Virus record (IMG/VR): IMGVR_UViG_3300023257_000007
Coordinates: 62,001 to 126,000 of that record
Length of the DNA stretch: 64,000 nucleotides
Strand: one strand, 5' to 3'
In this document: in pieces, positions 1 through 64,000 of the stretch
Position numbering within the stretch: the stretch's first letter is position 1
How the letters are laid out: each line of letters begins with the position of its first letter
Program-made: the position numbers and the translations under genes
The notes under the pieces: generated by a model
Told to the model about the DNA's origin: nothing
The model's input: only the letters and a program-made list of their open reading frames with translations
The model's database searches: none

Positions 1-112
1 TATACCTAAGTTACCATAAAGACTGTTTTTAATTATTTTAAGAGGTGCACCTAAATTACCAATCATTCTTCCTTTATATATTATCAAAGGCGCGCCCAAA
101 TTACCCAAAACT

Positions 113-649
113 TTATTCTGCATAAAATCTACTCCTCAAAATCATTTTAGAATTATTAATATCTACTAAATCTAACGCTATACTTGACACTATTGCATAA
201 GGTTTAAATAATTTCATATTAATAAGTTTCTCATTAATTTTTTCTACAGTTTCCTCAATTAATAAATTTTCTAAATCTGCAATAATATCTATTCCAACGT
301 GTCTTAAATCTTCTACCTCATTCATTGGTATTATAATAGAAAATTGATATGTCTCTGTCATATGTTTCATATCAACTGCTCTCTGCATAGGTTCTACTTT
401 AATACCATCTAAATTTAATTTAGAAAGTATCTTTATGGATATTGGTAATGTGTTATCTATTTCAGTCACATATTTATTATAAATAGGATTTTCAATATCT
501 CTTGATATATAGGAATTTTTATTCATATCTCTCATTGCATGATATTCAGCATATATAGACATCCATTCCAAATCTTTCTCTTTTATATCTAAATTTTCAA
601 GTACTGGTTTCCATTTATTAATTGATCTTACTTTATCAATATGTTCCAT
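113..649 (-). CDS. Hypothetical protein; N-terminal KWKPVLE resembles the KW.PIL motif of T4-like capsid protein N-termini
   Basis: 178-aa ORF, AT-rich codon use, overlaps the clamp-loader stop by 1 nt (TAATG); motif resemblance only. Confidence 0.6.
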   Translation of the reverse strand: MEHIDKVRSINKWKPVLENLDIKEKDLEWMSIYAEYHAMRDMNKNSYISRDIENPIYNKYVTEIDNTLPISIKILSKLNLDGIKVEPMQRAVDMKHMTETYQFSIIIPMNEVEDLRHVGIDIIADLENLLIEETVEKINEKLINMKLFKPYAIVSSIALDLVDINNSKMILRSRFYAE

Positions 650-1626
650 TAATTATTCATTATATTTTTAAGTTCAGTAATAAAAGATACTAAATGTATT
701 TCAGGATCTAAAGTTTGATCATATTCAGCATTATACTCTTTACACAATTTAATAAATTCCTGTCCTTTTTTAATAGCCAATGTACTATCTTTCTCTAAAA
801 GATATTTAAAAAATGGTCTACCTAACAATTTAAGTAAAACATCCGTTTTATCTCTATAATTATCTAATACAAGATAATAATTCTGACCTACATTATTATC
901 ATTATCCAATATATAGTCATAAAGTTCTAAATTAGTTGAATTTTTTTGTTCTTTTAATATTTCATAATCTCCAATTATTGATACTTCCTGTAAGTCTTGA
1001 ATTGAGGATCTAAAATCTGGAAAATTACTATTGATAATATTCTCTAATATCTGATCATTAATCTCTATTTTTTCAGATTTAGCAACAGTCTTCAAAAAAC
1101 TTAATTGTGATTTTCTAATAAACTGTGATTCATCACTATTTAAAGGTTCAAAATTAATAACATTAAATCTTGATAAAATCGCCATACCTGTTTCATCTCT
1201 TTGAAATTTAGACATACTATTCGCAGTCGCAACAAATCTAACATTATCAGAATGTTCTTCAATAAAACCTCTTAACCCTTCTCTAAATTGTCTAGTTGTA
1301 CCATCAAATTCTTCTAACCACACAGTTTTCATACCTTTATTACCCAGTAAACCATATGTTGTACAGTGATCATCTATCTTTTTTCTAACTGTATCAATAC
1401 CATTTTCAAGTGAACAGTTAATTTTTAAACAATTTGTTCCTTCTGTTAATATTTTTGCGAGTGTAGTTTTACCTATACCAGCACTTCCATAAAATATCAT
1501 ATTTGTTTTAATACCATCTTTAATAAATTTTTCAATTCGTGGTAATAAAAACATTTTTATTTTACCAGATTCTTTAATTAGTGTATTGGGTCTATATTTT
1601 TCCCAAAATAATTTGTCTTTAATCAT
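649..1626 (-). CDS. Sliding-clamp loader AAA+ subunit (T4 gp44/RFC small subunit-like)
   Basis: N-terminal LFWEKYRP, Walker A GSAGIGKT, Walker B variant WLEEFD, FVATAN, ILSRF (SRC-like), FPDFR. Confidence 0.9.
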   Translation of the reverse strand: MIKDKLFWEKYRPNTLIKESGKIKMFLLPRIEKFIKDGIKTNMIFYGSAGIGKTTLAKILTEGTNCLKINCSLENGIDTVRKKIDDHCTTYGLLGNKGMKTVWLEEFDGTTRQFREGLRGFIEEHSDNVRFVATANSMSKFQRDETGMAILSRFNVINFEPLNSDESQFIRKSQLSFLKTVAKSEKIEINDQILENIINSNFPDFRSSIQDLQEVSIIGDYEILKEQKNSTNLELYDYILDNDNNVGQNYYLVLDNYRDKTDVLLKLLGRPFFKYLLEKDSTLAIKKGQEFIKLCKEYNAEYDQTLDPEIHLVSFITELKNIMNN

Positions 1627-1684
1627 AATTCATAAATTTAAAATTCTGGATATTATACTTAATAATAAAAAGTTAGTTTAAATT

Positions 1685-1713
1685 AAAAAAGCACCATATT
1701 TCATGGTGCTTTT
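1685..1713. terminator. Intrinsic terminator hairpin (bidirectional geometry)
   Basis: aaaagcacc-atatttcat-ggtgctttt inverted repeat between genes, A/T tracts on both sides. Confidence 0.7.
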
Positions 1714-1735
1714 AAGATTATTTAATATTTAATTT

Positions 1736-2365
1736 CTATGAAATAGGTCCATTTTGATTTTGTGATTGATCTGTAGGGAAATTATATTGATTTTTTTCAG
1801 GTATAAAAGTATCATTTGGAGTTACATCATCTATTTTTTCTTCTGTTTTTATTTCCCAATCTTTTTCTAAATGAAATTCTGATTCATCAACATAAATTAA
1901 ATCATCTAATAATTCATCTGATTTAATACTCATATCTTCTTCTAAGTTAACAACTTTTTCAATTTTATCAAAATTATCAAAATTTTCAAAACCACATTTA
2001 AATGCAATATATTCACAGTAATTTATATTTCTATTTAATTGATCGGCTATATATTCACTATAATCAACTGTTTTATTTAATTGTTCATCTATTTTATCTT
2101 TTTCAAGAATATTAGAAACATCATTTTTATATCCATGATCTTCTAACTCGACCCATTTTTCTAACGGAGAATCTTCTATAGAATTTAGTATTTCAATTCT
2201 TGATTCAAATTCTGTAGGTAAATAATAATTATAAATCGTAGTAGTACCTTTTTGTTGTGTTTTTGGCACAAAATTGATATAATTATTTATTATAATATCA
2301 ATTTCAGATTTACTTCTTCCTTGTCCAACTTGTATATAATGTACTAGAATTAATTCTTTCTTCAT
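1736..2365 (-). CDS. Hypothetical protein (acidic)
   Basis: 209-aa ORF; TATATA at 2386-2391 upstream. Confidence 0.7.
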   Translation of the reverse strand: MKKELILVHYIQVGQGRSKSEIDIIINNYINFVPKTQQKGTTTIYNYYLPTEFESRIEILNSIEDSPLEKWVELEDHGYKNDVSNILEKDKIDEQLNKTVDYSEYIADQLNRNINYCEYIAFKCGFENFDNFDKIEKVVNLEEDMSIKSDELLDDLIYVDESEFHLEKDWEIKTEEKIDDVTPNDTFIPEKNQYNFPTDQSQNQNGPIS

Positions 2366-2419
2366 AATAATTTTTTTATTTTAATTATATATTATGAAAA
2401 ATTGGTCCATATCGAAAAT

Positions 2420-2806
2420 TTATTCAGGCAAAGAATTTAAAGTGTTAGGAATATTATCAGATTTTAATATAATATCTGTTACTTTATTAATATATTCTTC
2501 TTGTTTTACAGATTCTAATTTTCTAAGGTATTCCTTCTCTTTTTCTTTATCTTTTAGATGTTCTTTATATTTATCCCAATTACTTTTTGTAATTTTGGAA
2601 AGCACATCTTCAGCTCTTAATATTATATTTTGTAGTCTTATTTGAGCTTTTTCAGGATTTTTAGCTAGTTTAGATAAACTATCCATTTCAAGTAGTAAAT
2701 CATCACACTCTTTTACAGTATCTTCAGAACCACCAAAAATCATGAATAGACGCTTAGCGGCGTCTATTCTATTATACATTATATTAACTCTTTTTCTAAC
2801 TGACAT
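2420..2806 (-). CDS. Hypothetical protein
   Basis: 128-aa ORF with TAATG coupling to the upstream gene. Confidence 0.7.
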   Translation of the reverse strand: MSVRKRVNIMYNRIDAAKRLFMIFGGSEDTVKECDDLLLEMDSLSKLAKNPEKAQIRLQNIILRAEDVLSKITKSNWDKYKEHLKDKEKEKEYLRKLESVKQEEYINKVTDIILKSDNIPNTLNSLPE

Positions 2807-3468
2807 TAAATCATCTTATCTATATTTTCTATTCTAATTTTACCTTTACCAACTAAACTTTCACAACTTCTACTAAAATCTGCTAAAAAATCATTATTTT
2901 CTTTAACAAATAATTTATAATCTATTTGTTTATCTTCATTAATATACTCAGTTGAAGGTAAATAATTAACATTCCAACCTTCATCTAATTTAGTAATAAG
3001 TATTTTACTTTCTGATACAAAAAAGTTTTTAATATCTTTTTCAGACAAATATTCTAAAAAATAATCTTCTGGAATATTTTTCAAATCATTAAGTTGAATA
3101 GTTGATTCTTTAATAACATAGTCTTCATAACTAAATACCTCTTTAGGTTCAGGAATCATATTAAGAGAATCTAATTCATCATATAAAGTATTAACCATAT
3201 TATTTAAAACAGGTAAACTATACATATGAATAGATGAATGTATAGTTGATTCTAATAAAAGATCACTAGTATTTTTAGTATGTTCTTTAATATAATTTTC
3301 AATTTTATCAATCAATTCTTCTTTACCTTTTAAAGTTAAATTTGAAGGTTCATTATCATATTGAATAACAATTTTTTCTTCTATTAATCTACCAATAGTT
3401 TTTCTTAATTGAGAAGGATATTTCTTAGTATATTCTTCTTTTTTATCGTAATTACTAAATTTTTTCAT
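2806..3468 (-). CDS. Hypothetical protein (MKKFSNY N-terminus)
   Basis: 220-aa ORF in a tight operon. Confidence 0.7.
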   Translation of the reverse strand: MKKFSNYDKKEEYTKKYPSQLRKTIGRLIEEKIVIQYDNEPSNLTLKGKEELIDKIENYIKEHTKNTSDLLLESTIHSSIHMYSLPVLNNMVNTLYDELDSLNMIPEPKEVFSYEDYVIKESTIQLNDLKNIPEDYFLEYLSEKDIKNFFVSESKILITKLDEGWNVNYLPSTEYINEDKQIDYKLFVKENNDFLADFSRSCESLVGKGKIRIENIDKMI

Positions 3469-3470
3469 AA

Positions 3471-3791
3471 TTATTTCTTAATTTTTTTACTTTCTACGAT
3501 TAATTCACCATCTTTCCCAACTATTGTTTCATATATTTCAACATCTTTTTCAACTTTTCTTTGAAGTCTTGTTGGATTAGATTTAATTGATTCTAATGTG
3601 AGTATCTTATTTTGAATTTCTTCTCTTTTAATTAAAACAGATAAAGAATTAACTAAATCTTCTTTTCCCTTAATTTCTCCTTCATCTATTTTCAAAGATT
3701 GTTCTATTATATCATAAACATCATACCTAACTTTATCATTTCCTGTATATGGATTATTATTTTCATTTAAAGAATTACTAAAAGTTTTCAT
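3471..3791 (-). CDS. Hypothetical protein (MKTFSNSLNE N-terminus)
   Basis: 106-aa ORF; TATATA at 3813-3818 upstream. Confidence 0.7.
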   Translation of the reverse strand: MKTFSNSLNENNNPYTGNDKVRYDVYDIIEQSLKIDEGEIKGKEDLVNSLSVLIKREEIQNKILTLESIKSNPTRLQRKVEKDVEIYETIVGKDGELIVESKKIKK

Positions 3792-3935
3792 AGTTCTATT
3801 TTAATTTATTTGTATATATAAATTTTTAAAACTCATTCAAGAATCAAAATTTTTCATTTTTTTATTCTGAAAATTTTGATATATTTATATCAAATTACAA
3901 AACAAAAAATATTACATATATAAACTAAATAAACA

Positions 3936-6092
3936 ATGGAAGAAAATACAGAAAATACAAATCAACCAAAATACCCTTGGTTAGCAAAATTTGCAATAAA
4001 TTTAAATGATTATGCATCTAAAGGTAAATTAAAACCAGTAATAGGTAGAGACGAAGAAATTCGTAGAATATTACAAATACTTTCCAGAAAAACTAAAAAT
4101 AATCCAATAGTTATAGGTGAATCAGGTGTTGGAAAAACATCTGTTGTTGAAGCATTAGCCCAAAGAATAGTTGATGGTGATGTACCTGAAAATCTTAAAG
4201 ATAAAGTAATAGCATCTTTAGATTTAGCTACATTAGTTGCTGGTGCAAAATATAAAGGTGAATTCGAAGAAAGAATACAAACCATTGTAAAAGAAATAAT
4301 TGAATCTAATGGTCAAATTATACTTTTTATTGATGAAATTCACACATTAGTTGGTACAGGTGGTGGAAATGGTGCAATGGATGCTGCAGGTATTTTAAAA
4401 CCTATATTATCAAGAGGTGAAATTAGAGCAATTGGTGCAACAACTATTGATGAATATAAAAAATCAATTGAGCAAGATAGAGCATTAGATAGAAGATTTC
4501 AAACAGTTATGATTGATGAGCCTGATAAATTTCAATCAATTTCAATTTTAAGAGGTATTAAAGATAGTTTTGAAAAACATCATGATGTTAGAATAGTAGA
4601 TAGTGCTATTATAAGTGCTGTAGAATTATCAATAAGATATGTATCTGATAGATTTTTACCAGATAAGGCTATTGATTTATTAGATGAAGCTTGTTCTAAA
4701 TTAAGATTAGAAATAAATTCTGTACCAGGTGAAATTGATGAAATATCTAGAAGAATTCAACAATTAGAAATTGAAAGAGAAGGTTTAAGAATGGAAGGAA
4801 ACAATAAAAAAGTTTCAAAAATTACATCTGAAATAGATTCATTAACTGAAAGCTTAAAAACTTTTAATTTACAATGGAACAAAGAAATAGAACTTGTTGA
4901 TAATATTAAAATATTAAAAAAAGATTTAGCTGGATATAATAATGATATCGAAAAATTTAGAAATGAAGCATATTACGAACATGTAGCAAAATTACAATAT
5001 GGTATAATACCAAAAGTAGAACTAGAAATAAAAGAACTAGAAGATAAACTTAAAGAAATACAAAAAGGTGTCCAACTTGTTGATGAAGAAGTTGATGGTG
5101 AAGATATAGCAGAAATTGTAGCAAAATGGACTGGTATACCAGTTTCAAAAATGTTAAAATCTGAAAAAATAAAATTAGTAAATCTTGAAGATGAATTACA
5201 TAAAAGAATTATTGGCCAAAATGAAGCTGTAACAGAATTATCAAACGCAGTAAGAAGAAGTAGATCCGGATTACAAGATACAAAAAAACCAATTGGTTCT
5301 TTTATTTTCTTAGGAACCACCGGAGTTGGTAAAACAGAAACAGCAAAAGCACTAGCTGAATATTTGTTTGATGATGAAAATGCAATGGTAAGAATTGATA
5401 TGAGTGAATATATGGAAAGACATGCCGTAGCTAAATTAATCGGTCCCCCTCCAGGTTATATTGGTTATGAAGAAGGTGGTCAATTAACAGACCAGGTAAG
5501 AAGAAAACCTTATTCAGTAATTTTATTTGATGAAATTGAAAAAGCTCACCCTGATACATTTAATACCTTATTACAAGTATTAGATGATGGTAGATTAACT
5601 GATAATAAAGGTAGAACTGTTGATTTTAAGAACACTATTATTATTATGACTTCTAATATTGGTTCTCATATTATTAGAGAAAATTTTGAAAAATTAACTG
5701 ATGAAAATAGAGAAGAAGTTATTAAAAAAACCAATGATGAAGTAATGGAAGTTTTAAAAAATACTGTAAGACCAGAATTTTTAAATAGAATTGATGAAAT
5801 TGTGACATTTCAACCATTAACAAGAGAAGAAATTAAAAAAATTGTAGTATTACAATTTAACTCAATCAAGAAAAGATTACCAGACGTTGAATTAGAATTA
5901 ACAGAAAAAGCTCTTGATTATTTAACATTAAAATCATATGATCCTCAATTTGGAGCTAGACCAGTTAAGAGAACATTACAAGATACAATTTTAGATGATT
6001 TATCAATGTCAATTTTAAAAGATGAAGTTAAAAAAGATGATGCTATTTTAATTGACTATGATGGTGAGAAAATAACATTTGACAATAAATAG
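3936..6092 (+). CDS. clpB: ClpB AAA+ disaggregase lacking the N-terminal Clp-repeat domain
   Basis: PVIGRDEEIRR, GESGVGKT, FIDEIH, GATT, ALDRRFQ, FLPDKAIDLLDEA, middle coiled-coil, GTTGVGKTE, RIDMSEY, FDEIEKAHP, GRLTD, FGARP. Confidence 0.96.
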   Translation: MEENTENTNQPKYPWLAKFAINLNDYASKGKLKPVIGRDEEIRRILQILSRKTKNNPIVIGESGVGKTSVVEALAQRIVDGDVPENLKDKVIASLDLATLVAGAKYKGEFEERIQTIVKEIIESNGQIILFIDEIHTLVGTGGGNGAMDAAGILKPILSRGEIRAIGATTIDEYKKSIEQDRALDRRFQTVMIDEPDKFQSISILRGIKDSFEKHHDVRIVDSAIISAVELSIRYVSDRFLPDKAIDLLDEACSKLRLEINSVPGEIDEISRRIQQLEIEREGLRMEGNNKKVSKITSEIDSLTESLKTFNLQWNKEIELVDNIKILKKDLAGYNNDIEKFRNEAYYEHVAKLQYGIIPKVELEIKELEDKLKEIQKGVQLVDEEVDGEDIAEIVAKWTGIPVSKMLKSEKIKLVNLEDELHKRIIGQNEAVTELSNAVRRSRSGLQDTKKPIGSFIFLGTTGVGKTETAKALAEYLFDDENAMVRIDMSEYMERHAVAKLIGPPPGYIGYEEGGQLTDQVRRKPYSVILFDEIEKAHPDTFNTLLQVLDDGRLTDNKGRTVDFKNTIIIMTSNIGSHIIRENFEKLTDENREEVIKKTNDEVMEVLKNTVRPEFLNRIDEIVTFQPLTREEIKKIVVLQFNSIKKRLPDVELELTEKALDYLTLKSYDPQFGARPVKRTLQDTILDDLSMSILKDEVKKDDAILIDYDGEKITFDNK

Positions 6093-6151
6093 TAGTTTAT
6101 ATATTTGTAGAGAAATTAATTTTTTGGATGGCTTTTTTAATATATACAGAT

Positions 6152-6790
6152 ATGAAATATTTAAAAAAATATGAATCTTGGCAGAGTATGGTTGGCACTA
6201 AGTTAAATGTCGGTCTTAAAAAGCATGTAGGTTTATATGATAAAGATCCAGAAACAGTAAAAGAATATTTTACAGAATTAAAAAATGATGAAAATTATAA
6301 AATACTAGACAAGAAGAGTAAAAATGAATATTTAGAACAATATATGAAATACTTTTTGAGACATTTTAAAGAAAATTCTGAATATTCTGAATTAATAAAA
6401 GATGAAGTGTTTAAAGATATCTATCCTTCAATAATACGTAATGAAGTTGGTTACAATTACAAAAATCTAGATGAAGAAACATTGAAATACTTTATAGGAT
6501 TTTCTGGTAAGAAAAATAAAGGTATGTACTATTCACTAGAAAAATTAGCAAAAATTTTAAATACAAATCAATATAATGATGAAAGACAAAATTTTTTCAT
6601 AGAACTGTATATAGATCAGTTAGTCTTATTTAAAAATGCAAATAAAAGTAAAGATTTATCTAGAATTATATACTCAAAAATATTTCAATTATTTACAGCA
6701 GGTAAAACAGGAAAAAACATGATTAAAATCACAGAAATGTTAGAAAAAAAAAGGAATTCTTACGAAAGAAATATCAAATTATGTTTTTAA
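6152..6790 (+). CDS. Hypothetical protein (MKYLKKYESW N-terminus)
   Basis: Start moved from the track's 6128 to the ATG at 6152, just after TATATA (6141-6146). Confidence 0.7.
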   Translation: MKYLKKYESWQSMVGTKLNVGLKKHVGLYDKDPETVKEYFTELKNDENYKILDKKSKNEYLEQYMKYFLRHFKENSEYSELIKDEVFKDIYPSIIRNEVGYNYKNLDEETLKYFIGFSGKKNKGMYYSLEKLAKILNTNQYNDERQNFFIELYIDQLVLFKNANKSKDLSRIIYSKIFQLFTAGKTGKNMIKITEMLEKKRNSYERNIKLCF

Positions 6791-6803
6791 TTTAAATGGT
6801 AAT

Positions 6804-7178
6804 TTGCGTTCAGATCCATTAGGAATAACAGATTTTATCACGAGACCTGAATTTCTATCAAAGTTATCTGAATATTATGATGGTGATATAAATAATATCA
6901 TAACTAAAAATATCTTACAAAGAATCGGTTTTTATAATGCTAGTTTAAACTTCTCAAAAGGCACTTCATATGCTACTACAGGTCCTAATTACTATGATGT
7001 AGAAAAACTCGTTTCTGGTTTTTTGAAACAACCAGATTTTTCTCTAGAAGATTATATTGAAAAATTCATTGATGCTGACGAAGATAGATGGCGAAGTATA
7101 AGGAAAACGTATAAAACAGATAAATTAAAAGAAAAATATAAATACTTTAGCGAAGCTGGTAAACTCGGATTATTTTAA
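6804..7178 (+). CDS. Hypothetical protein with C-terminal EAGKLGLF motif
   Basis: 124-aa ORF with TTG start; C-terminus resembles those of the 22531 and 23226 ORFs. Confidence 0.65.
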   Translation: MRSDPLGITDFITRPEFLSKLSEYYDGDINNIITKNILQRIGFYNASLNFSKGTSYATTGPNYYDVEKLVSGFLKQPDFSLEDYIEKFIDADEDRWRSIRKTYKTDKLKEKYKYFSEAGKLGLF

Positions 7179-7909
7179 GTATTTATATTATCAAGAAGTT
7201 CCTTTAAATATTTTTTCTTATTCGATTTATATTCTTCTTCAATTATTCTAATTAATTTAATATTATTATCTAGACAATATTCATCTAACAATTTATCTAG
7301 ATGAACAACCTTTTCATATTTTTCTGGTGTGCCTAATTTTTCATATAATTCTTTTGATCTATGCCAAATACCATCATATTCAATAAATAATTTCCTGTCA
7401 GAAAAAGTTATATCAACAGATTTACTATCAATTTTATTAAATGTTATTATCCTATGTGATTTAACATTATGTTCACCATATATTTTTTTGAGATACTTTC
7501 TTATTTCACGTTCACCCTTCGAAGAACATCTACTATTATTTGGTCCTCTTAAATTTTGAATACATTTTTCTCTATATTCTAAATCATTATTTAATTTATA
7601 AATAATTGATTTACTTATTTTATCTTTAGTTTCTTTACTATGTTCTCTCGTATTTGCACATGATCGACTACAAAAATATTTTTCTTTAATTGGAAATTTT
7701 TTAGATGGTTCTTTTACATTAAATTTAACACCACAATTATTACATATTACTTCATAATCAGTTACAACTCCTTGCTCATTTATCATTCTTTTGTGTCTGG
7801 CTTTAATAAGATTATCCTTTGAAGGTTTTTTATGTTTCCATCTTATGTGATTGGCTTTAATTTTAGCATTATCAAATTCTTCATCACAATATTCACAAGT
7901 ATATTTCAT
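7175..7909 (-). CDS. Free-standing putative homing endonuclease: C2H2-like and CxxC zinc fingers plus Vsr/DUF559-like PD-(D/E)xK domain
   Basis: CEYC..HIRWKH, CNNCG..YFCSRSC, SSKGEREI, VDITF..LFIEYDGIWH, IKLIRI; own TATATA at 7929-7934. Confidence 0.8.
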   Translation of the reverse strand: MKYTCEYCDEEFDNAKIKANHIRWKHKKPSKDNLIKARHKRMINEQGVVTDYEVICNNCGVKFNVKEPSKKFPIKEKYFCSRSCANTREHSKETKDKISKSIIYKLNNDLEYREKCIQNLRGPNNSRCSSKGEREIRKYLKKIYGEHNVKSHRIITFNKIDSKSVDITFSDRKLFIEYDGIWHRSKELYEKLGTPEKYEKVVHLDKLLDEYCLDNNIKLIRIIEEEYKSNKKKYLKELLDNINT

Positions 7910-7980
7910 TTTTCATATTATTTTTAACTATATATTAAAACTACGAGGTTCAATTCAATACTATTCCAAATACATAAAAC

Positions 7981-8007
7981 AAAAAAGCCACATAATGTGG
8001 CTTTTTT
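7981..8007 (-). terminator. Intrinsic terminator immediately after tmRNA
   Basis: aaaaaagccacat/atgtggctttttt inverted repeat, a few nt from the tmRNA 3' end. Confidence 0.8.
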
Positions 8008-8028
8008 TAGTGGAGCATTCGGGATTCG

Positions 8029-8245
8029 CTTTTTTATCCAAAAATTTCTTAATGGCGTGGACTATATCATCAACCTAATTAGGTTGCCGGGCGCTCTAGG
8101 ATGTATGTCATCTAGTCTCTGAACCTTCCATTTCTAAATTAATAGCTTGGCTGCTGATTGCCGTATCTTTTTTTAAAAGACTTAGGGTTCCAGCAATTCA
8201 CCCAGTTTTTTCATTATATGTTACCATATAAGGGGTCCGAATTTA
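8029..8245 (-). mobile_element. Group I intron (217 nt, no ORF; P7.1 hairpin suggests subgroup IA) inserted in the tmRNA T-loop
   Basis: P AATTGCTGGAA (8188-8198), Q AATCAGCAG (8151-8159), R GTTCAGAGACTA (8113-8124), S GATATAGTCC (8059-8068); P1 GGGUU|..GACCC with U:G at the 5' splice site; P10 AUUCG/CGAAU; P3 CUGGGUG/CGCCCGG; terminal G at 8029. Confidence 0.93.
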
Positions 8246-8404
8246 AACCCGAGTTCACAACAAGTTCCAGTTCGCTTTCTACAGATATATTTTATTTTTT
8301 CACAAACAAACAAAATATTCAATCTTTTTTATTTCAGGAAAATTGAAAAATCCCTATTCTATTTTATTTAAATACGATTAGACGTGTCGTACTTGTTGAT
8401 TTGT

Positions 8405-8491
8405 CTAGGCAACCACTTCCAGAGCAGATTCAACAACTGCTTCTTGTGAAGTTACAATATCAAAGATATCATCGGCTATTTCTATATTGCC
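8405..8491 (-). other. tmRNA tag reading frame (A)GNIEIADDIFDIVTSQEAVVESALEVVA*
   Basis: Resume codon GGC after TTAAAT; 28 codons to TAG; hydrophobic/Ala C-terminus. Confidence 0.8.
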
Positions 8492-8594
8492 ATTTAAAAT
8501 TGTTTATCTCCGTATTTTACTTGAACTGAGATTTGACAAGATCTGCTTACTAACCTTCATCGAGAGTGTCTAAAGCCTGTATGCCCCATATTTT

Positions 8595-8747
8595 TTAAGA
8601 ACGTTGTCTACCTTGACCTCTACCTACACCTCTACCATTTCTTTGTCCATTATTAGAATTATTTTCTTCTGATGGTTTACATTTACCTAAACCTCTTCCT
8701 GTTCTAGGTCCGTTTTCATTTGGGCCTTTTCCATTTTGATTTGCCAT
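8595..8747 (-). CDS. Small Gly/Arg-rich protein, DUF5320-like (not in ORF track)
   Basis: 50 aa MANQNGKGPNENGPRTGRGLGKC...GRGVGRGQGRQRS, matching the GxGPxTGRGxGxC signature; TATATA at 8764-8769. Confidence 0.75.
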   Translation of the reverse strand: MANQNGKGPNENGPRTGRGLGKCKPSEENNSNNGQRNGRGVGRGQGRQRS

Positions 8748-8803
8748 ATTTACTTTTTTATTTTATATATTATTCTATTTATACTGAATTTTTCTAAAAA
8801 AGT

Positions 8804-9196
8804 TTATTCTTTATCTAAAAGTGGTATAATTTGATCTTGTATTTCTTCTTGTGTAATACCAGGATATTTTTCTAAAATATTATTATATAATGTAGTACTC
8901 TCTTCTTTTAAAGATTCAATTTTTTCAAAATTAGGTTGTAATTCTTTTTGTGTCTGTAACATAACTCTTTCAATATCATTCAACTTAGAATTTAACTCTT
9001 TTTGAAATGGTTCATCAGTTTCAACTATACCATTATAATCTTTAACCATCCCCTCTAACAGAGAATAAATATTATTTATTTCTCCTTTATATTGATTTAG
9101 AATTTTTTCTTTTTCTTTTATTTTTTCTAATTCAATAAAATACTCTTTTCGTATCCTAATAGCAGAATAAATATATTGTTTATTAATTTTCGACAT
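8804..9196 (-). CDS. Hypothetical coiled-coil protein
   Basis: 130-aa ORF overlapping the upstream stop. Confidence 0.7.
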   Translation of the reverse strand: MSKINKQYIYSAIRIRKEYFIELEKIKEKEKILNQYKGEINNIYSLLEGMVKDYNGIVETDEPFQKELNSKLNDIERVMLQTQKELQPNFEKIESLKEESTTLYNNILEKYPGITQEEIQDQIIPLLDKE

Positions 9197-10571
9197 GCGC
9201 TTTATAACCTTTTTTCTTTGCTGTTTCTGGTAAACAATCTATAACTTTACCTTTTTCATTTACAAATTTATATTGTTGTTTACCTGTTTTAGTTATTTTA
9301 CCTGGTATCAACTTTTTTTCTTGTGTAACAATAATAGATTCTGTTTTAACAAGATTATTATTTTCTTTAACTGATTCAATAACTTCTTCAATTTCTTCAT
9401 CTTTTTTAGAATTATCAATCATTTCATCAAACAATTCTTTATGTTCACCATAAACCTCTGACTTAATTTTATTATAGATTTTCTTTTTCAATCCTGGTAT
9501 ATCTCCTAACAAATCTTTTAACATTTGTTGAGCATAATAATCAATAACATCACCTTTTAGATTCTTTGCAAACATTCTAATAAATGCTGGTTCGGCTATT
9601 TTTTCTTTTATACTTATATCAATAGAAATATTATATACTTTTTCCAACATATCAAACATACTATTAGCCATATTATTTACAGCATTATTTTGTATAGGTT
9701 GTTCTATTGTTTGTTCAACTGGTTGTTTCATAACATCTGTATTAATTTTATTAAGAACTTCATCAGTATTAACAATAGGAGCTTCAATTGCTTTTTGAGC
9801 CTGCCATTCCATCACTCTTTGTGAGTATGGATCACCTTGACCTGCATCAATTTGTTGTTTTCTTATAAGTTCTTCTCTTGGTGTTAACCCAGTTTCAGGA
9901 TTAACTTTAGATTTAGGTTTTTGTGGAACATTTTGTTTAATTTGTAAAACTACATTTGGATCATCTTCATCCACTTGTTTAAATTTAGACAAATCTTCTT
10001 CATTCAATCTAGTTGTCATTTTTAGTTCGCCTCTTTGTTCTGCTGTAGTATTCCACTCTCTCCTTACTAAATCAGCCCTTTGTTCAAGTGATAATCCATC
10101 TTCTTGTTTAACATTATTCTCATTCATTTTAACCTCTGTTTTCATACTTTCAGGAACATCAGCAACTTTTGTTGTATCTACATTTTTAAGTTGATTTGAA
10201 ACTTCCATTATAGAATTATTATTACCATATAAAAAATCTATAGCATCTACTACTTCTATATTTTGAGGTGGTAATTGCCCAGTATTTTGTAAAAATTTTG
10301 TACTTTCTTGTATTTTCTTTTTGTTATTAGCAATATCAGCTTGCATTTTTTGTTCTGGTGTCATAGGTTTTTCAACTTTTATTTGTGTCTTTTGATTCAT
10401 AAAAGATTCAGGGTCGACAGTTTCTAAATAATCATAATACGGAGTAAACATATTAACAAACAAATCTCTTTTTATTTGTACTCCATTACTCAATTCAATA
10501 AACATATCATTAGTATTATCAACTATATGTACTATTTCTTTAGTCTTATTATTTTTAAACTTCTCTGTCAT
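9183..10571 (-). CDS. Hypothetical protein (462 aa, Gln/Asn/Lys/Glu-rich)
   Basis: Long ORF; no motif recognised. Confidence 0.75.
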   Translation of the reverse strand: MTEKFKNNKTKEIVHIVDNTNDMFIELSNGVQIKRDLFVNMFTPYYDYLETVDPESFMNQKTQIKVEKPMTPEQKMQADIANNKKKIQESTKFLQNTGQLPPQNIEVVDAIDFLYGNNNSIMEVSNQLKNVDTTKVADVPESMKTEVKMNENNVKQEDGLSLEQRADLVRREWNTTAEQRGELKMTTRLNEEDLSKFKQVDEDDPNVVLQIKQNVPQKPKSKVNPETGLTPREELIRKQQIDAGQGDPYSQRVMEWQAQKAIEAPIVNTDEVLNKINTDVMKQPVEQTIEQPIQNNAVNNMANSMFDMLEKVYNISIDISIKEKIAEPAFIRMFAKNLKGDVIDYYAQQMLKDLLGDIPGLKKKIYNKIKSEVYGEHKELFDEMIDNSKKDEEIEEVIESVKENNNLVKTESIIVTQEKKLIPGKITKTGKQQYKFVNEKGKVIDCLPETAKKKGYKAHVEN

Positions 10572-10708
10572 TTTATATTTTATATTTTTTTGTTATACTT
10601 TATATTTGATTTTTAGTTTTTAAAATTCTTTAATTTTATATATAGATGATAATGAAACTCAAATTAAATTAAATTTTAAACCGATTTTAAATTAAAATAT
10701 ATATCATT

Positions 10709-11188
10709 ATGAGATACAAATCATTAACATATAAAGGTGAAACCTATACAGAACAATACAAAATAGACGATATATTAATATCAGAAAATTTTAGTTGGAT
10801 TTTAGATGCTGAAATTGAAAATGCAGACATTGAAATATCTAAAGAAACATTAATTTGGAACAATGGATTATGGTATAATGGTGCTTGGACTTATGGTGTT
10901 TTTAGAAATGGTGAATGGAGATATGGTGTTTGGAAAGGTGGTGTTTGGTATAACGGCACATGGAAAAATGGAAGATTTGAATCTGGTATAATTTTTGGTG
11001 GTAAATTTATAAATGGTATTATATTAGGACAAGAAATAAGGGGTGGTGAATTTATAAATGTTGATATTTCTGACCAAGTAAAACGAAGTGATATTGGTGA
11101 TTCCAATAATGATAATATACCTGCTCAAGGTGAGTCAATTTTAGAAAATGTCCTAAGTTTTAAACTATTTATTAATCTTAAAAATTAG
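10709..11188 (+). CDS. W/F-x-x-G-x pentapeptide-repeat protein
   Basis: WNNGLWYNGAWTYGVFRNGEWRYGVWKGGVWYNGTWKNGRF...; TATATA at 10698-10703. Confidence 0.75.
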   Translation: MRYKSLTYKGETYTEQYKIDDILISENFSWILDAEIENADIEISKETLIWNNGLWYNGAWTYGVFRNGEWRYGVWKGGVWYNGTWKNGRFESGIIFGGKFINGIILGQEIRGGEFINVDISDQVKRSDIGDSNNDNIPAQGESILENVLSFKLFINLKN

Positions 11189-11270
11189 TCATTTAATATC
11201 CTTCTAGGGACATCCTTCGCTTAGTTCCCGTTCAAGACCTTAAATAGGTAGATGATTGGAGGAAGGTGGG

Positions 11271-11471
11271 TTACTGAATGTTCGAGTCATTCGTGTCTAA
11301 TCTTTTCATTAAATCCTTAATTAATTTTTCAATTATTTTAATAGAATTTTGTAAATAAATACATTCAACACATCTTTTCGACATACCATGACTGGTCATG
11401 AGATCTGTTCTAATACTTTCTAAAAGTTTTTTACTATTATTTAATTTACTAATTATTTCAGTTTTTTCCAT
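11271..11471 (-). CDS. Small hypothetical protein
   Basis: 66-aa ORF with A-rich upstream region. Confidence 0.5.
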   Translation of the reverse strand: MEKTEIISKLNNSKKLLESIRTDLMTSHGMSKRCVECIYLQNSIKIIEKLIKDLMKRLDTNDSNIQ

Positions 11472-11568
11472 AATTGAATATAACCATTAATATCTAAAAT
11501 AAAAAATAAACAAAATTTTTATTTAAACATATAAAATGATGTAAAACTAAAAAACAATAAACAAAAAA

Positions 11569-12636
11569 TTGATTAGTTACTTCGGAGGAAAAGCAAAAAT
11601 GGGTGAGTGGATATATCCATTTATTCCAAAAAACATTAAAACATACGTAGAACCTTTTTCAGGTGCTTTTTGGATTTATTTTAATACAAAAAATGATTTC
11701 ACACATTGTGATAAAGTTGTATATAACGATATTAACAAATATATGTTAAATCTTATGTATTGTGCTAAAGATCATCAAAAATTACTTGCAAAAATTGAAA
11801 GTGAGTTAAAACCAGGTGGATTTTTATACAATCCACACAAATTTAAAACACCAGAATATAAACAAGTTTATAAAGATTTGTATTATGAATATAAACATTG
11901 TAGAGATAAAAATAAATTCTTAGAAGATCCTATTTTTGAAATAGGTGACTATGATGCAGCAGTTAAATATGCATTTTTAATAACTTCAGCGTTTAATGGT
12001 TGTTTTCCTAAAGCTGCAGGTTTTTCAGGTATTGCAACCAATGGAAAATATAAATTACAAACATTTATTAATAAACTAAATAAAAAAGCAATTCAAGAAA
12101 AACTTGAAAGTATCACAGACTTTGAATTATTTGATTTTGAAGATTTAATTAAAAAATATGATAGTGAAGAAACTTACTTCTATTTAGATCCACCTTATTT
12201 CGATCCAAAAGGTAAAAGACTTGATTGGTATGGTGTTAAAGATGATAGTATGTTTGGTGTTGGTGGTCATGAAAGATTAGCTAATTTATTACAAAATACT
12301 AAAGCAAAATGGTCTCTATCTTACTATAATTATCCACAATTAGAAAAATGGTATCCAAATACAAAATACAATTGGGAATCTAAAGATTTCTTTAGAAGTT
12401 CTGCTTCTTTTTCAGACAACAAAGATGTGAAAGGAACTGAAATATTGATAATGAATTATAACTTTGAAGAGGAAGAGTATAAAAATAAGATGAAAAAATC
12501 TATACCTACAATAAAAGAAAAATTTAAAGATTGTACTGAAGAAGAATTTCCAAATAGAGAAAACGATAAAATATTACTCAACAAATTAAAAGATATTGGT
12601 GATAAAATGAACGAAAACGATGACTTCTGGAACTAA
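11569..12636 (+). CDS. dam: DNA adenine methyltransferase (Dam/D12 class)
   Basis: ISYFGGK, YVEPFSG, VYNDIN, YFYLDPPY, HERLA, TEILIMNY; TTG start. Confidence 0.9.
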   Translation: MISYFGGKAKMGEWIYPFIPKNIKTYVEPFSGAFWIYFNTKNDFTHCDKVVYNDINKYMLNLMYCAKDHQKLLAKIESELKPGGFLYNPHKFKTPEYKQVYKDLYYEYKHCRDKNKFLEDPIFEIGDYDAAVKYAFLITSAFNGCFPKAAGFSGIATNGKYKLQTFINKLNKKAIQEKLESITDFELFDFEDLIKKYDSEETYFYLDPPYFDPKGKRLDWYGVKDDSMFGVGGHERLANLLQNTKAKWSLSYYNYPQLEKWYPNTKYNWESKDFFRSSASFSDNKDVKGTEILIMNYNFEEEEYKNKMKKSIPTIKEKFKDCTEEEFPNRENDKILLNKLKDIGDKMNENDDFWN

Positions 12637-13060
12637 TATTTATAAATCAGCTGGTTTAGCTTTAATTAAAGATAATAAATTATTATTAGGACATCCCGCT
12701 AATAGTAAAAGACAAAATTTTTATAGCATTCCAAAAGGACAAATACACGAAGGAGAATCTAAAATTGATGCTGCAATTCGTGAAACTAAAGAAGAAATCG
12801 GAATAGATATACCAATATCTATGATAAATACTGAACCAGAATATAAAATAGAATATAAAAATAAAAAAGGCGAACATTATAAAACAGTATATTATTATAT
12901 TGTATATTTACCAAATAATTTTATAAGTGATATTATATCCATAGAACAATTACAACCAGAAGAAATAGATTATGCTGAATTCTTAACACATAAAGAAGCA
13001 GAATCTAAAATATTCTGGAGATTTAAACCAATTTTAAAACATATTGAAAATGAAATTTGA
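12620..13060 (+). CDS. NUDIX hydrolase
   Basis: Nudix box PKGQIHEGESKIDAAIRETKEEIGI. Confidence 0.9.
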   Translation: MTSGTNIYKSAGLALIKDNKLLLGHPANSKRQNFYSIPKGQIHEGESKIDAAIRETKEEIGIDIPISMINTEPEYKIEYKNKKGEHYKTVYYYIVYLPNNFISDIISIEQLQPEEIDYAEFLTHKEAESKIFWRFKPILKHIENEI

Positions 13061-13282
13061 TTTCATTCTTCGATAAATGCAATGTCTGCATTATGTGAAA
13101 AAACTCTTTTTCTAAATTTTATTACGAAAAAAGAGATAAAGTTTATAAAACACAAAAATTACCTATAACATCAAAATTATCAAAATTTACCACATTTGAT
13201 TTAAATTCAATATTAGAAAGATCTAAGGAAATTTCTAAATATGGTATTAAAGAATGGTTAATTGGTGATCAACTTGATAACA

Positions 13283-14206
13283 TCATATTATAAAGAATGA
13301 TTCTAATATTTGTATAACATTTTCATCATAACGTATTCTTATCAAATCGATATTGTTTTCTTTACAATATCGATTTTTTATTTCGTCATTGTTTTGTGTT
13401 TCTTTTAATTTTTTCCAAATTTTATTTTCTCTAAAATGTTGTTCACCATCATATTCAATACACAAATTATGTTTTGGTAAATAAAAATCAAAAGGTAATG
13501 GTAACTTATTTCTACAATCTTTAAATCTAAATTGAATTTCAAAGTCAATATTTCTATCTGATAGATAATTTCTTATTTGTGTTTCACCATGAGACATTCT
13601 ACATATTGGACAACCTTTACCAGATAGGTGGTTGTTCGGTGTTTGATTAAATGTACCATGTTTATCACATATAATTTCAACTTTTGAAATTGCATTTACA
13701 TATTTAACATCACAATAATCATACATATCACCGTGTTTTAATTTTGATTTTTTAATAAATTCTTTCGTATTAGATCTATATGTACCATCACACTTTGGAC
13801 ATCCAGAAACATAATGAGATCTTGGTTCTTGTTCAAAAACACCGTGTTCTGGACACACAATTTTAACCTTGGTTTTATTATTTTCATATTCAACTAAATC
13901 ATAAATATATTTATCACCGTGTTTTAATTTTGATTTTCTAATAAAATCATCGTTTTTAAGAGAAAACAATTCGTTTTTATGTTCTGATGAACATTTTGTA
14001 CAACCACCACCTCTCATATGGACATCTGGTCTTTGTTTAAAAATTCCATGTTTATTGCAAATGATATTAACACATAAACTATTTTTAATATAATTCACTA
14101 AAGAATAATCATATCTAAGTCCATGTTTTTTGATAGATTTTTCAACAAAAATCATAGTATTATACTTTACAGGCATATTTTTAATAATTTTTAAGTAATG
14201 ATTCAA
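13283..14206 (-). CDS. Putative homing endonuclease: three C..HG..H..G.GC..C (DUF723-like) repeats plus Vsr/DUF559-like nuclease
   Basis: Repeated YDY..V.Y....V.I.C..HG.F.Q.P..H..G.GC..C; C-terminal LPFDFYLP..NLCIEYDGEQH, LIRI. Confidence 0.85.
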   Translation of the reverse strand: MNHYLKIIKNMPVKYNTMIFVEKSIKKHGLRYDYSLVNYIKNSLCVNIICNKHGIFKQRPDVHMRGGGCTKCSSEHKNELFSLKNDDFIRKSKLKHGDKYIYDLVEYENNKTKVKIVCPEHGVFEQEPRSHYVSGCPKCDGTYRSNTKEFIKKSKLKHGDMYDYCDVKYVNAISKVEIICDKHGTFNQTPNNHLSGKGCPICRMSHGETQIRNYLSDRNIDFEIQFRFKDCRNKLPLPFDFYLPKHNLCIEYDGEQHFRENKIWKKLKETQNNDEIKNRYCKENNIDLIRIRYDENVIQILESFFII

Positions 14207-14243
14207 ACATTATCTAATATATTTTATATATAAAAGTAAAAAT

Positions 14244-15347
14244 ATGAAATTTGATTTTGACGACATTTTAATACAACCATCTACAATAACTGACATAGTA
14301 AGTAGAGATAATATTCCCGTATATGATGAAAATGGTATGTTACCATTATTCACAGCACCAATGGACACGGTAGTGAATTTAACAAATTATAAAATATTTT
14401 TAGAAAATGGTATACGTGTTGTTTTACCAAGGACAATAAATGATATTTATGATTTGCCTTATGATGAAAATTCAGAATATTTATGGTTTTCTTATGGTTT
14501 AAATGATATTGATAATTTATTTTTATCTGATATAACTGGCACGAAAGTTGATTCAAGATCATATCTTATCCAAGATTATTTGAAAAATAATAGATTATTT
14601 ATTTTAATTGACATAGCTAATGCTCATATGACCAAATTACACAACCAAATCAAATCATTAAAAGATAAATATAATGATATGTTAGAAATAATGGTTGGTA
14701 ATATAGCAAATCCAGAAACTTACAAAATATTATCTGATTTAGGTGTCTGGGGAGTTAGATGTACTATAGGAAACGGTTCAGGTTGCCTTACAACAGAAAA
14801 ACTAGGTTTAGGTTACCCATCAGCATCTTTAATAAATGAATGTTATGACATATCACTAACATTAAATAAACCGGCTAATATTATAATGGATGGTGGTTTA
14901 AAAGAAGATCGAGATTTTATTAAAAGTTTTGCACTAGGTGCAGATTTCTGTATGAGTGGTGGAGTCTTCAACAAAGCATTAGAAAGTTGTGCTGATACAT
15001 ACACACAAAATGTTAAACATGACTGGGGAACAGAACCTGGATCTTTAATTGATCAATATCATGAAGATACAGTTAAAATGTTTAAAAATGGTACAAAATT
15101 CTTTAAAAAATTTAGAGGAATGAGTACTAAAGAAGTTCAAAAATCTTTAGGAAATAAAGTATTGAAAACATCCGAGGGTATAACTAAAATGAACCCTGTA
15201 GAATATACATTAGAAGGCTGGGTAGATAACTTTAAACATTATTTAAGTTCTGCTATGTCATATACAAATAGTAATAATTTACAAGAATTTAAAGGTGTTA
15301 AATATAACATGATTACTCAAAACTCATTTAAAAGATATAATAAATAA
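14244..15347 (+). CDS. guaC: GMP reductase / IMPDH-family TIM-barrel enzyme (no CBS domains)
   Basis: FDDILIQP, APMDTV, IDIANAH, VGNIA, GNGSGCLT (catalytic Cys), DGG, FRGMST, SEG, LSSAMSY. Confidence 0.8.
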   Translation: MKFDFDDILIQPSTITDIVSRDNIPVYDENGMLPLFTAPMDTVVNLTNYKIFLENGIRVVLPRTINDIYDLPYDENSEYLWFSYGLNDIDNLFLSDITGTKVDSRSYLIQDYLKNNRLFILIDIANAHMTKLHNQIKSLKDKYNDMLEIMVGNIANPETYKILSDLGVWGVRCTIGNGSGCLTTEKLGLGYPSASLINECYDISLTLNKPANIIMDGGLKEDRDFIKSFALGADFCMSGGVFNKALESCADTYTQNVKHDWGTEPGSLIDQYHEDTVKMFKNGTKFFKKFRGMSTKEVQKSLGNKVLKTSEGITKMNPVEYTLEGWVDNFKHYLSSAMSYTNSNNLQEFKGVKYNMITQNSFKRYNK

Positions 15348-15461
15348 TATGATTAAACCAGGTGATATAGTAACGAAGTAAAAAATGGAAATTTTAAAGA
15401 ATTTTTTATTTAATAGTATTTTATTAAATTTATAAGAATTTTTATCGAAAAACAGAGAAAC

Positions 15462-15971
15462 ATGAAAAACAGAGAAATCGAAAGAAAATGGTTAATAAAT
15501 AAAAAAGATTTACCAGAACTAACAAAAATGCCTTATATTAATATAACACAAGGTTATATGAAAAGTGATGGTGAGCTTACAATAAGATTGAGACAATCTC
15601 TTTATATGAGATATTCAAATGATTTAATTGGTGAAGAATATACAATGACAATAAAAGGCGCTGGACTAAAAGATAGAGAAGAAAGAGAATCTGTTATTTG
15701 GAAGCCTCAATTTTCTACATTTTGGCCACTATGTCGAGAATACACAATACACAAACATAGATATGAATATACTGGCGTAAATAATAATATAATACAAATA
15801 GACATATTTAAAAATGAATTTAAAGATCTTTATATGTTAGAAATAGAATTCAACACATTAAAAGAATGTGATGAATATGTATCAGAAGATTGGTTTGGTA
15901 AAGAAGTAACAGAAGACTTCAAATATTCAAACTTTTATATGGCAGTAAACAAAAAACCTATTTTAATATAA
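15462..15971 (+). CDS. CYTH / triphosphate tunnel metalloenzyme
   Basis: EIERKWL, RLRQ, TIKG, K.RY, ID.F, LEIEF, WFGKEVT.D.KYSN. Confidence 0.88.
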   Translation: MKNREIERKWLINKKDLPELTKMPYINITQGYMKSDGELTIRLRQSLYMRYSNDLIGEEYTMTIKGAGLKDREERESVIWKPQFSTFWPLCREYTIHKHRYEYTGVNNNIIQIDIFKNEFKDLYMLEIEFNTLKECDEYVSEDWFGKEVTEDFKYSNFYMAVNKKPILI

Positions 15972-15985
15972 TTAATATACTTTTT

Positions 15986-16330
15986 ATGATTAAAAATTTT
16001 AAAATGTTTGATAATATTGATAAATTCACAGAAATTATCAAATCAGAAATTAAATTAAGTGAAGAAAAATTCAAACTTAAAATTGAACCAGAAGATCAAG
16101 AAAAAGAAATAGATATTATAATTAAAACTTTTGGTGAATATGATTTCAGTAATGGTATTTCAAGTGAAATATATCAAAAATTGTTTAATGAAATAGTTAC
16201 AAAAGTAAATAAATTATTAGATAAACAATTAAATTATTATTTTTGCAATACTCCTGAAGGAGAAACAAAAACTAGGTATAATTGTCATTTACACAGTGTA
16301 ATATTTAGATTATTTATCTTGCTTCAATAA
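15986..16330 (+). CDS. Hypothetical protein (MIKNFKMFD N-terminus)
   Basis: 114-aa ORF. Confidence 0.65.
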   Translation: MIKNFKMFDNIDKFTEIIKSEIKLSEEKFKLKIEPEDQEKEIDIIIKTFGEYDFSNGISSEIYQKLFNEIVTKVNKLLDKQLNYYFCNTPEGETKTRYNCHLHSVIFRLFILLQ

Positions 16331-16339
16331 AATTAAAAA

Positions 16340-16606
16340 TTAAAAATCTCGTTCATATCTCCTAATTTTTTCTTTCCCAATTCTAATATCAAACTCTTTA
16401 AGAAATGAATTTGGTATTTTAATGTCATACTCTTCAAAATTTTTAAGTATCTCTAATCTCGTAAAATCACACTCTGAAATTCCTATACTCCACTCTTTTA
16501 CCCAAAGTCCCCAACTCTTTTTACTTTTAATAACTCCATTTAATATGTTTGGATGTTTAGTATAAATTGGTTTATCTTTATATAAACCATTATCAAATTC
16601 TTTCAT
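16340..16606 (-). CDS. Hypothetical protein
   Basis: 88-aa ORF; the frame stays open about 200 nt further upstream without an ATG. Confidence 0.55.
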   Translation of the reverse strand: MKEFDNGLYKDKPIYTKHPNILNGVIKSKKSWGLWVKEWSIGISECDFTRLEILKNFEEYDIKIPNSFLKEFDIRIGKEKIRRYERDF

Positions 16607-16822
16607 ACAGATTTTACAATTTTTACCATTAATATCAAATATAATTTCAGGATTATACGTTCCAGAAAAGGAAAGTATATTGCATCGGTAAGATTTAAGA
16701 AAGAAACAAAATATTTCATTAAAACTATTTGAATGTTTTTGTTTCTTCTTATTTTTTCTTGTTAGGCCTTTCTTATAAAGACCATCATTGCTTCCAGCAT
16801 TTTCATAATCTTTTATTTATTT

Positions 16823-17053
16823 TTAGGTTGATATTTCAAACGTAGACCATGAAATTTTTCCAACATTTGAATATAAATTGTCTAATTTTTCAGCAAAATA
16901 TTCAAACCATTGTTTATCTTCTTTTGTTAAAGTATATCCATTTTCTAATTTACTTTTATAATCTTTAATAACATTTAAGTCATTAAGAAATAAATAAAAT
17001 GTTTCAGAATCAAGATTTTCTACTATTTTATTAATATTATCTAAATCTTTCAT
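16823..17053 (-). CDS. Hypothetical protein directly downstream of tRNA-Ala
   Basis: 76-aa ORF whose ATG abuts the tRNA 3' end. Confidence 0.6.
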   Translation of the reverse strand: MKDLDNINKIVENLDSETFYLFLNDLNVIKDYKSKLENGYTLTKEDKQWFEYFAEKLDNLYSNVGKISWSTFEIST

Positions 17054-17054
17054 G

Positions 17055-17126
17055 TGGAGCCTACGGGAATCGAACCCGTGTCTTCTGAGTGCAAGTCAGA
17101 AATAATAGCCTCTATACGAAGGTCCC
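17055..17126 (-). tRNA. trnA: tRNA-Ala(TGC)
   Basis: GGGACCT/AGGCTCC acceptor with G3:U70 (one A:C mismatch); anticodon arm TCTGA-CTTGCAC-TCAGA; GGTTCGATTCC. Confidence 0.92.
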
Positions 17127-17133
17127 ATTTTTG

Positions 17134-17207
17134 TACTCCCGATTGGACTCGAACCAACAACTTCTGCCATGTAACGGCAGCACTCTACGCAATTGAGCTA
17201 CAGGAGC
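17134..17207 (-). tRNA. trnV: tRNA-Val(TAC)
   Basis: GCTCCTG/CGGGAGT; CTGCC-GTTACAT-GGCAG; GGTTCGAGTCC. Confidence 0.92.
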
Positions 17208-17212
17208 GTTTG

Positions 17213-17286
17213 TAGTCTCGATGAGATTCGAACTCATGACCTCTTGCACGTCAAGCAAACACTCTAACCAACTGAGCTACGAAACT
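17213..17286 (-). tRNA. trnV: tRNA-Val(GAC)
   Basis: AGTTTCG/CGAGACT; TAGCTCAGTTGGTTAGAGT D-arm; TTGC-TTGACGT-GCAA; GAGTTCGAATCTC. Confidence 0.93.
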
Positions 17287-17290
17287 ATAG

Positions 17291-17361
17291 TACTCTCGAA
17301 GGGACTCGAACCCCCACTAAGGGTTTAGAAGACCCTTGTGCATCCATTACACCACGAAAGC
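17291..17361 (-). tRNA. trnR: tRNA-Arg(TCT)
   Basis: GCTTTCG/CGAGAGT; AGGGT-CTTCTAA-ACCCT; GGGTTCGAGTCCC. Confidence 0.92.
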
Positions 17362-17362
17362 A

Positions 17363-18055
17363 TTAACACATTTTCAATTTTTTAATTATATCACTAATAG
17401 TGCCTTTTGAAGCACAAAAATATTCAGCAATTTTAACTTGTTTAATATTTTGATTAAAATACATATCATAAACTTTTTCTCTATCAATTTTTGGTTGTTT
17501 ATATTTCAAATTATTAGATTTTTCTATAATTTCATCAAGATTTTCGTAGAAAAATTTTGAATCTGTATGTTTTATTGTGTGACAATTTCTACATATTATT
17601 TTACATTTATCTAATTCATTTTGTACTTTTTCACTCAAATCTTTTATACTATCAAATCTACTAGTTATATCACTTAAAATAAAATCCTTATTTCTTTCAT
17701 GATGAAAATTTAATGACGAATTACATTTATTATATCCACATATATAACATTTATCATCACCTAAATATTTTAAATAAATGTGTTTGTTGTGTCTCTTATT
17801 AGAAACTTTGCCAATTTTTTCATGTAATTCTTGATGACAATTTTGACAATATAATTCACACTTTTTTAACTCTTTCTCTATTATATTCCAGCTATAATTT
17901 CTTAAAACATTTAATGATTCTTTTTTATCATCTATATGATGAAAACACAATTTTAATATATTATCTTCACCACACATTTTACAAGAACCACCAAGTAATT
18001 TAACTGCTTTGTACTTTTTAGCAAAAACTAATATTTTTGTTGATAATTTTTTCAT
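17363..18055 (-). CDS. Double-HNH homing endonuclease-like protein with C-terminal HTH, inserted in the tRNA cluster
   Basis: Two CxxC..L.FHH..C...CxNCH..H units plus QVKIAEYF..SKGTISDII; real start is the ATG at 18055 (the track's 18100 start runs through a palindrome). Confidence 0.85.
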   Translation of the reverse strand: MKKLSTKILVFAKKYKAVKLLGGSCKMCGEDNILKLCFHHIDDKKESLNVLRNYSWNIIEKELKKCELYCQNCHQELHEKIGKVSNKRHNKHIYLKYLGDDKCYICGYNKCNSSLNFHHERNKDFILSDITSRFDSIKDLSEKVQNELDKCKIICRNCHTIKHTDSKFFYENLDEIIEKSNNLKYKQPKIDREKVYDMYFNQNIKQVKIAEYFCASKGTISDIIKKLKMC

Positions 18056-18104
18056 GTTCGAGGTTTTAATTTTATATATTAAAATTAAAACCTCGAACAT
18101 GAAA
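18050..18104 (-). promoter_or_regulatory. Perfect 25-bp hairpin with late promoter TATATA at the apex; stem includes the HNH start codon
   Basis: tttcatgttcgaggttttaatttta / taaaattaaaacctcgaacatgaaa, 5-nt loop tatat. Confidence 0.85.
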
Positions 18105-18108
18105 TTTG

Positions 18109-18182
18109 AGCGAATGAACGGATTCGAACCGTCACCTCAACTTTGGAAGAGTTATATGCTAACCATTAAACACCACATTCGC
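18109..18182 (-). tRNA. trnG: tRNA-Gly(TCC)
   Basis: GCGAATG/CATTCGC, U discriminator; TAACT-CTTCCAA-AGTTG; CGGTTCGAATCCG. Confidence 0.94.
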
Positions 18183-18192
18183 TTATTTCTTG

Positions 18193-18265
18193 ATCCCCCT
18201 GTCGGAATCGAGCCGACTTCCCCGATTTACAAGACCGGACATAATCCATTAAATGCTTAGGAGGA
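18193..18265 (-). tRNA. trnT: tRNA-Thr(TGT)
   Basis: TCCTCCT/AGGGGGA; CCGGT-CTTGTAA-ATCGG; T-loop CTCGATT (C at position 54). Confidence 0.88.
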
Positions 18266-18273
18266 ATATATAG

Positions 18274-18353
18274 AACCCCAAGTGGGACTCGAACCCACAT
18301 TTTCAATTCCAATTACCGATAACTGTTTCGAAGACAGAACGGATTACTGAGGT
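18274..18353 (-). tRNA. Atypical tRNA-like gene with Arg(TCG) anticodon; no canonical D-arm, expanded variable region
   Basis: ACCTCAG/TTGGGGT acceptor; CTGT-CTTCGAA-ACAG anticodon arm; GTGGG-TTCGAGT-CCCAC T-arm; only about 8 nt between acceptor and anticodon stems. Confidence 0.7.
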
Positions 18354-18362
18354 ATTTATTTG

Positions 18363-18436
18363 TATAAGCGGTGAGAGTCGAACTCACAATAATCCTCAGT
18401 CCAAGTGAGGCAACCACGCCAATGGATCGCGCCTAT
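18363..18436 (-). tRNA. trnP: tRNA-Pro(TGG)
   Basis: ATAGGCG/CGCTTAT; CCTCA-CTTGGAC-TGAGG; GTGAG-TTCGACT-CTCAC. Confidence 0.88.
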
Positions 18437-18467
18437 ATTATTACAAAAAATCAAAGAACTTACTCCA

Positions 18468-18513
18468 GAAAACAAAAAACCTCAACCAATGGTTTGAAAC
18501 ACTGGTCGAGGTT
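18468..18513 (-). terminator. Intrinsic terminator (candidate attenuator) between leader ORF and first tRNA
   Basis: AACCTCGACCA/TGGTTGAGGTT 11-bp stem (one G:U) followed by TTTTGTTTT on the minus strand, about 30 nt before tRNA-Pro. Confidence 0.8.
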
Positions 18514-18538
18514 GTGGTTTGATATATGGAGGATTAAA

Positions 18539-18646
18539 TTACAAATCCTCAAACTCTAACAGTGTAGGTATAACGGTGCCGGCCACGGGTCTCGTCGGAG
18601 TCCCTGTGCGTACTACTACTGCCATTATGTTAAAGTTTAAATTCAT
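18539..18646 (-). CDS. Candidate leader peptide MNLNFNIMAVVVRTGTPTRPVAGTVIPTLLEFEDL (35 aa; not in ORF track)
   Basis: ATG with A-rich upstream, TATATA at 18672-18677; GC-rich core codons; stop 25 nt before the terminator stem. Confidence 0.7.
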   Translation of the reverse strand: MNLNFNIMAVVVRTGTPTRPVAGTVIPTLLEFEDL

Positions 18647-18744
18647 TTTTATATCAATTTTTTCGTATTATTATATATTGACCGTAAAAAGTCAAATTTT
18701 TCTATTTTTATATTTATCACAAAAGTAGTTAAAAGTTTTTAAAA

Positions 18745-19575
18745 TTAAAAATTTTTTGTCATTTTATTTTCAAAAAAGGAAAACAACTTTGATATATATC
18801 GAGAATAATTTTTTATTTGATTGTTGTAGATTTTTAAAAAGTTATCTATAAATAATTTTTGTTCTTTTTTAGAAGAATTATTTATAAATAATTCTTCTTC
18901 TTCACCATGTTTTAATTTTTTTAATAATTCAAACGCTGATAAAAATTTGTTCAATTTAAGTTCTGATAAATCATTAAAAAGTTGCAATAAATTTATATCC
19001 TTTAAATAATAAAAATTTTGATAAAAATCGCTTTTTTTAACTAAATTATCAATTGTTTCATTTTCATTTAATTCATAATTTTTTATTTCGTAAACAATTT
19101 TACTAAAATCCGCTTTTACTTCAGCTGACGATAAAGAATAAAACACATCTATGATTGTAGATATTTGTTTATCATTTTTAAAAAAATCATACATTGAAAT
19201 TATTGACATTTCATCAACACTTGTTAATTCTTTGCCTTTATTTTTCACCCAATCATAAGCATGAAACAATTCGTGATTTAATAATCCATGAGTTGTCTTA
19301 TATGAATCTAAAACCAAATATATAATCGAACCATTTGGAATATATTCTGATTTATGTTGATCAAATGATGAAAATCTATTATTCAATTTTGCATAATCTT
19401 CTTTGAATTCTATAATTATTTTGGATATACCTATATTAAGTATTTTAACATCTATTTCTTCAATATTTTTTAAATCCTCTTTATTTTCAACATAATTTAT
19501 TATATAAGTAGTTAATTCTTCAACTTCTGTTGAATATCCTGATCTTTCTATAATAAAATTACCAAAATTTAACAT
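18745..19575 (-). CDS. Hypothetical protein with HExxH motif (possible zincin-like metallopeptidase)
   Basis: LLNHELFHAYD; N-terminus MLNFGNFIIE; TATATA at 19581-19586. Confidence 0.65.
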   Translation of the reverse strand: MLNFGNFIIERSGYSTEVEELTTYIINYVENKEDLKNIEEIDVKILNIGISKIIIEFKEDYAKLNNRFSSFDQHKSEYIPNGSIIYLVLDSYKTTHGLLNHELFHAYDWVKNKGKELTSVDEMSIISMYDFFKNDKQISTIIDVFYSLSSAEVKADFSKIVYEIKNYELNENETIDNLVKKSDFYQNFYYLKDINLLQLFNDLSELKLNKFLSAFELLKKLKHGEEEELFINNSSKKEQKLFIDNFLKIYNNQIKNYSRYISKLFSFFENKMTKNF

Positions 19576-19605
19576 ATGTTTATATATTAAAAATTTTTTG
19601 TCATT

Positions 19606-19941
19606 TTATTTTCTTTCTTCTGGGTCACCACAAAAAACACAACATTCATCACTATAATATCCATTCACATAAACATATACACATTTATCAATAGGATTAT
19701 CTATATGATTACAATCCCATCCCCAATAAGCGCCATAATATGGATCTCCTATATCTTCTAATTTAATAGATTCATCATCTCTTTCTTTTAAAACATATTC
19801 TTTAATCCATTCTGATTTCTCTTTAAGGATTTTTTCTCTTTCTACTTTTTTCTTAGTTTCAGTGTCATGTTTAATTGCTTCTTTTTCTTCAAGAAATAAT
19901 TGACCATCTTCTGTTTGCCATGCATCTACTTTATTTATCAT
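19606..19941 (-). CDS. Hypothetical protein with C-terminal Cys cluster
   Basis: 111 aa, ends CVFCGDPEERK; ATGA overlap with upstream gene. Confidence 0.7.
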   Translation of the reverse strand: MINKVDAWQTEDGQLFLEEKEAIKHDTETKKKVEREKILKEKSEWIKEYVLKERDDESIKLEDIGDPYYGAYWGWDCNHIDNPIDKCVYVYVNGYYSDECCVFCGDPEERK

Positions 19942-20717
19942 TTTATTAATTCTTTAATATTAACATTTTCATCTTGTAAATTAAACCAATTTCTTAATTT
20001 CTTTCTTAAAAATAATTCATCCTTAGATCTTTCAATATCTTCTTCGGCTTTCTGTATCTCAACTTTATGTTTATCTACATCTGTATTATACAAACCAAGT
20101 AATTGATTACTAATAGAAATTATTTTTTTCTCATTACCAACTTGATCTTCAGAATCAACTAAACATTTACTTATAATTTCATTATCTTTCCACCAATCCT
20201 TACTCTTAATCTTTTCAATCTCATCATCGTTGAAGGATATATCATTAACATACAAATTATCAAGTTTTAACATAACTTCCAATTCACCAGAATTTCTCTT
20301 CAACCATTTTGAATAATCTTTCATAAGTTTAGGATTCCTAATTATATTCAAATCAGAAGGACTAATAAACTTTTCTAAGTTCTCTCTATCATCATCAATA
20401 TCATGTTTTTCTAAAATACCCAAATATAATCTTACAAAATGTAAATATATTCCTTTATGTTTGTGATATTCACCATCAGTACCTTCATCTTCCCAGACAT
20501 TATATCCTTTTGTTGGCATGTAAAAGCAATTTGATTCTGGATGCCCTATAGAACCACCAGTATGACATCTTTTAACAAGTCCTTCCTCGATCAATTCATC
20601 TATGTATAAAGCATATTCACTAGATTTTACTTTTACAATTCCTGACAATCCTTGACCACTTTGAACTTGTACGTCAATAATAGTTTTATAGACATCTGAT
20701 TTAGTTATTTTACCCAT
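19938..20717 (-). CDS. Hypothetical protein
   Basis: 259-aa ORF in operon. Confidence 0.72.
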   Translation of the reverse strand: MGKITKSDVYKTIIDVQVQSGQGLSGIVKVKSSEYALYIDELIEEGLVKRCHTGGSIGHPESNCFYMPTKGYNVWEDEGTDGEYHKHKGIYLHFVRLYLGILEKHDIDDDRENLEKFISPSDLNIIRNPKLMKDYSKWLKRNSGELEVMLKLDNLYVNDISFNDDEIEKIKSKDWWKDNEIISKCLVDSEDQVGNEKKIISISNQLLGLYNTDVDKHKVEIQKAEEDIERSKDELFLRKKLRNWFNLQDENVNIKELIK

Positions 20718-20718
20718 A

Positions 20719-21783
20719 TTATACCTCCAAATAATTAAAAGGTCCTTTAATACCTTTATTTAACAATACTTTATACAATAATTTTATTGCATCTTTTACG
20801 TCTTTTTTATGAACAGTTTCTACTGTTGTGTGCATATATCTCATACCCATTTTCAATAATCCTGTTGGAATACCATGAGGATAAGAATAAGAATCTGCAT
20901 TTGTTCCTGAACTTCGTCCCATCGCAATTAATTGATAGGGTAATTTCTCATCATTGCAAACATCTTTCAAAAGTTTTAAAACATTCTTGTGAATAGATGG
21001 AGCATTAGCCAAAACAATACCTTCACCAGCAGTTATAGATCCTAATTTAGCAGCATCATATGCTGGACTTGTAGTGTCATGTGTCACATCAATTGCAATC
21101 GCAACATTAGGTTCTATTTTATTTGAAGCCATTTTAGCGCCATATAAACCTACTTCTTCTTGAACTGCATTAACAATAACTAATTTATAGTCAAGTTTTA
21201 TTTTCTTTTTACTCAATTTCTTTAGAACTTGTGATGTAATATAACCACCGATTTTATCATCTAATGATCTACCACAATGATATTCTCCTAAATCCATATA
21301 ACCATCTGTCATTGTAATAGGAGTTCCAACCTCAATTCCTTTATCTAAAACTTCTTTTTTACTTGAAACACCAATATCAATAAAACACTTACTTATTTCT
21401 ACTTTAAATGTCTTATCTTGAACGTGAATGGCTGGATGACCAAAAACACCATTAACTTTACCTTTTTCACTCCAAATATCAACCCTAGATGAAGGAGTAA
21501 TATGCACATCAGAACCTCCAAGTCTACCAACTTTGATAAAGCCTTTATCAGTTATATCATGTACAAAAAATCCAATTTCGTCAGCATGAGCATCAATTAA
21601 AACAGTATAATCGCTGTTTAAGTCACCAAAATATGCATATGCGTTACCATAATCATCAACATCTACTTTTTTAGCATATTGTTTAATATAGTTAACCCAC
21701 ACCATTTGACCACCAAGTAAAACTTCATACCCACTAGGTGATGGTGTATTAACGTATTTTTTCAAAAATTCTTTTTTATTCAT
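20719..21783 (-). CDS. M42-family metallo-aminopeptidase
   Basis: PSPSGYE, DAHADEIG, RSLDDKIG, VQEEVGLYGA, AIAIDVTH, GTNAD, MRYMHT. Confidence 0.92.
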   Translation of the reverse strand: MNKKEFLKKYVNTPSPSGYEVLLGGQMVWVNYIKQYAKKVDVDDYGNAYAYFGDLNSDYTVLIDAHADEIGFFVHDITDKGFIKVGRLGGSDVHITPSSRVDIWSEKGKVNGVFGHPAIHVQDKTFKVEISKCFIDIGVSSKKEVLDKGIEVGTPITMTDGYMDLGEYHCGRSLDDKIGGYITSQVLKKLSKKKIKLDYKLVIVNAVQEEVGLYGAKMASNKIEPNVAIAIDVTHDTTSPAYDAAKLGSITAGEGIVLANAPSIHKNVLKLLKDVCNDEKLPYQLIAMGRSSGTNADSYSYPHGIPTGLLKMGMRYMHTTVETVHKKDVKDAIKLLYKVLLNKGIKGPFNYLEV

Positions 21784-21844
21784 ATTTATGATTTTAATTA
21801 TTAATTGAGAAATTTAAGGAAATTTTTAGAATAAAAAAATATTA

Positions 21845-22534
21845 TTAATAATTCATTATTAATAGTTCTTCGTGATAAGAATATTTTTTCTTAACGATGT
21901 TACAGAATTTAGAGTATTCTGGTACTAGATAAAAATCATAACAAGATAACATGAACTTACCTTTAATGTTTTTTAATAAGAAAAATAAATCTTCATGTGA
22001 TTCCTTTGTAAAATCATGATTATCGTATCTATGTTCAAAACCATAATACGGTGGGTCAATATAGAAAAATGTATTTCTATAATCGAATTTATTTATCACA
22101 TATTTATAATCTTCGTTTAATACGTAATTTACATATTGATATTTATCTTTAAAATCTGATATATTACCCCAAGACATTTTATCACTATAACCAGATCCAA
22201 TATCTCCAACCGCATTACAATGACATAATAAATATAAATATTTCAAAGATTTTTCTTGTTGAGTTCCTTCATTAATAGTGTCTTTAAATTCAAGATATTT
22301 TTCTTCACTTGATTCTATATTCTCAATTAGATTTGTAAAATGTGGGTTTTTTAAGTGTCGAAATAAATAATAATTATCTTTATTAATATCATTATATACA
22401 CTAATAAGAGGATTGTTAATTGACAATCCTATTCCATACATACCACCAAAAGGTTCAACATAACATGTAAAGTTAGGTGTGTAAGGCAAAATGAATTTTT
22501 TAAATTTGGATTTTTCTCCAAGATAGGGTATCAT
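21845..22534 (-). CDS. Second, compact Dam-like DNA adenine methyltransferase
   Basis: IPYLGEK, YVEPFGG, VYNDIN, FFYIDPPY, FMLS, ELLIMNY. Confidence 0.85.
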   Translation of the reverse strand: MIPYLGEKSKFKKFILPYTPNFTCYVEPFGGMYGIGLSINNPLISVYNDINKDNYYLFRHLKNPHFTNLIENIESSEEKYLEFKDTINEGTQQEKSLKYLYLLCHCNAVGDIGSGYSDKMSWGNISDFKDKYQYVNYVLNEDYKYVINKFDYRNTFFYIDPPYYGFEHRYDNHDFTKESHEDLFFLLKNIKGKFMLSCYDFYLVPEYSKFCNIVKKKYSYHEELLIMNY

Positions 22535-23226
22535 AATATTCCAAGTTTAGCTGCTTGTATTTCTGCTTTATATTTTTCTTTTTGTTTCTTTGTTAATAAA
22601 GTTTTAATATTATTAATAGCAAAAGGATAATTCTTTAGTATTACATTTATTATATTAGATTTTTCAAGATGAACATTTAGATCTCTGAAAATCCAACTAT
22701 TTTCTGGTAATTTCGATATTCTAATAGCAATCGCTTTTTCTAATTCTTCTGTTGTTTTATAACTCTGTTCTACCCACATCCTACCATATTTTGAATCTAA
22801 ATAACCATAGCCATATTTTATAATAACATCTTCGATAGGAAGATTATCAAATCTATAATCATCGCCACCCAAATTAGTTTGACCATCTGTGAGTTTATAT
22901 AAAAACATATCCATAGATCCATCACTTTGAAGAAAACCTTTTATATGTGTAGTAGATTGCAGATCTTGTAATAATACTTTTTTTCTAAATATATCTTCAA
23001 ATTCAATTGGTGTTATTCCTAAACCCTCAGCAACAAAACTCACAACATTATCATAAAGTTCATCAGCATCTGGTAATCTATCATATGTAACAAAAGAAGA
23101 GGCAGAATAATAATAATTATTATCTTCGTTAAATTTATCGACTTGTTCTTTTATAAGATGAAGAAATTCATCTACATCCATGTTTTTGTGTGTTCGTAAT
23201 ATAGTATGTTTATCGTAATTTTTCAT
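22531..23226 (-). CDS. Hypothetical protein, paralog of 23226-23957
   Basis: Shared DG..D.F.YK..LGG..D.II.YGYGY...YG..W block; C-terminal AAKLGIL. Confidence 0.75.
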   Translation of the reverse strand: MKNYDKHTILRTHKNMDVDEFLHLIKEQVDKFNEDNNYYYSASSFVTYDRLPDADELYDNVVSFVAEGLGITPIEFEDIFRKKVLLQDLQSTTHIKGFLQSDGSMDMFLYKLTDGQTNLGGDDYRFDNLPIEDVIIKYGYGYLDSKYGRMWVEQSYKTTEELEKAIAIRISKLPENSWIFRDLNVHLEKSNIINVILKNYPFAINNIKTLLTKKQKEKYKAEIQAAKLGIL

Positions 23227-23957
23227 TATAGTATTCCCATGTTTCTTGCTTCTATAAAACCATGTTGATCTTTTAGTAAAGGTTTTATTTCATCTGACTC
23301 ACTTGATCTTCCATCAATAATATCTATTACATTTTTAGGTATAATAGTTGTTGATGTTGTGTTTTTTAGAATCTTAATCAAATTCTTTAAACTACACATT
23401 TTAAGTGAATTATTTAAATGTTCATCAACCTCAGGATAATCTTCATTATTTAAACATCTTATAATTTTATTAGTTGCATCATCTTCAAAACTTTTAAAAG
23501 TATAATTGGAGTTAGTTATCCATAATTTACCGTATTCTGTTTTTGTGTAACCATATCCATATCTAATTATATTATCATATTCGCCGCCTGTATCTTTTAA
23601 GTTAAAACCACCTAATTCTACATCTTTATTATCGCCAAGTATTTTATAAAAGAAATAATCGACTTCTCCGTCCATCGCATAAAAACTATAAGTATTATCG
23701 TGGAATTGTTCAATAGTCATATGTTTTTTAATATGTTCAATGAGTTCGAATTTACTACCACTCCATTGACCATGTTCGTGAAAATATTCATATATATGTT
23801 CTACAACGCCATCATATATATATTTTAAAGTATCACCTCTAGAAGCTAAATTTGTACCACTAAAACCACCATTAATACTCAAACATTCTTTTAAATCCCA
23901 TATAAACTTTTCCCATACAGATTTTTTTTCTAAAAAATTATCATAATTAGTTAACAT
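23226..23957 (-). CDS. Hypothetical protein, paralog of 22531-23226
   Basis: Same shared block; N-terminal MLTNYDNFLE, C-terminal EARNMGIL; TATATA at 23963-23968. Confidence 0.75.
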   Translation of the reverse strand: MLTNYDNFLEKKSVWEKFIWDLKECLSINGGFSGTNLASRGDTLKYIYDGVVEHIYEYFHEHGQWSGSKFELIEHIKKHMTIEQFHDNTYSFYAMDGEVDYFFYKILGDNKDVELGGFNLKDTGGEYDNIIRYGYGYTKTEYGKLWITNSNYTFKSFEDDATNKIIRCLNNEDYPEVDEHLNNSLKMCSLKNLIKILKNTTSTTIIPKNVIDIIDGRSSESDEIKPLLKDQHGFIEARNMGIL

Positions 23958-23974
23958 AATACTATATATTAAAA

Positions 23975-24952
23975 TTAAAATTTTCTATTTTTAATATAGT
24001 TGGTGAAATTGAAAGATTGATCTTCTTTATCATCTATCATCTCTTTGGTGATATCAATTTCATTTACTTTATCAAATTCTAATTTCTCTTGAAAAAAATG
24101 TTCTGACGCATCTTTACATTCACTAGAAATGTAAGTCATTGATGGTATAGACCTCATCAAGAAGAATTTTTGTAACATTCTACCAGTTTTTAAACCAACT
24201 TTATCATCATCACAAAAAATATTTATTTTAGAAGGTTCCAATAATAATAATTTATATAATTGTAAACCTGACCACATAGCAGAAGACACTGACACTGATT
24301 TTAAATCCTGTTCAGATAATGCATACATATCAAATATTCCTTCAGTTATCCATATCTCGTCACCTTTATTAATTTTATCAGAATTATAAACATCTAATTC
24401 AGGACAAGATTGAGTATATTTCAATTTACCAATATCTGATATTTTTCTAGTTGTTATATTTTTAAGAATACCATTTTCATATAAGGGAATAACAATACCT
24501 CCACCTTCTAAACCATCATCTAAGATTGGTTTTAATAATGGATGACATGTTGCACCAATTTTAATAAGCGCATCTTCGTCTTTTATGTGTGATAGGGAGG
24601 ATAATTTATATTTTTTGATAAGATTTTCATTGATACCACGGTCAATTAACCATTGATATTCAAAATTCTTTGATAATAAGTGTTGGTGAGATTCTTCTAC
24701 AAGTTCTGTGTATTTTTGTAGGTCTTGGATGGAATAATTTATGTCTTCTGCTTGTAAATTCAATTCATCTGAATTCACTTCAATTGTTTTATGTTCGTCG
24801 AATTGACTTTTAATAAAACTAAATTGTTTTTCTATTTCTATTAATTCAGGACTATATTCTGTCCAATCAACAAAGTTGAGTAGAACACCTTCTAGTGACC
24901 TATTATTGAATAGTATAAAGTGTAATTCTTCTACACTATATTTATTTTTCAA
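23975..24952 (-). CDS. DNA primase-like TOPRIM protein
   Basis: WLIDRGI, IVIPLY, R...KLKY, WITEGIFD, IFCDDDKVG, CKDASE; TTG start overlapping the upstream stop (TTGA). Confidence 0.8.
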   Translation of the reverse strand: MKNKYSVEELHFILFNNRSLEGVLLNFVDWTEYSPELIEIEKQFSFIKSQFDEHKTIEVNSDELNLQAEDINYSIQDLQKYTELVEESHQHLLSKNFEYQWLIDRGINENLIKKYKLSSLSHIKDEDALIKIGATCHPLLKPILDDGLEGGGIVIPLYENGILKNITTRKISDIGKLKYTQSCPELDVYNSDKINKGDEIWITEGIFDMYALSEQDLKSVSVSSAMWSGLQLYKLLLLEPSKINIFCDDDKVGLKTGRMLQKFFLMRSIPSMTYISSECKDASEHFFQEKLEFDKVNEIDITKEMIDDKEDQSFNFTNYIKNRKF

Positions 24953-25089
24953 CGCCTTTTCTTATTTTTATTATCATATTCTTTTAAATACAATTCTTCC
25001 TCTTCTGTTGCTCTTTTTGAACTATATTTAATCGTTAATATGAATGATAATGTAGAAATAACAATAAACCCTATAATTACGTACATCAT
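24949..25089 (-). CDS. Small single-pass membrane protein (46 aa; not in ORF track)
   Basis: MMYVIIGFIVISTLSFILTIKYSSKR...; overlaps genes on both sides by 4 nt. Confidence 0.65.
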   Translation of the reverse strand: MMYVIIGFIVISTLSFILTIKYSSKRATEEEELYLKEYDNKNKKRR

Positions 25090-25370
25090 TTGCTTTCTTC
25101 GTTAATTTTAGATAATAATATTTCTAGTTTAGTTAATACATTATTAACTTCTTTGAGTTTTTCTTTTGATGATTCGTCATCATTCATGTAATATTCTTCT
25201 ACGAAAACTTGCAATTTTGTAGATATATCGTACATTTCTTGAACGTTTTCAATCAATATTGCTTCATCTTTTTCTAGGTTAGTTGCAATATCTCTACCAG
25301 TTTCTTTTTCAATAATTGAATAAACTGCTTCATATCCTTCCGGGCTCTCATTTACTTTAATCCATTTCAT
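25086..25370 (-). CDS. Hypothetical protein
   Basis: 94-aa ORF with ATGA overlaps. Confidence 0.7.
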   Translation of the reverse strand: MKWIKVNESPEGYEAVYSIIEKETGRDIATNLEKDEAILIENVQEMYDISTKLQVFVEEYYMNDDESSKEKLKEVNNVLTKLEILLSKINEESK

Positions 25371-25534
25371 TTTTCAATTCCTTTTCTTCTTTTTAATAAA
25401 ACTGTTATTTTATATTCAGCGCCTTGATATTTCTCAGTATATGTGACAATTTCCCAATTTTCTTTACCGAGTTTATTTATTTTATCAGTGTTTGGATACC
25501 TCAACCAGTAACATACACGTTTATATTCCCACAT
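25367..25534 (-). CDS. DUF4177-like small protein (55 aa; not in ORF track)
   Basis: MWEYK....INKLGKENWEIV....LLKR signature; fills the gap with overlaps at both ends. Confidence 0.7.
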   Translation of the reverse strand: MWEYKRVCYWLRYPNTDKINKLGKENWEIVTYTEKYQGAEYKITVLLKRRKGIEK

Positions 25535-25893
25535 TAATCTTTGGTTTTAGGTGTTAATCCTTTTTTATCTCCTGTTTCTGCTAACAAAGTTACTTCTTTA
25601 CCATCTTCAGTAATAAAAATATATCTTTTATTTCCTTTTTTGGTTGGTTCTCCTTCGATCCAACCTTTTGTATCAATTACTTTTTTCTTTTTTCTTTTTG
25701 TGTATGGTTTTGAAATTGTTCCTTCCGGTTCTTTTTCTAGACATTTTTCACATCTTAATCCCCAATGGGGTATAATACCATCAATAAAGATCCAGAACAC
25801 GTCAACATCTATAAAAAGACCATAACAACCTGAACAGACTTTCCTATTATCTTTCTTTTTCTCTTTCTTCTTCCAATATTGATTATTAGCCAT
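25534..25893 (-). CDS. Hypothetical basic protein with CxxC pair
   Basis: CSGC..CEKC; 119 aa. Confidence 0.7.
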   Translation of the reverse strand: MANNQYWKKKEKKKDNRKVCSGCYGLFIDVDVFWIFIDGIIPHWGLRCEKCLEKEPEGTISKPYTKRKKKKVIDTKGWIEGEPTKKGNKRYIFITEDGKEVTLLAETGDKKGLTPKTKD

Positions 25894-25976
25894 AATTATT
25901 TATTTTTAAGTTTCAATTAGCAATATAATAAAAATTTTCTTGATAAAAAAAGCCGTTCACAGAACGACTTTACTAT

Positions 25977-26417
25977 TTATTCATAAACTGTTATAGTTTT
26001 TTCCTTAGGGAATACCTGCAATACTTTTTCATATGATGTTGTTTCATCATCAAAATCGCCTTGTCCATATTTATGATAGTTCCAAGAATAATAATTTTCA
26101 CCTACTTTTATAATGTACTCATTTGTCCAAGCACCATGATCCATATCTGTATCTACAAATGTGTTATGTTGAATTATACTAATATTATATTTTTTACACA
26201 AATCTATAACATCTTCGTATCTACTCCAATTCACCTTGTGTATGAATTCATAAGCATCACTTACATCTTTAAAATATTTATCTATTAGTCCCATTTTATG
26301 AGCCTCTTCCAATTCTGTTTTTGACATACCATCAGAAAATATATTATTTAAAAATTCAGTTAAATCAGTATATTCTTGTTTCTCATTTTCGTTTAAAAAG
26401 CTATCAAATTTCTTCAT
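25977..26417 (-). CDS. Hypothetical protein (MKKFDSFLNE N-terminus)
   Basis: 146-aa ORF. Confidence 0.7.
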   Translation of the reverse strand: MKKFDSFLNENEKQEYTDLTEFLNNIFSDGMSKTELEEAHKMGLIDKYFKDVSDAYEFIHKVNWSRYEDVIDLCKKYNISIIQHNTFVDTDMDHGAWTNEYIIKVGENYYSWNYHKYGQGDFDDETTSYEKVLQVFPKEKTITVYE

Positions 26418-26418
26418 A

Positions 26419-26751
26419 TTATTGGGGATTAATTCCTTTGCCTTGTTTCCAATTAAGTATACTTTGTATATCTTCTAGTGAATAATTATCATATAAATCT
26501 TTTACCAACTCATATTTATCCATATCACTTAAAGTATTTACTTCTAGTATTTCACCTTCAATTTCGTCATGTTCACTAAGATAATCTCTTAATTCTTCCA
26601 ATTCTTCATCGTCACAATCATTAATATATTCTTTGATGTCACCAGAATCTATTTCTACATCAACATACTCATCGAATTCAACACTTATTCTTTTATTTAT
26701 CCACATTTTCTTCTTCTTCTTTTTTAAGGTTATTAAATTTATTATATGCAC
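26419..26751 (-). CDS. Hypothetical acidic protein (true start probably MWINK at about 26706)
   Basis: ORF in operon; the upstream part overlaps the previous gene. Confidence 0.65.
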   Translation of the reverse strand: MHIINLITLKKKKKKMWINKRISVEFDEYVDVEIDSGDIKEYINDCDDEELEELRDYLSEHDEIEGEILEVNTLSDMDKYELVKDLYDNYSLEDIQSILNWKQGKGINPQ

Positions 26752-27031
26752 GACTTAACGCGTCTTCTGTATCTGTACCACAAAATGTAGAATAGCACCA
26801 AGCATACTTACCAAAATCTTCATTTGACGGAAAAACTTCACCACCTTCAATAAAATTACCTTTTATTTTTCGGTCTTTTCTTGATCTAATTATGAAAACT
26901 TCATATGCAATCGTCATTTCACATTCTTCTTTATAAGAGTCTATTTGTCTATAGATAGCAAATTTTTCATCTCTTTCAATTAATTCGTAATCATACCCAT
27001 TCTTTCTTTGGTGTTGTTGTAATTTTCTCAT
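26693..27031 (-). CDS. Hypothetical protein
   Basis: 112 aa; YEVF..FPSNEDFGKYAW motif; TATATA at about 27053. Confidence 0.72.
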   Translation of the reverse strand: MRKLQQHQRKNGYDYELIERDEKFAIYRQIDSYKEECEMTIAYEVFIIRSRKDRKIKGNFIEGGEVFPSNEDFGKYAWCYSTFCGTDTEDALSRAYNKFNNLKKEEEENVDK

Positions 27032-27112
27032 TTAATAAAAATTATTTTTTCTTATATATAAGAACATTCATGGGTCAAAAAACTTATTACAGAAATATAA
27101 GATAAATTAAAA

Positions 27113-28369
27113 TTAAAATCCAATTTTATTTGAATTTGATGAAATAGCATGTTCTAGAATTTCATTATCCTTCTTTAAAGCATAAATATCAGCCAATGAC
27201 AATTTCTTATCTTTACTCTTATTTATCATACTAATGATGTCTTTCTCTTCAATTTCAATATTCTTAGCCAATATCAAAGATTCTTCTAAATCCAATTTAG
27301 CAAACTCTTTACGAGCAAGAAGTCTTTCTGGTCTCATTAAAGCACCATCAATATTCTTTACATCTGTATTAAATGTTGCTATAATTTGAACACCCAAAAT
27401 ATCATTTAATAAACCATCTGTTAAATTTAATAAATTAGTTATACCTATATTCCTTCCTGTTTGTCTAGATTCTAATAGTGGTTCAGCATCTTCTATTAAA
27501 ATAATACCTTTCTTATTATCAAATGAATTAGCCCAATCAGCTATAAAATTAATAAAACTTGGATCTGTTATAGAATCAACCATAGCTGGCGAAAAATATA
27601 GTATATTTGCATCTGATTTTGTTAATTCTTTTAAAAGTTGTCTTATATAAAAGGTTTTTCCTGTACCAGGCAAACCATGTAATAAAACTAATCCTTTAGT
27701 ATCTTTTTTCAGTTTACTAACTAATTTTTCATGAAATATGTCAAATCCAACACCATAATGTAAATCTGGAAAAGTCATATCTTGTATTTTATCATCTAAA
27801 TAAAAATCTTTAATAAAAAGTTCATTATTCTCCATTGAAACCATACTTATTGATATTCTTTCATCTTTATAATCAACTTTAACATTTTTAAAAATATCAA
27901 TTATCTTTTGATCTATTTCTTTTGATCTATTAGTTGAATTAAATGAAGGTTTTAAAATTTCATGATATTCAACTAATTTATCTCTCTTATTTTCAACACC
28001 TATATCAATTTTAGGATTATCAAAAAAATTAGAAGCAAAATCACTTTCTAATAAAAGTAAATACCCTTCATCAAGGTAAAATATTTCTTTTCTATCAATT
28101 GTTTTATTATATTTATAATAATGTGTACTATCTTCAAACAACTTTTCACATTTTGGAAATTTTTTCTCTATTTCAATCATAAGTTTATCATAAAAATAAA
28201 AATCAGCATCATGATTAAAATTTCTTATAAGTGAAGGTTTTTCTTTAAATCTTTCTAGATATTCTTGTAGAATATTAAATTCATCTGGATTCTTATTTCT
28301 ACCACTAGAAGTAGTAGATATTATTAAATCTGAATTCATTTTCTCCCAATCAATGAGATTATTTCCCAT
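27113..28369 (-). CDS. AAA ATPase (single AAA module)
   Basis: GLVLLHGLPGTGKT, LIEDAE, LLNLTDG, IATFN, DGALMRPERL; start placed at the ATG at 28369 rather than the track's 28447. Confidence 0.85.
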   Translation of the reverse strand: MGNNLIDWEKMNSDLIISTTSSGRNKNPDEFNILQEYLERFKEKPSLIRNFNHDADFYFYDKLMIEIEKKFPKCEKLFEDSTHYYKYNKTIDRKEIFYLDEGYLLLLESDFASNFFDNPKIDIGVENKRDKLVEYHEILKPSFNSTNRSKEIDQKIIDIFKNVKVDYKDERISISMVSMENNELFIKDFYLDDKIQDMTFPDLHYGVGFDIFHEKLVSKLKKDTKGLVLLHGLPGTGKTFYIRQLLKELTKSDANILYFSPAMVDSITDPSFINFIADWANSFDNKKGIILIEDAEPLLESRQTGRNIGITNLLNLTDGLLNDILGVQIIATFNTDVKNIDGALMRPERLLARKEFAKLDLEESLILAKNIEIEEKDIISMINKSKDKKLSLADIYALKKDNEILEHAISSNSNKIGF

Positions 28370-28430
28370 ATATAATTCTTTATTTTTTCCGTAAAATATA
28401 TTAAATAATACTTCAATTGTTTGTTTTTTT

Positions 28431-31400
28431 TTACAAATCCTGTTCATCTTGAACTGTTTGCCCCCTAATTAACCACTCATAATTTTGTGGTGATTTTGGT
28501 GAAAAAGAAAATCCTTTACCATTTTCTCTTGCAGCATTAAATTCTTCTGCTGTAGCATCAATAGACATTTTCAAAGGGCAAATACTTTGTAATCCTGGTA
28601 TAGGTATAGGAAGTGATGATGTTATCAATTCCAACACAAAACAAAATAATTCCATAACTACATTAAGATGCAATTTTGGTAAACCTATCATTGCAATTAA
28701 TTCCATTCTGTCCATAAGAGCCATTAAACCAGAACATTGAGATATTTGAAATTTTGACAAACCTTCTAATTTACTCATAGGCAAATTTACATTTGGTAAT
28801 TTTGCTTGTATCTTACCAAGATCAAACTTAGGAAATGAAGGTGTTGGTGGAGTTATATCAGATAATTCGAATATAATACTATTAATTTTGATACTTGGTA
28901 ATTTTAATTTAGTCAAAACCTGTGCCAAATCAACAGGTGATATTTGGAAATTAGGTGCATTAATACTTGGCAAGTTTAATGAATCAAGTGCTATATTAAA
29001 TTCTGGTATTGAAACATCTGGTAATTTTAGAGAAGAAAACGCGGCAGATAATTTCCCAATATTTAAAGGAATAGATTGTGGTAAATTTACATTAAGATTA
29101 GGTATATCAACATTTTTTAAATTAAATTTAGGATTATTTCTTGCTGTATCTAACATCTCATCATTAGTATCATCTATTCTCTTTTTAGTTTTATCCGCAA
29201 AAGGTTTCATCAAAGGCGATAAAATTTTCATTATCAAATCCCCAAAAAAATCTAAAGAAGGCATCAACATTTTAACAAGTTCTCCTATTTTCTTAATTGC
29301 TCCAGGGATATTGAGCATTAATACTTTTTTTACTATATCTAAAATTGTCATTACAATATTAATCATAAAATTTAAAGGGAACATAATTAAATTTCTAACT
29401 AAATCAATTGATGTAAATATAAACGAGGCTATCGGTGGTATACAAGGCATATCTTTAATAATATCATTTAATTTTGCAAAACTAGATGCTTTAAAATTAG
29501 GCATACCTGTATCAGGATCTCTAAAACCAGCCAATGGATCAGAATCACTTGATAGAGGTTTCAAACCAACATCAATTCTAAATGCATTATTTTCTAAAAT
29601 ACCAAAAATAGTTTCACCATTTGTTTCTCTTTCATTTGAAAGTCTTAAAATATCAGTAAAATCTACAGTTAAATTATCAACTGTTTCCATATATTCATTA
29701 TAATCTAAAACATAATCTAATCTTTGATGTGAAGTAAAAAATTGAATCTTATCTTTATAATTATAAATCAATTTGAAAAAATCCATTTTAAACTTTTTAT
29801 AATTATATCTAGTATACCCATCAATTGTAATATTCTGATTTTTAGTTGGATTTCCAAGTTCATCAGTATCTTTATGATACTTTTTATCTATTTTATAATT
29901 ATATCTACCACGATATGTTAAAGGAAGACCACCAGAACTTTTAATCCATGATAAATCATCTTTTATATATTTACCATTATCATCTATTCTATATTTAACA
30001 GTATTCCAAAAATTATATTCAAAGGTTTTCTTTAAAATATTATAAAATGTTATTCTATCATTTCCTAATAAACCTTCAGCGCCACGCCACGCAGAAAAAC
30101 TTTTAGGTTCATTTTTTATAATATTACCACTACTACCTTTTACTGGATATTTTTTCTTCATTATTCTTTGTGCTTCTTCAGGTAATTTATCCCAATTAGC
30201 CCAATCAAAACTTTCCAATAAAAAATATACTTTACTTCTAAAACCGTTATCATTATCCAATTGTGCATCAGTTATACTATTCCATAATCCATGTATTTCA
30301 TAAATATCACCTTCAATATTTTCTTCCTTTGTATCTAATTCAAAATTTTTAAAAAAATCCCAAGAATAATACCATTTAAAACCATTGACATCTAAACCAT
30401 TTTCTCTATAAAAATATGGTAAATATGGTTTACCATTTGGATCAGTATAATTTGCAATTTTCATAATATATTCAAATTGAGCAATAGGATCCTTAGTTAT
30501 ATTTTCAATCCAGTCAAATTCACTTATATCAATTTCTGGTAAATCACCTAAAACATTATTATCATCATTTGCAAAATATTCAGCAAGTTTATCTAATAAT
30601 TCTTGTGGCACAGGTAAATCACCTCTACCTAGAAATTTTTGAATCACTTCGAATGGTTTTGTTATTAAATCACCAATGTTTAAATCTATAAAATTAATAT
30701 CAAAATTAACATCAAGATCAGATGTTGGTAATTGAATTTCAGGTATTTTTAAACCAGGTAACTTAATTCCAAATTTTTCTAAAGACAAAGCATTAACACC
30801 TTTAAATAATTCAAACTTATCAAAACTTGGAAATTCAATTCCTGCAAACCCTAAAGGAAAAGAAGGTATAGGTAAAGATAAATAATTAAGAGGTTTTGCT
30901 AATAAATCTATAATAAATCCTTTAATGTCTGTTACTATTTTAATAAGAGGTTTTAAAACATCTATGATAATATTTTTAATTTTAATTATAATTTCTTGAG
31001 CAAATTTTATACCGTTTTTAATTCCTAATGATATTGTTGATGGTTTACTTAATTGTAATGCAATCCACGCAATATTTGGTATTTGTAGAGGATTTCCATA
31101 GAGATTCGCATCACCAAATTCCATATTAGCAAATAATCCAGATGATAAAAATGCAAAAGGTTCTAATAACTTAAGAAAATTTTCAATTGGAATACCAATT
31201 AACTTGTACAAAAATCTAATATAAATATCAAGTAAATTTCTAATACCGCCGCTTTGTTTAGGTAATTTATTTTTATCATCTCTAGTTAAATAACCATCAA
31301 TATCAGGAATCACATCATCAAGATTTTCAATAGGCATTGAAGTAATTTTAGTAATATTACATTCACTATCTTTCTCAATACTTGCAAAAACCAACGAAAG

Positions 31401-31490
31401 AAATTCATCTTTAATTCTTTCTAATTTAATAGGGAGTATTGTACTAGCACCAAATTCTACATTTACTGGCACATATGGAGGTCCTGACAT
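28431..31490 (-). CDS. Large late-expressed hypothetical protein (1019 aa), probably a virion component
   Basis: TATATA at 31511-31516; Pro/hydrophobic periodic blocks; located next to the tail module. Confidence 0.7.
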   Translation of the reverse strand: MSGPPYVPVNVEFGASTILPIKLERIKDEFLSLVFASIEKDSECNITKITSMPIENLDDVIPDIDGYLTRDDKNKLPKQSGGIRNLLDIYIRFLYKLIGIPIENFLKLLEPFAFLSSGLFANMEFGDANLYGNPLQIPNIAWIALQLSKPSTISLGIKNGIKFAQEIIIKIKNIIIDVLKPLIKIVTDIKGFIIDLLAKPLNYLSLPIPSFPLGFAGIEFPSFDKFELFKGVNALSLEKFGIKLPGLKIPEIQLPTSDLDVNFDINFIDLNIGDLITKPFEVIQKFLGRGDLPVPQELLDKLAEYFANDDNNVLGDLPEIDISEFDWIENITKDPIAQFEYIMKIANYTDPNGKPYLPYFYRENGLDVNGFKWYYSWDFFKNFELDTKEENIEGDIYEIHGLWNSITDAQLDNDNGFRSKVYFLLESFDWANWDKLPEEAQRIMKKKYPVKGSSGNIIKNEPKSFSAWRGAEGLLGNDRITFYNILKKTFEYNFWNTVKYRIDDNGKYIKDDLSWIKSSGGLPLTYRGRYNYKIDKKYHKDTDELGNPTKNQNITIDGYTRYNYKKFKMDFFKLIYNYKDKIQFFTSHQRLDYVLDYNEYMETVDNLTVDFTDILRLSNERETNGETIFGILENNAFRIDVGLKPLSSDSDPLAGFRDPDTGMPNFKASSFAKLNDIIKDMPCIPPIASFIFTSIDLVRNLIMFPLNFMINIVMTILDIVKKVLMLNIPGAIKKIGELVKMLMPSLDFFGDLIMKILSPLMKPFADKTKKRIDDTNDEMLDTARNNPKFNLKNVDIPNLNVNLPQSIPLNIGKLSAAFSSLKLPDVSIPEFNIALDSLNLPSINAPNFQISPVDLAQVLTKLKLPSIKINSIIFELSDITPPTPSFPKFDLGKIQAKLPNVNLPMSKLEGLSKFQISQCSGLMALMDRMELIAMIGLPKLHLNVVMELFCFVLELITSSLPIPIPGLQSICPLKMSIDATAEEFNAARENGKGFSFSPKSPQNYEWLIRGQTVQDEQDL

Positions 31491-31527
31491 TTATTAAATA
31501 TATTTTAAATTATATATTATTTAATCT

Positions 31528-32409
31528 CTATCCTTTAATGAAATTATTAAAAGTTTTTAAAAATTTACTTTCCAATTTAATTGGGAATTTTACTGGTTCT
31601 TGTAAAGTTGTTTGAGTAGTTTTAAATCTATTTAAACTATTACTTGTTACTAAATGTGTAAATAAACTCAATGTACTATTATTAATAGATTGAATAGCTA
31701 AATCAAATAATTCATCATTAGTATTTCTAAGAATTCTATCAAAAACCATTTGAATATCATTAGCATAATAAATATTTTCTTGTTCATCATCATAAAAATG
31801 AACTGTATTATATTGATCTTGTTTCAAAGGAATAAATTTTTCATTATCAATTTTCATACCAATTAAATGTTCTAATAATATTTCAGTTTTCTTTAAACTA
31901 GTGAGACTTGAATGTCTTGATTCTAATCTATCACCAACAAAATATATTTTAAATATACTAAGATCTATATCTTTTAAATATTTTCTTAAATCATTTAAAA
32001 GTTTTTGATAATGTTCTCTGTTATTTCTACCAGTTAATATTGCTATATCTACATTTTCATTGTCTTGTAAATGTCTAATATTATTAACTAAAAATTTAAT
32101 AGGAGTTTCATTTAATCTTTCTTCATCAAAAGTTTCAACAAATGAAACACCAAGATTTTCAATGGAAATAGTTCTTTTCTTTAGAATTTTATCAAAAAGT
32201 TTTCTACTTATATAATAATCATCATTATTATAACTTATACACAAATTATCATTTTTATATAGACCATTCTGAATCATAAACATATCATGTTTAGATAATT
32301 TAATAATTGGTATATTTGGTTTTCTTTTATCAATTATCCAAATCTTATTATCTAAATACCATAGAGTATTATCAAGGTCAAAAAAATGTATTTCTCTGTT
32401 TTCCATCAA
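31528..32409 (-). CDS. HAD-superfamily phosphatase-like protein
   Basis: HFFDLDNTLW (DxD), ILTGR, K, HFYDD. Confidence 0.7.
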   Translation of the reverse strand: MMENREIHFFDLDNTLWYLDNKIWIIDKRKPNIPIIKLSKHDMFMIQNGLYKNDNLCISYNNDDYYISRKLFDKILKKRTISIENLGVSFVETFDEERLNETPIKFLVNNIRHLQDNENVDIAILTGRNNREHYQKLLNDLRKYLKDIDLSIFKIYFVGDRLESRHSSLTSLKKTEILLEHLIGMKIDNEKFIPLKQDQYNTVHFYDDEQENIYYANDIQMVFDRILRNTNDELFDLAIQSINNSTLSLFTHLVTSNSLNRFKTTQTTLQEPVKFPIKLESKFLKTFNNFIKG

Positions 32410-32439
32410 TTATTTTGAGAATATTTTCTTTTATATATT

Positions 32440-32470
32440 AAAAAACCCATTTCATTTTGAAATGGGTTTT
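32440..32470. terminator. Intrinsic terminator hairpin
   Basis: aaaacccattt/aaatgggtttt inverted repeat. Confidence 0.7.
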
Positions 32471-32473
32471 TAT

Positions 32474-32716
32474 TTAAAATTTAGGAACATTGAAATTTGG
32501 AGTTTTAAAATTACCAGGATTAAAATTATTCATATTCGGAACTCTACTGGTTTGTTCTTTCTCAGATTTTCTTTGTCTCTCATTTTCTTCTTTATTTCTC
32601 TCATTCATGAGTTTGATAATTTCTTCAAACTCCCAATATGGCATATCATCCCATTTACTAAATGGTATATTTTTTTGCCACAAGAATTCAAATTTATTCT
32701 GAATCAAAGTTCTCAA
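32474..32716 (-). CDS. Baseplate hub assembly protein (T4 gp51-like)
   Basis: Short ORF after the gp26-like gene with DDMPYWEFE..I motif; TTG start overlapping the upstream ORF. Confidence 0.6.
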   Translation of the reverse strand: MRTLIQNKFEFLWQKNIPFSKWDDMPYWEFEEIIKLMNERNKEENERQRKSEKEQTSRVPNMNNFNPGNFKTPNFNVPKF

Positions 32717-33665
32717 AGAAATCTGGAATAACGAAAAGACTTGATGCGCCGTCGGGAAACGTCATTTCCGTGTGGACCTCCTCTCCACACGATGGACATT
32801 TCATTTTCAATCCTTTAAGACCAAACTCCATTAAATTTACTGCTTGATTTAAGATTTGAAATGTTTTCATATTCATTCGCTTAAACTCTTGTTCTTTTTC
32901 TTTAATACCATCATCTGAAATAGAAGATCTATCCCACAACATATATGGTATAATTTTCATAAAAGATACATTTGGATTTTGTTCACGTTGAACTTTACCT
33001 TTAATATTATCAAAAAATATTTCTTGTATTCCAATAGTTGGTGGAGCTAATCTATATTTTGCATCTTCAACATCAAATTCAAAGGCTCTAATATTTTGAT
33101 TATAATATTTTCCAAGTTTTTCAGACATTTCATGTTTCTCAAATGTACCATCTATTGTTTGTGATGATGTTGCTCGAAAAGGTATTTTAAAATCATGCGT
33201 ACAATATTTACATGTTACTTCTTTAGCAATTGAATTACCTTGTTGGAATGTTAATTCTCTGATCATAAAAATTAAAAACATTCTATCACCATCTTTAATA
33301 TCTTTATAAGAACCCATTGACCCATTTGGAAATAAAACTTTAATACAACCAGATAATAATTGGTTCATTTTTTCAGTAACATCCATTATATTTCTATCAT
33401 CCACAACTGAATATGCCTGTACTTCAGACACTGAAGCTGCTCTAATTTTAATTAGTGTTCCCGGTTTATAAAATATACCTAACGGTAAACTTGATATATC
33501 AACATTTAAATAACCTAATTCAGCGTTATCATTTTGTTTATTCATATTGGTAATTTCTTTTTTAATATCACCAATATCACTTTGTAATGAATCTTTTTCA
33601 TCACTATCAAGATAATTATTTAAATAATCCATTTCGTTTTTTTCTTTATCTTTATCATTTATCAT
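32694..33665 (-). CDS. Baseplate hub / tail assembly protein (T4 gp26-like)
   Basis: Two CxxC motifs (CKYC, CPSCG), D..FL...IRE, adjacent to the tail tube gene; TATATA at 33687-33692. Confidence 0.7.
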   Translation of the reverse strand: MINDKDKEKNEMDYLNNYLDSDEKDSLQSDIGDIKKEITNMNKQNDNAELGYLNVDISSLPLGIFYKPGTLIKIRAASVSEVQAYSVVDDRNIMDVTEKMNQLLSGCIKVLFPNGSMGSYKDIKDGDRMFLIFMIRELTFQQGNSIAKEVTCKYCTHDFKIPFRATSSQTIDGTFEKHEMSEKLGKYYNQNIRAFEFDVEDAKYRLAPPTIGIQEIFFDNIKGKVQREQNPNVSFMKIIPYMLWDRSSISDDGIKEKEQEFKRMNMKTFQILNQAVNLMEFGLKGLKMKCPSCGEEVHTEMTFPDGASSLFVIPDFFENFDSE

Positions 33666-33735
33666 TAAAAAATATTTATTTTTAATTATATATCCACCAT
33701 ATTCAATCCATCCATTAAAAAAAAATTTTAAATAT

Positions 33736-33763
33736 AAAAAATCCTCAATTTATTGAGGATTTT
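33736..33763 (-). terminator. Intrinsic terminator after the tail tube gene
   Basis: aaaatcctcaa/ttgaggatttt inverted repeat. Confidence 0.7.
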
Positions 33764-33785
33764 AAAAATATTATTTAAGTATTTA

Positions 33786-34412
33786 TTAATAGTAATAATC
33801 TTGCCAATAATCTACGACAAACTTAGCAGCAAAGTCATCAACAATTTCAGCTGAAGCCCAATCTAAAGCACCACCTTTAAAACCTTCAAAGCCTGTTAAT
33901 TGAGCATTATAATAAACAACTCTTCTTATAATATGACCTTCTCTGTCATGTACGTGAACTACAATTTGGCCAACCATGTTTCTCTTATAATGTAAAGAAC
34001 CATCTTCATTATTCCATGCTAAATCATACCAATCTTTTACAATTCTCCATGTAGGTATTTGAAATGGACCAGCACTTTGAGGTGAAGATGCCCATGATGG
34101 CATGTTCGTTGAATCACCCATTGATTGTTGATTCAAATTAAATTTAATACTAATATCTTTCAAAGACGTTTCGTTTGGCATACCCATATACTCACGAGTA
34201 CTATATTTATAACGTTGTTGTTTAGTTTCAATATCTGGATAACTAGGTAATGTCGCCGTAACAGCTTGTTGTGTTAAAAAGGCTACAGTTTCGCCTCCCC
34301 ACAAGTTCTGTAATGGTACAGGTAATACAAAAGTCACTTCAAATAGATTTTTATATACTGGTTCCCATAGCTCTCTTGCTGTTGTAATGTTATTAAAATG
34401 TGGTAATGGCAT
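33786..34412 (-). CDS. Tail tube protein (T4 gp19-like)
   Basis: EPVYKNLFEV.F, W..L, I.V..HDREG, LDW, F..DYW; follows the sheath gene; TATATA at 34447-34452. Confidence 0.82.
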   Translation of the reverse strand: MPLPHFNNITTARELWEPVYKNLFEVTFVLPVPLQNLWGGETVAFLTQQAVTATLPSYPDIETKQQRYKYSTREYMGMPNETSLKDISIKFNLNQQSMGDSTNMPSWASSPQSAGPFQIPTWRIVKDWYDLAWNNEDGSLHYKRNMVGQIVVHVHDREGHIIRRVVYYNAQLTGFEGFKGGALDWASAEIVDDFAAKFVVDYWQDYYY

Positions 34413-34478
34413 AATTTCATATTTATTTTTTATAAGTTCTTATTCCTATATATTAAATTTTCTTTCACAATTATATAT

Positions 34479-36200
34479 TTAATTCAAAAAACCATTTTTT
34501 AAAATACCCCACTCAAAACATATATGACCAGAATTATTTATTCTGTAAATACCCCTTTCTAACATTATATCATGCTCTGTTCTATTTGCATCATAACCAT
34601 CTTTAACCAATGTTTGTTTTCTATAATTATATCTATGCCTTCTAACACCATCAACTATGTAATGATAACCTGGTTTTGTTGTGTGACTCCTATTAAAATT
34701 TAAATTATCATAAAGATTGCCTTTACTCCAACTTCTATCAGCATAAGAAACTATTTTTTTCGGATCATAATTTTTAATAAAATATTTAAACAATTTACTA
34801 GCACCACCAACAATATTTGTGTTTAATTTGTTGCAAAACCTTAATAACTCAAAATCATATTTTTTAATAACACCTATACCCAATCTATTCTTACCAAACG
34901 TCATTAAAGAAACTAATTCATTTTCATAATATAATCCTAATTTAACACTAGATCCAACAAAACCTTGTATATGATTATTATCTAAAAATTCTCTTATTAG
35001 TTTATTATCGTTAATTTCCTTTATTTGTGTTTTTCTAGCATAAATTTTATTTGGTGTTTTACCTAATTTATTTAATATCATTGATTTAACTATATTTTGT
35101 TTATATTTCCAATCATCTTCATAAATATGGATTAATTGAATATCCTTTTCTTCACATTTTTCTGTTTTATTTAAATGATATCTATCAGATTTATATAATT
35201 CATTATGCCAATATAAACCATTAAATTCAAAAGCTAATTTTAAATCTGGTAAATAAATGTCTAATTCTAATGGCTTTATTATATTTCTTTTATTATTTAA
35301 AATTGTTTTGTCATAATTCGATTTAATATAATTTAAGAAATCAATTTCAAGTCCAGAAACTGATTTTAAAATAGGATTGCATTTAGTACATAACAAAGTA
35401 TTAGATCTTCGTCTACTATTCAAAAGAACATAACTTATTTCAAATTCGTGTCCTTTTTCACACATCATTAAATATTTTTTTTCTTCTAAATTTAAACTTA
35501 TTACATCATAATCTTCATAATATTTTAAATATTTATTCATGATTGTTTTTCTTAAACTTTTAATCATTCTGTCTTTTAAATCAATATTATGTAATGGTAC
35601 AATCACACCATATTTTTCTTTCATTGTTCTTTGTCTTTTAATTTTAACTAAATCCAATTTTGAAACATTATCAACTCCATATTTACTCAAACACGTTTCT
35701 TTATATCTATTATAAATTTCAACTGATTTTAATGGACTACTGACATTATAATTATCCTTTAGTGTTTTTAAAGATTTTTTATGAATTTCTTCATTTTGAA
35801 TAGGTGAATTATAACCATATTTTTTAATATTAGTTTTGATAATCTTTTCTTTTACTAAAATATTTTCTGATGGTGTTTTTGTACCAAATTTATCTAAACA
35901 TGTTTGCATTCTTTTATTTTTAACATGATTACTTTTATTCATGCATTTCTTAGAACAAAAAGTATAATATCCAATATTAGAATTCTTAAATTTGACAAAA
36001 TTACCACATTCACATATTACAATATTTTTAATATCATTATACCAATGATAAACTTGTTGCTTAAATGGTAAATCATCTAAACCATTTTCAATTACATATT
36101 TTTGTATTTCTTCTAGTATACTAGTAAAATACTTTTCGAGATAATTCTTTCTGAACATTTTACCAGATGAATCTAGATTTTCACTAAAAATACTTTTCAT
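34479..36200 (-). CDS. Putative homing endonuclease (CL.KYG repeats plus Hef/Vsr-like PD-(D/E)xK and GNAT-like C-terminal part)
   Basis: CECG..YTFCSKKC, CLDKFG/CLSKYG repeats, ELDIYLP..AFEFNGLYWH, IHIYEDDW, FL..NHIQG, ELLRFC, GGASKL, SYADR. Confidence 0.85.
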   Translation of the reverse strand: MKSIFSENLDSSGKMFRKNYLEKYFTSILEEIQKYVIENGLDDLPFKQQVYHWYNDIKNIVICECGNFVKFKNSNIGYYTFCSKKCMNKSNHVKNKRMQTCLDKFGTKTPSENILVKEKIIKTNIKKYGYNSPIQNEEIHKKSLKTLKDNYNVSSPLKSVEIYNRYKETCLSKYGVDNVSKLDLVKIKRQRTMKEKYGVIVPLHNIDLKDRMIKSLRKTIMNKYLKYYEDYDVISLNLEEKKYLMMCEKGHEFEISYVLLNSRRRSNTLLCTKCNPILKSVSGLEIDFLNYIKSNYDKTILNNKRNIIKPLELDIYLPDLKLAFEFNGLYWHNELYKSDRYHLNKTEKCEEKDIQLIHIYEDDWKYKQNIVKSMILNKLGKTPNKIYARKTQIKEINDNKLIREFLDNNHIQGFVGSSVKLGLYYENELVSLMTFGKNRLGIGVIKKYDFELLRFCNKLNTNIVGGASKLFKYFIKNYDPKKIVSYADRSWSKGNLYDNLNFNRSHTTKPGYHYIVDGVRRHRYNYRKQTLVKDGYDANRTEHDIMLERGIYRINNSGHICFEWGILKNGFLN

Positions 36201-36229
36201 AATAGGTTTCTTTTATTCCTATATATAAA

Positions 36230-36266
36230 AAATTAAGAGTTAAATGTATAATTTAACTCTTAATTT
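36230..36266. terminator. Perfect 16-bp hairpin between the sheath gene and the endonuclease
   Basis: aaattaagagttaaat-gtata-atttaactcttaattt. Confidence 0.6.
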
Positions 36267-36284
36267 ATTTTTATTTATTTGATT

Positions 36285-39200
36285 TTATAAAAATCCACCG
36301 GATTCTATATCACCTTTTTTCAGAATTGTAATGTTATTAACAATTATACCCATTCCTTTAATGATTTCAATATATGTATCTAATACACCCATTTGAAGAT
36401 CAATTATGTAATTTGTATTATTTGTTATATCCATTACATTTTTGTAATCGTATAATGCATCTGAATCTTGTAATGATTTGCAAATCTCATCAGCTCTGAA
36501 CTTAATTTCAGCTCTAATTTCAGGAGTATTAAATCTCCATTGGTATCTTAGTAACATATCATATAACTGATTCTCTAGTTCAATTAACACTTCTCTTGAG
36601 TGAATAACACTTAGTGAACTGTAAGGGAATACTTGAGCAGTATTTTCAGAATTAATGCAGTAACCTGCATTTCTCTTATATGTTATTGGATTTGCACCCA
36701 TTTGGAACATGTTTTCTAAATCAGTATTACTGAAGTCCATTTCTGTTCCACCGATACCGTTAACTCTACCATTAGTTACACCAGCCATAATTGTCCAAGG
36801 TTGTAATCCTGGACCACCAGTAAACTTCTGCATATAAGTTGTAGCAGCGTATGATGAAGGTGGTACATATTTAGGTACACCATTATCACTTACTCTAACA
36901 TATGGGAAGAAATATCCAACACATGTTGCACCAACTCCACCAGCGAAGTCATATAAGTAAGGAGGACTAAGGTCTTCATTACCACCTTTCATTATGAAAT
37001 ATGTACTAACTGCACCTGTTTGTTCACCAGCAGCATCAACTTCCATGAAGTTAGGATTTACAGACTTTTTGAAGTCTCTAAGACTTGGCATATTTATGAA
37101 GCCTAAGCAGTTTAATTTTTCACCACATAAGTCAACTAATTGTTGTTTTGGAATGACATTAGATGAAACACCACCTACACTAACACTATAAGGAGCTAAA
37201 CCTAAACCAAATGAATCAACTAAATATCTCCATGTGATTTTATTTTTATTTACTAAAGCTTTAGATAAATTTGTTGTACTATCTAATACTGTTAAAATTG
37301 TATTTTGTCTAGCGTCAGTGCCATCAGGCATTGATAAACTACTAATCTTAAATGGTCTTATATCAATTCCTTTATATGTTGAAACGTAACTATCAATACT
37401 TGAATATTGAGTTGTCATCCAATCTGCTGTTGTTGCTGTAGCACTTGGTATGGCATCATTATCAGTTATCTTTATTGAAGCATCTGTTTCAATTATTTTC
37501 AATGTACTATCACTAGGATCTACTGTTGTATTTAAAATTCTAGTTAACCTTTTAGGTACTCTACCATTTGAATATAAACCAGTACTTGAATTATAAGTAG
37601 CATCTGGATCTGTAGGATCAGTTGTTGGAATATAAGCTTCTAACATATCACCACGTTTTAGTTCAGCATATCTTGTTCTATCTACTTTAATAGTTAAAAC
37701 ATTTGCTGGATAATTACTAGTAACAAAACTTTCAATTTCTACTGTTTGTCTATAACTTCCAATATCTGATACAACTGATAAAGCATAAGCATATATTGTA
37801 CTCCAATTATAAACTGGATCTGGATCACTTGAACCAGCAGAACTTGCATTTTCTACGAAATCAACTGTTAAGTTATCAGATGAATCAATCCACATCTTAA
37901 GATAAATCTTATTAGTCGAAGCATTTGCATCTACAAAGTAATCATCGTTAGCTATTTCACCGCTATAGAAATCTAAATACATTGTTGAGTATTTAGCTAC
38001 GACACCTGCTGCATTCTCACCTGTTATACCAGAAGTACTTAAAGTTTCAAGTGGTGCGTCTATTGTAATCATTCTATCTGTGGAATTTGTAGCGTGCATT
38101 ACGAACTCGTCATCTGTATAGAATATTAATATCTCACTACCATTATAAAATTCGGCAGGATTTGTAATATTTGTTAATGTTATTGTATAAGGATCATCAG
38201 TTATCACGTAATTTGTACTAATTTGATGTTTGTATCCTGTTCCACTATTAATAATAACTGCTTTATTATTTGCTAGAGTAGTTGATAATTCATCATGATA
38301 TTGTAATTCTCTTACTGAATTATAACTTGTTCCTGTCGCATTAGGGAATGTTAATGTTAATGTGCTATTTGGAGTACTATGTTCGATAGTTAATCCCATT
38401 GTTTGATAAACATTACTTAAAACTATTGGATTATAAGTTGATGTTGTGGTACCACTAACATATAGAAGTTCTACATATCCTAAAACAATAGCAGAAGTGT
38501 TACTAAATGTTGGTTGTGCAAGAGCACCTGGTGTGCTTTCTGTACCTTCATATGTTAATATATCTTCTGAACCTTTCAACATATAAACTACATCAACTCT
38601 ACCTACTGTAGAACCTGTAGTAACCAATGTTAATGGCTCGAATTGAACTGTTGTTGTACCCGTGTCTAATGTTTGTTTTGTGTCTGCAACAAAATATGGA
38701 TCAGCACCAAATGAAAAGGCTTGATTATTTATTGTTGCTAAAACATCTGTTGTTATAGTTATTCCAGAAACTGCAGTTCCATTAGGATCTAATAATGTGA
38801 AATTATTAATACCAGGAGCAGAAACTGAAGGATATACTACTGTATATTCTAAAGTAGAATCAACACCAGTGAATGATTTATTGAATGTTATGGTTGCACC
38901 ATTTATACTTGTGATAGCACTTACTACTGTAGAAGATGCCAATGTATCACCACTTACAATACTCGTAATGTAAAGATTTTCAAATGATGTATCACCTGTG
39001 ACAACATCATTAACATACCAGTTTGTGAATCCACCTGTTGTTCTACCGTAACTAGCATTCCATGCAGCTGTTAAATCTGCATCATAATTAGCAAAAACGT
39101 TTGATTCTGCATCTAAGAACTTATTAGCCAATGATACAGTTTCTGTAACTGATTGGTTATATGACATAAAATTAATACTATCTAATTGAGTACCAACTAA

Positions 39201-40163
39201 TCCGTCACCAATTATATCAATTTTACCGTTTGGATAATCTGCACTCATTAATAAATCTTCATTATATGAGCAGAAAATACCTGTTTTATCTGTGTCTGCA
39301 TTAATATTACTCTTAATGTAAAGATCTCTATTATTTAAATCTCTAAAGTAAGGTAATAGTGATGTATCATAATATCCTAATATTGTTATGTTAGTTTCAG
39401 ATATGAAATCACTAACTGTTCCTTTAATTAAACCTGTAGTATCAAAATAAGAACTCCATGTTGTATCAACTGATAATGAATTATAATCTGTCCAATCACC
39501 TTCAACTATAATAACTGTAACTAAATAATCTGAAATCCAGTCAGTTGGATTAATATAAGTAGGAACTTTAGTTCTACCACCATACCACCATTCGGCAGTA
39601 ACATCAAATCCTGTTAAACTTGATTTAAACATAAATACTGTAACAGCCTTGTTGTTAAGGTTTGTAAAATTAAGTAATCTATCATCTGACCATGTTGTTA
39701 GACTCTTAAGATAATCTTGGAATGCAATATCATCTCTTTCCCAGAAATCTTGTCTATTGAATATCTTACTATATGGTATAGTAACTTTTGTACCTTGTGA
39801 AGTTGGATAGTTTGCATATTGAGATGCAACTGACATTGAATCATATTCAATTAGATCTCTCGTATCATTAGTTGACAGTAAATTAAGTGCCCAAATCGGA
39901 CCACTCTGTAACATTTTTAAACATGTTCTGTGGAAATAAGAACCTTTGTTTTCTAATTGTCTATCTAAATCACCGAACACAGTTGCAAACGTAGTTGGAT
40001 TGTCTATATAAACTGGCTTATTGATAGGCCCTTTCTTTGAAAAACCTGGTACTAGATTTATAAGAATATCTTGTACTGGTAACTCAATAGGTGACTGATT
40101 TATTTCTTCTATGAAAATGTCAGGTCTTTTATATTTTCCTAAATCTTTTTGTTGAATTGGCAT
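36285..40163 (-). CDS. Contractile tail sheath protein (gp18-like), enlarged to 1292 aa
   Basis: N-terminal RPDIFIEE..VPGFSKKGP.NKP; C-terminal WTIMAGVTNGR, ANPI, HSREVL..LE, YQWRFNT..R; TATATA at 40186-40191. Confidence 0.9.
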   Translation of the reverse strand: MPIQQKDLGKYKRPDIFIEEINQSPIELPVQDILINLVPGFSKKGPINKPVYIDNPTTFATVFGDLDRQLENKGSYFHRTCLKMLQSGPIWALNLLSTNDTRDLIEYDSMSVASQYANYPTSQGTKVTIPYSKIFNRQDFWERDDIAFQDYLKSLTTWSDDRLLNFTNLNNKAVTVFMFKSSLTGFDVTAEWWYGGRTKVPTYINPTDWISDYLVTVIIVEGDWTDYNSLSVDTTWSSYFDTTGLIKGTVSDFISETNITILGYYDTSLLPYFRDLNNRDLYIKSNINADTDKTGIFCSYNEDLLMSADYPNGKIDIIGDGLVGTQLDSINFMSYNQSVTETVSLANKFLDAESNVFANYDADLTAAWNASYGRTTGGFTNWYVNDVVTGDTSFENLYITSIVSGDTLASSTVVSAITSINGATITFNKSFTGVDSTLEYTVVYPSVSAPGINNFTLLDPNGTAVSGITITTDVLATINNQAFSFGADPYFVADTKQTLDTGTTTVQFEPLTLVTTGSTVGRVDVVYMLKGSEDILTYEGTESTPGALAQPTFSNTSAIVLGYVELLYVSGTTTSTYNPIVLSNVYQTMGLTIEHSTPNSTLTLTFPNATGTSYNSVRELQYHDELSTTLANNKAVIINSGTGYKHQISTNYVITDDPYTITLTNITNPAEFYNGSEILIFYTDDEFVMHATNSTDRMITIDAPLETLSTSGITGENAAGVVAKYSTMYLDFYSGEIANDDYFVDANASTNKIYLKMWIDSSDNLTVDFVENASSAGSSDPDPVYNWSTIYAYALSVVSDIGSYRQTVEIESFVTSNYPANVLTIKVDRTRYAELKRGDMLEAYIPTTDPTDPDATYNSSTGLYSNGRVPKRLTRILNTTVDPSDSTLKIIETDASIKITDNDAIPSATATTADWMTTQYSSIDSYVSTYKGIDIRPFKISSLSMPDGTDARQNTILTVLDSTTNLSKALVNKNKITWRYLVDSFGLGLAPYSVSVGGVSSNVIPKQQLVDLCGEKLNCLGFINMPSLRDFKKSVNPNFMEVDAAGEQTGAVSTYFIMKGGNEDLSPPYLYDFAGGVGATCVGYFFPYVRVSDNGVPKYVPPSSYAATTYMQKFTGGPGLQPWTIMAGVTNGRVNGIGGTEMDFSNTDLENMFQMGANPITYKRNAGYCINSENTAQVFPYSSLSVIHSREVLIELENQLYDMLLRYQWRFNTPEIRAEIKFRADEICKSLQDSDALYDYKNVMDITNNTNYIIDLQMGVLDTYIEIIKGMGIIVNNITILKKGDIESGGFL

Positions 40164-40185
40164 AGTTAATACTTTATTTTTTACC

Positions 40186-40191
40186 TATATA
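40186..40191. promoter_or_regulatory. TATATA late-promoter motif (representative copy)
   Basis: Also about 5-30 nt upstream of tube, hub, 1019-aa and many other genes (2386, 3813, 6141, 7929, 8764, 10698, 14225, 18073, 19581, 23963, 31511, 32432, 33687, 34447, 36220, 45500, 57019). Confidence 0.75.
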
Positions 40192-40306
40192 TTAAATATA
40201 TTTTTCGAATTATCTTCAACTATTATATATAAAGTTGAAAATGTAACAAATTTCGTAAAATAAAATAGGTAGGATTTTCATTACCATCCGTATTTTTAAT
40301 TATATA

Positions 40307-41497
40307 TTAAATTAAATTTCTCAAATGATAATTGAAAACTAACTTAACCTCTTCTGAATATTTTTTTGGATATACTACAGAATCATGAATAGTAAAGATC
40401 TTAATGTGTGGATATTTCTTTGCAATATCGCTCACAACCTTACCATAAATAAAATCACTTTCCATTCTCTGCAATTTATGACTCAACGATTTATAAGTAT
40501 CGTCTAAACTTTTTAATTCTTTTATATACTCTAAAACACTCGGGTATAATTCACCAAAAATGTTATTTTCTCTGTTTCCATTATTATTTCCAAATAAAAC
40601 CTTAAACATCATCAACTTAGCATCAGTCCTTGTTTTAAGTTCAAGTGGAAATCTTTCAGTAAATTCATCATATATTAAACCATTTTTAACAATATCAATA
40701 AATCTTATAACTTCTTCATTTAATTCATCTATCTCTTGTTTTAAATATAAACCAAAAAAGAAAGGTTGTGAATTTTTAATATCAACTTCATCAACAGGCT
40801 CACCATCAATCTTCAAAAATCTATTTCTAATTTCTTTTTTAAGTATCGTAAAATTAGTGTGCATTCTACCATAACCATCAAATTTAAAAAATATATTGCC
40901 TGTTTGTATTCCATCGACACTATTATGATTACGTAAATATTTACTATTCTCCATTTCACCATTTTCCCATAAATCATCAATATAATCTATCGACTTTTGA
41001 TAATCTATCTGTACATAATATAAATAATCAATTAATTTCTTTCTAATTTCAATATCTATTGGACTATTAACATAGGTTGTAAATGATCTCTCTAAATAAT
41101 CCTTTTGATATTTTTTCATTAAGATTTTATCATCAACCACACATTTAGTTATTTCTAAGTCTGTTATATTTAATTTATATGTTTTGGCTTTTTTTGAAAC
41201 ATAATAATTAGAGACCAAAGTCATAAATCTTTTTTCAATTAAATAATTAATATAATAATTATAATATTTTCCATATTTATTTCTTAATAATACAGACCAT
41301 AAATTAAATTTAACTTCATTAGTAAAAAAATATTTTATTACTAACTCATGAATTATATTTATTAAGTAATCTGTTTTTAAATTAATACCATTATATGGTA
41401 TCTTCTTTATTCCAGTTAAATATTCATATTCTTTTGGAATAAATTGATATAAATATTGTCTATCTTTTGGTAAAATTATATTTGTTTTATGGAACAT
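40307..41497 (-). CDS. Minimal family-A (PolA-fold) polymerase-like protein without exonuclease domains
   Basis: YGRMHT, VDIKNSQP (motif A), RTDAKLMMFKVLFG (motif B), HKLQRMESD, TIHDSV (motif C). Confidence 0.7.
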   Translation of the reverse strand: MFHKTNIILPKDRQYLYQFIPKEYEYLTGIKKIPYNGINLKTDYLINIIHELVIKYFFTNEVKFNLWSVLLRNKYGKYYNYYINYLIEKRFMTLVSNYYVSKKAKTYKLNITDLEITKCVVDDKILMKKYQKDYLERSFTTYVNSPIDIEIRKKLIDYLYYVQIDYQKSIDYIDDLWENGEMENSKYLRNHNSVDGIQTGNIFFKFDGYGRMHTNFTILKKEIRNRFLKIDGEPVDEVDIKNSQPFFFGLYLKQEIDELNEEVIRFIDIVKNGLIYDEFTERFPLELKTRTDAKLMMFKVLFGNNNGNRENNIFGELYPSVLEYIKELKSLDDTYKSLSHKLQRMESDFIYGKVVSDIAKKYPHIKIFTIHDSVVYPKKYSEEVKLVFNYHLRNLI

Positions 41498-41606
41498 TAA
41501 TGAAATTATTTTTTCTTTTGAATTTAAATTATTATTTTAGAAAAGTTTATGGTTAAATTCTTAAGATGCATCAAAAGCTATTTCCACATGAAACGAAGAT
41601 TTGGTG

Positions 41607-41614
41607 CAAAATTA
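41607..41614 (-). promoter_or_regulatory. Possible Bacteroidota-type -7 promoter element TAnnTTTG
   Basis: TAATTTTG in an intergenic region upstream of the PolA-like gene; short motif in AT-rich DNA. Confidence 0.35.
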
Positions 41615-41692
41615 TGATAGTATTCTAATTAATTAATTTTTTTCTTTAAGAAAATTTTCTTATTTTAGAAGAACATTAAAACGAAAAAAATT

Positions 41693-42283
41693 ATGGATGA
41701 AAATATAAAAAAATCATTAGAATCTTTAAGTAAATCTATTTGTTCAAAACTTGTAGATAAAAATATAAATTTAGATGAATTAATTTCTAATCATTTATCA
41801 ACTATTAAATTGCTTTATCCTGATGTTGAAAATTTAGAAAAAATATTTACTGATATTGTTCTTAAAGAATCAAAAAAGTATTATGAATCAAAGAAATTTA
41901 AAGTAAGATGTATAAAAACACATAATACATTTTCACATAAATATAATAGAGGTTCAATTTATACTGTAATTGATGAATTTAAACAAGTTGGTATACATAA
42001 TAATGATGATGAAGAACATTATTATAAAATTAAAGATGATAATAATAAAATTGTATTAGTTGAGCCAAATCATTTTATTAAAATTGAAGATGAAGAAAGT
42101 TTAGCAGATATGAAAATAGAATATGTAGATGATGAATTAATAATTTCTACTTATGATGGACAAGCATTAAAAATAGAAAGAAAAAATATTGATATTTTTT
42201 TAAGAGAATTACATAAATATTCTTCATCGTATATTAAAAATGATAAATTAGAAAAAACTTTAATATTTTTTGAAAGTAAATAA
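41693..42283 (+). CDS. Hypothetical protein
   Basis: 196-aa ORF. Confidence 0.7.
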   Translation: MDENIKKSLESLSKSICSKLVDKNINLDELISNHLSTIKLLYPDVENLEKIFTDIVLKESKKYYESKKFKVRCIKTHNTFSHKYNRGSIYTVIDEFKQVGIHNNDDEEHYYKIKDDNNKIVLVEPNHFIKIEDEESLADMKIEYVDDELIISTYDGQALKIERKNIDIFLRELHKYSSSYIKNDKLEKTLIFFESK

Positions 42284-42327
42284 AGACAACAAATTAAAAA
42301 TAAATAAATTAAATAAATTAAATTACT

Positions 42328-42846
42328 ATGAGAAACAGAACAAAATACAAAAACATTTTTATTGCTTTAGGAATAATTTTAATAATTGTTGCTGCTATAG
42401 CTGCATTTCAATTTTCATCGTCAAATTCGGTTATTACTGATAATAAAACACTAGAATCAAAAAACAAAAAATATGTAAAATTATTAACAAATAATAAAAA
42501 ACTTGTTGAATCGAAAGATTCAACAATAATTTCCCTGAAACAGAAATATAACAAATTAAATACATCATTTGTAGATTCATTAGAAAATTTAGAAACAAAA
42601 TATGCATCAAGGACAATTAAAAATAATCTTAATTTAAATTCAACTTATTGGTATGTATATTTCGAAACATCTAAAATTAGAGGATATGATATAATTAAAT
42701 TAAAATCTGATTGGAATTTAAATGAAGCATTTGAAAAAATTAAAAAATCATCAGAATTAAAAGACGACGATTTTATCGGAATCCAAAGTAGATGGCAAAC
42801 TTCTGAGTGGGATTATATAAAATATTATAAAAAATTAGAAGAATAA
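42328..42846 (+). CDS. Membrane-anchored hypothetical protein
   Basis: N-terminal TM IFIALGIILIIVAAIAAF followed by coiled-coil. Confidence 0.72.
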   Translation: MRNRTKYKNIFIALGIILIIVAAIAAFQFSSSNSVITDNKTLESKNKKYVKLLTNNKKLVESKDSTIISLKQKYNKLNTSFVDSLENLETKYASRTIKNNLNLNSTYWYVYFETSKIRGYDIIKLKSDWNLNEAFEKIKKSSELKDDDFIGIQSRWQTSEWDYIKYYKKLEE

Positions 42847-43499
42847 TGAAATCGTACCCACATCTATATTACTGGAATAAAGGCATAATGGGAGAACCTA
42901 TTTATGCCTTTAATAAATTTGATGGCTCAAATATTAGAGCCGAATGGTCAAGAAAATTAAGTAAAAAAACTAATTTCACTAATGGTTTTGGTAAATTTGG
43001 CACAAGAAAACAATTAATTAACCACGTCAATGAACAATTTGGAGAGTCCGTTGATATCTTTATGGATAAATATTCAGAAGATTTAGATAAAATTTTCAGG
43101 GAAGATAAACAATTTAGAAATATGAGAACAATGACTGTTTTCATGGAATATTTTGGTGAAAATTCATTTGCTGGATTTCATGAACCTAGTGATGAAAAAG
43201 ATGTTGTAATATTTGATGTAATGCAATTTCAAAAAGGCTGGGTTAAACCAAAAGATTTTGTTAATACTTTTGGACATTTACATATACCAGAAATAGTTTA
43301 TCAAGGTAATTTGAATATGGAGTTTGTAAACAAAGTTAAAGAAGATTATTACAAACTTGATGAAGGTGTTGTAATAAAAGGTATAAGAAAAACTAAAGGT
43401 CAAGATATTGTTTGGATTGTAAAATGTAAAACAAATAAATGGATTCAAAAAGTTAAAGGAAAATATGGACAAACAGCCATAGACAAAGAATTTAACTGA
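42846..43499 (+). CDS. RNA ligase-like nucleotidyltransferase (Rnl2-type adenylation domain)
   Basis: Motif I KFDGSN, MEYFG, IFDV, EGVVIK, VKCKT. Confidence 0.78.
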   Translation: MKSYPHLYYWNKGIMGEPIYAFNKFDGSNIRAEWSRKLSKKTNFTNGFGKFGTRKQLINHVNEQFGESVDIFMDKYSEDLDKIFREDKQFRNMRTMTVFMEYFGENSFAGFHEPSDEKDVVIFDVMQFQKGWVKPKDFVNTFGHLHIPEIVYQGNLNMEFVNKVKEDYYKLDEGVVIKGIRKTKGQDIVWIVKCKTNKWIQKVKGKYGQTAIDKEFN

Positions 43500-43650
43500 G
43501 GGAGGCGAAGCCGTATTAAAAAAAGATATTTCGAAGGTGATACAAGTCTATTATAAAATATCCATTGATAAACCGTTAACAATATAAGAAGTTTCTGAAT
43601 TCAAATCTTTTAAGATTGATGTCTGTGAATTGTTCAAAGGTTTTCATATA

Positions 43651-44022
43651 TTATCCAGCTCTACCAGGTTTGTGAAGAGTAGTGAAACGTTTCCATTGAC
43701 TTATGAAATCAGGTTTACTATTAGTTTTAGCTATTTCCGATTCTTTCTTGTTCTTTTCTCTTTCTCTTCTATTTCTCTCAATGGTTGATTTAGTATCAGA
43801 TTTTTCTTTTTTATCAATTTTTTCATCTTCTTCATCAAGTAAATCTATATCATCTTCATGAAGATCAACTACACCAGCATCACTAACTGTATCTTTACTA
43901 GGAGCACCAGTTTGACCTGCACCAAACCAATTAGAATTACCATCTAATCTATTATTTGCAGTATTAGATTGATCTAATGGAACATTATGTTGCCATTCTA
44001 AATAAAATTTTAAATGTTTCAA
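43651..44022 (-). CDS. Hypothetical protein (MKHLKFYLEW N-terminus)
   Basis: 123 aa; TATATA at about 44042. Confidence 0.7.
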   Translation of the reverse strand: MKHLKFYLEWQHNVPLDQSNTANNRLDGNSNWFGAGQTGAPSKDTVSDAGVVDLHEDDIDLLDEEDEKIDKKEKSDTKSTIERNRREREKNKKESEIAKTNSKPDFISQWKRFTTLHKPGRAG

Positions 44023-44085
44023 AACTATTTTAATTTTAACTTATATATAAAAAACACACAAAGGAAATTTAAAAATTATTAATTT

Positions 44086-44310
44086 ATGAGTATATTTATT
44101 GTTACTTATTTAAGTAAATCAAAAAAACCTCAAACGAAAAAATTTACAACATCAGCTAATTCTAGTGATGATGCGTCTTTTAATTTTAGAAAATCTGGAA
44201 TTAAATATTTAAAAGTTTTCAACATTAAAGAATCAACATCAAACTGTTTAGGGAATATTTTTCCTGATTTACAAAATCTTAAAGATAAATTAGAAAATGA
44301 AGAAAATTAA
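44086..44310 (+). CDS. Small hypothetical protein
   Basis: 74-aa ORF overlapping the next gene. Confidence 0.6.
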   Translation: MSIFIVTYLSKSKKPQTKKFTTSANSSDDASFNFRKSGIKYLKVFNIKESTSNCLGNIFPDLQNLKDKLENEEN

Positions 44311-44590
44311 AATCAATTTTACATTAATAATAGCAATATTAAACACATTTGCTTTTATAATTAATCCACTATCTATTATAGGTCTAGTAAATTTATTTTT
44401 TGCAATTTACTTCATAAGAAGCGTTTATAAACATTATAGGAAAAAATATGTGGAAAAAATTACTATTAAAAAGAAAAAAGAAGAAGAATTTGTGAAAAAT
44501 TTTAGAAATTCAATAAAAAAACACAAAAAATTCGAAAAAGAATATGATTATATCAAAATTGATAAATCACCCGTTGAATTTAGAAATTAA
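44297..44590 (+). CDS. Small membrane protein (two TM segments)
   Basis: Hydrophobic N-terminal hairpin, basic tail. Confidence 0.65.
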   Translation: MKKIKINFTLIIAILNTFAFIINPLSIIGLVNLFFAIYFIRSVYKHYRKKYVEKITIKKKKEEEFVKNFRNSIKKHKKFEKEYDYIKIDKSPVEFRN

Positions 44591-45493
44591 TTTAGTAACT
44601 AATTTACTTCCTGAATTTGTCAAACTAAATAACTTATTATCATTTTGATCTATTAATCCACGGTGATATAATTCAATTATATTATTAACTAATTCTTTAA
44701 AATCTAATTTATGTAAATATAAATCATTTTTTAAAAATGATATTTTTCTAGGTTTAATATATAGTTTATATAATATTGCAAATTCTAATTTTGTCACCTT
44801 ATTTGAACTATACACAAATCTTTCATATAGAAATTCTACATGAAATTCTTCATTATTTCTAAATATTTTCATTATTAAATTGTCGAATTTATTTTTAATC
44901 TTATTAAAAATATCAGTTCCATAATATTTTAAACCAACTAAAGTAGCACCAACTCCAGTTAAGGTTACAGATTTTAAAAATTCTACTAAATTTATATCAT
45001 TTATATTTACATCTACTAAAACACTAATAAAAGGTACTAATAAAATAGAATAAATAAATAAATCTCTTATTCCTTTTATAACTTTACCAAAATTACTAGC
45101 TAATATAGAAAATAATTTTTTTACATTTTTTATAACATCAATAATCATTTTTAACAATTCATCTAAGCCTTTTTCATTAATAATTAATTTTGCTTTATGA
45201 ATAGAATTTTTATTTTCTTTTAATAAAATTGCTAAAGCTGTTATTGTTAATAAAATAATATCAAAAACTCTTAATTCATATCCTGTATTCTTAATAATAC
45301 TCTCAATAAAAGGGTAAAAAGCAGTAACGGATGTACCAAAAGTGGCTATGAAATAATAATTTAAACCTATTTCTTTAATTACATTTTTTTGTTCTTTTTG
45401 CCAAGTTGAAATTTCTCTTTTTTCAAATAATTTATACAGAATCTCACTTTCATTATCTTCATTATAACTTTTATAAGAATTAATATGTTTCAT
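44567..45493 (-). CDS. Hypothetical membrane-associated protein (MKHINSYKSYNE N-terminus)
   Basis: Several hydrophobic segments; TATATA at 45500-45505. Confidence 0.7.
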   Translation of the reverse strand: MKHINSYKSYNEDNESEILYKLFEKREISTWQKEQKNVIKEIGLNYYFIATFGTSVTAFYPFIESIIKNTGYELRVFDIILLTITALAILLKENKNSIHKAKLIINEKGLDELLKMIIDVIKNVKKLFSILASNFGKVIKGIRDLFIYSILLVPFISVLVDVNINDINLVEFLKSVTLTGVGATLVGLKYYGTDIFNKIKNKFDNLIMKIFRNNEEFHVEFLYERFVYSSNKVTKLEFAILYKLYIKPRKISFLKNDLYLHKLDFKELVNNIIELYHRGLIDQNDNKLFSLTNSGSKLVTKLISKFNG

Positions 45494-45601
45494 AATATCT
45501 ATATATTATTTTTTTATTTATAAAAAATTTTCTATATTGAATTAGGAAAATAAAGAAAAAAGGAAAAATTCAACCTTATTTAAATTTAAAAATATAATTA
45601 G

Positions 45602-46456
45602 ATGGCAGAAAAATTCAATTTTACTAAAACATATGATAAAGATAATATTTTTAACACATTAAACAATTTAAAAATATATCAACAAGGCAACTATATTATC
45701 ACCAATTATAAAGGTAGACCTATCAGTGAAACAAAGGTGACAAATAAATATCAAATTTTTGACTTTTCTTCATTTGCAAAAGAAATTGTTGGGGAAGTTG
45801 AAAATTATTTTACCCCAGAAACATATAAACTAAGAATAAGAAAAGGTATTCAAGAACTCAGATTAATTGGCGAAGAAGTTTATATAAACGGTGAACAATA
45901 TCATAAAATGTTAAATATTTTAAACTCAACAGATAAATCAAGAGCATTACAATTAAATATTGGTCTTATTAGATTTATTTGTACAAATGGTGTAATTGCG
46001 GCAGTTGAAGACGAATATACAGGTTTTAAAAATAAACACTATAAATCATCATTGCCTGGTGCTGTTGAAGATTTTATGAAAAACCTTAACAAATTCAATA
46101 TTATACTTGATAAACAATCAACTATAATTGAAAGTTTATCAACAAATATAATTTCATTACAAGAATTAGCTGCAAAGTTAACTTTAGATGAACATGGTGT
46201 TATCAAAGAAAACAGACTTCTTAAATTGAAATCTTTTACTAAAAAATTATTAACTTCAAAAACAGATAAATTAAATATTAAACTGTTAAACGAAGAACAA
46301 ATTAAACTATTAAATTATCCTGAAATATTTCAATCTACGAAAGTTGATATCGAAATACCAGCTTATCAAGCGTTTAATAACTATACAGAATTATTCAGAG
46401 AATATGATAGTTCAGTAATTAAAAGAGAAACAAATAGAATATTAGAATTAGTATAA
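45602..46456 (+). CDS. DUF932-like protein
   Basis: LNSTDKS.AL...GLIRFICTNG, KH signature. Confidence 0.65.
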   Translation: MAEKFNFTKTYDKDNIFNTLNNLKIYQQGNYIITNYKGRPISETKVTNKYQIFDFSSFAKEIVGEVENYFTPETYKLRIRKGIQELRLIGEEVYINGEQYHKMLNILNSTDKSRALQLNIGLIRFICTNGVIAAVEDEYTGFKNKHYKSSLPGAVEDFMKNLNKFNIILDKQSTIIESLSTNIISLQELAAKLTLDEHGVIKENRLLKLKSFTKKLLTSKTDKLNIKLLNEEQIKLLNYPEIFQSTKVDIEIPAYQAFNNYTELFREYDSSVIKRETNRILELV

Positions 46457-46597
46457 AGAATTTTTGAAAAAATTTGTATTATTTTCAACTTTTAAATATA
46501 TTTATAATATATAATAGAATGTTTTTTAACAAAAAAGAATTATAAAAAATATCATTAATTTTGTTATTGGCATTGTAACTAAAAAACAAAAAGTTTT

Positions 46598-47194
46598 ATG
46601 GGAAAAAATAAACATGAAGTCAAATTCAAAGAAGCAACTGGACAAGAATTTTCTAAATTTTATCAAGATCAAATGCCTAGATTAACTTGGCATCTTTCAA
46701 ATTATACAAAAGATTTTGAAGTAGCAGAAGATTTTGCAAATGACGCATTTGAACAAGCCTTAAAAAAAATTGAAACTTATGATAAAAATAAGTCTCAAAT
46801 TCAAACTTGGTTATACACAATTGCTAGACACATTGTTATTCAATCTTGGAATAAAAAGCAAAAAATGCCATCCGTCTCAATTGATAAAGAATATGACGTA
46901 AACCTTTCATTAAGTACTTTTTTACCTTATGAAGATGGAAAAGAAGATTTAGAAAAGTATAATACTTATGTTGAAAAGGCTAAGATTATAAAAGAAGTTA
47001 TTAAAAATCTTCCTCCTAAATACAAAGAAGTCATGGAATTAAGAGAATTAGATAATATGCAATATAAGGAAATTGCGAAGTATCTTAAGAGAAACGAATC
47101 TACTGTTAAATCTCAAATTCGAAAAGGACGTGAATTAATAAGAGATAAAGTGCAGAAAAAATTCGATTACATTGATAAACATGGACTGGAATAA
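46598..47194 (+). CDS. ECF-type sigma-70 family RNA polymerase sigma factor
   Basis: Region 2 AEDFANDAF..A..KI.TYD..TWLYTIARH; region 4 LPPKYKEVMELR..YKEIA.YL..ESTVKSQIRKGRELI. Confidence 0.92.
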   Translation: MGKNKHEVKFKEATGQEFSKFYQDQMPRLTWHLSNYTKDFEVAEDFANDAFEQALKKIETYDKNKSQIQTWLYTIARHIVIQSWNKKQKMPSVSIDKEYDVNLSLSTFLPYEDGKEDLEKYNTYVEKAKIIKEVIKNLPPKYKEVMELRELDNMQYKEIAKYLKRNESTVKSQIRKGRELIRDKVQKKFDYIDKHGLE

Positions 47195-47203
47195 CCCAAT
47201 ATT

Positions 47204-47231
47204 AAAGAGCCTTGTTTTTACAAGGCTCTTT
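47204..47231 (+). terminator. Intrinsic terminator after the sigma factor gene
   Basis: aaagagccttg/caaggctcttt. Confidence 0.75.
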
Positions 47232-47263
47232 CTACTTAAACTTATTAATAAAATTAACATATA

Positions 47264-47473
47264 ATGAGTAATATTTCGAAAGAAAATAAAAAATTAGCTA
47301 AAAACTGGTTTATAAAAAACATTGATAAATATAATCTATCAACTTGGGATGATGAAGATGATTCATACAAATTATTTGAAGATCTACATAAAGATACAAG
47401 CATTAATTATGAAGATAAATTATATTATAGAGAAGTTTTTACATTAGCCATGAAAATAAAAGATGAAATATAG
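47264..47473 (+). CDS. Small hypothetical protein
   Basis: 69-aa ORF overlapping the next gene. Confidence 0.65.
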   Translation: MSNISKENKKLAKNWFIKNIDKYNLSTWDDEDDSYKLFEDLHKDTSINYEDKLYYREVFTLAMKIKDEI

Positions 47474-47798
47474 AGTTTTTAAAGAAAGTATAGGATGGAG
47501 TGAAGGTTTATTTATATTTCCATTTGAAATTAAATTTAGTGAAATTAGTAATTTTCCACAAACACATTTTATATGTAAAGATAATTATTTAGGAGAATTT
47601 ACATTTGATTTAAAATTTTTAAAAATTTTAAATCAAGGTAAAATTAATGATAAAACTTTTTGGTTTGAATATTTGTTCGAACATGATTCAGATGATTCAA
47701 TTAAAAACAAAAAAGAACCTTTAATGAGAGAAGAACCTAAAATTGTCCCTAAAATAGTTCCTAAAAAGCAATTACCTGAAAATGAAAGTCTATTTTAA
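47463..47798 (+). CDS. Hypothetical protein
   Basis: 111-aa ORF in operon. Confidence 0.65.
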   Translation: MKYRVFKESIGWSEGLFIFPFEIKFSEISNFPQTHFICKDNYLGEFTFDLKFLKILNQGKINDKTFWFEYLFEHDSDDSIKNKKEPLMREEPKIVPKIVPKKQLPENESLF

Positions 47799-48139
47799 TG
47801 TGTAAAGTTGTTCATTTTAAAAAAGACAATTATGATATTTATATTGGTCGTTTACCTAATGATGAATATAATAAATGGTCTTATCCAAAATGTTTATCTG
47901 AACAAATGTCAGGTGTTACAAGAATAGAGAAAATAAATGCTTATGAATATTATTTAATTAATAATGAAGAATTGATGAATAATTTACATGAACTTAAATA
48001 TAAAACTTTAGGATGTTGGTGTAAAGACAAAGGAGGCGGAGGTAAAAAATGTCATGGAGACATAATTAAAAAATACGTAGATAAATTAGAACTTAAAGAT
48101 AAACAAAAAAATCTTAATTATAATGATTGGGATTTTTAA
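47798..48139 (+). CDS. DUF4326-domain protein
   Basis: VVH....YDIYIGR, KW..P, LGCWCK....CHGDII. Confidence 0.82.
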   Translation: MCKVVHFKKDNYDIYIGRLPNDEYNKWSYPKCLSEQMSGVTRIEKINAYEYYLINNEELMNNLHELKYKTLGCWCKDKGGGGKKCHGDIIKKYVDKLELKDKQKNLNYNDWDF

Positions 48140-48217
48140 AGAAAAATGATTTGGAATTGATTTTTTTTAACAAAAAAATTTAGTATTTTAGTAATAGGTA
48201 AAAAAAAAGAATGATAT

Positions 48218-48610
48218 GTGATGAACAAAGATAAAATAATACCTACTCACAATGGTTTAGAAAGAATAAGAACATATACAATAGAAGAAGTTTTTAAATG
48301 GATTGACGATAATCCAAGAAAAACATACTGGGAAGACGGAGAATATAGGATTAAAATGACACGAGCAAAAATTTTTAAAAAGAAAGGATTAATTTGCTCT
48401 ATATGTGGGCTCGAAGGACTCTATTTTATATTAGAAAAAGATAAAGGCGGTGGTATACACTTAGATTTATATGGTTTAGAAAATGAAGTTGAAATATTAC
48501 TCACAGTTGACCACATAATTCCTAAATCTAAAGGTGGTATAAATAATATAATAAATTATCAAACCATGTGTAAATATTGTAATGAATTAAAATCAGATGA
48601 TAACTTTTAA
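48218..48610 (+). CDS. HNH endonuclease
   Basis: CSICG..LTVDHIIPKSKGG.N..NYQTMCKYCNELK. Confidence 0.88.
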   Translation: MMNKDKIIPTHNGLERIRTYTIEEVFKWIDDNPRKTYWEDGEYRIKMTRAKIFKKKGLICSICGLEGLYFILEKDKGGGIHLDLYGLENEVEILLTVDHIIPKSKGGINNIINYQTMCKYCNELKSDDNF

Positions 48611-48623
48611 AAATTAAAAAATA

Positions 48624-48875
48624 ATGAAAAACGAAAAAACAAACAAAGAAGAAATAAAAATTAACGGTAAAGATCTTTTAAGTAAGATTAAAAAGGTAAT
48701 TAAAGAAGGTAATGTTAAAAAAATTACAGTCAAAAATTCAAAAGATGAATCAGTATTAAGTATTCCTGTTACAGCAGGTCTATTAATGTTAGTAATTGCA
48801 CCTTATCTTATAATTATAGCATCTCTTACTGCTTATGCTATTGATTATACACTTGTAATTGAAAGAAAAGAATAA
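48624..48875 (+). CDS. DUF4342-like small protein
   Basis: LLSKIKKVIKEGNVKKITVK..IPVTAG plus hydrophobic hairpin. Confidence 0.75.
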   Translation: MKNEKTNKEEIKINGKDLLSKIKKVIKEGNVKKITVKNSKDESVLSIPVTAGLLMLVIAPYLIIIASLTAYAIDYTLVIERKE

Positions 48876-48878
48876 AAT

Positions 48879-49268
48879 ATGTTATATTTCTTATTAGGAT
48901 TATTATCAGGAATTATATTAACAACATTTTATCTAATTTACAAATTTAAAAATTCCTTTAAATTTATAAATTACAGAATTGATTCAATTGAACAAGAAAT
49001 GTATGATGAATCAAATTCAATATACAATATGGTTGAAAAAATTGTAGATGATGTTAATAATAATAAAAATGTTATTCAAGATATTGATAAAGATACTAAC
49101 ATATTGGCATCAAATCAAAAATTAATAAGTGATTTAATATTAGATAAAAATAATACTAAAAATAACAAATCAACAAAATTAACTATTGATAATGTTTTAG
49201 ATAAAATTAGTAGTGAAGGATTAGAAAATCTAACAGATGAAGAACGTGACATTTTAAATAATATGTAA
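48879..49268 (+). CDS. Membrane-anchored protein with C-terminal DUF6576-like motif
   Basis: N-terminal TM; IDNVLDKISSEGLENLTDEERDIL. Confidence 0.7.
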   Translation: MLYFLLGLLSGIILTTFYLIYKFKNSFKFINYRIDSIEQEMYDESNSIYNMVEKIVDDVNNNKNVIQDIDKDTNILASNQKLISDLILDKNNTKNNKSTKLTIDNVLDKISSEGLENLTDEERDILNNM

Positions 49269-49891
49269 TGACAGACTTTGAAAAAATATATAAATTAGAA
49301 ACTGGAGAATATCCTAGTCGCATAGATATGCATTCTGAAAGATCTATATTTACTAGTGAATATGTTGAATGGTTAGAAGAACGACTTGATTCTAGTAAAC
49401 AAAAACCAATGGTTAGAACAATCAAAAGAATGTTTAACCATTCTTTTAAAAAAGAATGGTATGAAACATACTGGGGTTTTGATTTGCATGGTACTATTTT
49501 AATTCCAAATCATATTAAAGGTCATTTAGATACAGAATTTTATCCTTATGCAAAAGAATGTATGCAAATATTATCTAAAAGAAAAGATGTTAAAATGTTT
49601 ACATGGTCTTCATCACATCTATATGAATTAGAATCATATATAAATTTCATGAAAGAAAATAACATTGAATTTGATTATATACAAGAAAATCCTGAAATAT
49701 CATCAAGTAAAGGTTTTTTCGGTTATTATGAACAAAAACCTTATTTTAATGTTATGTTTGAAGATAAATCTGGATTCTTTCCAGAAGAATGGAAAGACAT
49801 ATATAAATTACTAAAATACTATGAAAATAATAATATTTATCCAAATCCCGAATGGGATATGAAAACTGAACCAGGTGGTTCTCTAGAATAA
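49268..49891 (+). CDS. HAD-like hypothetical protein
   Basis: YWGFDLHGTIL, TWSSS, MFEDKSGF. Confidence 0.65.
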   Translation: MTDFEKIYKLETGEYPSRIDMHSERSIFTSEYVEWLEERLDSSKQKPMVRTIKRMFNHSFKKEWYETYWGFDLHGTILIPNHIKGHLDTEFYPYAKECMQILSKRKDVKMFTWSSSHLYELESYINFMKENNIEFDYIQENPEISSSKGFFGYYEQKPYFNVMFEDKSGFFPEEWKDIYKLLKYYENNNIYPNPEWDMKTEPGGSLE

Positions 49892-50121
49892 TGAGTTTAA
49901 ACATAAATTATAAAATAAAATGTTATACATCTATTAAAACAGAAAGTTTCATAATGGAGTATTCTTCAAATAAATTTGCTGAAAATTTAGATAAATTAAT
50001 ATCTGATATTATTAAAAAAGCAGAAAATCAAGAAAATGTTGAAGTTTACGATTTTAATATCGCAATTGATGCGGATAATAATTATCATATAATTATCAAA
50101 TATAAAAAATACGAAAATTAA
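49891..50121 (+). CDS. Small hypothetical protein
   Basis: 76 aa, TAATG-coupled. Confidence 0.6.
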   Translation: MSLNINYKIKCYTSIKTESFIMEYSSNKFAENLDKLISDIIKKAENQENVEVYDFNIAIDADNNYHIIIKYKKYEN

Positions 50122-50137
50122 AAAAATAAATAAAATT

Positions 50138-50512
50138 ATGACAAAACAACTAACAACAGAGGAATTTAAAGAAAAAATATTTGACTTTACTCAATTAAAT
50201 GAAAATAATCAAAAATGGCATTTTAAAGGTGGTAAACCTTGTATAATTGATTTTTATGCAGAATGGTGTGGACCTTGTAAAATGGTAGAACCAATTCTTG
50301 AAGAATTATCAGATGAATATTCTCAAATTGATTTTTATAAAGTTAATACTGAAACAGAATCAGAAATTTCACAAGTATTTGGTATTAAAAGTATACCAAC
50401 AATACTTTTTATTCCACTTGAAGGTGATCCACAAATTAATATGGGTGCACTTCCTAAAGAAGATTTTATAGAAGGTATAAATAATGTTTTACTAGGAAAG
50501 GAGACTGAATAA
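50138..50512 (+). CDS. trxA: Thioredoxin
   Basis: IDFYAEWCGPC, FGIKSIPT, GALPK. Confidence 0.93.
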   Translation: MTKQLTTEEFKEKIFDFTQLNENNQKWHFKGGKPCIIDFYAEWCGPCKMVEPILEELSDEYSQIDFYKVNTETESEISQVFGIKSIPTILFIPLEGDPQINMGALPKEDFIEGINNVLLGKETE

Positions 50513-50685
50513 TGAGTTGGCCAGCCTCACACCCTATCAAAGGACGGATAGATTGGAATGAACTTTCACTAGATGAAATGGTTGAATTCCTAAGAAGCAA
50601 ATATATGTTTCTATCTTCTGGTGAAGCTAAATGTGTAATGGAATTGATAGATTTCTATGAAAAACATAAAGAGGTTGACAAATAA
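50512..50685 (+). CDS. Small hypothetical protein (57 aa; not in ORF track)
   Basis: MSWPASHPIKGRIDWNELSLDEM...; TAATG coupling to thioredoxin, followed by a hairpin. Confidence 0.6.
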   Translation: MSWPASHPIKGRIDWNELSLDEMVEFLRSKYMFLSSGEAKCVMELIDFYEKHKEVDK

Positions 50686-50740
50686 GAAGTAAATCTTAAT
50701 AAAAATCCTAATATAATTTTTTATGTTAGGATTTTTTCGT

Positions 50741-50748
50741 TATATTTG
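50741..50748 (+). promoter_or_regulatory. Possible Bacteroidota-type -7 promoter element TATATTTG
   Basis: TAnnTTTG 29 nt upstream of the ATG at 50777, after a terminator. Confidence 0.45.
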
Positions 50749-50776
50749 AGTATTAATAACTAAAAAATATAAAACT

Positions 50777-51073
50777 ATGGATTTTAAAAACGCATTTATT
50801 GACGACTTACTTTATAGTATGAATGAATATTTACCTAAATTAAAAACAATTGCATGGTATCCAGAACCTTTCACAATTATTCTAATTTTAGGAGAAAATG
50901 TTTATGATTTTGATTATGAAAATAAAATGAAATTATACGAAATAACTGAAGAACTTTGTGATGAATATGAATATAATTTCGAAAAAATAAAAGAAAAATT
51001 AAATGTTATTGAATCAATTATATCAGAAGGTAAACACACACTTAATTATAATCATATAGACGAAAATGAGTAA
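50777..51073 (+). CDS. Hypothetical protein
   Basis: 98-aa ORF. Confidence 0.65.
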   Translation: MDFKNAFIDDLLYSMNEYLPKLKTIAWYPEPFTIILILGENVYDFDYENKMKLYEITEELCDEYEYNFEKIKEKLNVIESIISEGKHTLNYNHIDENE

Positions 51074-51968
51074 ACAGAAAAAAGTATCAGATAAGTTTGA
51101 AGAAGCTTTTGATTACACTCCTCTAACCGAAAGGAAAGAAGATATTCAAAGACAATTCTACAAAGTATTTAATGGTGATGGAAAAGACCTTAAAAAAGGA
51201 ACCGGAAACCTTATTACTTCATTGATTGCACTTTGCGAAGAATCAGGATGGGATTATGAAGAACTTGTCGATGATACATTAAATATAATTGATGCAAGAA
51301 TGGATCAATATAAATCACTTGGTAGAAAAGTTAGAATTGCAATTTATGGTGGAGCTTTTAATCCAATTACTAAAGGTCATATTGAAGTTGCACAATTTGT
51401 ATTAAATACAAGTAGATTATTTGATGAAGTTTGGTTTATGCCTGCATTTGGTCATATGTATAATAAAGAATTAGAATCTACTAAAGATAGATTAAATATG
51501 GCTAATTTAGCTTTAAATGATGGTCGAATAAAAGTATTTGATTACGAAATTGAAAATCATATGAGCGGTGAAACTTTTAGATTAGTTAAAAAACTAAAAG
51601 AAGATATTAAATTTAAAGATAAGTTTGATTTTTCATTCATTATAGGAATAGATAATGCAAACACATTCGACAAATGGGTTAATTATAAACATCTTGAAAA
51701 ACTTATACCATTTGTAATAATTCCAAGGAAAGGATATAAAACAGAAGAAGGTGTTGATTGGTATAGAAAATCACATCACATCTTTTTGGCAGGTGATGTT
51801 TATTCTTCTCCAATTAGAGAAATATCTTCAACAGATGTAAGAGAAGTCATTAAAAATTATTATGAATCAGATGATATTGAAGAACAATTTGCGTTAATTG
51901 AAGATTTAAGAGAAATGGTTGGAAATGAAGTATCAGAATATATTATAGAAAACAAATTATATAACTAA
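51066..51968 (+). CDS. nadD: Nicotinate/nicotinamide-nucleotide adenylyltransferase (NadD) with about 90-aa extra N-terminal helical domain
   Basis: IAIYGGAFNPITKGH, VWFMPAF.H, R..M, FIIGIDN, ISST.VR. Confidence 0.87.
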   Translation: MSKQKKVSDKFEEAFDYTPLTERKEDIQRQFYKVFNGDGKDLKKGTGNLITSLIALCEESGWDYEELVDDTLNIIDARMDQYKSLGRKVRIAIYGGAFNPITKGHIEVAQFVLNTSRLFDEVWFMPAFGHMYNKELESTKDRLNMANLALNDGRIKVFDYEIENHMSGETFRLVKKLKEDIKFKDKFDFSFIIGIDNANTFDKWVNYKHLEKLIPFVIIPRKGYKTEEGVDWYRKSHHIFLAGDVYSSPIREISSTDVREVIKNYYESDDIEEQFALIEDLREMVGNEVSEYIIENKLYN

Positions 51969-51979
51969 AACAAAAAACT

Positions 51980-52720
51980 ATGTTAGGATCTAAAAGAAGA
52001 AAAATTAATAAATTAGAAAAAGAAAACACAGAACTAAAAGAAAAACTTGAAAAAAAGAACAAGAAAAAAGAGAAAAATGGACCAGGTTTTTGGACAAGTA
52101 TAGGAAATTCTTTAAAATCTAAGAAAAGAAAAGAATCTGAAGCTGAAGTTGAAAAATTAAGATTGGAAAATGAAAAATTAAAAGAAAATAAAAAAACTAA
52201 ACTTGGCGAAGGTATCCAAAATATTGAAGACAAATCCAACGAAATTACTGGTGATATTTGGACTAAAATTAGTGAAATGTCAGATAAAATGAACTCATCT
52301 ATTTTTAATGGTGCAAATGTTGCAAATGATACAGGTAACAAAATAATTGAAAATCTTAAAGATAAAATTGGTGAATTATCTGATCAAGCAACTGACATGA
52401 AATTAGAAGAAATTCTTTCTAATAATTTCAATGAAAGCCTTTTTGTGAAGGCTATATTAGAAGGTAAAATAAATTTTACTTTTAAAGGCGAAAGAAATAT
52501 TTATGATTTTATGACAGTTACTGGTACTAAATATATCTGGAAATCAGATTATGAATATTTTGAATTTACATTACTTAGAAAAGTTGATAAAACTGCTGAA
52601 TTCATATTCAAAATCAATCATATTGATGTAAAAGTTACAATGATTCATGTAAATTATAATAGATTGTATAATGCAATTATAAATAAAAAAGATGAAACTC
52701 AATTAATTTTAACAAAATAA
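51980..52720 (+). CDS. Hypothetical coiled-coil protein
   Basis: 246-aa ORF. Confidence 0.72.
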   Translation: MLGSKRRKINKLEKENTELKEKLEKKNKKKEKNGPGFWTSIGNSLKSKKRKESEAEVEKLRLENEKLKENKKTKLGEGIQNIEDKSNEITGDIWTKISEMSDKMNSSIFNGANVANDTGNKIIENLKDKIGELSDQATDMKLEEILSNNFNESLFVKAILEGKINFTFKGERNIYDFMTVTGTKYIWKSDYEYFEFTLLRKVDKTAEFIFKINHIDVKVTMIHVNYNRLYNAIINKKDETQLILTK

Positions 52721-52722
52721 AA

Positions 52723-52848
52723 ATGTGGTATAAAATAGCAAAAAGTTTAATAGTTGCGGCATTGGCGGTAATATCAACAAAAGTTTCTTTTGATGTGATG
52801 AAAAAATCAGATGAAAAGATAGAAAAAGAAAATAATAAAAATGGATAA
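52723..52848 (+). CDS. Small membrane peptide (41 aa; not in ORF track)
   Basis: MWYKIAKSLIVAALAVISTKVSF...; fills the gap and overlaps the next start. Confidence 0.55.
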   Translation: MWYKIAKSLIVAALAVISTKVSFDVMKKSDEKIEKENNKNG

Positions 52849-53275
52849 ATCCATAGAAGAATATCAAGAAAGTCTAGAAAATAAAGAAATTATTATAGAA
52901 TTACTTAAAGAAAAAGTTGATAATCTAAATATAGAATTAGAAAATTATAGTTTTGAAATGATACAAACCACCAAAAATGGGTATAAAATGTATCGTCTCG
53001 ATCCATATTTTAAAGAAACTAAAATCGAAGAATTACAAGATTTTAGAGATAATATAAAAAATCCCACCATAAAGAAAATTACACAAGAGATAATTTTTTG
53101 TATAGACAAGGAAGAAATACCTGAAATTGTCCTTCTAAATGAAAATGAGTATCAAATTTTACAGGAATATTTCGATGAAATACTTCAAAATGATAATGAT
53201 AAAAAAATTCACCTTCCCGAAATAAGTTTAACAGTATATGTTTGCAAGGATTTGAAAAAATTAATTGTAAAATAA
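52841..53275 (+). CDS. Hypothetical protein
   Basis: 144-aa ORF. Confidence 0.68.
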   Translation: MDKSIEEYQESLENKEIIIELLKEKVDNLNIELENYSFEMIQTTKNGYKMYRLDPYFKETKIEELQDFRDNIKNPTIKKITQEIIFCIDKEEIPEIVLLNENEYQILQEYFDEILQNDNDKKIHLPEISLTVYVCKDLKKLIVK

Positions 53276-53413
53276 TTTAAACTTGACTATCTAATTAAAA
53301 TATATAAAGTTGTAGTAGAAAATTTTGGTCTTGTTAGTTTTGAGTCAAATGGCTTTAGAATCGTAAAACGATGAAAAAATTAGCAATTCAAAAACAAAAA
53401 TAAAAAATTAACT

Positions 53414-54388
53414 ATGACACATTACAGAATGTCGGACAGAGATCCGAGTGCCGTTATTATGGCAAAAAATCCACGCACTGGTTCCCTAGAGGAACTAAAA
53501 ATCTACATAGGAAATATAGTATATCTACAAGATAGACAAGAATTCCAACTTAGATTATTTAATCCAACCCACGAAAAACTTGGTGTACAAATCAATTTAA
53601 ATGGGAAAATTAATGATCAAGTCCTAATATTAAACCCAGGACAAGATTACACAATTGATCGTTTTCTTAACGAACAAAAAAAGATGTTATTTGAAACCTA
53701 TTCAATAGATGGTGGAAATGCATCAGCTAAAAAAGCAATTGAACTTAACGGTTTAGTTGAAATCAATTTCTTCAAAGAACAAAATCATTCATACACAACT
53801 ACTACAACTGGTGTGAATAATATTCAATTCGGATCTAACTTTACTATCACAAATTCAAATTCTAGATGTTATGATTCAGGTACTATAAATTTAGGCGATA
53901 TGAATCAAATGCGGACGACTACAAAAGAAACTGATAACTCAATCTTTTTTTCATCAGATTTAGGTGATGTTCAAACAGGTGATTTAACTATAGACGGTGG
54001 TGATTTAACTACAGATAGTTTAACTACAGATAGTTTAACAATTGAAGGTGATTTAACTGTAACAGGTGACTTAAATCTTACATCTTCACAAAAACTTTCT
54101 TCAAAAGGAAAAGGTAAAGGTAAACGTAAAAGAATATCTAAATCTATTAAATCTGAAAAAGTTGAAACAGGTAGAGTAGAAAAAGGTAAAATATCAAACC
54201 AAAACTTTCAACATGTTGAAGTTGAATTTGATACTAATTCACCTATATTAACTCTAAATTATCAACTTAAACCAATAAGTTCTAAGACTTATGAAGTCAA
54301 AGAAATTAGAAACTATTGTTTAGATTGTGGTTACAGAATAAGAAAACAATCATGGATGTATTGCCCAAAATGTGGTGAAGAATTATAA
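53414..54388 (+). CDS. Hypothetical protein with C-terminal zinc ribbon and internal GDLT repeats
   Basis: EFQLRLFNP..L.PGQ..IDRF..NGLVEI.FFKE; CLDCG..CPKCG. Confidence 0.75.
   Translation: MTHYRMSDRDPSAVIMAKNPRTGSLEELKIYIGNIVYLQDRQEFQLRLFNPTHEKLGVQINLNGKINDQVLILNPGQDYTIDRFLNEQKKMLFETYSIDGGNASAKKAIELNGLVEINFFKEQNHSYTTTTTGVNNIQFGSNFTITNSNSRCYDSGTINLGDMNQMRTTTKETDNSIFFSSDLGDVQTGDLTIDGGDLTTDSLTTDSLTIEGDLTVTGDLNLTSSQKLSSKGKGKGKRKRISKSIKSEKVETGRVEKGKISNQNFQHVEVEFDTNSPILTLNYQLKPISSKTYEVKEIRNYCLDCGYRIRKQSWMYCPKCGEEL
54004..54039 (+). repeat. 15-nt tandem repeat (about 2.4 copies) inside CDS
   Basis: tttaactacagatag x2 + tttaac, encoding LTTDS LTTDS LT. Confidence 0.85.
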
Positions 54389-54421
54389 TCCAAAAGGATA
54401 TTAAAAAATAATCTAAAAATA

Positions 54422-55069
54422 ATGAAAACAACTAAAATAAACAATGAATATACAAAAATTATTTGCATCCTTGATAGATCAACATCAATGGGTGTTATAA
54501 TTGATCAAGCAATTAATGGATTTAATGAATTTTTAATTGGACAACAAAATTGTGAAGGTAAAGCTTCAATGACAACTGTTATGTTTGATTCATCATATGA
54601 AAAACTATACGAAAATATAGATATTCATAAAGTTGAAAAATTCAACAGAAAAACATATTCTCCGAGAGGATGTACAGCGCTTTATGATGCAATAGGTGTC
54701 ACAATAGATGAAGAAATTGATAATCTAGGAGAAATTACATTAAAAGATAGACCAGATAAAACATTGTGTGTTATTTTAACAGATGGTGAAGAAAATTCAA
54801 GTAAACAATATAATCAATCTAAAATTAAAACATTGGTTGATGATATGAAAGAAAACTTTAACTGGGAATTTATTTTCTTAGCCGCTAACCAAGATGCAGC
54901 ATTAGCCGCAACTTCAATCGGTATTTCAACTGGAAATTCTATGACATTTGACTATTCAGATGATGGTATTAATGCCGCTTATACTACATTAAATGTTGCT
55001 GCTTCTAATTTTAGAAGTGCTTCAAAAGGTGTAAAAACGGATTCTTTGATAGAAGACATTGAAGAATAA
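54422..55069 (+). CDS. von Willebrand factor A (vWA) domain protein
   Basis: MIDAS ILDRSTSM, GCTALYDAIG, VILTDGEENSS, WEFIFLAAN. Confidence 0.9.
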   Translation: MKTTKINNEYTKIICILDRSTSMGVIIDQAINGFNEFLIGQQNCEGKASMTTVMFDSSYEKLYENIDIHKVEKFNRKTYSPRGCTALYDAIGVTIDEEIDNLGEITLKDRPDKTLCVILTDGEENSSKQYNQSKIKTLVDDMKENFNWEFIFLAANQDAALAATSIGISTGNSMTFDYSDDGINAAYTTLNVAASNFRSASKGVKTDSLIEDIEE

Positions 55070-55090
55070 TTTAGAATAATTCTAAATAAG

Positions 55091-55119
55091 AAAGTCCTCA
55101 AATTTTTTGAGGACTTTTT
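55091..55119 (+). terminator. Intrinsic terminator
   Basis: aaagtcctcaaa/tttgaggacttt followed by T tract. Confidence 0.75.
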
Positions 55120-55162
55120 ATTTTTTAACACATATATTTATAAGAAAAATAAAAGTAAAAAA

Positions 55163-55495
55163 ATGAAAAGATTTGACGAAAAAAAACATATATTAGAACA
55201 ATATCAACAAATGATAAATAGCTTCGATAAATTACAAATCATTTCAATTTATCTCAAATATATCATTGATAATGTTGAAACTGATAAAGATCTTTTAGAA
55301 TTAGACTTAGATTTACCAATCTTAAATAATCAATTTTCAATTGATGGAGATAAAATATACAGATTTCAACTTGAAATAGATAAACTGTTTAATAAACTAA
55401 AAATAAACAAAAATATAAAAATAGATGATGCAAGATTCATCGAAATTAGTAAAAGATTATTAGAATATGCAAAATCAAAAGACGAAGCCGCTTAA
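55163..55495 (+). CDS. Hypothetical protein
   Basis: 110-aa ORF. Confidence 0.65.
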   Translation: MKRFDEKKHILEQYQQMINSFDKLQIISIYLKYIIDNVETDKDLLELDLDLPILNNQFSIDGDKIYRFQLEIDKLFNKLKINKNIKIDDARFIEISKRLLEYAKSKDEAA

Positions 55496-56981
55496 TGTTG
55501 ACTTAAGTAAAATCATTAAGAAAGAAAACGCACATCCACTACTAGAAAACGCAATTATTAGAATGATATCAACATCACACTTACCATATTACGGTGAGTT
55601 TGCTCTTTTTGTTACATTCATTGAAGCAAAAATAGGAACATGTGGTGTAAGTGTTAATAAAAACGGTAATATGATATTTTATTGGGATCCTGAATGGGTC
55701 TCAAAACAATCAATGGGTTCTACTATATTTGTAATGGTACATGAAATTTTTCATTTATTATTTTCACATATTAAAAGGACAGTAGGTTATAATAAGAATC
55801 TATCTAATGTTGCACAAGATATGATTATTAATTCAATTATATATTCAGATCTTATGTTAGGTGAAAAATTGGGACCTGGTTATGAAAATTTTATAGAAGT
55901 TCCACTAGATGATGATGGTAAAAACACAGCATTATTTGTACCTAAAGAATATGATGGACCTTGGGTATTTGAATCTTTATATAAATGGTTGAAAGAAGAA
56001 TATAAAGAATGGAAAGAAGAAAATTCGGACAAATGTAATGACGGAAAATTAACCATTAATGTTGACAAAGATGGTAATATGACTATGCCTGGAAAAGAAG
56101 ACGAAGGTGGTGAACAAGAAGAAGATGGTGAAAATGGAGATCAAGAAAGTGGAAATGAAAAGGGTAAAGAAAAACTAGATTCAACTGGTAAGCCAATATA
56201 TGGTCCTTATGCTGAATCAGATTACCAAGATCAAAAAAGTGGTGAAAAAAGACACACAGACATTGATTGTTATTCTAAAGAACATATTTTTGAAGGTTTA
56301 GAAAGTAGTAAAGGTTTAACATTGGATTGTCACTTTGATGATGAAGTACCAGAAGAAATAAGAAGAGAAGTTGTAAATAGTGTAATGCAAAACCTTAAAA
56401 ATAGAGGTTTAGAAACATCAGATATTGCCGAAACATTAAGAAAACTTCAAAAATCTGAAAAAGATTATCTTAAATATATTAAAAGAAGTTTAAGTCACCA
56501 TGTATTTGGTACTAAAAAAATGAAATCTATCACCAAACCAAATCGTAGAGGTATCTGGGGATTAAAAGGCAATAGAAAATATAAAACAAAAATCAATTGT
56601 ATTTTAGATACATCTGGTTCTATGAGTGGTGAATTTGAAAAAGCTCTAGCTTATATTTTTCAAAATGATATTTCAGTTAACCTTATACAATGTGATACAG
56701 AAGTAAAAGATTTTATTGAAGTGACCGACAAAAATCAACTTAATCAAATGGAAATTAAAGGTTTAGGTGGCACAACACTAACACCAGGTATAAAATATAT
56801 TGCAAATAATAAAGATTTAAATAAATTAAATACAGTTATTCTTACAGATGGATATGTTGATCAATTAGATTTTACAGGTGTAAAAGGAAAAGTTTTGATT
56901 ATATCAAATTCTGTTGAATGTCCTATATTAAAATCAAACAATAAAATTAAGCAGATTATTATTGATAAGTCAAATGATTAA
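55467..56981 (+). CDS. HExxH metallopeptidase-like + vWA protein (DUF2201-like)
   Basis: VHEIFHLLFSH..R, N.AQD..IN, acidic linker, ILDTSGSM, IQCD, GLGGT.L, ILTDG. Confidence 0.85.
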   Translation: MQNQKTKPLNVDLSKIIKKENAHPLLENAIIRMISTSHLPYYGEFALFVTFIEAKIGTCGVSVNKNGNMIFYWDPEWVSKQSMGSTIFVMVHEIFHLLFSHIKRTVGYNKNLSNVAQDMIINSIIYSDLMLGEKLGPGYENFIEVPLDDDGKNTALFVPKEYDGPWVFESLYKWLKEEYKEWKEENSDKCNDGKLTINVDKDGNMTMPGKEDEGGEQEEDGENGDQESGNEKGKEKLDSTGKPIYGPYAESDYQDQKSGEKRHTDIDCYSKEHIFEGLESSKGLTLDCHFDDEVPEEIRREVVNSVMQNLKNRGLETSDIAETLRKLQKSEKDYLKYIKRSLSHHVFGTKKMKSITKPNRRGIWGLKGNRKYKTKINCILDTSGSMSGEFEKALAYIFQNDISVNLIQCDTEVKDFIEVTDKNQLNQMEIKGLGGTTLTPGIKYIANNKDLNKLNTVILTDGYVDQLDFTGVKGKVLIISNSVECPILKSNNKIKQIIIDKSND

Positions 56982-57033
56982 TCAGATAATAAGTGATTTT
57001 TTAACAGATGGTTTTTAATATATAAAAATAAAA

Positions 57034-57864
57034 ATGATTATTTGTGAAATTTGTAAAAAAGAATTAAAAAATAGAAAATCTTTAGGATCACATTTGTGTA
57101 AATCACATAAAGAAATATCAACTAAAAAATATTATGACAAATATTTTCTCATAGAAAATGAAAATATTTGTAAAAATGAAAATTGTAATAATACAACTAA
57201 TCAATTTAAAGGTTTAACTAAAGGTTATATTAAATCATACTGTTCAATTTCTTGTGCTAGAAAATCAAAAGAAGTTATAGAAAAACAGAAAAAAACATGT
57301 TTAGAAAAATATGATAATGAAAATTATAGAAATATAAACTCATATAAAAAAACGTGTTTAGAAAAATATGGTAAAGAAAATGCTTTATGTAAAGGCACTA
57401 AATCATATAATAAAAAAATAAATACATGTTTAGAAAAATATGGCGTTGAAAATGTATTTAGTGATGATGATATATGTAAAAAAATAAGATTAACAAATGA
57501 AAAAAGTGGTTTTTGGCAAAAAAGAGATGTGTTAAATAATTTTCAACATTATTATGAAGAAGTTAAGAAACTAACAAACAAAAACAAAAAATTATTATTT
57601 GAAAAATGGAATGGTGACGATTATTATGATAATGAATATATTTTTAATAATTTTGTATTAAATAATAATGATAACAATTATCCTAGTGTAGATCACAAAA
57701 AATCAATAAAATATTGTTTCATAAATAAAATATCACCAAAAAAGTGTTCAAATATTGACAATTTGTGCATTACTAAAAGAATTATTAATATTATTAAAAA
57801 TAGTGATGATGAATTAGAATTTAAAAATCAATTAAAACAAATAGTAATAGATAAAAAAGATTAA
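57034..57864 (+). CDS. Putative homing endonuclease-like protein: C2H2 finger, CLEKYG repeats, C-terminal HNH-like DH..N motif
   Basis: CEIC..SHL..SH, three KTCLEKY(G/D) repeats, PSVDHKKS..NL.IT..IN..K; own TATATA at 57019-57024. Confidence 0.72.
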   Translation: MIICEICKKELKNRKSLGSHLCKSHKEISTKKYYDKYFLIENENICKNENCNNTTNQFKGLTKGYIKSYCSISCARKSKEVIEKQKKTCLEKYDNENYRNINSYKKTCLEKYGKENALCKGTKSYNKKINTCLEKYGVENVFSDDDICKKIRLTNEKSGFWQKRDVLNNFQHYYEEVKKLTNKNKKLLFEKWNGDDYYDNEYIFNNFVLNNNDNNYPSVDHKKSIKYCFINKISPKKCSNIDNLCITKRIINIIKNSDDELEFKNQLKQIVIDKKD

Positions 57865-57868
57865 TTAA

Positions 57869-58261
57869 ATGAAAAATAAAATTAAAAAAGAACGCTTAAT
57901 AGCGATGAAAAATAAAGAAAACATTAAAAAGAATGTTCTAGGTGTCTTATTAGGAGAATTAGATAGAGTAGATAAAGATCCTACTAAAGAACAAATTATT
58001 AAAACTATTAAAAAAATAATAGATGCAAATATTGAAGTTGGTTCAGAAATTACACTAAAAGAAAATGAAATATTACAAAAATATATGCCACAATTATTAT
58101 CAAATTCTGAATTAGAAATTATTATTAATACTCAAATATCATATAACGAATATAAAGGTATAAAAGACATGGGTAAAATAATGGGATTTCTTTCCAGTAA
58201 TTATATAGGTCAATATGATGGTAAAAAAGCAAGTGAAATAATAAGAATTAAATTAAATTAA
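57869..58261 (+). CDS. GatB/YqeY-domain protein
   Basis: LGVLLGELDR, E.EIL.KYMPQLLS..EL, KDMGKIMG, DGK.AS. Confidence 0.85.
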   Translation: MKNKIKKERLIAMKNKENIKKNVLGVLLGELDRVDKDPTKEQIIKTIKKIIDANIEVGSEITLKENEILQKYMPQLLSNSELEIIINTQISYNEYKGIKDMGKIMGFLSSNYIGQYDGKKASEIIRIKLN

Positions 58262-58264
58262 AAA

Positions 58265-58771
58265 ATGGAAGTAAAAAAAGTATTAGAAAAAAGAATGTAT
58301 TTCTTAACAATGTATAATATATCACCTATTCAAAAAGGTATTCAGTGTGGTCATGCAGCGTTAAGATATGTGAAAGAATGGAAAAATGAAAAAGATGTCT
58401 GGGATTTTATTGAGGATCATGAAACATGGATTATTTTAAATGGTGGAACATCTAATATTGGTGGTTTTGGAAGAGATAAAAACAAATTACACATAGAAGG
58501 AACAATGGAAAAACATTTAAAAACATTAATTGAATATAGAATTAAATGTACACCTTTTTATGAACCAGATTTAAATAATTCATTAACATCAATTTGTTTT
58601 ATTGTTGATGAAAGAGTTTTTAATAAAGAAGATTATCCAGATTTAGATGATTATTTACAAAATGATACTGGTGAATGGAGAGGTAAGACATATGACAAAT
58701 GGTTAAATATAATAGGTGGTGAAAAGATAGCTTTCTTAAAAGAATTTTTATCACAATTCAAATTAGCATAA
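58265..58771 (+). CDS. Peptidyl-tRNA hydrolase 2 (PTH2)-like protein
   Basis: MY......S.IQKGIQ.GHAA, IIL.GG, FYEPDLNNSLTSICF. Confidence 0.72.
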   Translation: MEVKKVLEKRMYFLTMYNISPIQKGIQCGHAALRYVKEWKNEKDVWDFIEDHETWIILNGGTSNIGGFGRDKNKLHIEGTMEKHLKTLIEYRIKCTPFYEPDLNNSLTSICFIVDERVFNKEDYPDLDDYLQNDTGEWRGKTYDKWLNIIGGEKIAFLKEFLSQFKLA

Positions 58772-58799
58772 TATTAATTAAACATTAAAAATATACAAC

Positions 58800-60083
58800 A
58801 TGGCAAAAAAACAAAATCCAAACAATACTAAAAAAATTAGTAAAAAGAAAGTAGAAGATTTAAAGAAAAGATTGGAAAATGAACAAAAACCATTTATACA
58901 TCAATACCCAATTAAAAATCTAAATGAAAAGGAAGAAAATTATTTCAGACAAATGGCATCAAAAGAAGGTGTACTATTTATAATGTCTGAACCTGGTTTA
59001 GCTAAATCAGCTATGATGAGGAGTATATCAAGTAAACTAAATCTACATTATATTGATCTTAGATTAAGTATGATGGATGAAACAGATGTTGGTCTTTTTC
59101 CAGACAAAGACGAAATAGAAGTTGAAATTAATGGTGTGGTTAGAACAGAAAAATTCCTATCTCACATTATACCAGAATGGGCTTGGTCTGCAAACAATCC
59201 ACCAAATAATAAAATTGGAACATTAATTCACTTTGAAGAATTAAATAGAGCACCATTATCAGTTAGAAATGCATCTTTGCAGATTCTTCTTGAAAGAACC
59301 ATTGGATTTAGAGGGTTTAAATTCAATGAAAATGTATTTATGGTATCAAGTGGTAATTTAGGTGATGAAGATGGTACAGATGTTGAAGAATTTGATGCTG
59401 CTCTTTATGGTAGATTAATTGTTCAAAGACATACATTAAGTTTACCAGATTGGAGAAAATATTATGGTGACGAACATGTACATTCAGCAATTGTAAGTTT
59501 TTTAAATGCCAATCCAGAATATTTCTATGTAAAAAGAAGTGAAAAAGATGAAAATGAAAAAGTATACGCATCACCAAGAAGTTGGACATTCTTAAGTAAA
59601 ATGATTGATGCTAACTATGGTAAAGAAGCATCACCACAACTATTCTTAGATTTTGTGGCTAGAGTCGGCCATGGTTATGTAGGCGCAGCTTGCCAACCAT
59701 TTTTAAGATATTGTAGAGATATTGATAAAATTACTATTCAAGATATTTTAGATAAATATAGTCAATATCAAGATGAAGGAAAGGTATTTATTAGAGATAA
59801 GAGATCTGAATTACTTCAAAAGTTAAGAAAAGTTAAAGTTGCAAAACTTAAACCAATTCAAATTGAAAATGCTAAATTATTTTTATTAGATATTAGAGCC
59901 GATGAAGTTGCAGCATTTATTATAGATATGTTAGATAATGACCTTATATATCATAAAGACCCAACATTAGATGATCAAGATATTCTAGATTTTTTAAGAG
60001 ACCCAAGATTTGAAAAATTTAATGATTTAATATACGAAAATGTAGATGATGATGATGAATTTTTGAATATAAACAAAGATTAA
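58800..60083 (+). CDS. MoxR-like AAA+ ATPase
   Basis: SEPGLAKS, IDLRLS.MDETD, PEW, HFEELNRA, SSGN, ALYGR, ASPRSW. Confidence 0.85.
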   Translation: MAKKQNPNNTKKISKKKVEDLKKRLENEQKPFIHQYPIKNLNEKEENYFRQMASKEGVLFIMSEPGLAKSAMMRSISSKLNLHYIDLRLSMMDETDVGLFPDKDEIEVEINGVVRTEKFLSHIIPEWAWSANNPPNNKIGTLIHFEELNRAPLSVRNASLQILLERTIGFRGFKFNENVFMVSSGNLGDEDGTDVEEFDAALYGRLIVQRHTLSLPDWRKYYGDEHVHSAIVSFLNANPEYFYVKRSEKDENEKVYASPRSWTFLSKMIDANYGKEASPQLFLDFVARVGHGYVGAACQPFLRYCRDIDKITIQDILDKYSQYQDEGKVFIRDKRSELLQKLRKVKVAKLKPIQIENAKLFLLDIRADEVAAFIIDMLDNDLIYHKDPTLDDQDILDFLRDPRFEKFNDLIYENVDDDDEFLNINKD

Positions 60084-60206
60084 CTTTTACATTTTTTAAA
60101 AAAATCCCAAAAACACTTTTTTGGGATTTTTTTTATAAATTTTTAAACATTTTTTATAATTGAGACAATATGAAAGTGATATATAATAAAAAATAAATGA
60201 AATGAA

Positions 60207-60674
60207 ATGAAAAACAAAGATCTTATTACATTAAACACAGCATTACAAGAAGTTTCAAACATAAAAGGTAAAGATTTTGCTTATGCTGTTTTTAAAAATA
60301 AAAATTTAATTGAAAAAGAATTAGAAATTTTTAATAAATTACAAAGAGAACCTCACCCAGAATTTCGAAATTATGAACAAGAAAGAAATATATTGTGTAT
60401 TACACATTCAGTAAAAGATGAAAATGGAAATCCCAATATCAAAGATAATAAATATGAAATAGATGCTGTTCAACAAGTTGATTTTCAAAATGAATTTGAA
60501 GACCTAAAAGAAGAATATAAAGAAGTTATAGAAGATATGCAACAAGCAGAAAAAGATTATAATGATTTTCTTGAAAAAGATTCTTTGATAGTTTTAATTA
60601 AAGTTAAATTTAATGATTTACCAGAAGAAGTTGATGCTGTTTTTTTAGAGAGAATTAAATATATGATTGACTAA
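60207..60674 (+). CDS. Hypothetical helical phage protein (DUF1617-like)
   Basis: L.EVS.IK..FAYAVFKNK..IEKE; resemblance only. Confidence 0.6.
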   Translation: MKNKDLITLNTALQEVSNIKGKDFAYAVFKNKNLIEKELEIFNKLQREPHPEFRNYEQERNILCITHSVKDENGNPNIKDNKYEIDAVQQVDFQNEFEDLKEEYKEVIEDMQQAEKDYNDFLEKDSLIVLIKVKFNDLPEEVDAVFLERIKYMID

Positions 60675-60777
60675 ATTAATCGATAATTAAATAAAATCCT
60701 GCTTTTTTGGTGGGATTTTTTTTATTCTTGAATCTTTTCCTTATATTTAAGTATTAATAATTGAAAAATCAAAAACT

Positions 60778-61614
60778 ATGAAACTAAAATCCTTTATGCC
60801 AACAATTTGTCCGGAATGCGAAAGTAAACTCGTTATTGAAGAAGGTAAAAAAGAGGATGTAATTAGACTTATGTGCAAAAATCCTAAATGTAAAGGAACT
60901 GCTATTAAGAAATTACAAAAAGGTATCAAAGCTTTAGAAATAAGAAATTTAGGACCCTCCACAATAAAAAAACTTTATTTATCAGGGATTGAAAATAGTT
61001 TTGATTTATTTAATCCAGAAATATTTAACGAAGAAAATCTTTGTAATGGATACTTTAAAGAAGGAAGAGCATTAGAAAAAATAATGGATTCAGTTGATAA
61101 TGTTGAATCAATTGCAATTGAAAAAGCCATTCTATCACTTCAAATAATGGTTGAAAAAGAAGAAGGTGAAGGTTTTATATCTATTGGTGAATCTTTATCA
61201 GAACAAATTGGTAGAATGATGTCAGGTGTTGATTTTGATTATGATGGTTTAAGTATTCAAGTAAGAGAAGAAGTACAAAACGAAAAGAGTCCACTTTATC
61301 TTAAAATTAAAAGTGCTCTCCAAGAATTTGAAAATAATGATATTGAAATAGATAAATTTAAAAAAGTTGAACCATTAGATTTATCAAAACTTAAAAAAGT
61401 TAAAAAACAAGTAACACTTATTGGCGAACCAACAACTATTGATATGACAACAGAAGAATTCTTAAACAAATTAGAATGGGGTGTTGTAGATATTAAAAAT
61501 AGTGATATGTTAATCGTTGAAAATAAAAATATAGAAAACGAAATTGTTGAATACGCAAAAGACGAAGGTATTAAGATAATGACATTTAAACAAATTAAAT
61601 TATTATTTCTATAA
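60778..61614 (+). CDS. Stand-alone C-terminal part of NAD-dependent DNA ligase (Zn finger + HhH + degenerate BRCT)
   Basis: PTICPECESKL..MCKNPKC, ALEIRNLGPSTIKKL, IGESLS, C-terminal BRCT-like AK..GIKIM; no adenylation domain. Confidence 0.72.
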   Translation: MKLKSFMPTICPECESKLVIEEGKKEDVIRLMCKNPKCKGTAIKKLQKGIKALEIRNLGPSTIKKLYLSGIENSFDLFNPEIFNEENLCNGYFKEGRALEKIMDSVDNVESIAIEKAILSLQIMVEKEEGEGFISIGESLSEQIGRMMSGVDFDYDGLSIQVREEVQNEKSPLYLKIKSALQEFENNDIEIDKFKKVEPLDLSKLKKVKKQVTLIGEPTTIDMTTEEFLNKLEWGVVDIKNSDMLIVENKNIENEIVEYAKDEGIKIMTFKQIKLLFL

Positions 61615-61901
61615 TATTAAGAAAAAATTAAAATAGTAAAAGAATTTTTTCCAGAATGGGATGGTGATTATGATAATGATGAATTTGAACCAATAAAATG
61701 TGTGACATTACACACCGGTGAAATATTATTGGGAACATAATGACTATCAAAGATGTTAAGTGGACACCAAAAATAAATATATTAACAATTAAGTGTGATT
61801 GTTCTATAGAGTTTTTATGGCCCACAAATGTAAGTTCATGAAGAAGCAAAAACATGGGACGAAAATATAAAAGTCGCAAAACTAAAATTAAATAAATAAA
61901 T

Positions 61902-62153
61902 ATGGCAAAAGTAATTGAAATGACAGGCAGCCCTAAATCAGCGGGTTTTAAAACAAAATCTACTTTTTTAGAAAAATTAGCAGAATTTGGATTTACACAA
62001 TCTAAAATGAAAAAGAAAGATAACCCAGTAGATATATTAGTAACAAATGATCCTGGATCTACAACATCTAAAATGACACTTGCCAATGAATTAGGTGTTG
62101 AAATTATGACTTATGAAGATCTTAAAGATTCATTCAATTTAGAGGTAGATTAA
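61902..62153 (+). CDS. Stand-alone BRCT domain (LigA-type)
   Basis: MTG..KTK..F...L...G..VDILVTND..STTSKM.LA.ELGVEIMTY. Confidence 0.8.
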   Translation: MAKVIEMTGSPKSAGFKTKSTFLEKLAEFGFTQSKMKKKDNPVDILVTNDPGSTTSKMTLANELGVEIMTYEDLKDSFNLEVD

Positions 62154-62196
62154 AAACTTTTTAACTGTAAGACACTATAATATAAACCAAAAAATT

Positions 62197-62646
62197 TTAA
62201 TTGTATTTCGTTCTTCGATTTACTTTTTGAGTTATTTCAAAAAGTAAATCAAGAATATAATTGTCACATTCTTCATTTTTCGTTTCTTCTATTGGAACTG
62301 GATTTTCGAAATTTGGATTTTTTTCCGCTCTTTTTTGATCATCTCTAAACCATTGATCTTCATTAATATAATATTCAAATCTCAAACCATTATCTAAAAT
62401 AATAATTATCATATCATTTTTACTTTCACTAGAATCAGATGAATTACTAAGTCTAACATCTTTAATTTTACCACCAGGTAAAGTTTGTAAAACTTTCCCA
62501 ATATATTCACTAAAATCTAGATCAGATCTATTATTTCTTTGAAATTCTGATTTCCAGTCATCAAATTCATGTCTATCATCTTGATTTAAAGAACCATAAA
62601 TATCTTTAAGTTTATTAAAATTCTCGAATTTTTTTAAGTATTTCAT
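62197..62646 (-). CDS. Hypothetical protein (MKYLKKFENF N-terminus)
   Basis: 149 aa; TATATA leader cassette upstream. Confidence 0.72.
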   Translation of the reverse strand: MKYLKKFENFNKLKDIYGSLNQDDRHEFDDWKSEFQRNNRSDLDFSEYIGKVLQTLPGGKIKDVRLSNSSDSSESKNDMIIIILDNGLRFEYYINEDQWFRDDQKRAEKNPNFENPVPIEETKNEECDNYILDLLFEITQKVNRRTKYN

Positions 62647-62688
62647 AATCGTTTTTTTTTTTTGTGGTTATTGATATTATATATATTA

Positions 62689-62961
62689 TTAAGTTGAAAT
62701 ATTTTTAGAGAAATTTTTTACAAATGGTATATAAATTTCTCTATAAGGTGACTCATTTTTAATTTGAGGGTGTTTATTAACTAGTTTTTTTAACCTATTT
62801 AATTGTTCATCTATATCATCTATTTTAGTAATATCATCTAACATTTCTTCTAAATCTTTTATTTCTAATTTATAAAGACCAAGTTGATCGCTTACTGATT
62901 TCCAATCTTTATCATTATTGAATGTATCATTCCATTCGTTGAATTTTCTTAAGTATTTCAT
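62689..62961 (-). CDS. Hypothetical protein (MKYLRKFNEW N-terminus)
   Basis: 90 aa; leader near-identical to that of the previous gene. Confidence 0.72.
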   Translation of the reverse strand: MKYLRKFNEWNDTFNNDKDWKSVSDQLGLYKLEIKDLEEMLDDITKIDDIDEQLNRLKKLVNKHPQIKNESPYREIYIPFVKNFSKNIST

Positions 62962-63028
62962 AATCTTTTTTTTGGGTTATTGATATTATATATCAACAAA
63001 AAAAAATGGTTTTTAACAAGATTGAAGA

Positions 63029-63433
63029 TTAAAATAATTCTTTTTCTAATTCTTTCATACATTGAATAACACCAAATTTGGTACCTTCCAATATAAAATC
63101 ATATAAAGAAAATATATTATTACTCTTTGGTGAATCATCAAACCAATTATTATCATTACAAATATCATCAACATCACTTTGATATTTCAAATAAAAATTA
63201 AAAATATCTCCATTCTCAACAAAATCTTGTAATTTACCTGGTTCTGGGTCATTAATGTAATCTCTGATAAAATTTTGAACATTAACCAATTCAGTTGTAT
63301 TATCAACTGAATTATCTAATAAATCTAATACTCCTCTCTTTAAAGAAATATATTGTTCGGTTAGTTTATCTTTAAGAGTATCTTCAAGATTCTCTTTTAT
63401 CATTTTTGAATATTCTTCTGTAAATTTTTTCAT
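63029..63433 (-). CDS. Hypothetical protein (MKKFTEE N-terminus)
   Basis: 134 aa; TATATA 5 nt upstream. Confidence 0.72.
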   Translation of the reverse strand: MKKFTEEYSKMIKENLEDTLKDKLTEQYISLKRGVLDLLDNSVDNTTELVNVQNFIRDYINDPEPGKLQDFVENGDIFNFYLKYQSDVDDICNDNNWFDDSPKSNNIFSLYDFILEGTKFGVIQCMKELEKELF

Positions 63434-63456
63434 AAGACTATATATTATTATATTTT

Positions 63457-64000
63457 TTAAAAATCTGATGCATTTAATAATGTGTATTGATAAATACCAC
63501 CTTCCAATTTAGTTCGATATTTTTCACATAAAGACATAAATCTTTGAAAATCAGACCAATAATGTATTACTTGACAACCTGCAGACCATGATTTAACACC
63601 ACTCCCTGGTGATGATTTTTCGGTACCTACCTTAGTAGAATGTATATTAATACCTCCACCTTCACTACTATTAATATTATAATGAAAAGTTCCGTTTTTT
63701 GTAGGATCTCTATGAACTGGTAAATTATAAGTAGGGTTCAACGCTCTATATCTAGCAGAATTAGTTTGTTTATGATATCCAAGTTTATATGTAAATTGTC
63801 CCTCTTTTAAAATTGAACAACCTTTAGAATTTAATAATTTTTTAAGGTAATAAACTCCAGGTTTTGTAGTACATTCAAATTCTTCAACAATATCATCATA
63901 TACAACTAGCATAGTATCATTCCAATTATTCGGTTTATCAGCGTTTCTAACTCCTATTAATTGAAAAGGTTCAATCCATTTGTATTTTTTTAGTTTAAAA
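63457..64000 (-). CDS. L,D-transpeptidase-like (YkuD-type His/Cys) cell-wall enzyme, possible lysin; 5' end outside window
   Basis: LIGVR..N.WND, CTTKPG, GQF, GINIH..WSAGCQV; frame is open to the window edge. Confidence 0.68.
   Translation of the reverse strand, partial: FKLKKYKWIEPFQLIGVRNADKPNNWNDTMLVVYDDIVEEFECTTKPGVYYLKKLLNSKGCSILKEGQFTYKLGYHKQTNSARYRALNPTYNLPVHRDPTKNGTFHYNINSSEGGGINIHSTKVGTEKSSPGSGVKSWSAGCQVIHYWSDFQRFMSLCEKYRTKLEGGIYQYTLLNASDF

What the first reader, a model, noticed from the sequence alone, without database searches (positions are those of the whole stretch)
8405..8491. Unusually long, acidic tmRNA tag (28 aa) ending in VVA
Seen: the resume codon GGC after TTAAAT opens GNIEIADDIFDIVTSQEAVVESALEVVA-TAG. 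Established: most bacterial tags are about 10-12 aa and end in (L/Y)AA for ClpXP/FtsH/Lon recognition; Bacteroidota tags often start with Gly. Inference: a tag nearly three times longer with 7 Asp/Glu may route rescued nascent chains to a different protease or chaperone (the phage's own ClpB or AAA ATPases), or stabilise them against host degradation.
Basis: partly seen in the sequence, partly recalled or inferred. Interest (0 to 1): 0.7.

Follow-up and report, generated by a model that had tools for sequence, protein, structure and literature searches.

The report
Intron-split megaphage tmRNA, long acidic tag
A giant phage of Bacteroidota carries its own ribosome-rescue RNA (tmRNA), hidden from gene finders by a self-splicing intron; its peptide tag is about three times longer and much more acidic than its hosts' tag, and related phages conserve it, so the tag sequence probably matters to the phage.

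Summary
On the minus strand, 8491 to 8405 reads GGC, 27 more sense codons, then TAG (28 aa, 7 Asp/Glu, no Lys/Arg, ending VVA). It lies in a real tmRNA gene (8587-8011) that ARAGORN and whole-window Rfam scans miss. The cause is a 217-nt group I intron (8245-8029) that splits the T-loop after its second U. Spliced in silico, the 360-nt RNA is called a tmRNA.

Five distinct relatives from megaphage contigs, including the 735-kb LR756501, carry homologous 32-33-aa tags. Four of them have no intron and score 61-81 bits with Rfam tmRNA. These tags show third-position-biased variation (6/1/11), dN/dS of 0.19-0.43 and length differences in whole codons. Four sampled Bacteroidota tmRNAs also resume at GGC, at the same position, but encode 9-aa tags.

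The phage also encodes SmpB. No ClpP, Lon or FtsH protease was found in the 344-kb record, which is about half complete.

The tag is long, real and under selection, but within the known 8-35-aa range (Mycoplasma 27 aa, phage Bxz1 25 aa, also with 7 acidic residues). A link to the nearby ClpB is not supported. The tag's function is untested.

The parts
8011..8587 (-). Whole pre-tmRNA gene (exon 1, group I intron, exon 2). The mature RNA is 360 nt and CCA is not encoded.
   Evidence: The in-silico spliced sequence is called a tmRNA by ARAGORN over 1-360. The unspliced gene gives only a weak Rfam tmRNA match (8.2 bits), and ARAGORN finds nothing in the window.
8246..8587 (-). Exon 1 (mature nt 1-342): the acceptor 5' strand GGGGCAU (8587-8581), a D-loop-like GGCUUUAGAC, PK1, the tag frame, the downstream pseudoknot region and the 5' half of the T-arm, ending ...UCGGGUU.
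   Evidence: The acceptor pairs with AUGCUCC (8018-8012), giving G3:U70 and discriminator A8011.
8506..8540 (-). Proposed pseudoknot PK1: CUUG(48-51)/CAAG(65-68) and AUCUC(56-60)/GAGAU(78-82). A 14-nt spacer ending UAAAU follows.
   Evidence: Paired by eye. Compensatory changes against the LR756501 clade occur in both stems. This was not tested statistically.
8405..8491 (-). Tag reading frame: resume codon GGC (8491-8489), 28 sense codons and stop TAG (8407-8405).
   Evidence: GGC is the ARAGORN resume codon in 4 of 5 relatives. The Rfam alignment of L141 places it opposite the consensus resume codon. Bacteroidota tmRNAs resume at GGC at nt 94-96.
8029..8245 (-). Group I intron, 217 nt, with no ORF inside, inserted in the T-loop after its second U (UU|CGAAU).
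   Evidence: Rfam RF00028 scores 100.2 bits, E 1.9e-26. P1 is GGGUU/GGACCC with U8246.G8237. P10 is CGAAU (8028-8024)/AUUCG (8242-8238). The last intron base, G8029, is the omega G. Splicing there rebuilds UUCGAAU, as seen in intronless relatives. An alternative 3' site at G8038 gives no tmRNA call.
8011..8028 (-). Exon 2: the rest of the T-loop, the T-stem 3' strand, the acceptor 3' strand and the discriminator A.
7981..8007 (-). Intrinsic-terminator-like hairpin and T-run just after the tmRNA 3' end.
   Evidence: 12 pairs; 2 such sites in the region against 0.3 expected.
7175..7909 (-). Free-standing HNH-type endonuclease-like gene directly downstream of the intron-containing tmRNA.
   Evidence: phrog_559 HNH endonuclease, E 1.6e-11. 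It is 47% identical to the ORF in the same place after the intron-containing tmRNA of LR756501. It is absent after the intronless relatives L139, L141 and L152.
8595..8747 (-). Small Gly/Arg-rich ORF (DUF5320) ending 7 nt before the tmRNA 5' end. The tmRNA is probably co-transcribed with it and cut out.
   Evidence: Pfam PF17253, E 1.6e-8; coordinates. Co-transcription is inferred.
3936..6092 (+). ClpB-like two-ring AAA+ protein. Listed as context only; it is not shown to be linked to the tag.
   Evidence: Pfam AAA, AAA_lid_9, AAA_2 and ClpB_D2-small, with no Clp_N. Its homologue in LR756501 is 365 kb from that tmRNA.

Best explanation
This is a functional phage copy of the Bacteroidota-type ssrA (tmRNA) gene.

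Shown: the gene is split in its T-loop by a group I intron. Removing the intron at the sites set by P1 and P10 rebuilds a canonical tRNA-like domain with G3:U70. The phage also encodes SmpB. The tag frame is conserved, with a coding-type substitution pattern, in related megaphages.

Inferred: the precursor is transcribed with the upstream small ORF. The intron then splices itself out, the ends are trimmed and CCA is added. The RNA is charged with alanine and, together with phage SmpB, enters stalled ribosomes. Translation resumes at GGC (mature nt 97), 14 nt after PK1 and behind UAAAU, which supplies the conserved U(-5) and A(-4). It adds Ala plus 28 residues and stops at UAG.

More weakly inferred: the nonpolar end (VVA-COOH) still works as an ssrA-like degron for host AAA+ proteases. 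The conserved long, acidic, aliphatic-rich body adds a second recognition element, for Lon-like recognition or an adaptor, or keeps rescued fragments soluble until they are degraded.
For: - Gene and intron: the spliced RNA is called a tmRNA. The intron scores 100 bits and has contiguous P1 and P10 pairings.
- Relatives: four intronless relatives score 61-81 bits with Rfam tmRNA against a cut-off of 47. They show the uninterrupted T-loop UUC(G/A)A(A/C)U. Acceptor and T-stems covary between lineages.
- Resume codon: GGC is ARAGORN's choice in 4 of 5 relatives. It aligns with the Rfam consensus resume codon. It sits at the same position as GGC in four Bacteroidota tmRNAs. UAAAU|GGC is invariant in all six. 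In E. coli, A at -4 and U at -5 set the frame, and 11 nt separate PK1 from the resume codon (PMC2481249).
- Translation of the whole frame: variable sites by codon position are 6/1/11 (P = 0.014), and 2/0/7 in the N-terminal half (P = 0.008). dN/dS is 0.19-0.43, and the tag is half as variable as the region after it. Tag lengths of 28, 32 and 33 aa differ by whole codons.
- Partner and host: phage SmpB scores 169.7 bits and is 55-63% identical to Bacteroidota SmpB. LR756501 also has SmpB.
- Degron reading: terminal LVA is a ClpX substrate (PMC10862746). The long Mycoplasma tag is read mainly by Lon (PMC8403727).
Against: - There is no RNA evidence. All runs that hold the sequence are DNA metagenomes, so transcription, splicing and tagging are unobserved.
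- In the window itself ARAGORN prefers GAT at nt 115, whose upstream UAGCC resembles E. coli UAGUC.
- The strongest selection evidence comes from the LR756501 clade, not the window's own lineage, for which only identical copies were found.
- The acidic residues near the C-terminus could weaken ClpX recognition, because the best E. coli tags are neutral or slightly positive (PMC10862746).
- The record is about 48% complete, so phage proteases or adaptors may exist in the unseen half.
- A credible tRNA with anticodon CUA in the genome might read the tag's UAG stop.
Confidence: 0.62

Rival explanations
1. The same tmRNA resumes at GAT (mature nt 115, window 8473-8471), so the encoded tag is the 22-aa DDIFDIV...EVVA.
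For: This is ARAGORN's own call for the window. The upstream AAAUAGCC resembles E. coli AAAUAGUC, with U(-5) and A(-4) (PMC2481249).
Against: - The site lies 32 nt from PK1, against 11 nt in E. coli and in the relatives (PMC2481249).
- That sequence context is not conserved in any relative, whereas UAAAU|GGC is invariant.
- GGC matches the resume position of Bacteroidota tmRNAs and of the Rfam consensus.
- Codons 2-6 keep their frame across a one-codon indel between the window and the clade.
Confidence: 0.12
2. The long tag is a specificity switch. It directs rescued chains mainly to a protease other than ClpXP (Lon-type recognition of an extended hydrophobic stretch, as in Mycoplasma) or to a still unidentified phage factor. 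This differs from the best explanation only in which reader dominates.
For: - The 27-aa Mycoplasma tag is recognised mainly by Lon (PMC8403727).
- The phage tag has 11 large aliphatic or aromatic residues in 28.
- An internal motif, A-(D/E)-D-(I/M)-(F/M)-x-I-x-T-S, is shared between the window and the LR756501 clade. This suggests a recognition site beyond the C-terminus.
- Phage Bxz1 independently has a 25-aa tag with 7 acidic and no basic residues.
Against: - No phage Lon, ClpP, FtsH protease domain or SspB was found in the 344 kb held.
- The neighbouring ClpB is not syntenic with the tmRNA in the relative.
- Nothing here measures protease preference.
Confidence: 0.3
3. The tag is not a degradation signal. 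The phage needs only ribosome release, and the acidic tail merely keeps the fragments soluble or inert.
For: In E. coli, survival depends on ribosome release rather than on proteolysis (PMC8012679). A net charge of -7 would favour solubility.
Against: Purifying selection acts along the whole peptide, and every relative keeps a nonpolar X-X-Ala end (VVA, VLA, ILA, VMA). Solubility alone would not require that.
Confidence: 0.15
4. The UAG stop of the tag is read through by the phage's tRNA with anticodon CUA. The tag would then gain nine residues and end at the next UAA, giving a different C-terminus.
For: A well-formed tRNA(CUA) gene lies at G000 140629-140701. The window's tag ends in TAG, with an in-frame TAA nine codons later. 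The relatives use TAA.
Against: The held genome does not show TAG recoding. Long-ORF coverage is 0.807 under code 11 and 0.822 with TAG read as sense, against 0.837 for the TGA control. No long ORF is interrupted by a single TAG, and 19 long ORFs end in TAG. The extension is not conserved in relatives.
Confidence: 0.08
5. The gene is a decaying or non-functional copy whose intron is not removed, and the open frame is a relic.
For: There is no expression data. The intron of the LR756501 type appears to end in A, not G, if the T-loop is to be rebuilt.
Against: The window has intact P1 and P10, an omega G and a strong intron core score. Covarying stems and a coding-type substitution pattern are seen across lineages. 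SmpB is retained.
Confidence: 0.05

Closest known systems
Bacteroidota chromosomal tmRNA (ssrA), tag GE(E/N)NYALAA
   Same: The resume codon GGC sits at the same position (nt 94-96 against 97). The overall length is similar (371-396 nt against 360). The 5' tRNA-like domain is similar (GGnUUUGACAG against GGCUUUAGACA). The phage SmpB partner is 55-63% identical.
   Different: The tag is 28 aa instead of 9. Its net charge is -7 instead of -1. It ends in VVA instead of LAA. The region after the tag is about 60 nt shorter. The D-loop-like element has one extra A, shared by all six phage sequences.
Intron-form tmRNA genes, T-loop subsite 3 (PMC11915505)
   Same: A group I intron lies in the T-loop with -1 U and an omega G, and splicing rebuilds the loop. 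The site after the second loop nucleotide matches that paper's position 3, which it found only in class Bacteroidia.
   Different: This copy is in a phage genome. That survey included RefSeq viruses, and its text does not mention a viral intron form. The gene is flanked by a free-standing HNH-like endonuclease gene rather than having a LAGLIDADG gene inside the intron.
Mycobacteriophage Bxz1 tmRNA
   Same: It is phage-encoded, and ARAGORN gives a 25-aa tag with 7 acidic residues, no basic residues and a nonpolar end. It is listed among phages with ssrA in PMC4131195.
   Different: The phage and host phylum are unrelated. The gene has no intron, the resume codon encodes Ala, and the tags share no sequence similarity.
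Mycoplasma tmRNA long tag (27 aa) read by Lon (PMC8403727)
   Same: The tag is of similar length and rich in hydrophobic residues, and its length is tied to protease choice.
   Different: It is cellular, not viral. Those organisms lack ClpXP, whereas Bacteroidota do not. The Mycoplasma tag is not markedly acidic.
tmRNA and SmpB of huge phages (PMC7162821)
   Same: The nearest named relative is the 735-kb phage of that study, and that paper notes tmRNA and SmpB in huge phages.
   Different: That study called tmRNAs with ARAGORN, which does not call the intron-containing gene in this window; LR756501's gene has the same intron form. The tags are not discussed in its text.

Membership tests
tmRNA (ssrA; Rfam RF00023) | A tRNA-Ala-like acceptor stem with a G3:U70 pair and discriminator A | tested here: met
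   GGGGCAU (8587-8581) pairs with AUGCUCC (8018-8012). G8585.U8014 is the third pair and A8011 is the discriminator. G3:U70 is invariant while pairs 4-7 covary in relatives.
tmRNA (ssrA; Rfam RF00023) | A T-arm with a canonical 7-nt loop | tested here: met
   This holds only after intron removal: UCGGG-UUCGAAU-CCCGA. Intronless relatives have the same arm uninterrupted.
tmRNA (ssrA; Rfam RF00023) | Recognition by dedicated detectors | tested here: met
   ARAGORN calls the spliced 360 nt. Rfam gives 61-81 bits for four intronless relatives. The unspliced window gene scores only 8.2 bits and ARAGORN finds nothing. The spliced window sequence could not be given to the Rfam tool.
tmRNA (ssrA; Rfam RF00023) | A pseudoknot PK1, then a short single-stranded spacer with A at -4 and U at -5, then the resume codon | tested here: met
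   PK1 was proposed by eye at nt 48-82. A 14-nt spacer ends in UAAAU, followed by GGC. The rule comes from PMC2481249. PK1 covariation was not tested statistically.
tmRNA (ssrA; Rfam RF00023) | A short internal reading frame with no start codon, closed by a stop codon, and translated | tested here: inconclusive
   The frame is open and conserved, with third-position bias and low dN/dS in relatives. Translation itself was not observed, because there are no RNA or protein data.
tmRNA (ssrA; Rfam RF00023) | SmpB partner present | tested here: met
   Pfam SmpB scores 169.7 bits at G000 82646-83065.
tmRNA (ssrA; Rfam RF00023) | Alanylation and trans-translation activity | not testable with these tools
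   This needs biochemistry or in vivo tagging assays.
Group I intron (Rfam RF00028) | Conserved catalytic core | tested here: met
   100.2 bits against a gathering score of 50, E 1.9e-26, covering the full model.
Group I intron (Rfam RF00028) | A 5' splice site after a U paired with G in P1, an intron ending in G, and a P10 pairing with the 3' exon | tested here: met
   U8246.G8237, G8029, and CGAAU/AUUCG. The LR756501-type intron does not show a terminal G at the equivalent place.
Group I intron (Rfam RF00028) | Self-splicing | not testable with these tools
   No RNA runs hold the sequence.
ClpXP-type ssrA degron | A C-terminal nonpolar tripeptide of the L-A-A type with a free carboxylate | tested here: inconclusive
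   The end is V-V-A, and V-L-A, I-L-A or V-M-A in relatives. L-V-A is accepted by E. coli ClpX (PMC10862746), but V-V-A behind Glu has not been tested.

The most novel reading that the evidence does not exclude
Megaphages of Bacteroidota have evolved a private tagging system. It would consist of an SmpB-tmRNA pair whose long, acidic, conserved tag is read by something other than the host's standard ssrA pathway. Candidates are a phage factor in the unseen half of the genome or a different host protease. Chains rescued during infection would then be handled separately from host-tagged chains. Under this reading, the similar tag composition in the unrelated mycobacteriophage Bxz1 would reflect convergence on the same solution.
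Probability: 0.2. Interest if true: 0.75.

Novelty: new variant of a known kind. Interest (0 to 1): 0.5.

Why it matters
Phage tmRNAs are usually listed in genome papers without comment, and their purpose is unknown.

Here the tag is three times the host length. Divergent megaphages conserve it, it evolves like a coding sequence, and it comes with a phage SmpB. That makes a specific question testable: does a phage change the fate of rescued nascent chains, rather than only adding rescue capacity?

The case also shows a practical blind spot. Intron-form tmRNA genes in phage genomes go unseen by ARAGORN and by Rfam scans of long sequences, so phage tmRNA counts are probably underestimates.

Tried and rejected
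- ARAGORN and Rfam on the whole window found neither the tmRNA nor the intron. Only a 1.3-kb Rfam scan found the intron.
- An alternative 3' splice site at G8038 is rejected. ARAGORN finds no tmRNA in that product, and the T-loop would carry 9 extra nucleotides.
- The 14-nt pattern search in viral contigs returned mostly chance matches. One gapped pattern was mis-specified and found nothing. The corrected one gave no new relatives.
- blastn of a relative's tmRNA against the phage collection found only LR756501 and LR756503.
- A search for expression found no RNA runs. Laying four DNA runs gave identical copies, no variants in the tag and no intronless allele.
- Phage-encoded ClpP, Lon, FtsH protease domain and SspB were not found in the 344-kb record. 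The record is incomplete, so this is not proof of absence.
- Conserved ClpB-tmRNA linkage is rejected.
- TAG recoding of the genome is rejected for the held sequence.
- A normal-length tag from a much later resume codon is rejected. Third-position-biased variation already appears in codons 5-18 of the relatives.
- No complex prediction was run, because no binding claim is made.

Full report
**Observation.** Read on the minus strand, window 8491 to 8405 is GGC followed by 27 sense codons and TAG, preceded by TTAAAT. It translates to GNIEIADDIFDIVTSQEAVVESALEVVA. It has three Asp, four Glu and no basic residue, net charge -7. An open frame of this length in such A+T-rich DNA has a chance probability of about 0.12. 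The frame alone therefore proves nothing, and the case rests on context and comparison.

**What the locus is.**
- ARAGORN finds seven tRNAs but no tmRNA in the window. Rfam at gathering threshold finds only tRNAs.
- A permissive Rfam scan of 7800-9100 gives a group I intron at 8038-8256 on the minus strand (100.2 bits, E 1.9e-26). It also gives a weak tmRNA match at 8235-8580 (8.2 bits).
- The minus strand begins GGGGCAUACAGGCUUUAGAC at 8587 and carries CGAAUCCCGA-AUGCUCC-A at 8028-8011.
- The intron's guide sequence pairs with both exon ends without a break. P1 is GGGUU/GGACCC with the wobble pair U8246.G8237. P10 is CGAAU (8028-8024)/AUUCG (8242-8238). The intron's last base is G8029.
- Joining 8587-8246 to 8028-8011 gives a 360-nt RNA. 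ARAGORN calls it a tmRNA over its full length.
- That RNA has the acceptor stem GGGGCAU/AUGCUCC, with G3:U70 and discriminator A, and the T-arm UCGGG-UUCGAAU-CCCGA.
- A 3' splice site at G8038 gives nothing.
- CCA is not encoded. A terminator-like hairpin follows at 8007-7981.
- A 50-codon DUF5320 ORF ends 7 nt before the 5' end.

**Genome and host.**
- The window is part of a 344,634-bp IMG/VR virus record estimated at 48% complete. Its G+C content is 25% and it has 35 tRNA genes.
- The nearest named relative of the locus is the 735-kb uncultured phage LR756501. That phage belongs to the Mahaphage clade, with predicted Bacteroidetes hosts (PMC7162821).
- The record encodes SmpB (169.7 bits). 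This SmpB is 55-63% identical to SmpB of Bacteroidales, Cytophagales and Flavobacteriales.
- LR756501 also encodes SmpB.

**Relatives of the tmRNA.** Pattern scans of viral and metagenome contigs gave five further distinct sequences.
- LR756501 type (L006, L149, L155): it has the same intron at the same site (Rfam intron 96 bits, tmRNA 21 bits).
- L139, L141/L145, L152 and L157: these have no intron.
- The four intronless genes score 61-81 bits with Rfam tmRNA, above the cut-off of 47. They show the uninterrupted T-loop that the splice model predicts.
- Acceptor pairs 4-7 and the outer T-stem pairs covary between lineages, while G3:U70 is invariant.
- Only identical copies of the window's own version were found (L135/L156).

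**Where translation resumes.** Five lines of evidence favour GGC at mature nt 97.
1. ARAGORN chooses the homologous GGC in four of the five relatives, giving 33-aa tags such as GDYKMNAEDMMSIPTSLTGKVATESFVEDLVLA. In the window and in L157 it chooses a later in-frame codon.
2. The Rfam alignment of L141 places GGC opposite the consensus resume codon with high posterior probability.
3. Four Bacteroidota tmRNAs (Cesiribacter, Draconibacterium, Tamlana, Dysgonomonas) resume at GGC at nt 94-96 and encode GE(E/N)NYALAA.
4. UAAAU|GGC is invariant in all six phage sequences. It supplies U at -5 and A at -4, the positions that set the frame in E. coli (PMC2481249). The spacer from the proposed PK1 is 11 nt in the relatives and 14 nt in the window, against 11 nt in E. 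coli. ARAGORN's alternative, GAT, would lie 32 nt from PK1.
5. The frame is kept across a one-codon indel between GGC and the shared motif that begins A-(D/E)-D.

The alternative site gives a 22-aa tag in the same frame, so the tag is long under either reading.

**Is the frame translated?**
- Among the four 33-codon relatives, variable sites fall 6, 1 and 11 at codon positions 1, 2 and 3 (P = 0.014). In codons 2-18 alone they fall 2, 0 and 7 (P = 0.008).
- One Leu codon changes at two positions and still encodes Leu (CTT to TTG).
- Replacements are mostly conservative (M/I, V/I, F/L, D/N).
- Nei-Gojobori dN/dS is 0.19-0.43. The tag has 17.6% variable sites, against 34.6% in the region after it.
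- Tag lengths of 28, 32 and 33 residues differ by whole codons.
- By eye, the window's tag aligns with the clade's at the start (G-N), at A-(D/E)-D-(I/M)-(F/M)-x-I-x-T-S, at E-S, and at the nonpolar X-X-Ala end.
- This is good evidence for selection on the peptide along its whole length. It rules out a normal-length tag from a much later resume codon.
- It is indirect for the window's own lineage. No RNA or protein data exist, because all runs holding the sequence are DNA metagenomes from salt lakes and sea water.

**Interpretation.** The locus is best read as a working phage ssrA-smpB pair of Bacteroidota ancestry. The function of the long tag is inferred, not shown.
- Every member ends in two nonpolar residues and Ala. 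E. coli ClpX accepts terminal L-V-A about as well as L-A-A (PMC10862746). Degradation by host AAA+ proteases therefore remains the simplest reading.
- The conserved internal motif, the 11 large nonpolar residues and the strong negative charge suggest a second recognition element or a solubilising role.
- The precedent for length changing protease choice is the 27-aa Mycoplasma tag, which is read mainly by Lon (PMC8403727).
The protein has the ClpB domain set without an N domain. It is the only Clp-type ATPase in the record. ClpB-type unfoldases have no protease partner (general knowledge). Its 63%-identical homologue in LR756501 lies about 365 kb from that phage's tmRNA.
- No ClpP, Lon, FtsH protease domain or SspB was found in the held half of the genome.

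**Comparison with what is known.**
- tmRNA tags range from 8 to 35 aa (PMC8012679), and the commonest length is 10 (PMC11915505).
- Phage tmRNAs are known (PMC4131195, PMC7162821).
- ARAGORN gives mycobacteriophage Bxz1 a 25-aa tag that, like this one, has seven acidic and no basic residues. It gives Bacillus phage G a 13-aa tag.
- Intron-form tmRNA genes are known in bacteria at four T-loop subsites. The subsite used here, after the second loop nucleotide, matches position 3 of PMC11915505, which that study found only in class Bacteroidia.
- Each feature is therefore known separately. What the library searches here did not turn up elsewhere is the combination: an intron-form tmRNA in phages, and a conserved tag family three times the host length in megaphages.

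**Caveats.**
- The genome has a well-formed tRNA with anticodon CUA, and the window's tag ends in UAG, with a UAA nine codons later.
- The held sequence nevertheless shows no TAG recoding, so UAG is taken as the stop.
- In three independent assemblies, the LR756501-type intron ends in A rather than G at the point that would rebuild the T-loop. This is unexplained.

Noticed in passing
window 7175-7909 (-); L006 1856-2629: An HNH-like endonuclease gene (phrog_559) lies directly downstream of both intron-containing tmRNA genes, and the two copies are 47% identical. The intronless relatives L139, L141 and L152 run straight from the tmRNA to a DHFR-like gene without it. The intron and a free-standing endonuclease gene therefore co-occur, which resembles collaborative homing.
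   Followed up: partly
L006 about 1737-1745; also L149 and L155: In the LR756501-type tmRNA intron, the base before the 3' exon CGAAUCCC is A, not the usual terminal G. Three independent assemblies agree. Either the splice sites differ from the window's or this intron breaks the rule.
   Followed up: partly
G000:C1 140629-140701 and 112614-112688 (outside the window): Two tRNA genes have anticodon CTA, which reads UAG. The first is well formed (57% G+C). The second is doubtful because its acceptor stem is all A-T. The held 344 kb shows no TAG recoding, and 19 long ORFs end in TAG.
   Followed up: yes
window 8038-8256: Both whole-window Rfam scans (gathering and E-value modes) miss a 100-bit group I intron that a 1.3-kb scan finds. 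Other structured RNAs in the window could be missed in the same way. blastn finds no second copy of this intron in the 344-kb record.
   Followed up: partly
window 8588-8603; the same place in L006, L139, L141, L152 and L157: A conserved leader motif, GTTCTT(T)(G/A)A, lies 8-16 nt upstream of the mature tmRNA 5' end in all six phage sequences. Four of the five relatives also have TAnnTTTG about 75 nt upstream, which from memory matches the Bacteroidota -7 promoter element.
   Followed up: no
window 8567-8578 and relatives: All six phage tmRNAs have GGCUUUAGAC in the D-loop-like element, where four Bacteroidota tmRNAs have GG(U/C)UUUGAC. That is one extra A in the part of the tRNA-like domain that (from general knowledge) SmpB contacts. 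It might mark co-adaptation with the phage SmpB.
   Followed up: no
window 17054-18436 (-): A cluster of seven tRNA genes (Ala, Val x2, Arg, Gly, Thr, Pro) is part of the 35 tRNA genes in the record.
   Followed up: no
G000:C1 300001-340000 (outside the window): This region has very low coverage by long ORFs (0.36-0.40) under every stop-codon assumption tried. It holds nine tRNA genes and is otherwise unexplained.
   Followed up: no

What the first reader, a model, noticed from the sequence alone, without database searches (positions are those of the whole stretch)
18050..18104. 25-bp perfect hairpin with the late promoter at its apex and the HNH start codon in its stem
Seen: 25 perfect base pairs with a 5-nt loop; the TATATA motif (18073-18078) spans the apex and the 3' arm on the minus strand contains the HNH ATG (18055) and its leader. 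Established: T4-like phage homing endonucleases (I-TevI, MobE) are silenced in read-through transcripts by hairpins that sequester the initiation region and are expressed from a late promoter starting inside the hairpin. Inference: read-through from the tRNA operon cannot translate the nuclease, while late transcripts lack the 5' arm. The hairpin may also shield tRNA-precursor processing.
Basis: partly seen in the sequence, partly recalled or inferred. Interest (0 to 1): 0.7.

Follow-up and report, generated by a model that had tools for sequence, protein, structure and literature searches.

The report
Promoter-in-hairpin switch on a phage nuclease gene
A selfish nuclease gene wedged into a transfer-RNA gene array of a giant uncultivated phage is preceded by a perfect 25-base-pair hairpin that buries its start codon and carries the phage's virion-gene promoter box in its loop; relatives keep this arrangement through compensating mutations, so it is most likely the timing switch already known from phage T4, here in a new phage group.

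Summary
Window 18050-18104 is a perfect 25-bp inverted repeat with a 5-nt loop. It is the longest perfect hairpin in the 344,634-nt phage record, where simulated genomes reach 11-15 bp. It is identical in four independent assemblies.

The true start codon of the 230-aa tandem-HNH/HTH nuclease (ATG at 18055) lies in the 3' arm. The loop and arm tips spell TAATATATAA. This box is the record's dominant upstream motif. It lies about 20-24 nt before the capsid, portal and tail-sheath genes, so it is a candidate late (virion-gene) promoter.

In 20 of 23 distinct homologous loci (36-64% protein identity) a hairpin ends 0-4 nt before the ATG or covers it. The stem sequences differ but stay complementary, and about 18 loci carry the box in the loop. 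Seventeen of the 23 loci sit in tRNA arrays on the same strand.

The best explanation is the T4-type switch known from I-TevI, segB, mobE and gene e. Read-through RNA folds and hides the start codon. RNA started at the loop promoter lacks the 5' arm and is translated.

No transcript data exist, and no gp55-type late sigma factor was found. I class it as a new member of a known kind, of moderate interest.

The parts
18050..18104 (-). Whole hairpin: 25 perfect base pairs and a 5-nt loop. On the gene's strand the 5' arm is 18104-18080, the loop 18079-18075 and the 3' arm 18074-18050.
   Evidence: Identical in four independent assemblies.
18072..18081 (-). Class A promoter-like box TAATATATAA at the hairpin apex, oriented towards the HNH gene, 16 nt before the ATG. 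Only the asymmetric loop sets its direction; the other strand reads TTATATATTA.
   Evidence: ATATATA lies within 70 nt upstream of 126 of 478 ORFs, a 6-fold enrichment. 74% of strict boxes lie in the 11% of the record that is intergenic. Box-to-ATG spacing peaks at 19-22 nt. The box precedes the capsid, portal and sheath genes.
18053..18055 (-). True start codon of the HNH gene, base-paired inside the 3' arm.
   Evidence: Homologue N-termini align to this ATG. The 230-aa product is the protein on public record.
18098..18100 (-). In-frame upstream ATG in the 5' arm, a by-product of the palindromic CATG. It gives a spurious 245-aa ORF call and is not the start.
   Evidence: No homologue has the 15-aa extension.
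17363..18055 (-). Free-standing homing-endonuclease-like gene of 230 aa: two tandem HNH (Cys4 plus HH...N...H) modules and a C-terminal resolvase-type helix-turn-helix.
   Evidence: phrog_2255 HNH endonuclease, E = 1.6e-28. Invariant C/H/N columns occur twice in 43 homologues. The C-terminal 40 aa match the gamma-delta resolvase DNA-binding domain, E = 5.7e-5.
18062..18068 (-). Predicted transcription start zone of the box-driven transcript. This is an inference, not an observation. Such RNA lacks the 5' arm.
   Evidence: Inferred from the usual 6-8 nt gap between a -10-type element and the start site. RNA from 18067 has its first 28 nt unpaired, while the read-through form folds to -35.4 kcal/mol.
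18108..18182 (-). tRNA-Gly(UCC) directly upstream. Its 3' end is 3 nt from the base of the hairpin, and no CCA is encoded.
18192..18436 (-). Upstream part of the tRNA array: tRNA-Thr (18192-18265), a degenerate tRNA-like element (18274-18353) and tRNA-Pro (18362-18436).
17054..17361 (-). Downstream part of the array: tRNA-Arg (17290-17361, beginning 1 nt after the HNH stop codon), two tRNA-Val and tRNA-Ala. Their transcription has to pass through the HNH gene.

Best explanation
The hairpin is the regulatory front end of a free-standing tandem-HNH homing-endonuclease cassette that sits inside a phage tRNA gene array.

Transcripts that enter from the upstream tRNA genes contain both arms. They fold into a very stable stem that buries the AUG and its whole short, Shine-Dalgarno-less leader. 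Ribosomes therefore cannot start, and the nuclease is not made from tRNA-precursor RNA.

The loop carries the phage's virion-gene (late-type) promoter box. RNA polymerase starting a few nucleotides downstream of the box makes an mRNA that begins inside the 3' arm and has no 5' arm. This RNA is unstructured around the AUG and can be translated. It probably also carries transcription on into the four downstream tRNA genes.

Shown: the structure, its conservation and covariation, the identity of the box with the genome-wide upstream motif, and the genomic context.

Inferred: the transcription start site, the existence of read-through RNA, the translational block, and the late timing.
For: 1. Structure. 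The stem has 25 perfect bp, far beyond chance. The HNH start region has the lowest folding energy (-31.8 kcal/mol) of all 478 ORF starts; the median is -4.6 and the next lowest -21.9.

2. Conservation with compensation. In 20 of 23 distinct loci encoding homologues (36-64% identity) a hairpin ends 0-4 nt before the ATG or overlaps it.
- Each locus's own two arms pair at a mean of -13.6 kcal/mol, against -5.0 (sd 2.7) for arms taken from different loci. The own 3' arm is the best of 20 partners in 15 of 20 loci.
- In a centre-anchored gapless comparison 79% of cells pair, against 58.5 +/- 1.9% (maximum 64%) in 1000 column shuffles.
- Where the stem extends over the start codon, the 5' extension changes to match. 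The window has TTTCAT/ATGAAA, L087 has CATAAT/ATTATG and L096 has GGACA/TGTCC.

3. The box.
- It is 6-fold enriched upstream of ORFs, mostly intergenic, and has a preferred spacing to the ATG.
- It lies about 20-24 nt before the Gp23-type capsid, gp20-type portal and tail-sheath genes.
- Of 135 boxes in the record, only the HNH box has strongly complementary flanks (-31.0 kcal/mol; median -3.3). The runner-up (-12.2) precedes an unrelated HNH gene in another tRNA array.
- The same box-in-hairpin precedes a PG_binding_1 (lysin-like) gene in a 633-kb relative, echoing T4 gene e.

4. Context. Seventeen of 23 loci lie in tRNA arrays, and all 106 detected tRNA genes are on the HNH strand. In the window nothing terminator-like lies between tRNA-Gly and the hairpin.

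5. Consequence for the RNA. RNA from 18067 has a free initiation region, while the read-through form folds to -35.4 kcal/mol.

6. Precedent. [quoted passage not shown] It is proposed for segB, which also sits in a tRNA cluster (PMC2988022, PMC3014915, PMC2330249).
Against: - No RNA run holding this phage could be listed. No start site, no read-through transcript and no timing has been observed.
- A strong terminator-like hairpin with a U-run (18478-18513) lies upstream of the tRNA array, and I could not identify the array's own promoter. The amount of read-through is therefore unknown.
- The box is assigned as a promoter, and as late, only from its position and the genes it precedes. It also precedes some non-virion genes, for example an IMPDH-like gene.
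- No gp55-type late sigma factor was found. The one sigma factor seen is of the sigma-70 r2+r4 type. The record is only 48% complete.
- G-U pairs are too few to show that selection acts on sense RNA rather than on DNA.
- In L094 the hairpin lies wholly upstream of the box and cannot occlude the AUG. L091 and L102 have no hairpin. The hairpin may therefore have another or an additional role.
- At 25 perfect bp the stem is longer than occlusion needs; relatives manage with 13-21 bp.
Confidence: 0.65

Rival explanations
1. The hairpin is mainly an RNA-processing, stability or insulation element of the tRNA precursor. It could be a double-strand-specific (RNase III-type) cleavage site, or a block to 3' exonucleases that separates tRNA-Gly from the nuclease mRNA. 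On this view start-codon burial is incidental.
For: - The stem starts 3 nt after the tRNA-Gly 3' end, and no CCA is encoded.
- 25 perfect bp is long enough for RNase III-type enzymes (established knowledge).
- In L094 a homologous hairpin is retained right after a tRNA although it no longer touches the AUG.
- Many other box promoters in this record are preceded by a separate hairpin.
Against: - In relatives the stems are 13-21 bp, often with bulges, which is too short for a conserved RNase III site.
- The position of the 3' arm is fixed relative to the ATG (0-4 nt). The distance from the upstream tRNA end to the ATG varies from 51 to about 300 nt among loci with a nearby upstream tRNA, so the stem is not fixed relative to that tRNA.
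- Lineage-specific extensions pair with the start codon itself.
- Hairpins are kept in loci with no tRNA detected in the flanks (L090, L096, L103, L191, L193).
Confidence: 0.15
2. The palindrome works at the DNA level. It could be an inverted-repeat operator bound by the nuclease's own helix-turn-helix domain, which would sit on the promoter and repress it as I-TevI does at its operator. It could also act as a cruciform. The GTTCGA/TCGAAC stem base would be the half-sites and would resemble the tRNA T-arm motif that SegB recognises.
For: - The protein ends in a resolvase-type HTH.
- The repeat is centred exactly on the promoter box.
- GTTC(G/A) begins the 5' arm in 8 of 21 hairpins, and ATTCG in 3 more.
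- I-TevI represses its own late promoter through an operator that resembles its homing site, and SegB recognises GGTTCRANTCC.
- Wobble pairs do not discriminate RNA from DNA.

This reading is compatible with the best explanation as an added layer.
Against: - Complementarity runs through the whole arms (13-25 bp), and the interior sequences are not conserved but co-vary. That is the signature of a nucleic-acid stem, not of two short protein half-sites.
- The stem-base sequence is not universal in the family.
- Extensions that pair with the coding triplets after the ATG have no operator logic.
Confidence: 0.1
3. The hairpin is a transcription terminator or attenuator that stops tRNA-operon transcription before the nuclease gene.
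For: It is a very stable stem directly after a tRNA gene. In several relatives the antisense direction reads stem plus T-run.
Against: - There is no U-run after the stem on the sense strand (AUGAAAAAA follows), and only UUU on the other strand.
- This record's evident terminators are G+C-rich stems with A- and T-runs.
- Termination here would also cut off the four downstream tRNA genes unless the loop promoter restarts transcription.
Confidence: 0.05
4. It is a functionless recent inverted duplication or an assembly artefact.
For: The stem is perfect, which could mean it is young.
Against: It is identical in four independent assemblies. Equivalent hairpins with different sequences occur in 19 further loci from unrelated samples.
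Confidence: 0.01

Closest known systems
Phage T4 I-TevI (also I-TevII and I-TevIII): hairpin plus late or middle promoter control of intron-encoded homing endonucleases (Gott et al. 1988; reviewed in PMC2988022 and PMC3014915)
   Same: A stable RNA stem sequesters the translation initiation region on long early or middle transcripts. A promoter placed at or in the hairpin gives a late transcript that cannot form the stem and is translated. In both cases the cargo is a homing endonuclease.
   Different: - Here the gene is free-standing in a tRNA array, not in an intron.
- The nuclease is a tandem HNH with an HTH, not a GIY-YIG enzyme.
- The promoter box is TAATATATAA rather than TATAAATA, and it sits in the apical loop.
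- No Shine-Dalgarno sequence is involved. Only the AUG and leader are buried.
- Nothing here has been tested experimentally.
Phage T4 segB, a GIY-YIG homing endonuclease gene inside the T4 tRNA gene cluster (PMC2330249)
   Same: - It is a homing endonuclease gene embedded co-directionally in a phage tRNA cluster and transcribed as part of the tRNA precursor.
- A predicted hairpin holds the initiation codon.
- The ORF end abuts the next tRNA, so tRNA processing defines the mRNA 3' end.
- Here the stop codon is 1 nt from tRNA-Arg, and in five homologous loci the ORF overlaps the next tRNA.
   Different: The segB authors found no promoter near the hairpin. Here a promoter-like box is in the loop. 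The nuclease family is different. Cleavage of tRNA T-arm sequences is shown for SegB and is only a conjecture here.
Aeromonas phage Aeh1 mobE, a free-standing HNH endonuclease (Gibb and Edgell 2007 and 2009, cited in PMC2988022)
   Same: It is a free-standing HNH homing endonuclease whose ribosome-binding site is sequestered by an RNA hairpin, with late promoter control.
   Different: mobE is inserted in a ribonucleotide reductase gene. It belongs to another HNH lineage with a single HNH module, uses a T4-type late promoter, and has a Shine-Dalgarno sequence that is sequestered.
T4 gene e (lysozyme) and soc: late genes silenced on early read-through transcripts (PMC3014915)
   Same: The logic is identical. 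In a 633-kb relative a PG_binding_1 (lysin-like) gene carries the same box-in-hairpin (L094, ORF starting at 932).
   Different: The phage lineage and the promoter sequence differ. For T4 gene e the effect has been measured at about 100-fold.

Membership tests
T4-type occlusion switch (hairpin over the initiation region plus internal late promoter) | A stable RNA stem includes the translation initiation region (Shine-Dalgarno sequence and/or AUG). | tested here: met
   The AUG at 18055 and its 18-nt leader are all paired. The read-through form folds to -35.4 kcal/mol. No Shine-Dalgarno sequence is present. Only about 12% of ORFs in this record have one.
T4-type occlusion switch (hairpin over the initiation region plus internal late promoter) | A promoter lies inside or at the hairpin, so that its transcript lacks the 5' arm. 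| tested here: inconclusive
   The genome-wide upstream box lies in the loop, correctly oriented and at typical spacing. The transcription start itself could not be observed because no RNA runs were listed.
T4-type occlusion switch (hairpin over the initiation region plus internal late promoter) | That promoter belongs to the late (virion-gene) class. | tested here: inconclusive
   The box lies about 20-24 nt before the Gp23-type capsid, gp20-type portal and tail-sheath genes. A different motif (TTGAA-N6-7-TCCGTATATTT) precedes clusters of small ORFs. The box also precedes some non-virion genes. There are no timing data.
T4-type occlusion switch (hairpin over the initiation region plus internal late promoter) | The late promoter is TATAAATA and is read by a gp55-type sigma factor. 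| tested here: not met
   The box is TAATATATAA. TATAAATA shows no positional preference upstream of ORFs. T4 gp55, phrog_234 and phrog_12791 find nothing in the record, but the record is only 48% complete.
T4-type occlusion switch (hairpin over the initiation region plus internal late promoter) | The gene is also carried on longer transcripts from upstream, earlier promoters. | not testable with these tools
   The context fits: a co-oriented tRNA gene lies 3 nt upstream with no terminator between. No RNA data are available.
T4-type occlusion switch (hairpin over the initiation region plus internal late promoter) | The stem is maintained in relatives by compensatory change. | tested here: met
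   It is kept in 20 of 23 loci. Own-versus-cross arm test and column-shuffle test.
HNH homing endonuclease (free-standing) | An HNH (beta-beta-alpha-metal) catalytic motif is present. | tested here: met
   phrog_2255, phrog_3106 and phrog_35854 HNH endonuclease, E = 1e-28 to 1e-18. Two sets of invariant C..C, HH, N, C, H columns in 43 sequences. Pfam HNH is only faint.
HNH homing endonuclease (free-standing) | Mobility: alleles with and without the gene exist at the same site. | tested here: inconclusive
   No allele lacking the gene was found. There are no paralogues in the record. Homologues lie between different tRNA pairs in different phages, which fits mobility without proving it.
Intrinsic (Rho-independent) terminator | A G+C-rich stem followed by a U-run. 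| tested here: not met
   The stem has 7 G-C pairs out of 25. AUGAAAAAA follows on the sense strand and UUUGAGCG on the other. The terminator scan does not list it.
RNase III processing site | About 20 bp or more of near-perfect double-stranded RNA, conserved in relatives. | tested here: inconclusive
   The window's stem qualifies at 25 bp. Most relatives have 13-17 bp with bulges.

The most novel reading that the evidence does not exclude
The hairpin with a loop promoter is a portable, self-insulating expression module that travels with homing-endonuclease cassettes specialised for tRNA arrays of giant phages.

- It keeps the nuclease silent on tRNA-precursor RNA.
- It restarts transcription for the tRNA genes cut off downstream.
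- Its GTTCGA/TCGAAC stem base mimics the tRNA T-arm, which would be the nuclease's likely target. The nuclease's own helix-turn-helix domain would then bind there and shut the promoter, giving three layers of control in 55 bp.

Two observations would suggest that the design arose more than once. An unrelated HNH gene in a second tRNA array of the same phage, and a lysin-like gene in a relative, show the same architecture.
Probability: 0.15. Interest if true: 0.7.

Novelty: new member of a known kind. Interest (0 to 1): 0.45.

Why it matters
- It extends a textbook T4 regulatory device beyond the T-even phages. Here it appears in uncultivated giant phages (records of 60 to 735 kb) from salt-lake, marine and other metagenomes, and in a system that does not rely on Shine-Dalgarno sequences.
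- It gives a family-wide, covariation-supported example with more than 20 independent sequences. The T4 cases rest on a handful of close relatives.
- It supplies a candidate virion-gene promoter motif (TTTTAATATATAAAA) and a candidate early motif for a phage group with no transcription data.
- It corrects the gene start: 230 aa, not 245 aa.
- It shows that this tandem-HNH family is a specialist of phage tRNA arrays. That matters for understanding how such arrays are shuffled between giant phages.

Tried and rejected
- Near-identical DNA search of 16000-20000 against the phage collection found nothing.
- Rfam gave only tRNAs. The hairpin drew sub-threshold microRNA-precursor matches, which are chance hits on any long AT-rich stem.
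- Sigma-70 promoter and terminator scans were at or near shuffle level and did not list the hairpin as a terminator.
- No RNA runs could be listed. The DNA runs that hold the sequence are salt-lake and marine metagenomes. Laying contigs of four DNA runs showed no variants in the hairpin, so microdiversity gave no test.
- Searches for an allele of the tRNA-Gly/tRNA-Arg junction without the nuclease gene, and for other phages with the same tRNA-Gly, returned only the same phage.
- There are no paralogues of this HNH gene in the record.
- MAFFT alignments anchor on the TATATA box and put the stems out of register, so RNAalifold predicted no pairs. I did not build a covariance model and used my own scripts instead: arm swapping, centre-anchored column shuffles, and control promoters.
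- Comparing sense with antisense folding energy and counting G-U pairs did not separate RNA-level from DNA-level selection.
- Searches for a T4 gp55 homologue by protein and by two PHROG families were empty. This is not conclusive in a record that is 48% complete.
- The four large phrog_3339 homing-endonuclease paralogues have the box but no enclosing hairpin, so the hairpin is not a general feature of nuclease genes here.
- A literature search found no description of this module in giant phages, within a limited library.

Full report
**1. What is there**

The window is bases 147476-211475 of a 344,634-nt IMG/VR virus record. It has 25% G+C and CheckV estimates it as 48% complete. DNA runs that hold the sequence come from salt-lake and marine metagenomes.

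The record encodes a Gp23-type major capsid protein, a gp20-type portal and a very large tail sheath. Its virion core is therefore distantly T4-like.

At 18050-18104 there is a perfect inverted repeat of 25 bp with a 5-nt spacer.
- It is the longest perfect hairpin in the whole record; the next is 18 bp.
- Simulated genomes of the same size and dinucleotide make-up reach only 11-15 bp.
- As minus-strand RNA it folds to -40.6 kcal/mol, z = -8.7.
- Four loci from independent samples are identical over several kilobases, so it is not an assembly artefact.

**2. The gene**

On the minus strand the hairpin is followed by a 230-aa ORF (18055 to 17363).
- PHROG profiles call it an HNH endonuclease, E = 1.6e-28.
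- An alignment of 43 homologues shows the Cys/His/Asn pattern twice, which indicates tandem HNH modules.
- The last 40 residues match the gamma-delta resolvase helix-turn-helix, E = 5.7e-5.

A mechanical ORF call starts at an in-frame ATG at 18100 in the 5' arm. No homologue has that extension, and the 230-aa form is the one on public record.

The cassette fits tightly between tRNA genes on the same strand. tRNA-Gly ends 3 nt before the 5' arm, and tRNA-Arg starts 1 nt after the stop codon.

**3. The loop motif is the phage's main upstream motif**

I called 478 ORFs and compared the 70 nt upstream of each with the whole record.
- ATATATA is present before 126 ORFs, a 6-fold excess.
- The extended form is TTT(A/T)ATATATA(A).
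- 74% of strict matches lie in the 11% of the record that is intergenic.
- The distance from box to ATG has a main mode of 19-22 nt and a minor class of 4-8 nt.
- The HNH box is TAATATATAA at 18081-18072 on the minus strand. It matches the consensus exactly, points at the gene and lies 16 nt from the ATG.
- Because the arms are perfectly complementary, only the 5-nt loop is asymmetric. It sets the direction: the other strand reads TTATATATTA and does not fit the motif.
- The box lies about 20-24 nt before the capsid gene, the portal gene (from its likely GTG start) and the sheath gene.
- A different motif, TTGAA-N6-7-TCCGTATATTT, precedes clusters of small ORFs.

This is the usual picture of late and early promoter classes, so calling the loop box a late promoter is reasonable. 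It remains an inference. The box also precedes some non-virion genes. The only sigma factor found is of the sigma-70 r2+r4 type. No gp55-type factor was detected.

**4. The hairpin is special to this gene**
- Among 70 other ORFs with a box at similar spacing, the median folding energy of the start region is -4.3 kcal/mol. Where a hairpin exists, it lies upstream of the box in a terminator-then-promoter layout.
- Of 135 boxes, the HNH box has by far the most complementary flanks (-31.0 kcal/mol; median -3.3).
- The runner-up (-12.2) precedes an unrelated HNH-HTH gene (record 41591-42286) in a second tRNA array, with a 9-bp stem ending at its ATG.
- Among all 478 ORF starts the HNH start folds most stably.

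**5. Relatives keep the design**

The protein has more than 130 relatives, many on contigs of 0.3-0.7 Mb. One is LR756503.1, a 735-kb record. I fetched 22 further distinct loci at 36-64% identity.
- In 20 of 23 loci, counting the window, a hairpin of 13-25 bp ends 0-4 nt before the ATG or overlaps it.
- The hairpin centre lies 21.5-26 nt from the ATG in 18 of these 20.
- About 18 carry TATATA in the loop.
- The stems differ in sequence. The last 12 nt of the 3' arms are only 42% identical on average.
- Each 5' arm nevertheless pairs best with its own 3' arm in 15 of 20 loci. Own pairs average -13.6 kcal/mol and cross pairs -5.0, sd 2.7.
- In a gapless centre-anchored comparison 79% of cells pair, against 58.5 +/- 1.9% when 3' partners are shuffled within columns; no shuffle of 1000 exceeded 64%.

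The most telling cases are the lineages in which the stem reaches over the start codon. There the 5' extension matches whatever follows:
- the window has TTTCAT with ATGAAA;
- L087, the closest relative at 64% identity, has CATAAT with ATTATG;
- L096 has GGACA with TGTCC.

L010 keeps the hairpin without the box, and its locus (39% G+C) has no boxes elsewhere. The stem therefore seems to be the constant part, and the loop adapts to the resident phage.

Exceptions are L091 and L102, which have no hairpin, and L094, where the hairpin lies wholly upstream of a box that is 8 nt from the ATG.

**6. Context in relatives**

Seventeen of the 23 loci have tRNA genes in the fetched flanks. All 106 tRNA genes found are on the nuclease's strand. 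In nine loci the ORF ends within 35 nt of the next tRNA, and in five of these it overlaps that tRNA. This nuclease family is a specialist of phage tRNA arrays, so being carried on tRNA-precursor RNA is its normal condition.

**7. Mechanism**

RNA from 18110 folds into the full stem at -35.4 kcal/mol with the AUG buried. RNA from 18067, a few nucleotides after the box, has its first 28 nt unpaired.

Few ORFs in this record have a Shine-Dalgarno sequence. Initiation must therefore depend on an open, A/U-rich start region, which a stem ending at the AUG removes.

I conclude that the element most likely works as the T4 occlusion switch. It would be silent on read-through RNA and translatable on RNA made from the loop promoter. 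That RNA would also serve the four downstream tRNA genes.

[quoted passage not shown] It also matches what was proposed for segB, a nuclease gene in the T4 tRNA cluster whose hairpin holds its Shine-Dalgarno sequence and AUG (PMC2988022, PMC3014915, PMC2330249).

**8. What remains open**
- No transcript data could be found.
- Wobble pairs are too few to show that selection acts on RNA rather than DNA.
- A palindromic operator for the nuclease's own HTH, as in I-TevI autorepression, could coexist with the switch. The recurrent GTTC(G/A) at the stem base resembles the T-arm motif that SegB recognises. However, arm-long covariation is not what an operator predicts.
- A processing role (RNase III site or exonuclease block) fits the unusual 25-bp length here and the displaced hairpin of L094. 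It does not explain why the stem is positioned relative to the ATG, nor the codon-matching extensions.
- It is not an intrinsic terminator, because there is no U-run.

**9. Verdict**

The mechanism is a known kind. What is new is the phage group, the nuclease family, the promoter sequence, the lack of a Shine-Dalgarno sequence, and the breadth of the comparative support.

Confidence in the mechanism is 0.65. Interest is 0.45.

Noticed in passing
window 18274-18353 (-): A degenerate tRNA-like element between tRNA-Thr and tRNA-Pro. The Rfam tRNA model scores 26.7 bits, below the gathering score of 29, and ARAGORN does not call it.
   Followed up: no
window 18478-18680 (-): A box variant (CAATATATAA, 18680-18671) is followed 24 nt later by a 35-codon ORF (18646-18539) with an unusually G+C-rich middle. 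After it comes the strongest terminator-like hairpin of the region (18513-18478, 14 bp plus a U-run), just upstream of the tRNA array. There is no Rfam match. The region folds with z = -4.0.
   Followed up: partly
G000 35.9-42.5 kb (L177/L178), minus strand: A second tRNA array holds three paralogous HNH-HTH genes of 195-231 aa (39249-39836, 40659-41354, 41591-42286), unrelated to the window's nuclease. All have the TATATA box upstream, and the last has a 9-bp stem enclosing the box and ending at its ATG.
   Followed up: partly
window 34479-36200 (-); L176:1788-3440 (-); L181:580-2226 (+); L182:16817-18418 (-): Four large paralogues (533-573 aa) of a phrog_3339 homing endonuclease, each with its own box 10-31 nt upstream but no enclosing hairpin. 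One lies directly after the tail-sheath gene and one directly after the capsid gene.
   Followed up: partly
L181:17614-17688 (+) and L183:7629-7701 (+) in G000: Two tRNA genes with anticodon CUA (amber suppressors, which ARAGORN labels Pyl). This hints that TAG may be read as a residue in part of this phage. The HNH gene and the large ORFs examined here are open under table 11.
   Followed up: no
G000, for example L189:8405-16753 (+); window 50777-51073 and 60778-61614 (+): A second promoter-like motif, TTGAA-N6-7-T(C/T)CGTATATTT(G/A), lies 30-65 nt before many small ORFs that cluster together. It is a likely early class.
   Followed up: partly
L094:860-935 (633-kb contig, ENA ERZ19026863): A 270-aa protein with a PG_binding_1 domain (lysin-like) is preceded by a 19-bp hairpin with the TATATA box at its apex, ending 4 nt before the ATG. 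This parallels T4 gene e.
   Followed up: partly
window 17363-17365 with tRNA-Arg starting at 17361; L008, L010, L087, L101: The nuclease stop codon is 1 nt from the next tRNA gene. In five homologous loci the ORF end overlaps the tRNA by 1-21 nt, so RNase P cleavage would remove the stop codon. This was proposed for T4 segB (PMC2330249).
   Followed up: partly
window 17385-17393 (-): TGATATAAT, a perfect extended -10 of sigma-70 type, lies inside the last codons of the HNH gene, 23 nt before tRNA-Arg. It could drive the downstream tRNA genes, as promoters embedded in T4 seg and mob genes do. In 25% G+C DNA it may equally be chance.
   Followed up: no
window 46598-47194 (+): A phage-encoded sigma factor of 198 aa with sigma-70 regions 2 and 4 (ECF-like). 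A box lies 83 nt upstream.
   Followed up: no
L090:1286-1661 (-): A tmRNA gene lies next to the HNH homologue on a 65.8-kb phage-like contig.
   Followed up: no

Follow-up and report, generated by a model that had tools for sequence, protein, structure and literature searches.

A predicted phage tRNA-Arg(UCG) with a rewired D-arm region and its mostly unannotated relatives

Introduction

The cloverleaf connectivity of cytoplasmic-type tRNAs is treated as near-universal, and the known exceptions are truncations in mitochondria or length variants such as Sec, Pyl and allo-tRNAs. In the D-armless mitochondrial tRNAs, which include mammalian mt-tRNA-Ser(AGY) and the nematode and mite mt-tRNAs, a short connector replaces the D hairpin between the acceptor and anticodon stems, and these molecules are functional despite their non-cloverleaf shape (PMC7609411). 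Class II tRNAs (Leu, Ser, Tyr, Sec) and allo-tRNAs have a long region between the anticodon arm and the T arm, and class II variable arms are self-contained hairpins added to an intact D-arm (PMC5389517). Permuted, split or intron-containing tRNA genes of archaea and red algae have an order of segments that differs from the canonical one, but in those cases processing restores a canonical tRNA. Finally, tRNA-like structures and mimics, such as the plant-virus TLS and the bacterial/phage YrlA Y RNA, reach a tRNA-like shape, including a D/T-loop elbow, with non-canonical connectivity (PMC4201824).

Here we analyzed an 80-nt tRNA-like gene located in a phage tRNA array. The DNA examined, referred to as the window, is a 64,000-nucleotide stretch (positions 62,001 to 126,000) of the IMG/VR virus record IMGVR_UViG_3300023257_000007. 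A preliminary description of the element, based on the sequence alone, had proposed an Arg-UCG tRNA-like RNA that lacks a D-arm, has a D-loop-like motif displaced 3′ of the anticodon, and is a functional alternative-architecture tRNA or a tRNA mimic or decoy rather than a decayed pseudogene.

Results

The element in window 18274-18353 has intact acceptor, anticodon and T arms but no D hairpin

The sequence of the minus strand confirmed the preliminary description of the architecture. Only 8 nt, UAAUCCGU, are found where a D-arm of roughly 17 nt should be, and a 23-nt region located 3′ of the anticodon arm includes UAAUUGGA. The features identified, all on the minus strand and with the helices h1 and h2 as inferred below from covariation, are as follows.

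18347..18353 (-), acceptor stem 5′ strand ACCUCAG (tRNA positions 1-7), paired with 18275-18281 (7 pairs, 2 of them G.U)
18343..18346 (-), helix h1 5′ strand UAAU (positions 8-11), paired with AUUG at 18304-18307 and specific to the 8-nt-connector subfamily
18340..18342 (-), helix h2 5′ strand CCG, paired with CGG at 18316-18318; the rewired D-stem strand that leads into the anticodon arm (equivalent to canonical 23-25)
18322..18338 (-), anticodon arm UCUGU-CUUCGAA-ACAGU, with four Watson-Crick pairs plus a U.U at the stem top (27-43 equivalent); anticodon UCG at 18329-18331
18316..18318 (-), helix h2 3′ strand CGG (equivalent to the canonical D-stem 5′ strand 10-12), preceded by the linker UAU at 18319-18321
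18308..18315 (-), displaced D-loop UAAUUGGA, with A14/R15-like AA, G18 G19-like GG (18309-18310) and the A20 equivalent (18308)
18304..18307 (-), helix h1 3′ strand AUUG
18299..18303 (-), spacer AAAAU before the T stem; the final U is a candidate Y48 partner of the R15-like base
18282..18298 (-), T arm GUGGG-UUCGAGU-CCCAC
18274..18281 (-), acceptor 3′ strand UUGGGGU plus discriminator U (18274), with no encoded CCA

The alignment produced by Infernal with the Rfam tRNA model (RF00005) gave the same parse, with the D arm deleted (15 model positions) and a 20-nt insertion in the variable region. The score, 26.7 bits, was below the gathering score of 29 (E 0.001 on 260 nt), and no other Rfam family matched, including the YrlA and TLS models. 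ARAGORN made no call at this site in standard, intron, mitochondrial or 80% threshold modes, and at a 60% threshold only spurious overlapping calls appeared. The mitochondrial mode reported 0 tRNAs with a D-replacement loop.

The element lies 8 nt from tRNA-Pro(UGG) and 8 nt from tRNA-Thr(UGU) in a packed minus-strand array. Although tRNA-Thr (18192-18265) and tRNA-Pro (18362-18436) are called by ARAGORN, neither gets an Rfam tRNA hit even at E<=10; the former has an unusual T loop (CUCGAUU) and the latter a weak D stem with a U.U. Directly upstream of tRNA-Pro (18465-18695, minus strand) there is a promoter-like site (18695-18667), followed by a 35-codon ORF (18646-18539, MNLNFNIMAVVVRTGTPTRPVAGTVIPTLLEFEDL) and a strong terminator (18513-18478). 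In the core of this ORF, 19 of 20 residues are Ala, Val, Arg, Thr, Gly or Pro, the amino acids of the eight downstream tRNAs, and it uses very rare codons (CGC at 0.13 per 1000, CCC, CCG, GCC, GGG) as well as all four ACN codons. It could be an attenuator-type leader that senses these tRNAs. However, the stretch is 60% GC and strongly structured (z -4.6), and any GC-rich RNA would translate to these residues, so it may simply be a small structured RNA. Between tRNA-Gly and the start of the 245-aa ORF 17363-18100 there is a near-perfect palindrome of about 22 bp per arm (18050-18104), which produced many spurious microRNA-family hits in Rfam and looks like a bidirectional hairpin or terminator.

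The candidate would supply the only missing U34 family-box decoder among the tRNAs found in the genome

The window is part of a 344,634-bp virus record with 25.3% GC, found in salt-lake and marine metagenomes. ARAGORN identified 35 tRNAs that cover all 20 amino acids, with a U34 tRNA for every four-codon box (Ala, Val, Gly, Thr, Pro, Leu, Ser) except Arg-CGN; the only canonical Arg tRNAs are two UCU. A UCG tRNA is exactly the missing piece, although the genome is only about 48% complete according to CheckV and a canonical CGN decoder could lie in the missing half. CGN codons are rare (197 of about 79,000 codons, 8% of Arg codons) but occur in 124 of 244 long ORFs. No phage-encoded ArgRS was found in these 344 kb of incomplete genome. 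The genome also has two tRNA genes with CUA anticodons (G000, this genome, 112614-112688 and 140629-140701, outside the window), which ARAGORN labels Pyl. They may indicate partial or stage-specific TAG recoding, but the standard code already leaves 92% of the genome in ORFs of 100 aa or more and recoding is not needed here.

An identical copy of the element exists in a sister 348-kb contig. The phage was found only in DNA metagenomes and in no RNA runs, and DNA contigs showed only diverged copies in other salt-lake contigs.

Relatives of the candidate are widespread in phages

To determine whether the architecture is unique, pattern scans and covariance model searches were carried out. A pattern scan gave 37 distinct sequences with the same layout from unrelated contigs. 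In an anticodon-free scan anchored on the displaced D-loop motif plus the T arm, the rewired hits carried UCU (57), ACG (33), UCG (9) and CCU (7), all arginine anticodons. Since this pattern demanded GGA and was biased, the complementary scan (GG followed by not-A) was run. Its rewired hits all had GGU and the anticodons UAU (36), CAU (3) and GAU (2), with discriminator A. A generic structural finder that imposes no link between the anticodon and the base after GG found 230 members in 199 loci. In total, more than 200 distinct relatives were found. The member sets were seeded by patterns and relatives are not independent. Furthermore, the parsers required at least 6 of 7 acceptor pairs, the generic finder required two h2 pairs, and part of the T arm was fixed by the search patterns, so the conservation of these features is partly by construction.

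Members occur in cultured phages, namely Vibrio phage D260, Maribacter phage Panino, about 77 Streptomyces phages (Jay2Jay, NootNoot and others), Microbacterium phages and a crAss-like Kehishuvirus. They almost always lie in unannotated gaps of tRNA arrays or under spurious small CDSs. For example, in Maribacter phage Panino (L354 2413-2520) a 35-aa hypothetical protein, PANI_CDS0068, is annotated partly over the rewired tRNA-Arg(UCU) gene and is probably a spurious call, and in Streptomyces phages EGole and Mildred21 the corresponding sites are labelled tRNA-Leu and tRNA-Phe/HNH. In bacterial assemblies most pattern hits were ordinary class II tRNA-Ser, but about 21 true members were seen, including some inside dense tRNA arrays of two Bradyrhizobium isolates. 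A GOLLD RNA (177 bits) lies next to the tRNA array of Vibrio phage D260 (L353 4012-4427), and a bacterial-type RNase P RNA (168 bits) sits beside the tRNA array of another viral contig (L017 3892-4258).

Some members are outliers (L045, L068, L158 3452-3540, L183/L193). The three members of L045 have UAU and GAU anticodons with A rather than U after GG, L068 (2260-2346) has a duplicated anticodon-arm segment, and several members carry 10-15-nt insertions in the linker before the D-stem strand. A different oddity was found in three viral contigs (L004 ~1445-1530, L012 ~12510-12600 and L071 ~1295-1380) carrying class II-like tRNAs, with a normal D arm plus a long variable-arm hairpin, that bear the Arg anticodon UCG; these may point to an identity/anticodon mismatch.

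A covariance model built from 36 UCG members (model R1), the candidate among them, scored the candidate at 69.9 bits (E 2e-15), and the next best hit in the genome was an ordinary tRNA at 27.7 bits. Family members scored 40-84 bits and canonical tRNAs 36 or less. In contrast, ARAGORN correctly called 1 of 153 distinct members, and the Rfam tRNA model reached threshold for 9 of 26 members in 18 loci, at 30-39 bits against 40-76 for their neighbors.

Covariation supports a rewired D-stem

In a MAFFT alignment of the 36 UCG members, the structure composed of the acceptor, h2, the anticodon stem and the T stem was 94.7% paired, against 35-48% when partners were slid by 1-3 columns. The whole structure of the candidate's subfamily, which has an 8-nt connector and consists of 37 sequences including two from cultured phages, was 92.8% paired (35-49% for slid controls over both tests). 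Acceptor stems were 98-99% paired with many compensatory changes, and anticodon stems 95-96% paired. The two core pairs of h2, between the middle of the connector and the two bases just 5′ of UAA, were paired in 36/36 and 35/35 UCG members with three pair types each (CG/GC/UA and CG/GC/AU). In the subfamily they were CG 37/37 and GC 29 / AU 5 / CG 3. In this subfamily a second helix, h1, joins positions 8-11 to the four bases after GGA. Its pairs were 8-53 U.G 37/37, 9-52 A-U 37/37, 10-51 AU 18 / GC 18 / other 1, and 11-50 CG 24 / UA 6 / UG 3 / AU 1 / other 3, i.e., 97.3% paired. Neither h1 nor h2 was used to select the sequences in these two tests.

Other interior pairings failed on the same alignment. 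The preliminary description suggested that ATCC pairs with GGA(A)T. This is possible in the candidate but costs energy (-11.3 against -14.1 kcal/mol without it) and is not conserved in relatives: it is 57% paired, two of its four pairs fail in 26 and 34 of 37 sequences, and its only covarying pair is one it shares with h1. The rearranged pairing is instead UAAU/AUUG plus CCG/CGG. A local hairpin within the extra region (CGGU/AUUG) was 66% paired with no double changes, and one of its pairs fails in 34/37. However, h1 and h2 rest on covariation and not on thermodynamics. Folding of the single sequence is unremarkable (z -0.82), the MFE (-19.0 kcal/mol) prefers another interior and is 3.8 kcal/mol below the proposed fold (-15.2), and unguided RNAalifold recovered the acceptor, the T arm and a 6-bp anticodon stem but not h1 or h2.

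The displaced D-loop motif, UA(A/G)N0-3GG, is conserved family-wide, and AU before the T stem is nearly invariant. In two members where the R15-like A is G (L030 and L070) this U is also G, an observation made by eye and not by a statistical test.

These results also bear on the possibility that the element is a decayed or locally rearranged pseudogene left in the array. The sub-threshold Rfam score, the silence of ARAGORN, the U.U at the top of the anticodon stem, and the resemblance between two 11-nt stretches (CAGUAAUCCGU and CAGUUAUCGGU), which hints at an old duplication or recombination, could be taken in its favor. Nonetheless, the same architecture with compensatory substitutions occurs in more than 200 distinct sequences from unrelated phages and hosts that are not recent copies of one sequence (mean column identity 65-69%). 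Moreover, the candidate scores mid-range for the family and the U27.U43 is a recurrent trait, present in 17/160 Arg-class and 38/51 Ile-class members. This explanation is already contradicted and highly unlikely. It is equally improbable that the transcript is rearranged after transcription to give a canonical cloverleaf, as with the permuted or split genes mentioned in the tRNAscan-SE 2.0 paper. Restoring the canonical order would need an internal block moved across the anticodon arm, with two cuts and two ligations in a new order, no bulge-helix-bulge or circularisation signals are apparent, and covariation supports the helices as encoded.

Identity signals, 3′ ends and genomic context are consistent with functional tRNAs

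The bacterial identity determinants are A20, C35 and U/G36 for Arg, and A73, U20, U21, A35 and U36 for Ile (PMC9976931). Among distinct members, the base after GG tracked the anticodon class in the same way as position 20. It was A in 158/158 members with Arg anticodons (none had U), and U in 50/52 with Ile-type anticodons (A in the other 2; p about 2e-46). The discriminator was A in 51/51 of the Ile class and G, U or A in the Arg class, as in the published sets. In the candidate, GGA is found together with UCG.

In genomes whose canonical tRNA genes encode CCA, 77/81 rewired genes have CCA right after the predicted discriminator, and where canonical genes lack it 62/64 rewired genes lack it too (77/81 against 2/64, p about 2e-33). 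The canonical neighbors of the candidate also lack an encoded CCA. In Vibrio phage D260 the rewired gene is followed by CCA and the same AACAAT spacer as the preceding tRNA-Leu. Canonical tRNAs are found near the member in 185/199 loci, and only 17/126 array members share an anticodon with a canonical tRNA in the locus. In the Bradyrhizobium arrays, canonical Arg CCU, UCU and CCG are accompanied by a rewired ACG.

Discussion

The element is best explained as a functional elongator tRNA-Arg(UCG) with a rewired core that belongs to a widespread phage-borne family. This interpretation is strongly supported, although in the absence of RNA data expression, charging and decoding are inferred. In canonical numbering, which is also an inference, the block holding the D-stem 5′ strand plus the D-loop (positions 10-21) lies 3′ of the anticodon arm. 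The 5′ connector is U8, A9, the D-stem 3′ strand (22-25) and position 26, running straight into the anticodon stem. After the anticodon arm come a 3-5-nt linker, then 10-13, A14, R15, Y16, (N17), G18, G19, N20 (A20 in the candidate), a spacer of roughly 5 nt ending in a Y48-like U, and the T arm. Both local adjacencies of a normal tRNA are kept, the D-stem 3′ strand running into position 26 and the anticodon stem, and the D-stem 5′ strand into A14...G18 G19; only the joins are changed. The D-stem now encloses the anticodon arm, and in the candidate's subfamily h1 closes the far side so that the D-loop is an 8-nt bulge. We infer, by reasoning and not by modelling, that the GG bulge docks on the T-loop to make the elbow. 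We also infer that the host ArgRS reads A20 and C35, that RNase P, RNase Z and the CCA-adding enzyme process the transcript like its array neighbors, and that it decodes CGA and probably the whole CGN box, which would complete the set of one U34 tRNA per four-codon box in this phage.

The proposal that the element is a non-translating mimic or decoy that binds a nuclease, a modification enzyme or a synthetase is the less likely alternative and appears very unlikely. Its unusual core, its rejection by standard detectors and the absence of expression or charging data are compatible with it. However, a decoy has no need for an identity-matched position 20 and discriminator, a covarying 7-bp acceptor stem, the CCA convention of its genome or anticodons complementary to the canonical set, and the element keeps U33, A37 and a 7-nt loop, with only Arg or Ile anticodons in the family.

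A separate question is why the rewired core persists. Phage tRNAs are known to rescue infection from tRNA-cleaving defenses (PMC10264068, PMC11464382), and the fold could persist as an escape from host nucleases or toxins that recognise the canonical D-arm/elbow of tRNA-Arg or tRNA-Ile, and not for codon supply alone. The confinement to two identities suggests a specific pressure, some phages carry all four Arg isoacceptors in rewired form (L085), and rewired and canonical Arg tRNAs coexist in one phage. This idea remains doubtful. No nuclease specific for the D-arm of these tRNAs was identified here, no defense or counter-defense gene was seen to be consistently adjacent, although this was not examined systematically, and the mostly non-redundant anticodons are explained by simple decoding. 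Restriction to Arg and Ile can also come from one ancestor plus the single-base UCU-to-UAU switch.

We consider it somewhat more likely than not that phages, and the tRNA arrays they seed in bacteria, carry a previously unrecognised topological class of tRNA in two identity forms, Arg (A20) and Ile (U20, A73), charged by ordinary host synthetases and used in translation, whose rewiring may be maintained because it shields these tRNAs from host tRNA-targeting defenses. No description of this fold was found in full-text literature searches, including a 2020 review of non-canonical tRNAs with no mention of phages, the tRNAscan-SE 2.0 paper, a paper on tRNA gene fragments and the tRNA-array survey, but subscription-only papers were not covered and a prior description cannot be excluded. 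Such a family would show that the L-shape can be built from another strand topology, and that ArgRS, IleRS, RNase P, EF-Tu and the ribosome accept it. In practice, phage tRNA repertoires (Arg and Ile decoders for AGA, CGN, AUA) are under-counted, gaps in tRNA arrays are misread as missing isoacceptors and spurious small ORFs are called over these genes. The fold also offers a natural, possibly orthogonal, scaffold for tRNA engineering and a new angle on phage-host conflicts over tRNA.

The closest described systems include canonical bacterial/phage class I tRNA-Arg. It and the element share the 7-bp acceptor stem, the 5-bp/7-nt anticodon arm with U33, C35 and A37, the T arm with GUUCGAGUC, U8 A9, the GG and A20 signature and the location in a phage tRNA array, but the element has no D hairpin between positions 9 and 26, its D-stem 5′ strand and D-loop lie after the anticodon arm, and its subfamily has the extra helix involving positions 8-11. 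The D-armless mitochondrial tRNAs have lost the D-loop and its G18 G19 contacts and are shorter and floppier, while here a D-loop and a D-stem are kept but relocated, total length is normal to long (74-92 nt), and the setting is phage and bacterial with standard synthetases. As compared to class II tRNAs and allo-tRNAs, a local hairpin is not supported, the region between the anticodon and T arms pairs with the 5′ connector, and identity is Arg or Ile instead of Ser, Leu or Tyr. Unlike the products of permuted, split or intron-containing genes, the rearranged order appears to be the mature form. The tRNA-like structures and mimics are parts of larger RNAs or lack a decoding anticodon arm, whereas this RNA appears to have everything a decoding tRNA needs.

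Follow-up and report, generated by a model that had tools for sequence, protein, structure and literature searches.

A 35-codon ORF in front of the tRNA genes of a giant phage is built largely from codons for the amino acids of those tRNAs, and it sits before an intrinsic transcription terminator. The same design was found in nine other phages and contigs, mostly phages of Bacteroidota. On this sequence evidence, the element is most likely a ribosome-mediated, leader-peptide transcription attenuator that lets the phage make tRNAs only when decoding of those codons is slow. The mechanism is of a known kind, but its target, tRNA genes, appears to be new; no description of leader peptides controlling tRNA genes, in phages or elsewhere, was found in the literature searched, although that literature was incomplete and prior work cannot be excluded.

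Leader, terminator and tRNA array

The stretch of DNA analyzed, referred to as the window, consists of 64,000 nucleotides (positions 62,001 to 126,000) of the IMG/VR record IMGVR_UViG_3300023257_000007. The features of the locus, all on the minus strand, are given in Table 1. As stated in the original prediction, residues 9-25 of the leader are only Ala, Val, Arg, Thr, Gly and Pro, all six occur, and 19 of 20 residues are in this set over residues 9-28, Ile26 being the exception. The synonymous codons listed there are also correct: all four Thr codons, CCG/CCC/CCT, GTA/GTG/GTT, GCA/GCC, GGG/GGC and CGC/AGA. Two corrections are necessary. First, the terminator stem is 14 bp rather than 11. Second, ARAGORN calls seven tRNAs, not eight. 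The additional "Arg" is only a sub-threshold tRNA-like element, with an Rfam score of 26.7 bits against a cut-off of 29; only its acceptor and T arms fold canonically, and calling it Arg-TCG rests on reading one loop by eye.

Table 1. Features of the leader and tRNA locus in the window
Feature	Position	Strand	Description and basis
TAnnTTTG box	18727-18720	-	TACTTTTG; motif search
Promoter-like site	18667..18695	-	TTGACT, 17 nt, AATAAT; 10 of 12 consensus matches; overlaps the originally noted TATATA
Leader ORF	18539..18646	-	35 codons plus TAA (18541-18539), ATG start; second in-frame ATG at 18625; also called by JGI's gene caller
Hairpin 1 (regions 1:2)	18548..18640	-	Outer AU-rich stem (18640-18628 with 18560-18548) encloses the GC-rich run; fold -25.5 kcal/mol
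Regulatory run, codons 9-25	18572..18622	-	Continues Ile-Pro-Thr to 18563
Region 2, 5' half of antiterminator	18551..18565	-	Codons 28-32; pairs with terminator 5' arm at 18513-18499
Hairpin 2	18529..18550	-	GAGGAUU/AAUCCUC, stop codon in the loop; GAGGAUUU resembles the purine box of the other leaders
Intrinsic terminator (regions 3:4)	18468..18513	-	14-bp stem (18513-18478), 8-nt loop, T-run to 18468; 31 nt before tRNA-Pro; hairpin -20.9 kcal/mol
tRNA array	17054..18436	-	Pro-TGG, tRNA-like element (18353-18274), Thr-TGT, Gly-TCC, [HNH ORF], Arg-TCT, Val-GAC, Val-TAC, Ala-TGC; ARAGORN, Rfam
HNH homing-endonuclease ORF	17363..18104	-	Inserted in the array; PHROGs phrog_2255, E = 1.6e-28; 22-bp perfect palindrome at 18104-18050, which gave spurious miRNA hits in Rfam

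The run is not an artefact of GC content or of the hairpin. A run of 17 or more in-set residues in any frame occurred in 0 of 20,000 mononucleotide shuffles, at a rate of 7e-4 in dinucleotide shuffles of the GC core, and in 0 to 1 of 50,000 shuffles that preserve the predicted base pairs (P at most 2e-5). The frame therefore carries a real three-base periodicity on top of the structure. The island is the most GC-rich 60 nt of the window (0.62 against 0.256 overall). Other GC islands in the window lie inside genes. GC3 in the run is 0.53 against 0.13 in long ORFs, and nine of its codons occur at 3.1 per 1000 or less in the phage's genes. By standard wobble, 11 of 17 run codons (12 of 19 in-set codons to position 28) are read by the array's tRNAs. 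The remaining 7 of the 19 in-set codons need U34 to read U or C, with the exception of CGC, which is read by none of the seven called tRNAs. The N-terminal residues N-L-N-F-N-I-M and Ile26 also have no tRNA in the array.

The scan found no promoter-like site between the terminator and tRNA-Pro. TAnnTTTG is not enriched upstream of ORFs in the window, so the box is evidence neither for the host nor for this promoter. The leader has no SD-like motif, but only 5 of 67 long ORFs in the window have one; few SD motifs and Lak-like relatives point to Bacteroidota as hosts.

No variant copy of this leader was found in any collection searched. The window is part of two IMG/VR contigs of 348 and 345 kb, and all other contigs carrying the locus are 100% identical. 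Searches with the exact core in IMG/VR, with a tRNA-Pro pattern, and with the upstream 276-aa gene in IMG/VR and in a 5.8-billion-protein set returned only identical copies. The M42 peptidase neighbor and the 52-54% relatives of the 276-aa gene led to relatives at 52-65% protein identity, which have no tRNA array at this position. A phmmer search with the 35-aa peptide against 1.84 billion cluster representatives gave only itself plus low-complexity hits, and a third-position-degenerate codon pattern in JGI metagenomes gave only the two source contigs plus GC-rich noise.

Alternative folds and the proposed mechanism

The leader region folds better than shuffles (z = -3.5). The antiterminator that could not be resolved in the original prediction is present: ACACUGUUAGAG (18565-18554) in the 3' arm of hairpin 1, together with the UUGAGG noted there, is complementary to the terminator 5' arm (18510-18499). 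Duplex energies for the 1:2, 2:3 and 3:4 pairings are -11.4, -12.4 and -22.3 kcal/mol. The 2:3 pairing has P about 0.01 against shuffles, and in cis the gain is a modest -6.3 kcal/mol (P = 0.016); a looser scan of the whole upstream region gave P = 0.17. For the window alone the evidence for the antiterminator is thus moderate. When only the RNA 3' of a ribosome was folded, with the transcript ending before the terminator's 3' arm, the antiterminator formed for A-site codons 1-24 and disappeared from codon 25 on, codon 25 being the last of the run. The picture is less clear if pairing across a stalled ribosome is allowed, since the outer stem of hairpin 1 then re-forms for codons 12-26; it is inferred that a second, initiating ribosome would cover that arm.

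These features suggest the following mechanism, in which translation of the leader, the direction of regulation and the physiological trigger are inferred. Transcription would start upstream of the leader, and a ribosome translates it while RNA polymerase approaches the terminator. If the ribosome is slowed anywhere in codons 9-24, region 2 is free and pairs with the terminator's 5' arm as that arm emerges, the terminator cannot form, and polymerase reads into the tRNA genes. If decoding is fast, the ribosome runs on to the stop codon and covers region 2. If there is no translation, hairpin 1 holds region 2 instead. In both cases the terminator forms. The sampled codons belong to the families served by the tRNAs downstream, so the operon's own products would speed up leader translation and switch the operon off, a negative feedback that supplies tRNAs on demand. 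The trigger could be a host tRNA pool poorly matched to the phage, host shut-off, or a tRNA-cleaving defense; the anticodon-nuclease defense raised in the original prediction is only one possible use.

Leaders before other tRNA arrays

The original prediction that the leader's amino-acid set should track tRNA content in other phages was tested on analogous loci and came out strongly positive. The only BLAST hit of the region was the tRNA-Pro of Cellulophaga phage phi19:1. Upstream of that tRNA lies a 30-codon ORF followed by a terminator; its center reads H-I-Q-R-L-P-Q-P and the array is Pro, Gln, His, Leu, Arg. Phage phi10:1 shares the promoter but has a different ORF and a different array, with the run W-S-Y-S-C-F-S-Y-S-F before Tyr, Trp, Phe, Ser, Cys. 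In Maribacter phage Panino the run Q-R-L-H-Q-E-L-E-Q-P precedes Pro, Glu, Gln, His, Leu, Leu, Arg, and a second leader rich in A/G/I/K precedes Ala, Lys, Ile, Gly. However, some arrays have no recognizable leader (Panino Asp-Thr-Val and Met). Cellulophaga phages phi38:1 and Calle_1 have three leaders before three arrays, each matched. Tenacibaculum phage Gundel_1 has two leaders, and an HNH gene lies between its leader and array. A Tenacibaculum pT24 hit was promoter similarity only, and the pattern GGGRRGGATTTCTRTGKTGTA had no IMG/VR hit.

A scan of IMG/VR with the shared promoter-start pattern gave 56 loci. The short ORFs that are followed by tRNAs, among them those on three contigs (L030, L032 and L064), have runs made of their array's amino acids, while the longer ORFs have no tRNAs downstream. 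In addition, a 635-kb uncultured megaphage (LR745206) has a 38-codon leader with 21 consecutive residues from M/T/N/L/V/I before Asn, Arg, Leu, Val, Ile, Thr, Met tRNAs, and its box pairs with the terminator at -15.6 kcal/mol. The Met-Asn-Leu-Asn stretch (ATG-AAT-TTA-AA) that opens the window's leader occurs at codons 4-7 of this one. The analogous ORFs in the other phages are 20-38 codons long.

Permuting arrays among 14 leaders never reached the observed match (0 of 200,000), and 13 of 14 leaders contain every amino acid of their array. The match also holds at codon level: arrays with Arg-ACG have CGN in the run, and those with Arg-TCT have AGA. A terminator was found in 12 of 13 leaders, starting 22-31 nt after the stop (49 in one). 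In those 12, and in LR745206, a box complementary to its 5' arm lies just after the run. Nine of 13 have P below 0.05 and Fisher's combined P is 3e-13, although the leaders are not independent. As controls, 16 arrays in Aeromonas phage Aeh1, Erwinia phage ChrisDB and Lactococcus phage phiL47 were examined. These also have tRNA genes interspersed with small ORFs and homing endonucleases, but none has a matched leader ORF; the best upstream ORF scored at most 6 of 10, against 7-10 in the Bacteroidota-phage arrays (Mann-Whitney P = 4e-5).

The same promoter-start pattern in bacterial genomes picks up Flavobacterium and Chitinophagales leaders with a Trp-Trp-Trp run and a terminator upstream of trpE, trpG and trpD, for example in Flavobacterium undicola (L131:3317-3367). 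The cultured-phage tRNA leaders thus use the host's attenuator design: a TAnnTTTG promoter a few nt before the ATG, a Met-Lys-Thr start, a codon run, then a terminator. The window's leader shares the logic and anatomy but has a different start, no adjacent TAnnTTTG and a much longer, GC-rich run.

It is somewhat more likely than not that the element belongs to an unrecognized, widespread class of tRNA-supply sensors in phages of Bacteroidota, from 50-kb podoviruses to 635-kb megaphages. In such a class each tRNA array would be an autonomous module whose leader peptide measures decoding speed for the codon families that the array serves, and the phage could switch its tRNAs on only in hosts or conditions where those tRNAs are limiting, including after tRNA cleavage by host defenses or after phage-induced host shut-off.

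Other explanations and related systems

A stand-alone structured small RNA, or a processing leader of the tRNA precursor in which the ORF is incidental, is unlikely. The region folds well, has promoter-like and terminator-like ends, and structured RNAs form GC islands in AT-rich genomes. But shuffles that keep the structure almost never give the codon pattern, and no Rfam 15 family, including the proteobacterial leader families, matches 18437-18700 at E up to 10 or at gathering score. A non-coding RNA would also not explain why ten or more unrelated-looking leaders each spell the amino acids of their own array in frame after an ATG.

Equally doubtful is a translated small ORF with some other role, either encoding a small protein or merely protecting the untranslated tRNA transcript from Rho or nucleases without codon-specific sensing. 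The ORFs are annotated as hypothetical proteins in several records, and a translated leader could shield the transcript. However, the peptide sequences are not conserved, only their composition relative to the array, and this reading explains neither the antiterminator and terminator pair nor the match to each array.

An RNA-level sensor, in which the codon run pairs directly with the anticodons of free tRNAs like a multi-specifier T-box, would also show the codon-level match for Arg, but it is improbable. There is no T-box match at E up to 10, the leaders have an ATG, an open frame and a stop placed shortly before the terminator, the start of the cultured-phage leaders is the same as in host trp leader peptides, and the runs of 10-21 contiguous triplets are unlike any known tRNA-binding RNA. 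Coincidence of a GC-rich hairpin with GC-rich-codon amino acids, conceivable because the first-two-base set GC, CG, GG, CC, AC, GT is closed under reverse complement and a hairpin can propagate it, is very unlikely given the shuffle tests and the independent recurrences with AT-rich sets such as W/S/Y/C/F and N/L/M/T/I/V.

Leader-peptide attenuators of amino-acid operons (E. coli/Salmonella trp, his, leu, thr, ilvGMEDA, pheA) likewise have a short ORF with a cluster of regulatory codons and alternative 1:2, 2:3 and 3:4 pairings, with an intrinsic terminator as 3:4; ilvGMEDA and thr are probably also multivalent. Here the regulated genes are tRNA genes rather than biosynthetic enzymes, six amino acids are sampled (up to nine in phi38:1), the element is in a phage, and the signal would report decoding capacity, with the operon's own products feeding back on it directly. 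The pheST operon of E. coli, with its Phe-rich pheM leader peptide and terminator, may be the nearest case of attenuation controlling tRNA-related genes, but it controls a synthetase, senses one amino acid and is chromosomal. T-box riboswitches sense tRNA status and switch between a terminator and an antiterminator upstream of translation-related genes, but they bind one uncharged tRNA directly and are not translated.

tRNA genes are generally thought to be controlled at promoters, and apparently no tRNA operon is known to be governed by a leader peptide. A sensor that reads out the decoding capacity the operon supplies would be a new regulatory logic for tRNA genes; it would explain why phage tRNAs are grouped in recurrent sets and would make host tRNA supply, as seen by the phage, directly measurable. 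Elsewhere in the window, a tmRNA at 8590-8005 was not supported by Rfam or ARAGORN. The leaders also correct annotation: several are deposited as "hypothetical proteins" with wrong starts, and at least one annotated ORF overlaps tRNA genes.

Features within and beyond the tRNA array

The tRNA array is split by an HNH homing-endonuclease gene (PHROGs E = 1.6e-28), which is preceded by a perfect 22-bp palindrome. The leader still samples the Val, Ala and Arg-AGA codons served by the tRNAs beyond this gene, so the insertion looks secondary. In the phage Gundel_1 an HNH gene is found between the leader and the array. The array also includes a tRNA-like element with a canonical acceptor stem and T arm, but with a single long central hairpin in place of the D and anticodon arms. 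It scored 26.7 bits in Rfam and was not called by ARAGORN even at relaxed thresholds. Similar uncalled tRNA-sized gaps occur in the Panino and phi38:1 arrays.

A GC-richer intergenic stretch of the window starts with GGGGCAT and ends with ATGCTCCA before a terminator, an arrangement that could make an acceptor stem with G3:U70, like a tmRNA, although neither ARAGORN nor Rfam supports that assignment. A small GC island with a T-arm-like GAATGTTCGAGTCATTC may be another unrecognized tRNA-like element.

Positions of the additional features in the window and in the compared sequences
Feature	Sequence	Position	Strand
HNH homing-endonuclease gene with preceding palindrome	window	17363-18104	-
tRNA-like element	window	18274-18353	-
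GC-richer intergenic stretch	window	8005-8590	-
Small GC island	window	11199-11297	+
Stretch similar to the leader's promoter, 5' UTR and start	window	15784-15824 (against 18636-18676)	+
Megaphage leader	LR745206.1 (L137)	7415-7531 (against window 18646-18625)
Flavobacterium and Chitinophagales trp leader peptides	L131 (also L101, L111, L128)	3317-3440 (in L131)

Start regions of the leaders

The first codons of the window leader (Met-Asn-Leu-Asn...) resemble part of the leader of the megaphage LR745206.1, where Asn, Leu, Met and Ile are served by the array. In the window these residues have no tRNA, and thus they may be a relic or may point to arrays elsewhere in the 348-kb genome. A 41-nt stretch that is 78% similar to the leader's promoter, 5' UTR and start (…AAAAATGAATTTAAA) lies inside an ORF on the other strand. 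This may be chance in AT-rich DNA, or a shared promoter and start module.

The Flavobacterium and Chitinophagales trp leader peptides have a Met-Lys-Thr start and a Trp-Trp-Trp run, with a terminator before trpE/G/D. The ATG follows the TAnnTTTG promoter box by only about 4 nt, so these leaders may be nearly leaderless mRNAs.

Recurrent tRNA sets and deposited annotations

The same three tRNA sets recur in different phage families, each with its own leader: Pro/Glu/Gln/His/Leu/Arg, Ala/Lys/Ile/Gly/Met/Asp/Thr/Val/Arg, and Tyr/Ser/Asn/Trp/Phe/Cys. These sets were seen in the loci L017, L018, L020 (Panino), L021 (phi38:1) and L022 and in the IMG/VR contigs L030, L032 and L064. In addition, a 79-kb contig binned as a bacterial MAG (Lacinutrix, CAKZMU010000050.1; loci L115 and L130) carries two leader-plus-tRNA-array modules of the phage type, and it is probably a phage or prophage contig.

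The deposited annotations of phi38:1 (gp066, gp070 and gp071) and Panino (CDS0063) call the leaders hypothetical proteins with upstream TTG or ATG starts. The annotated phi38:1 gp071 overlaps tRNA-Pro and tRNA-Glu.
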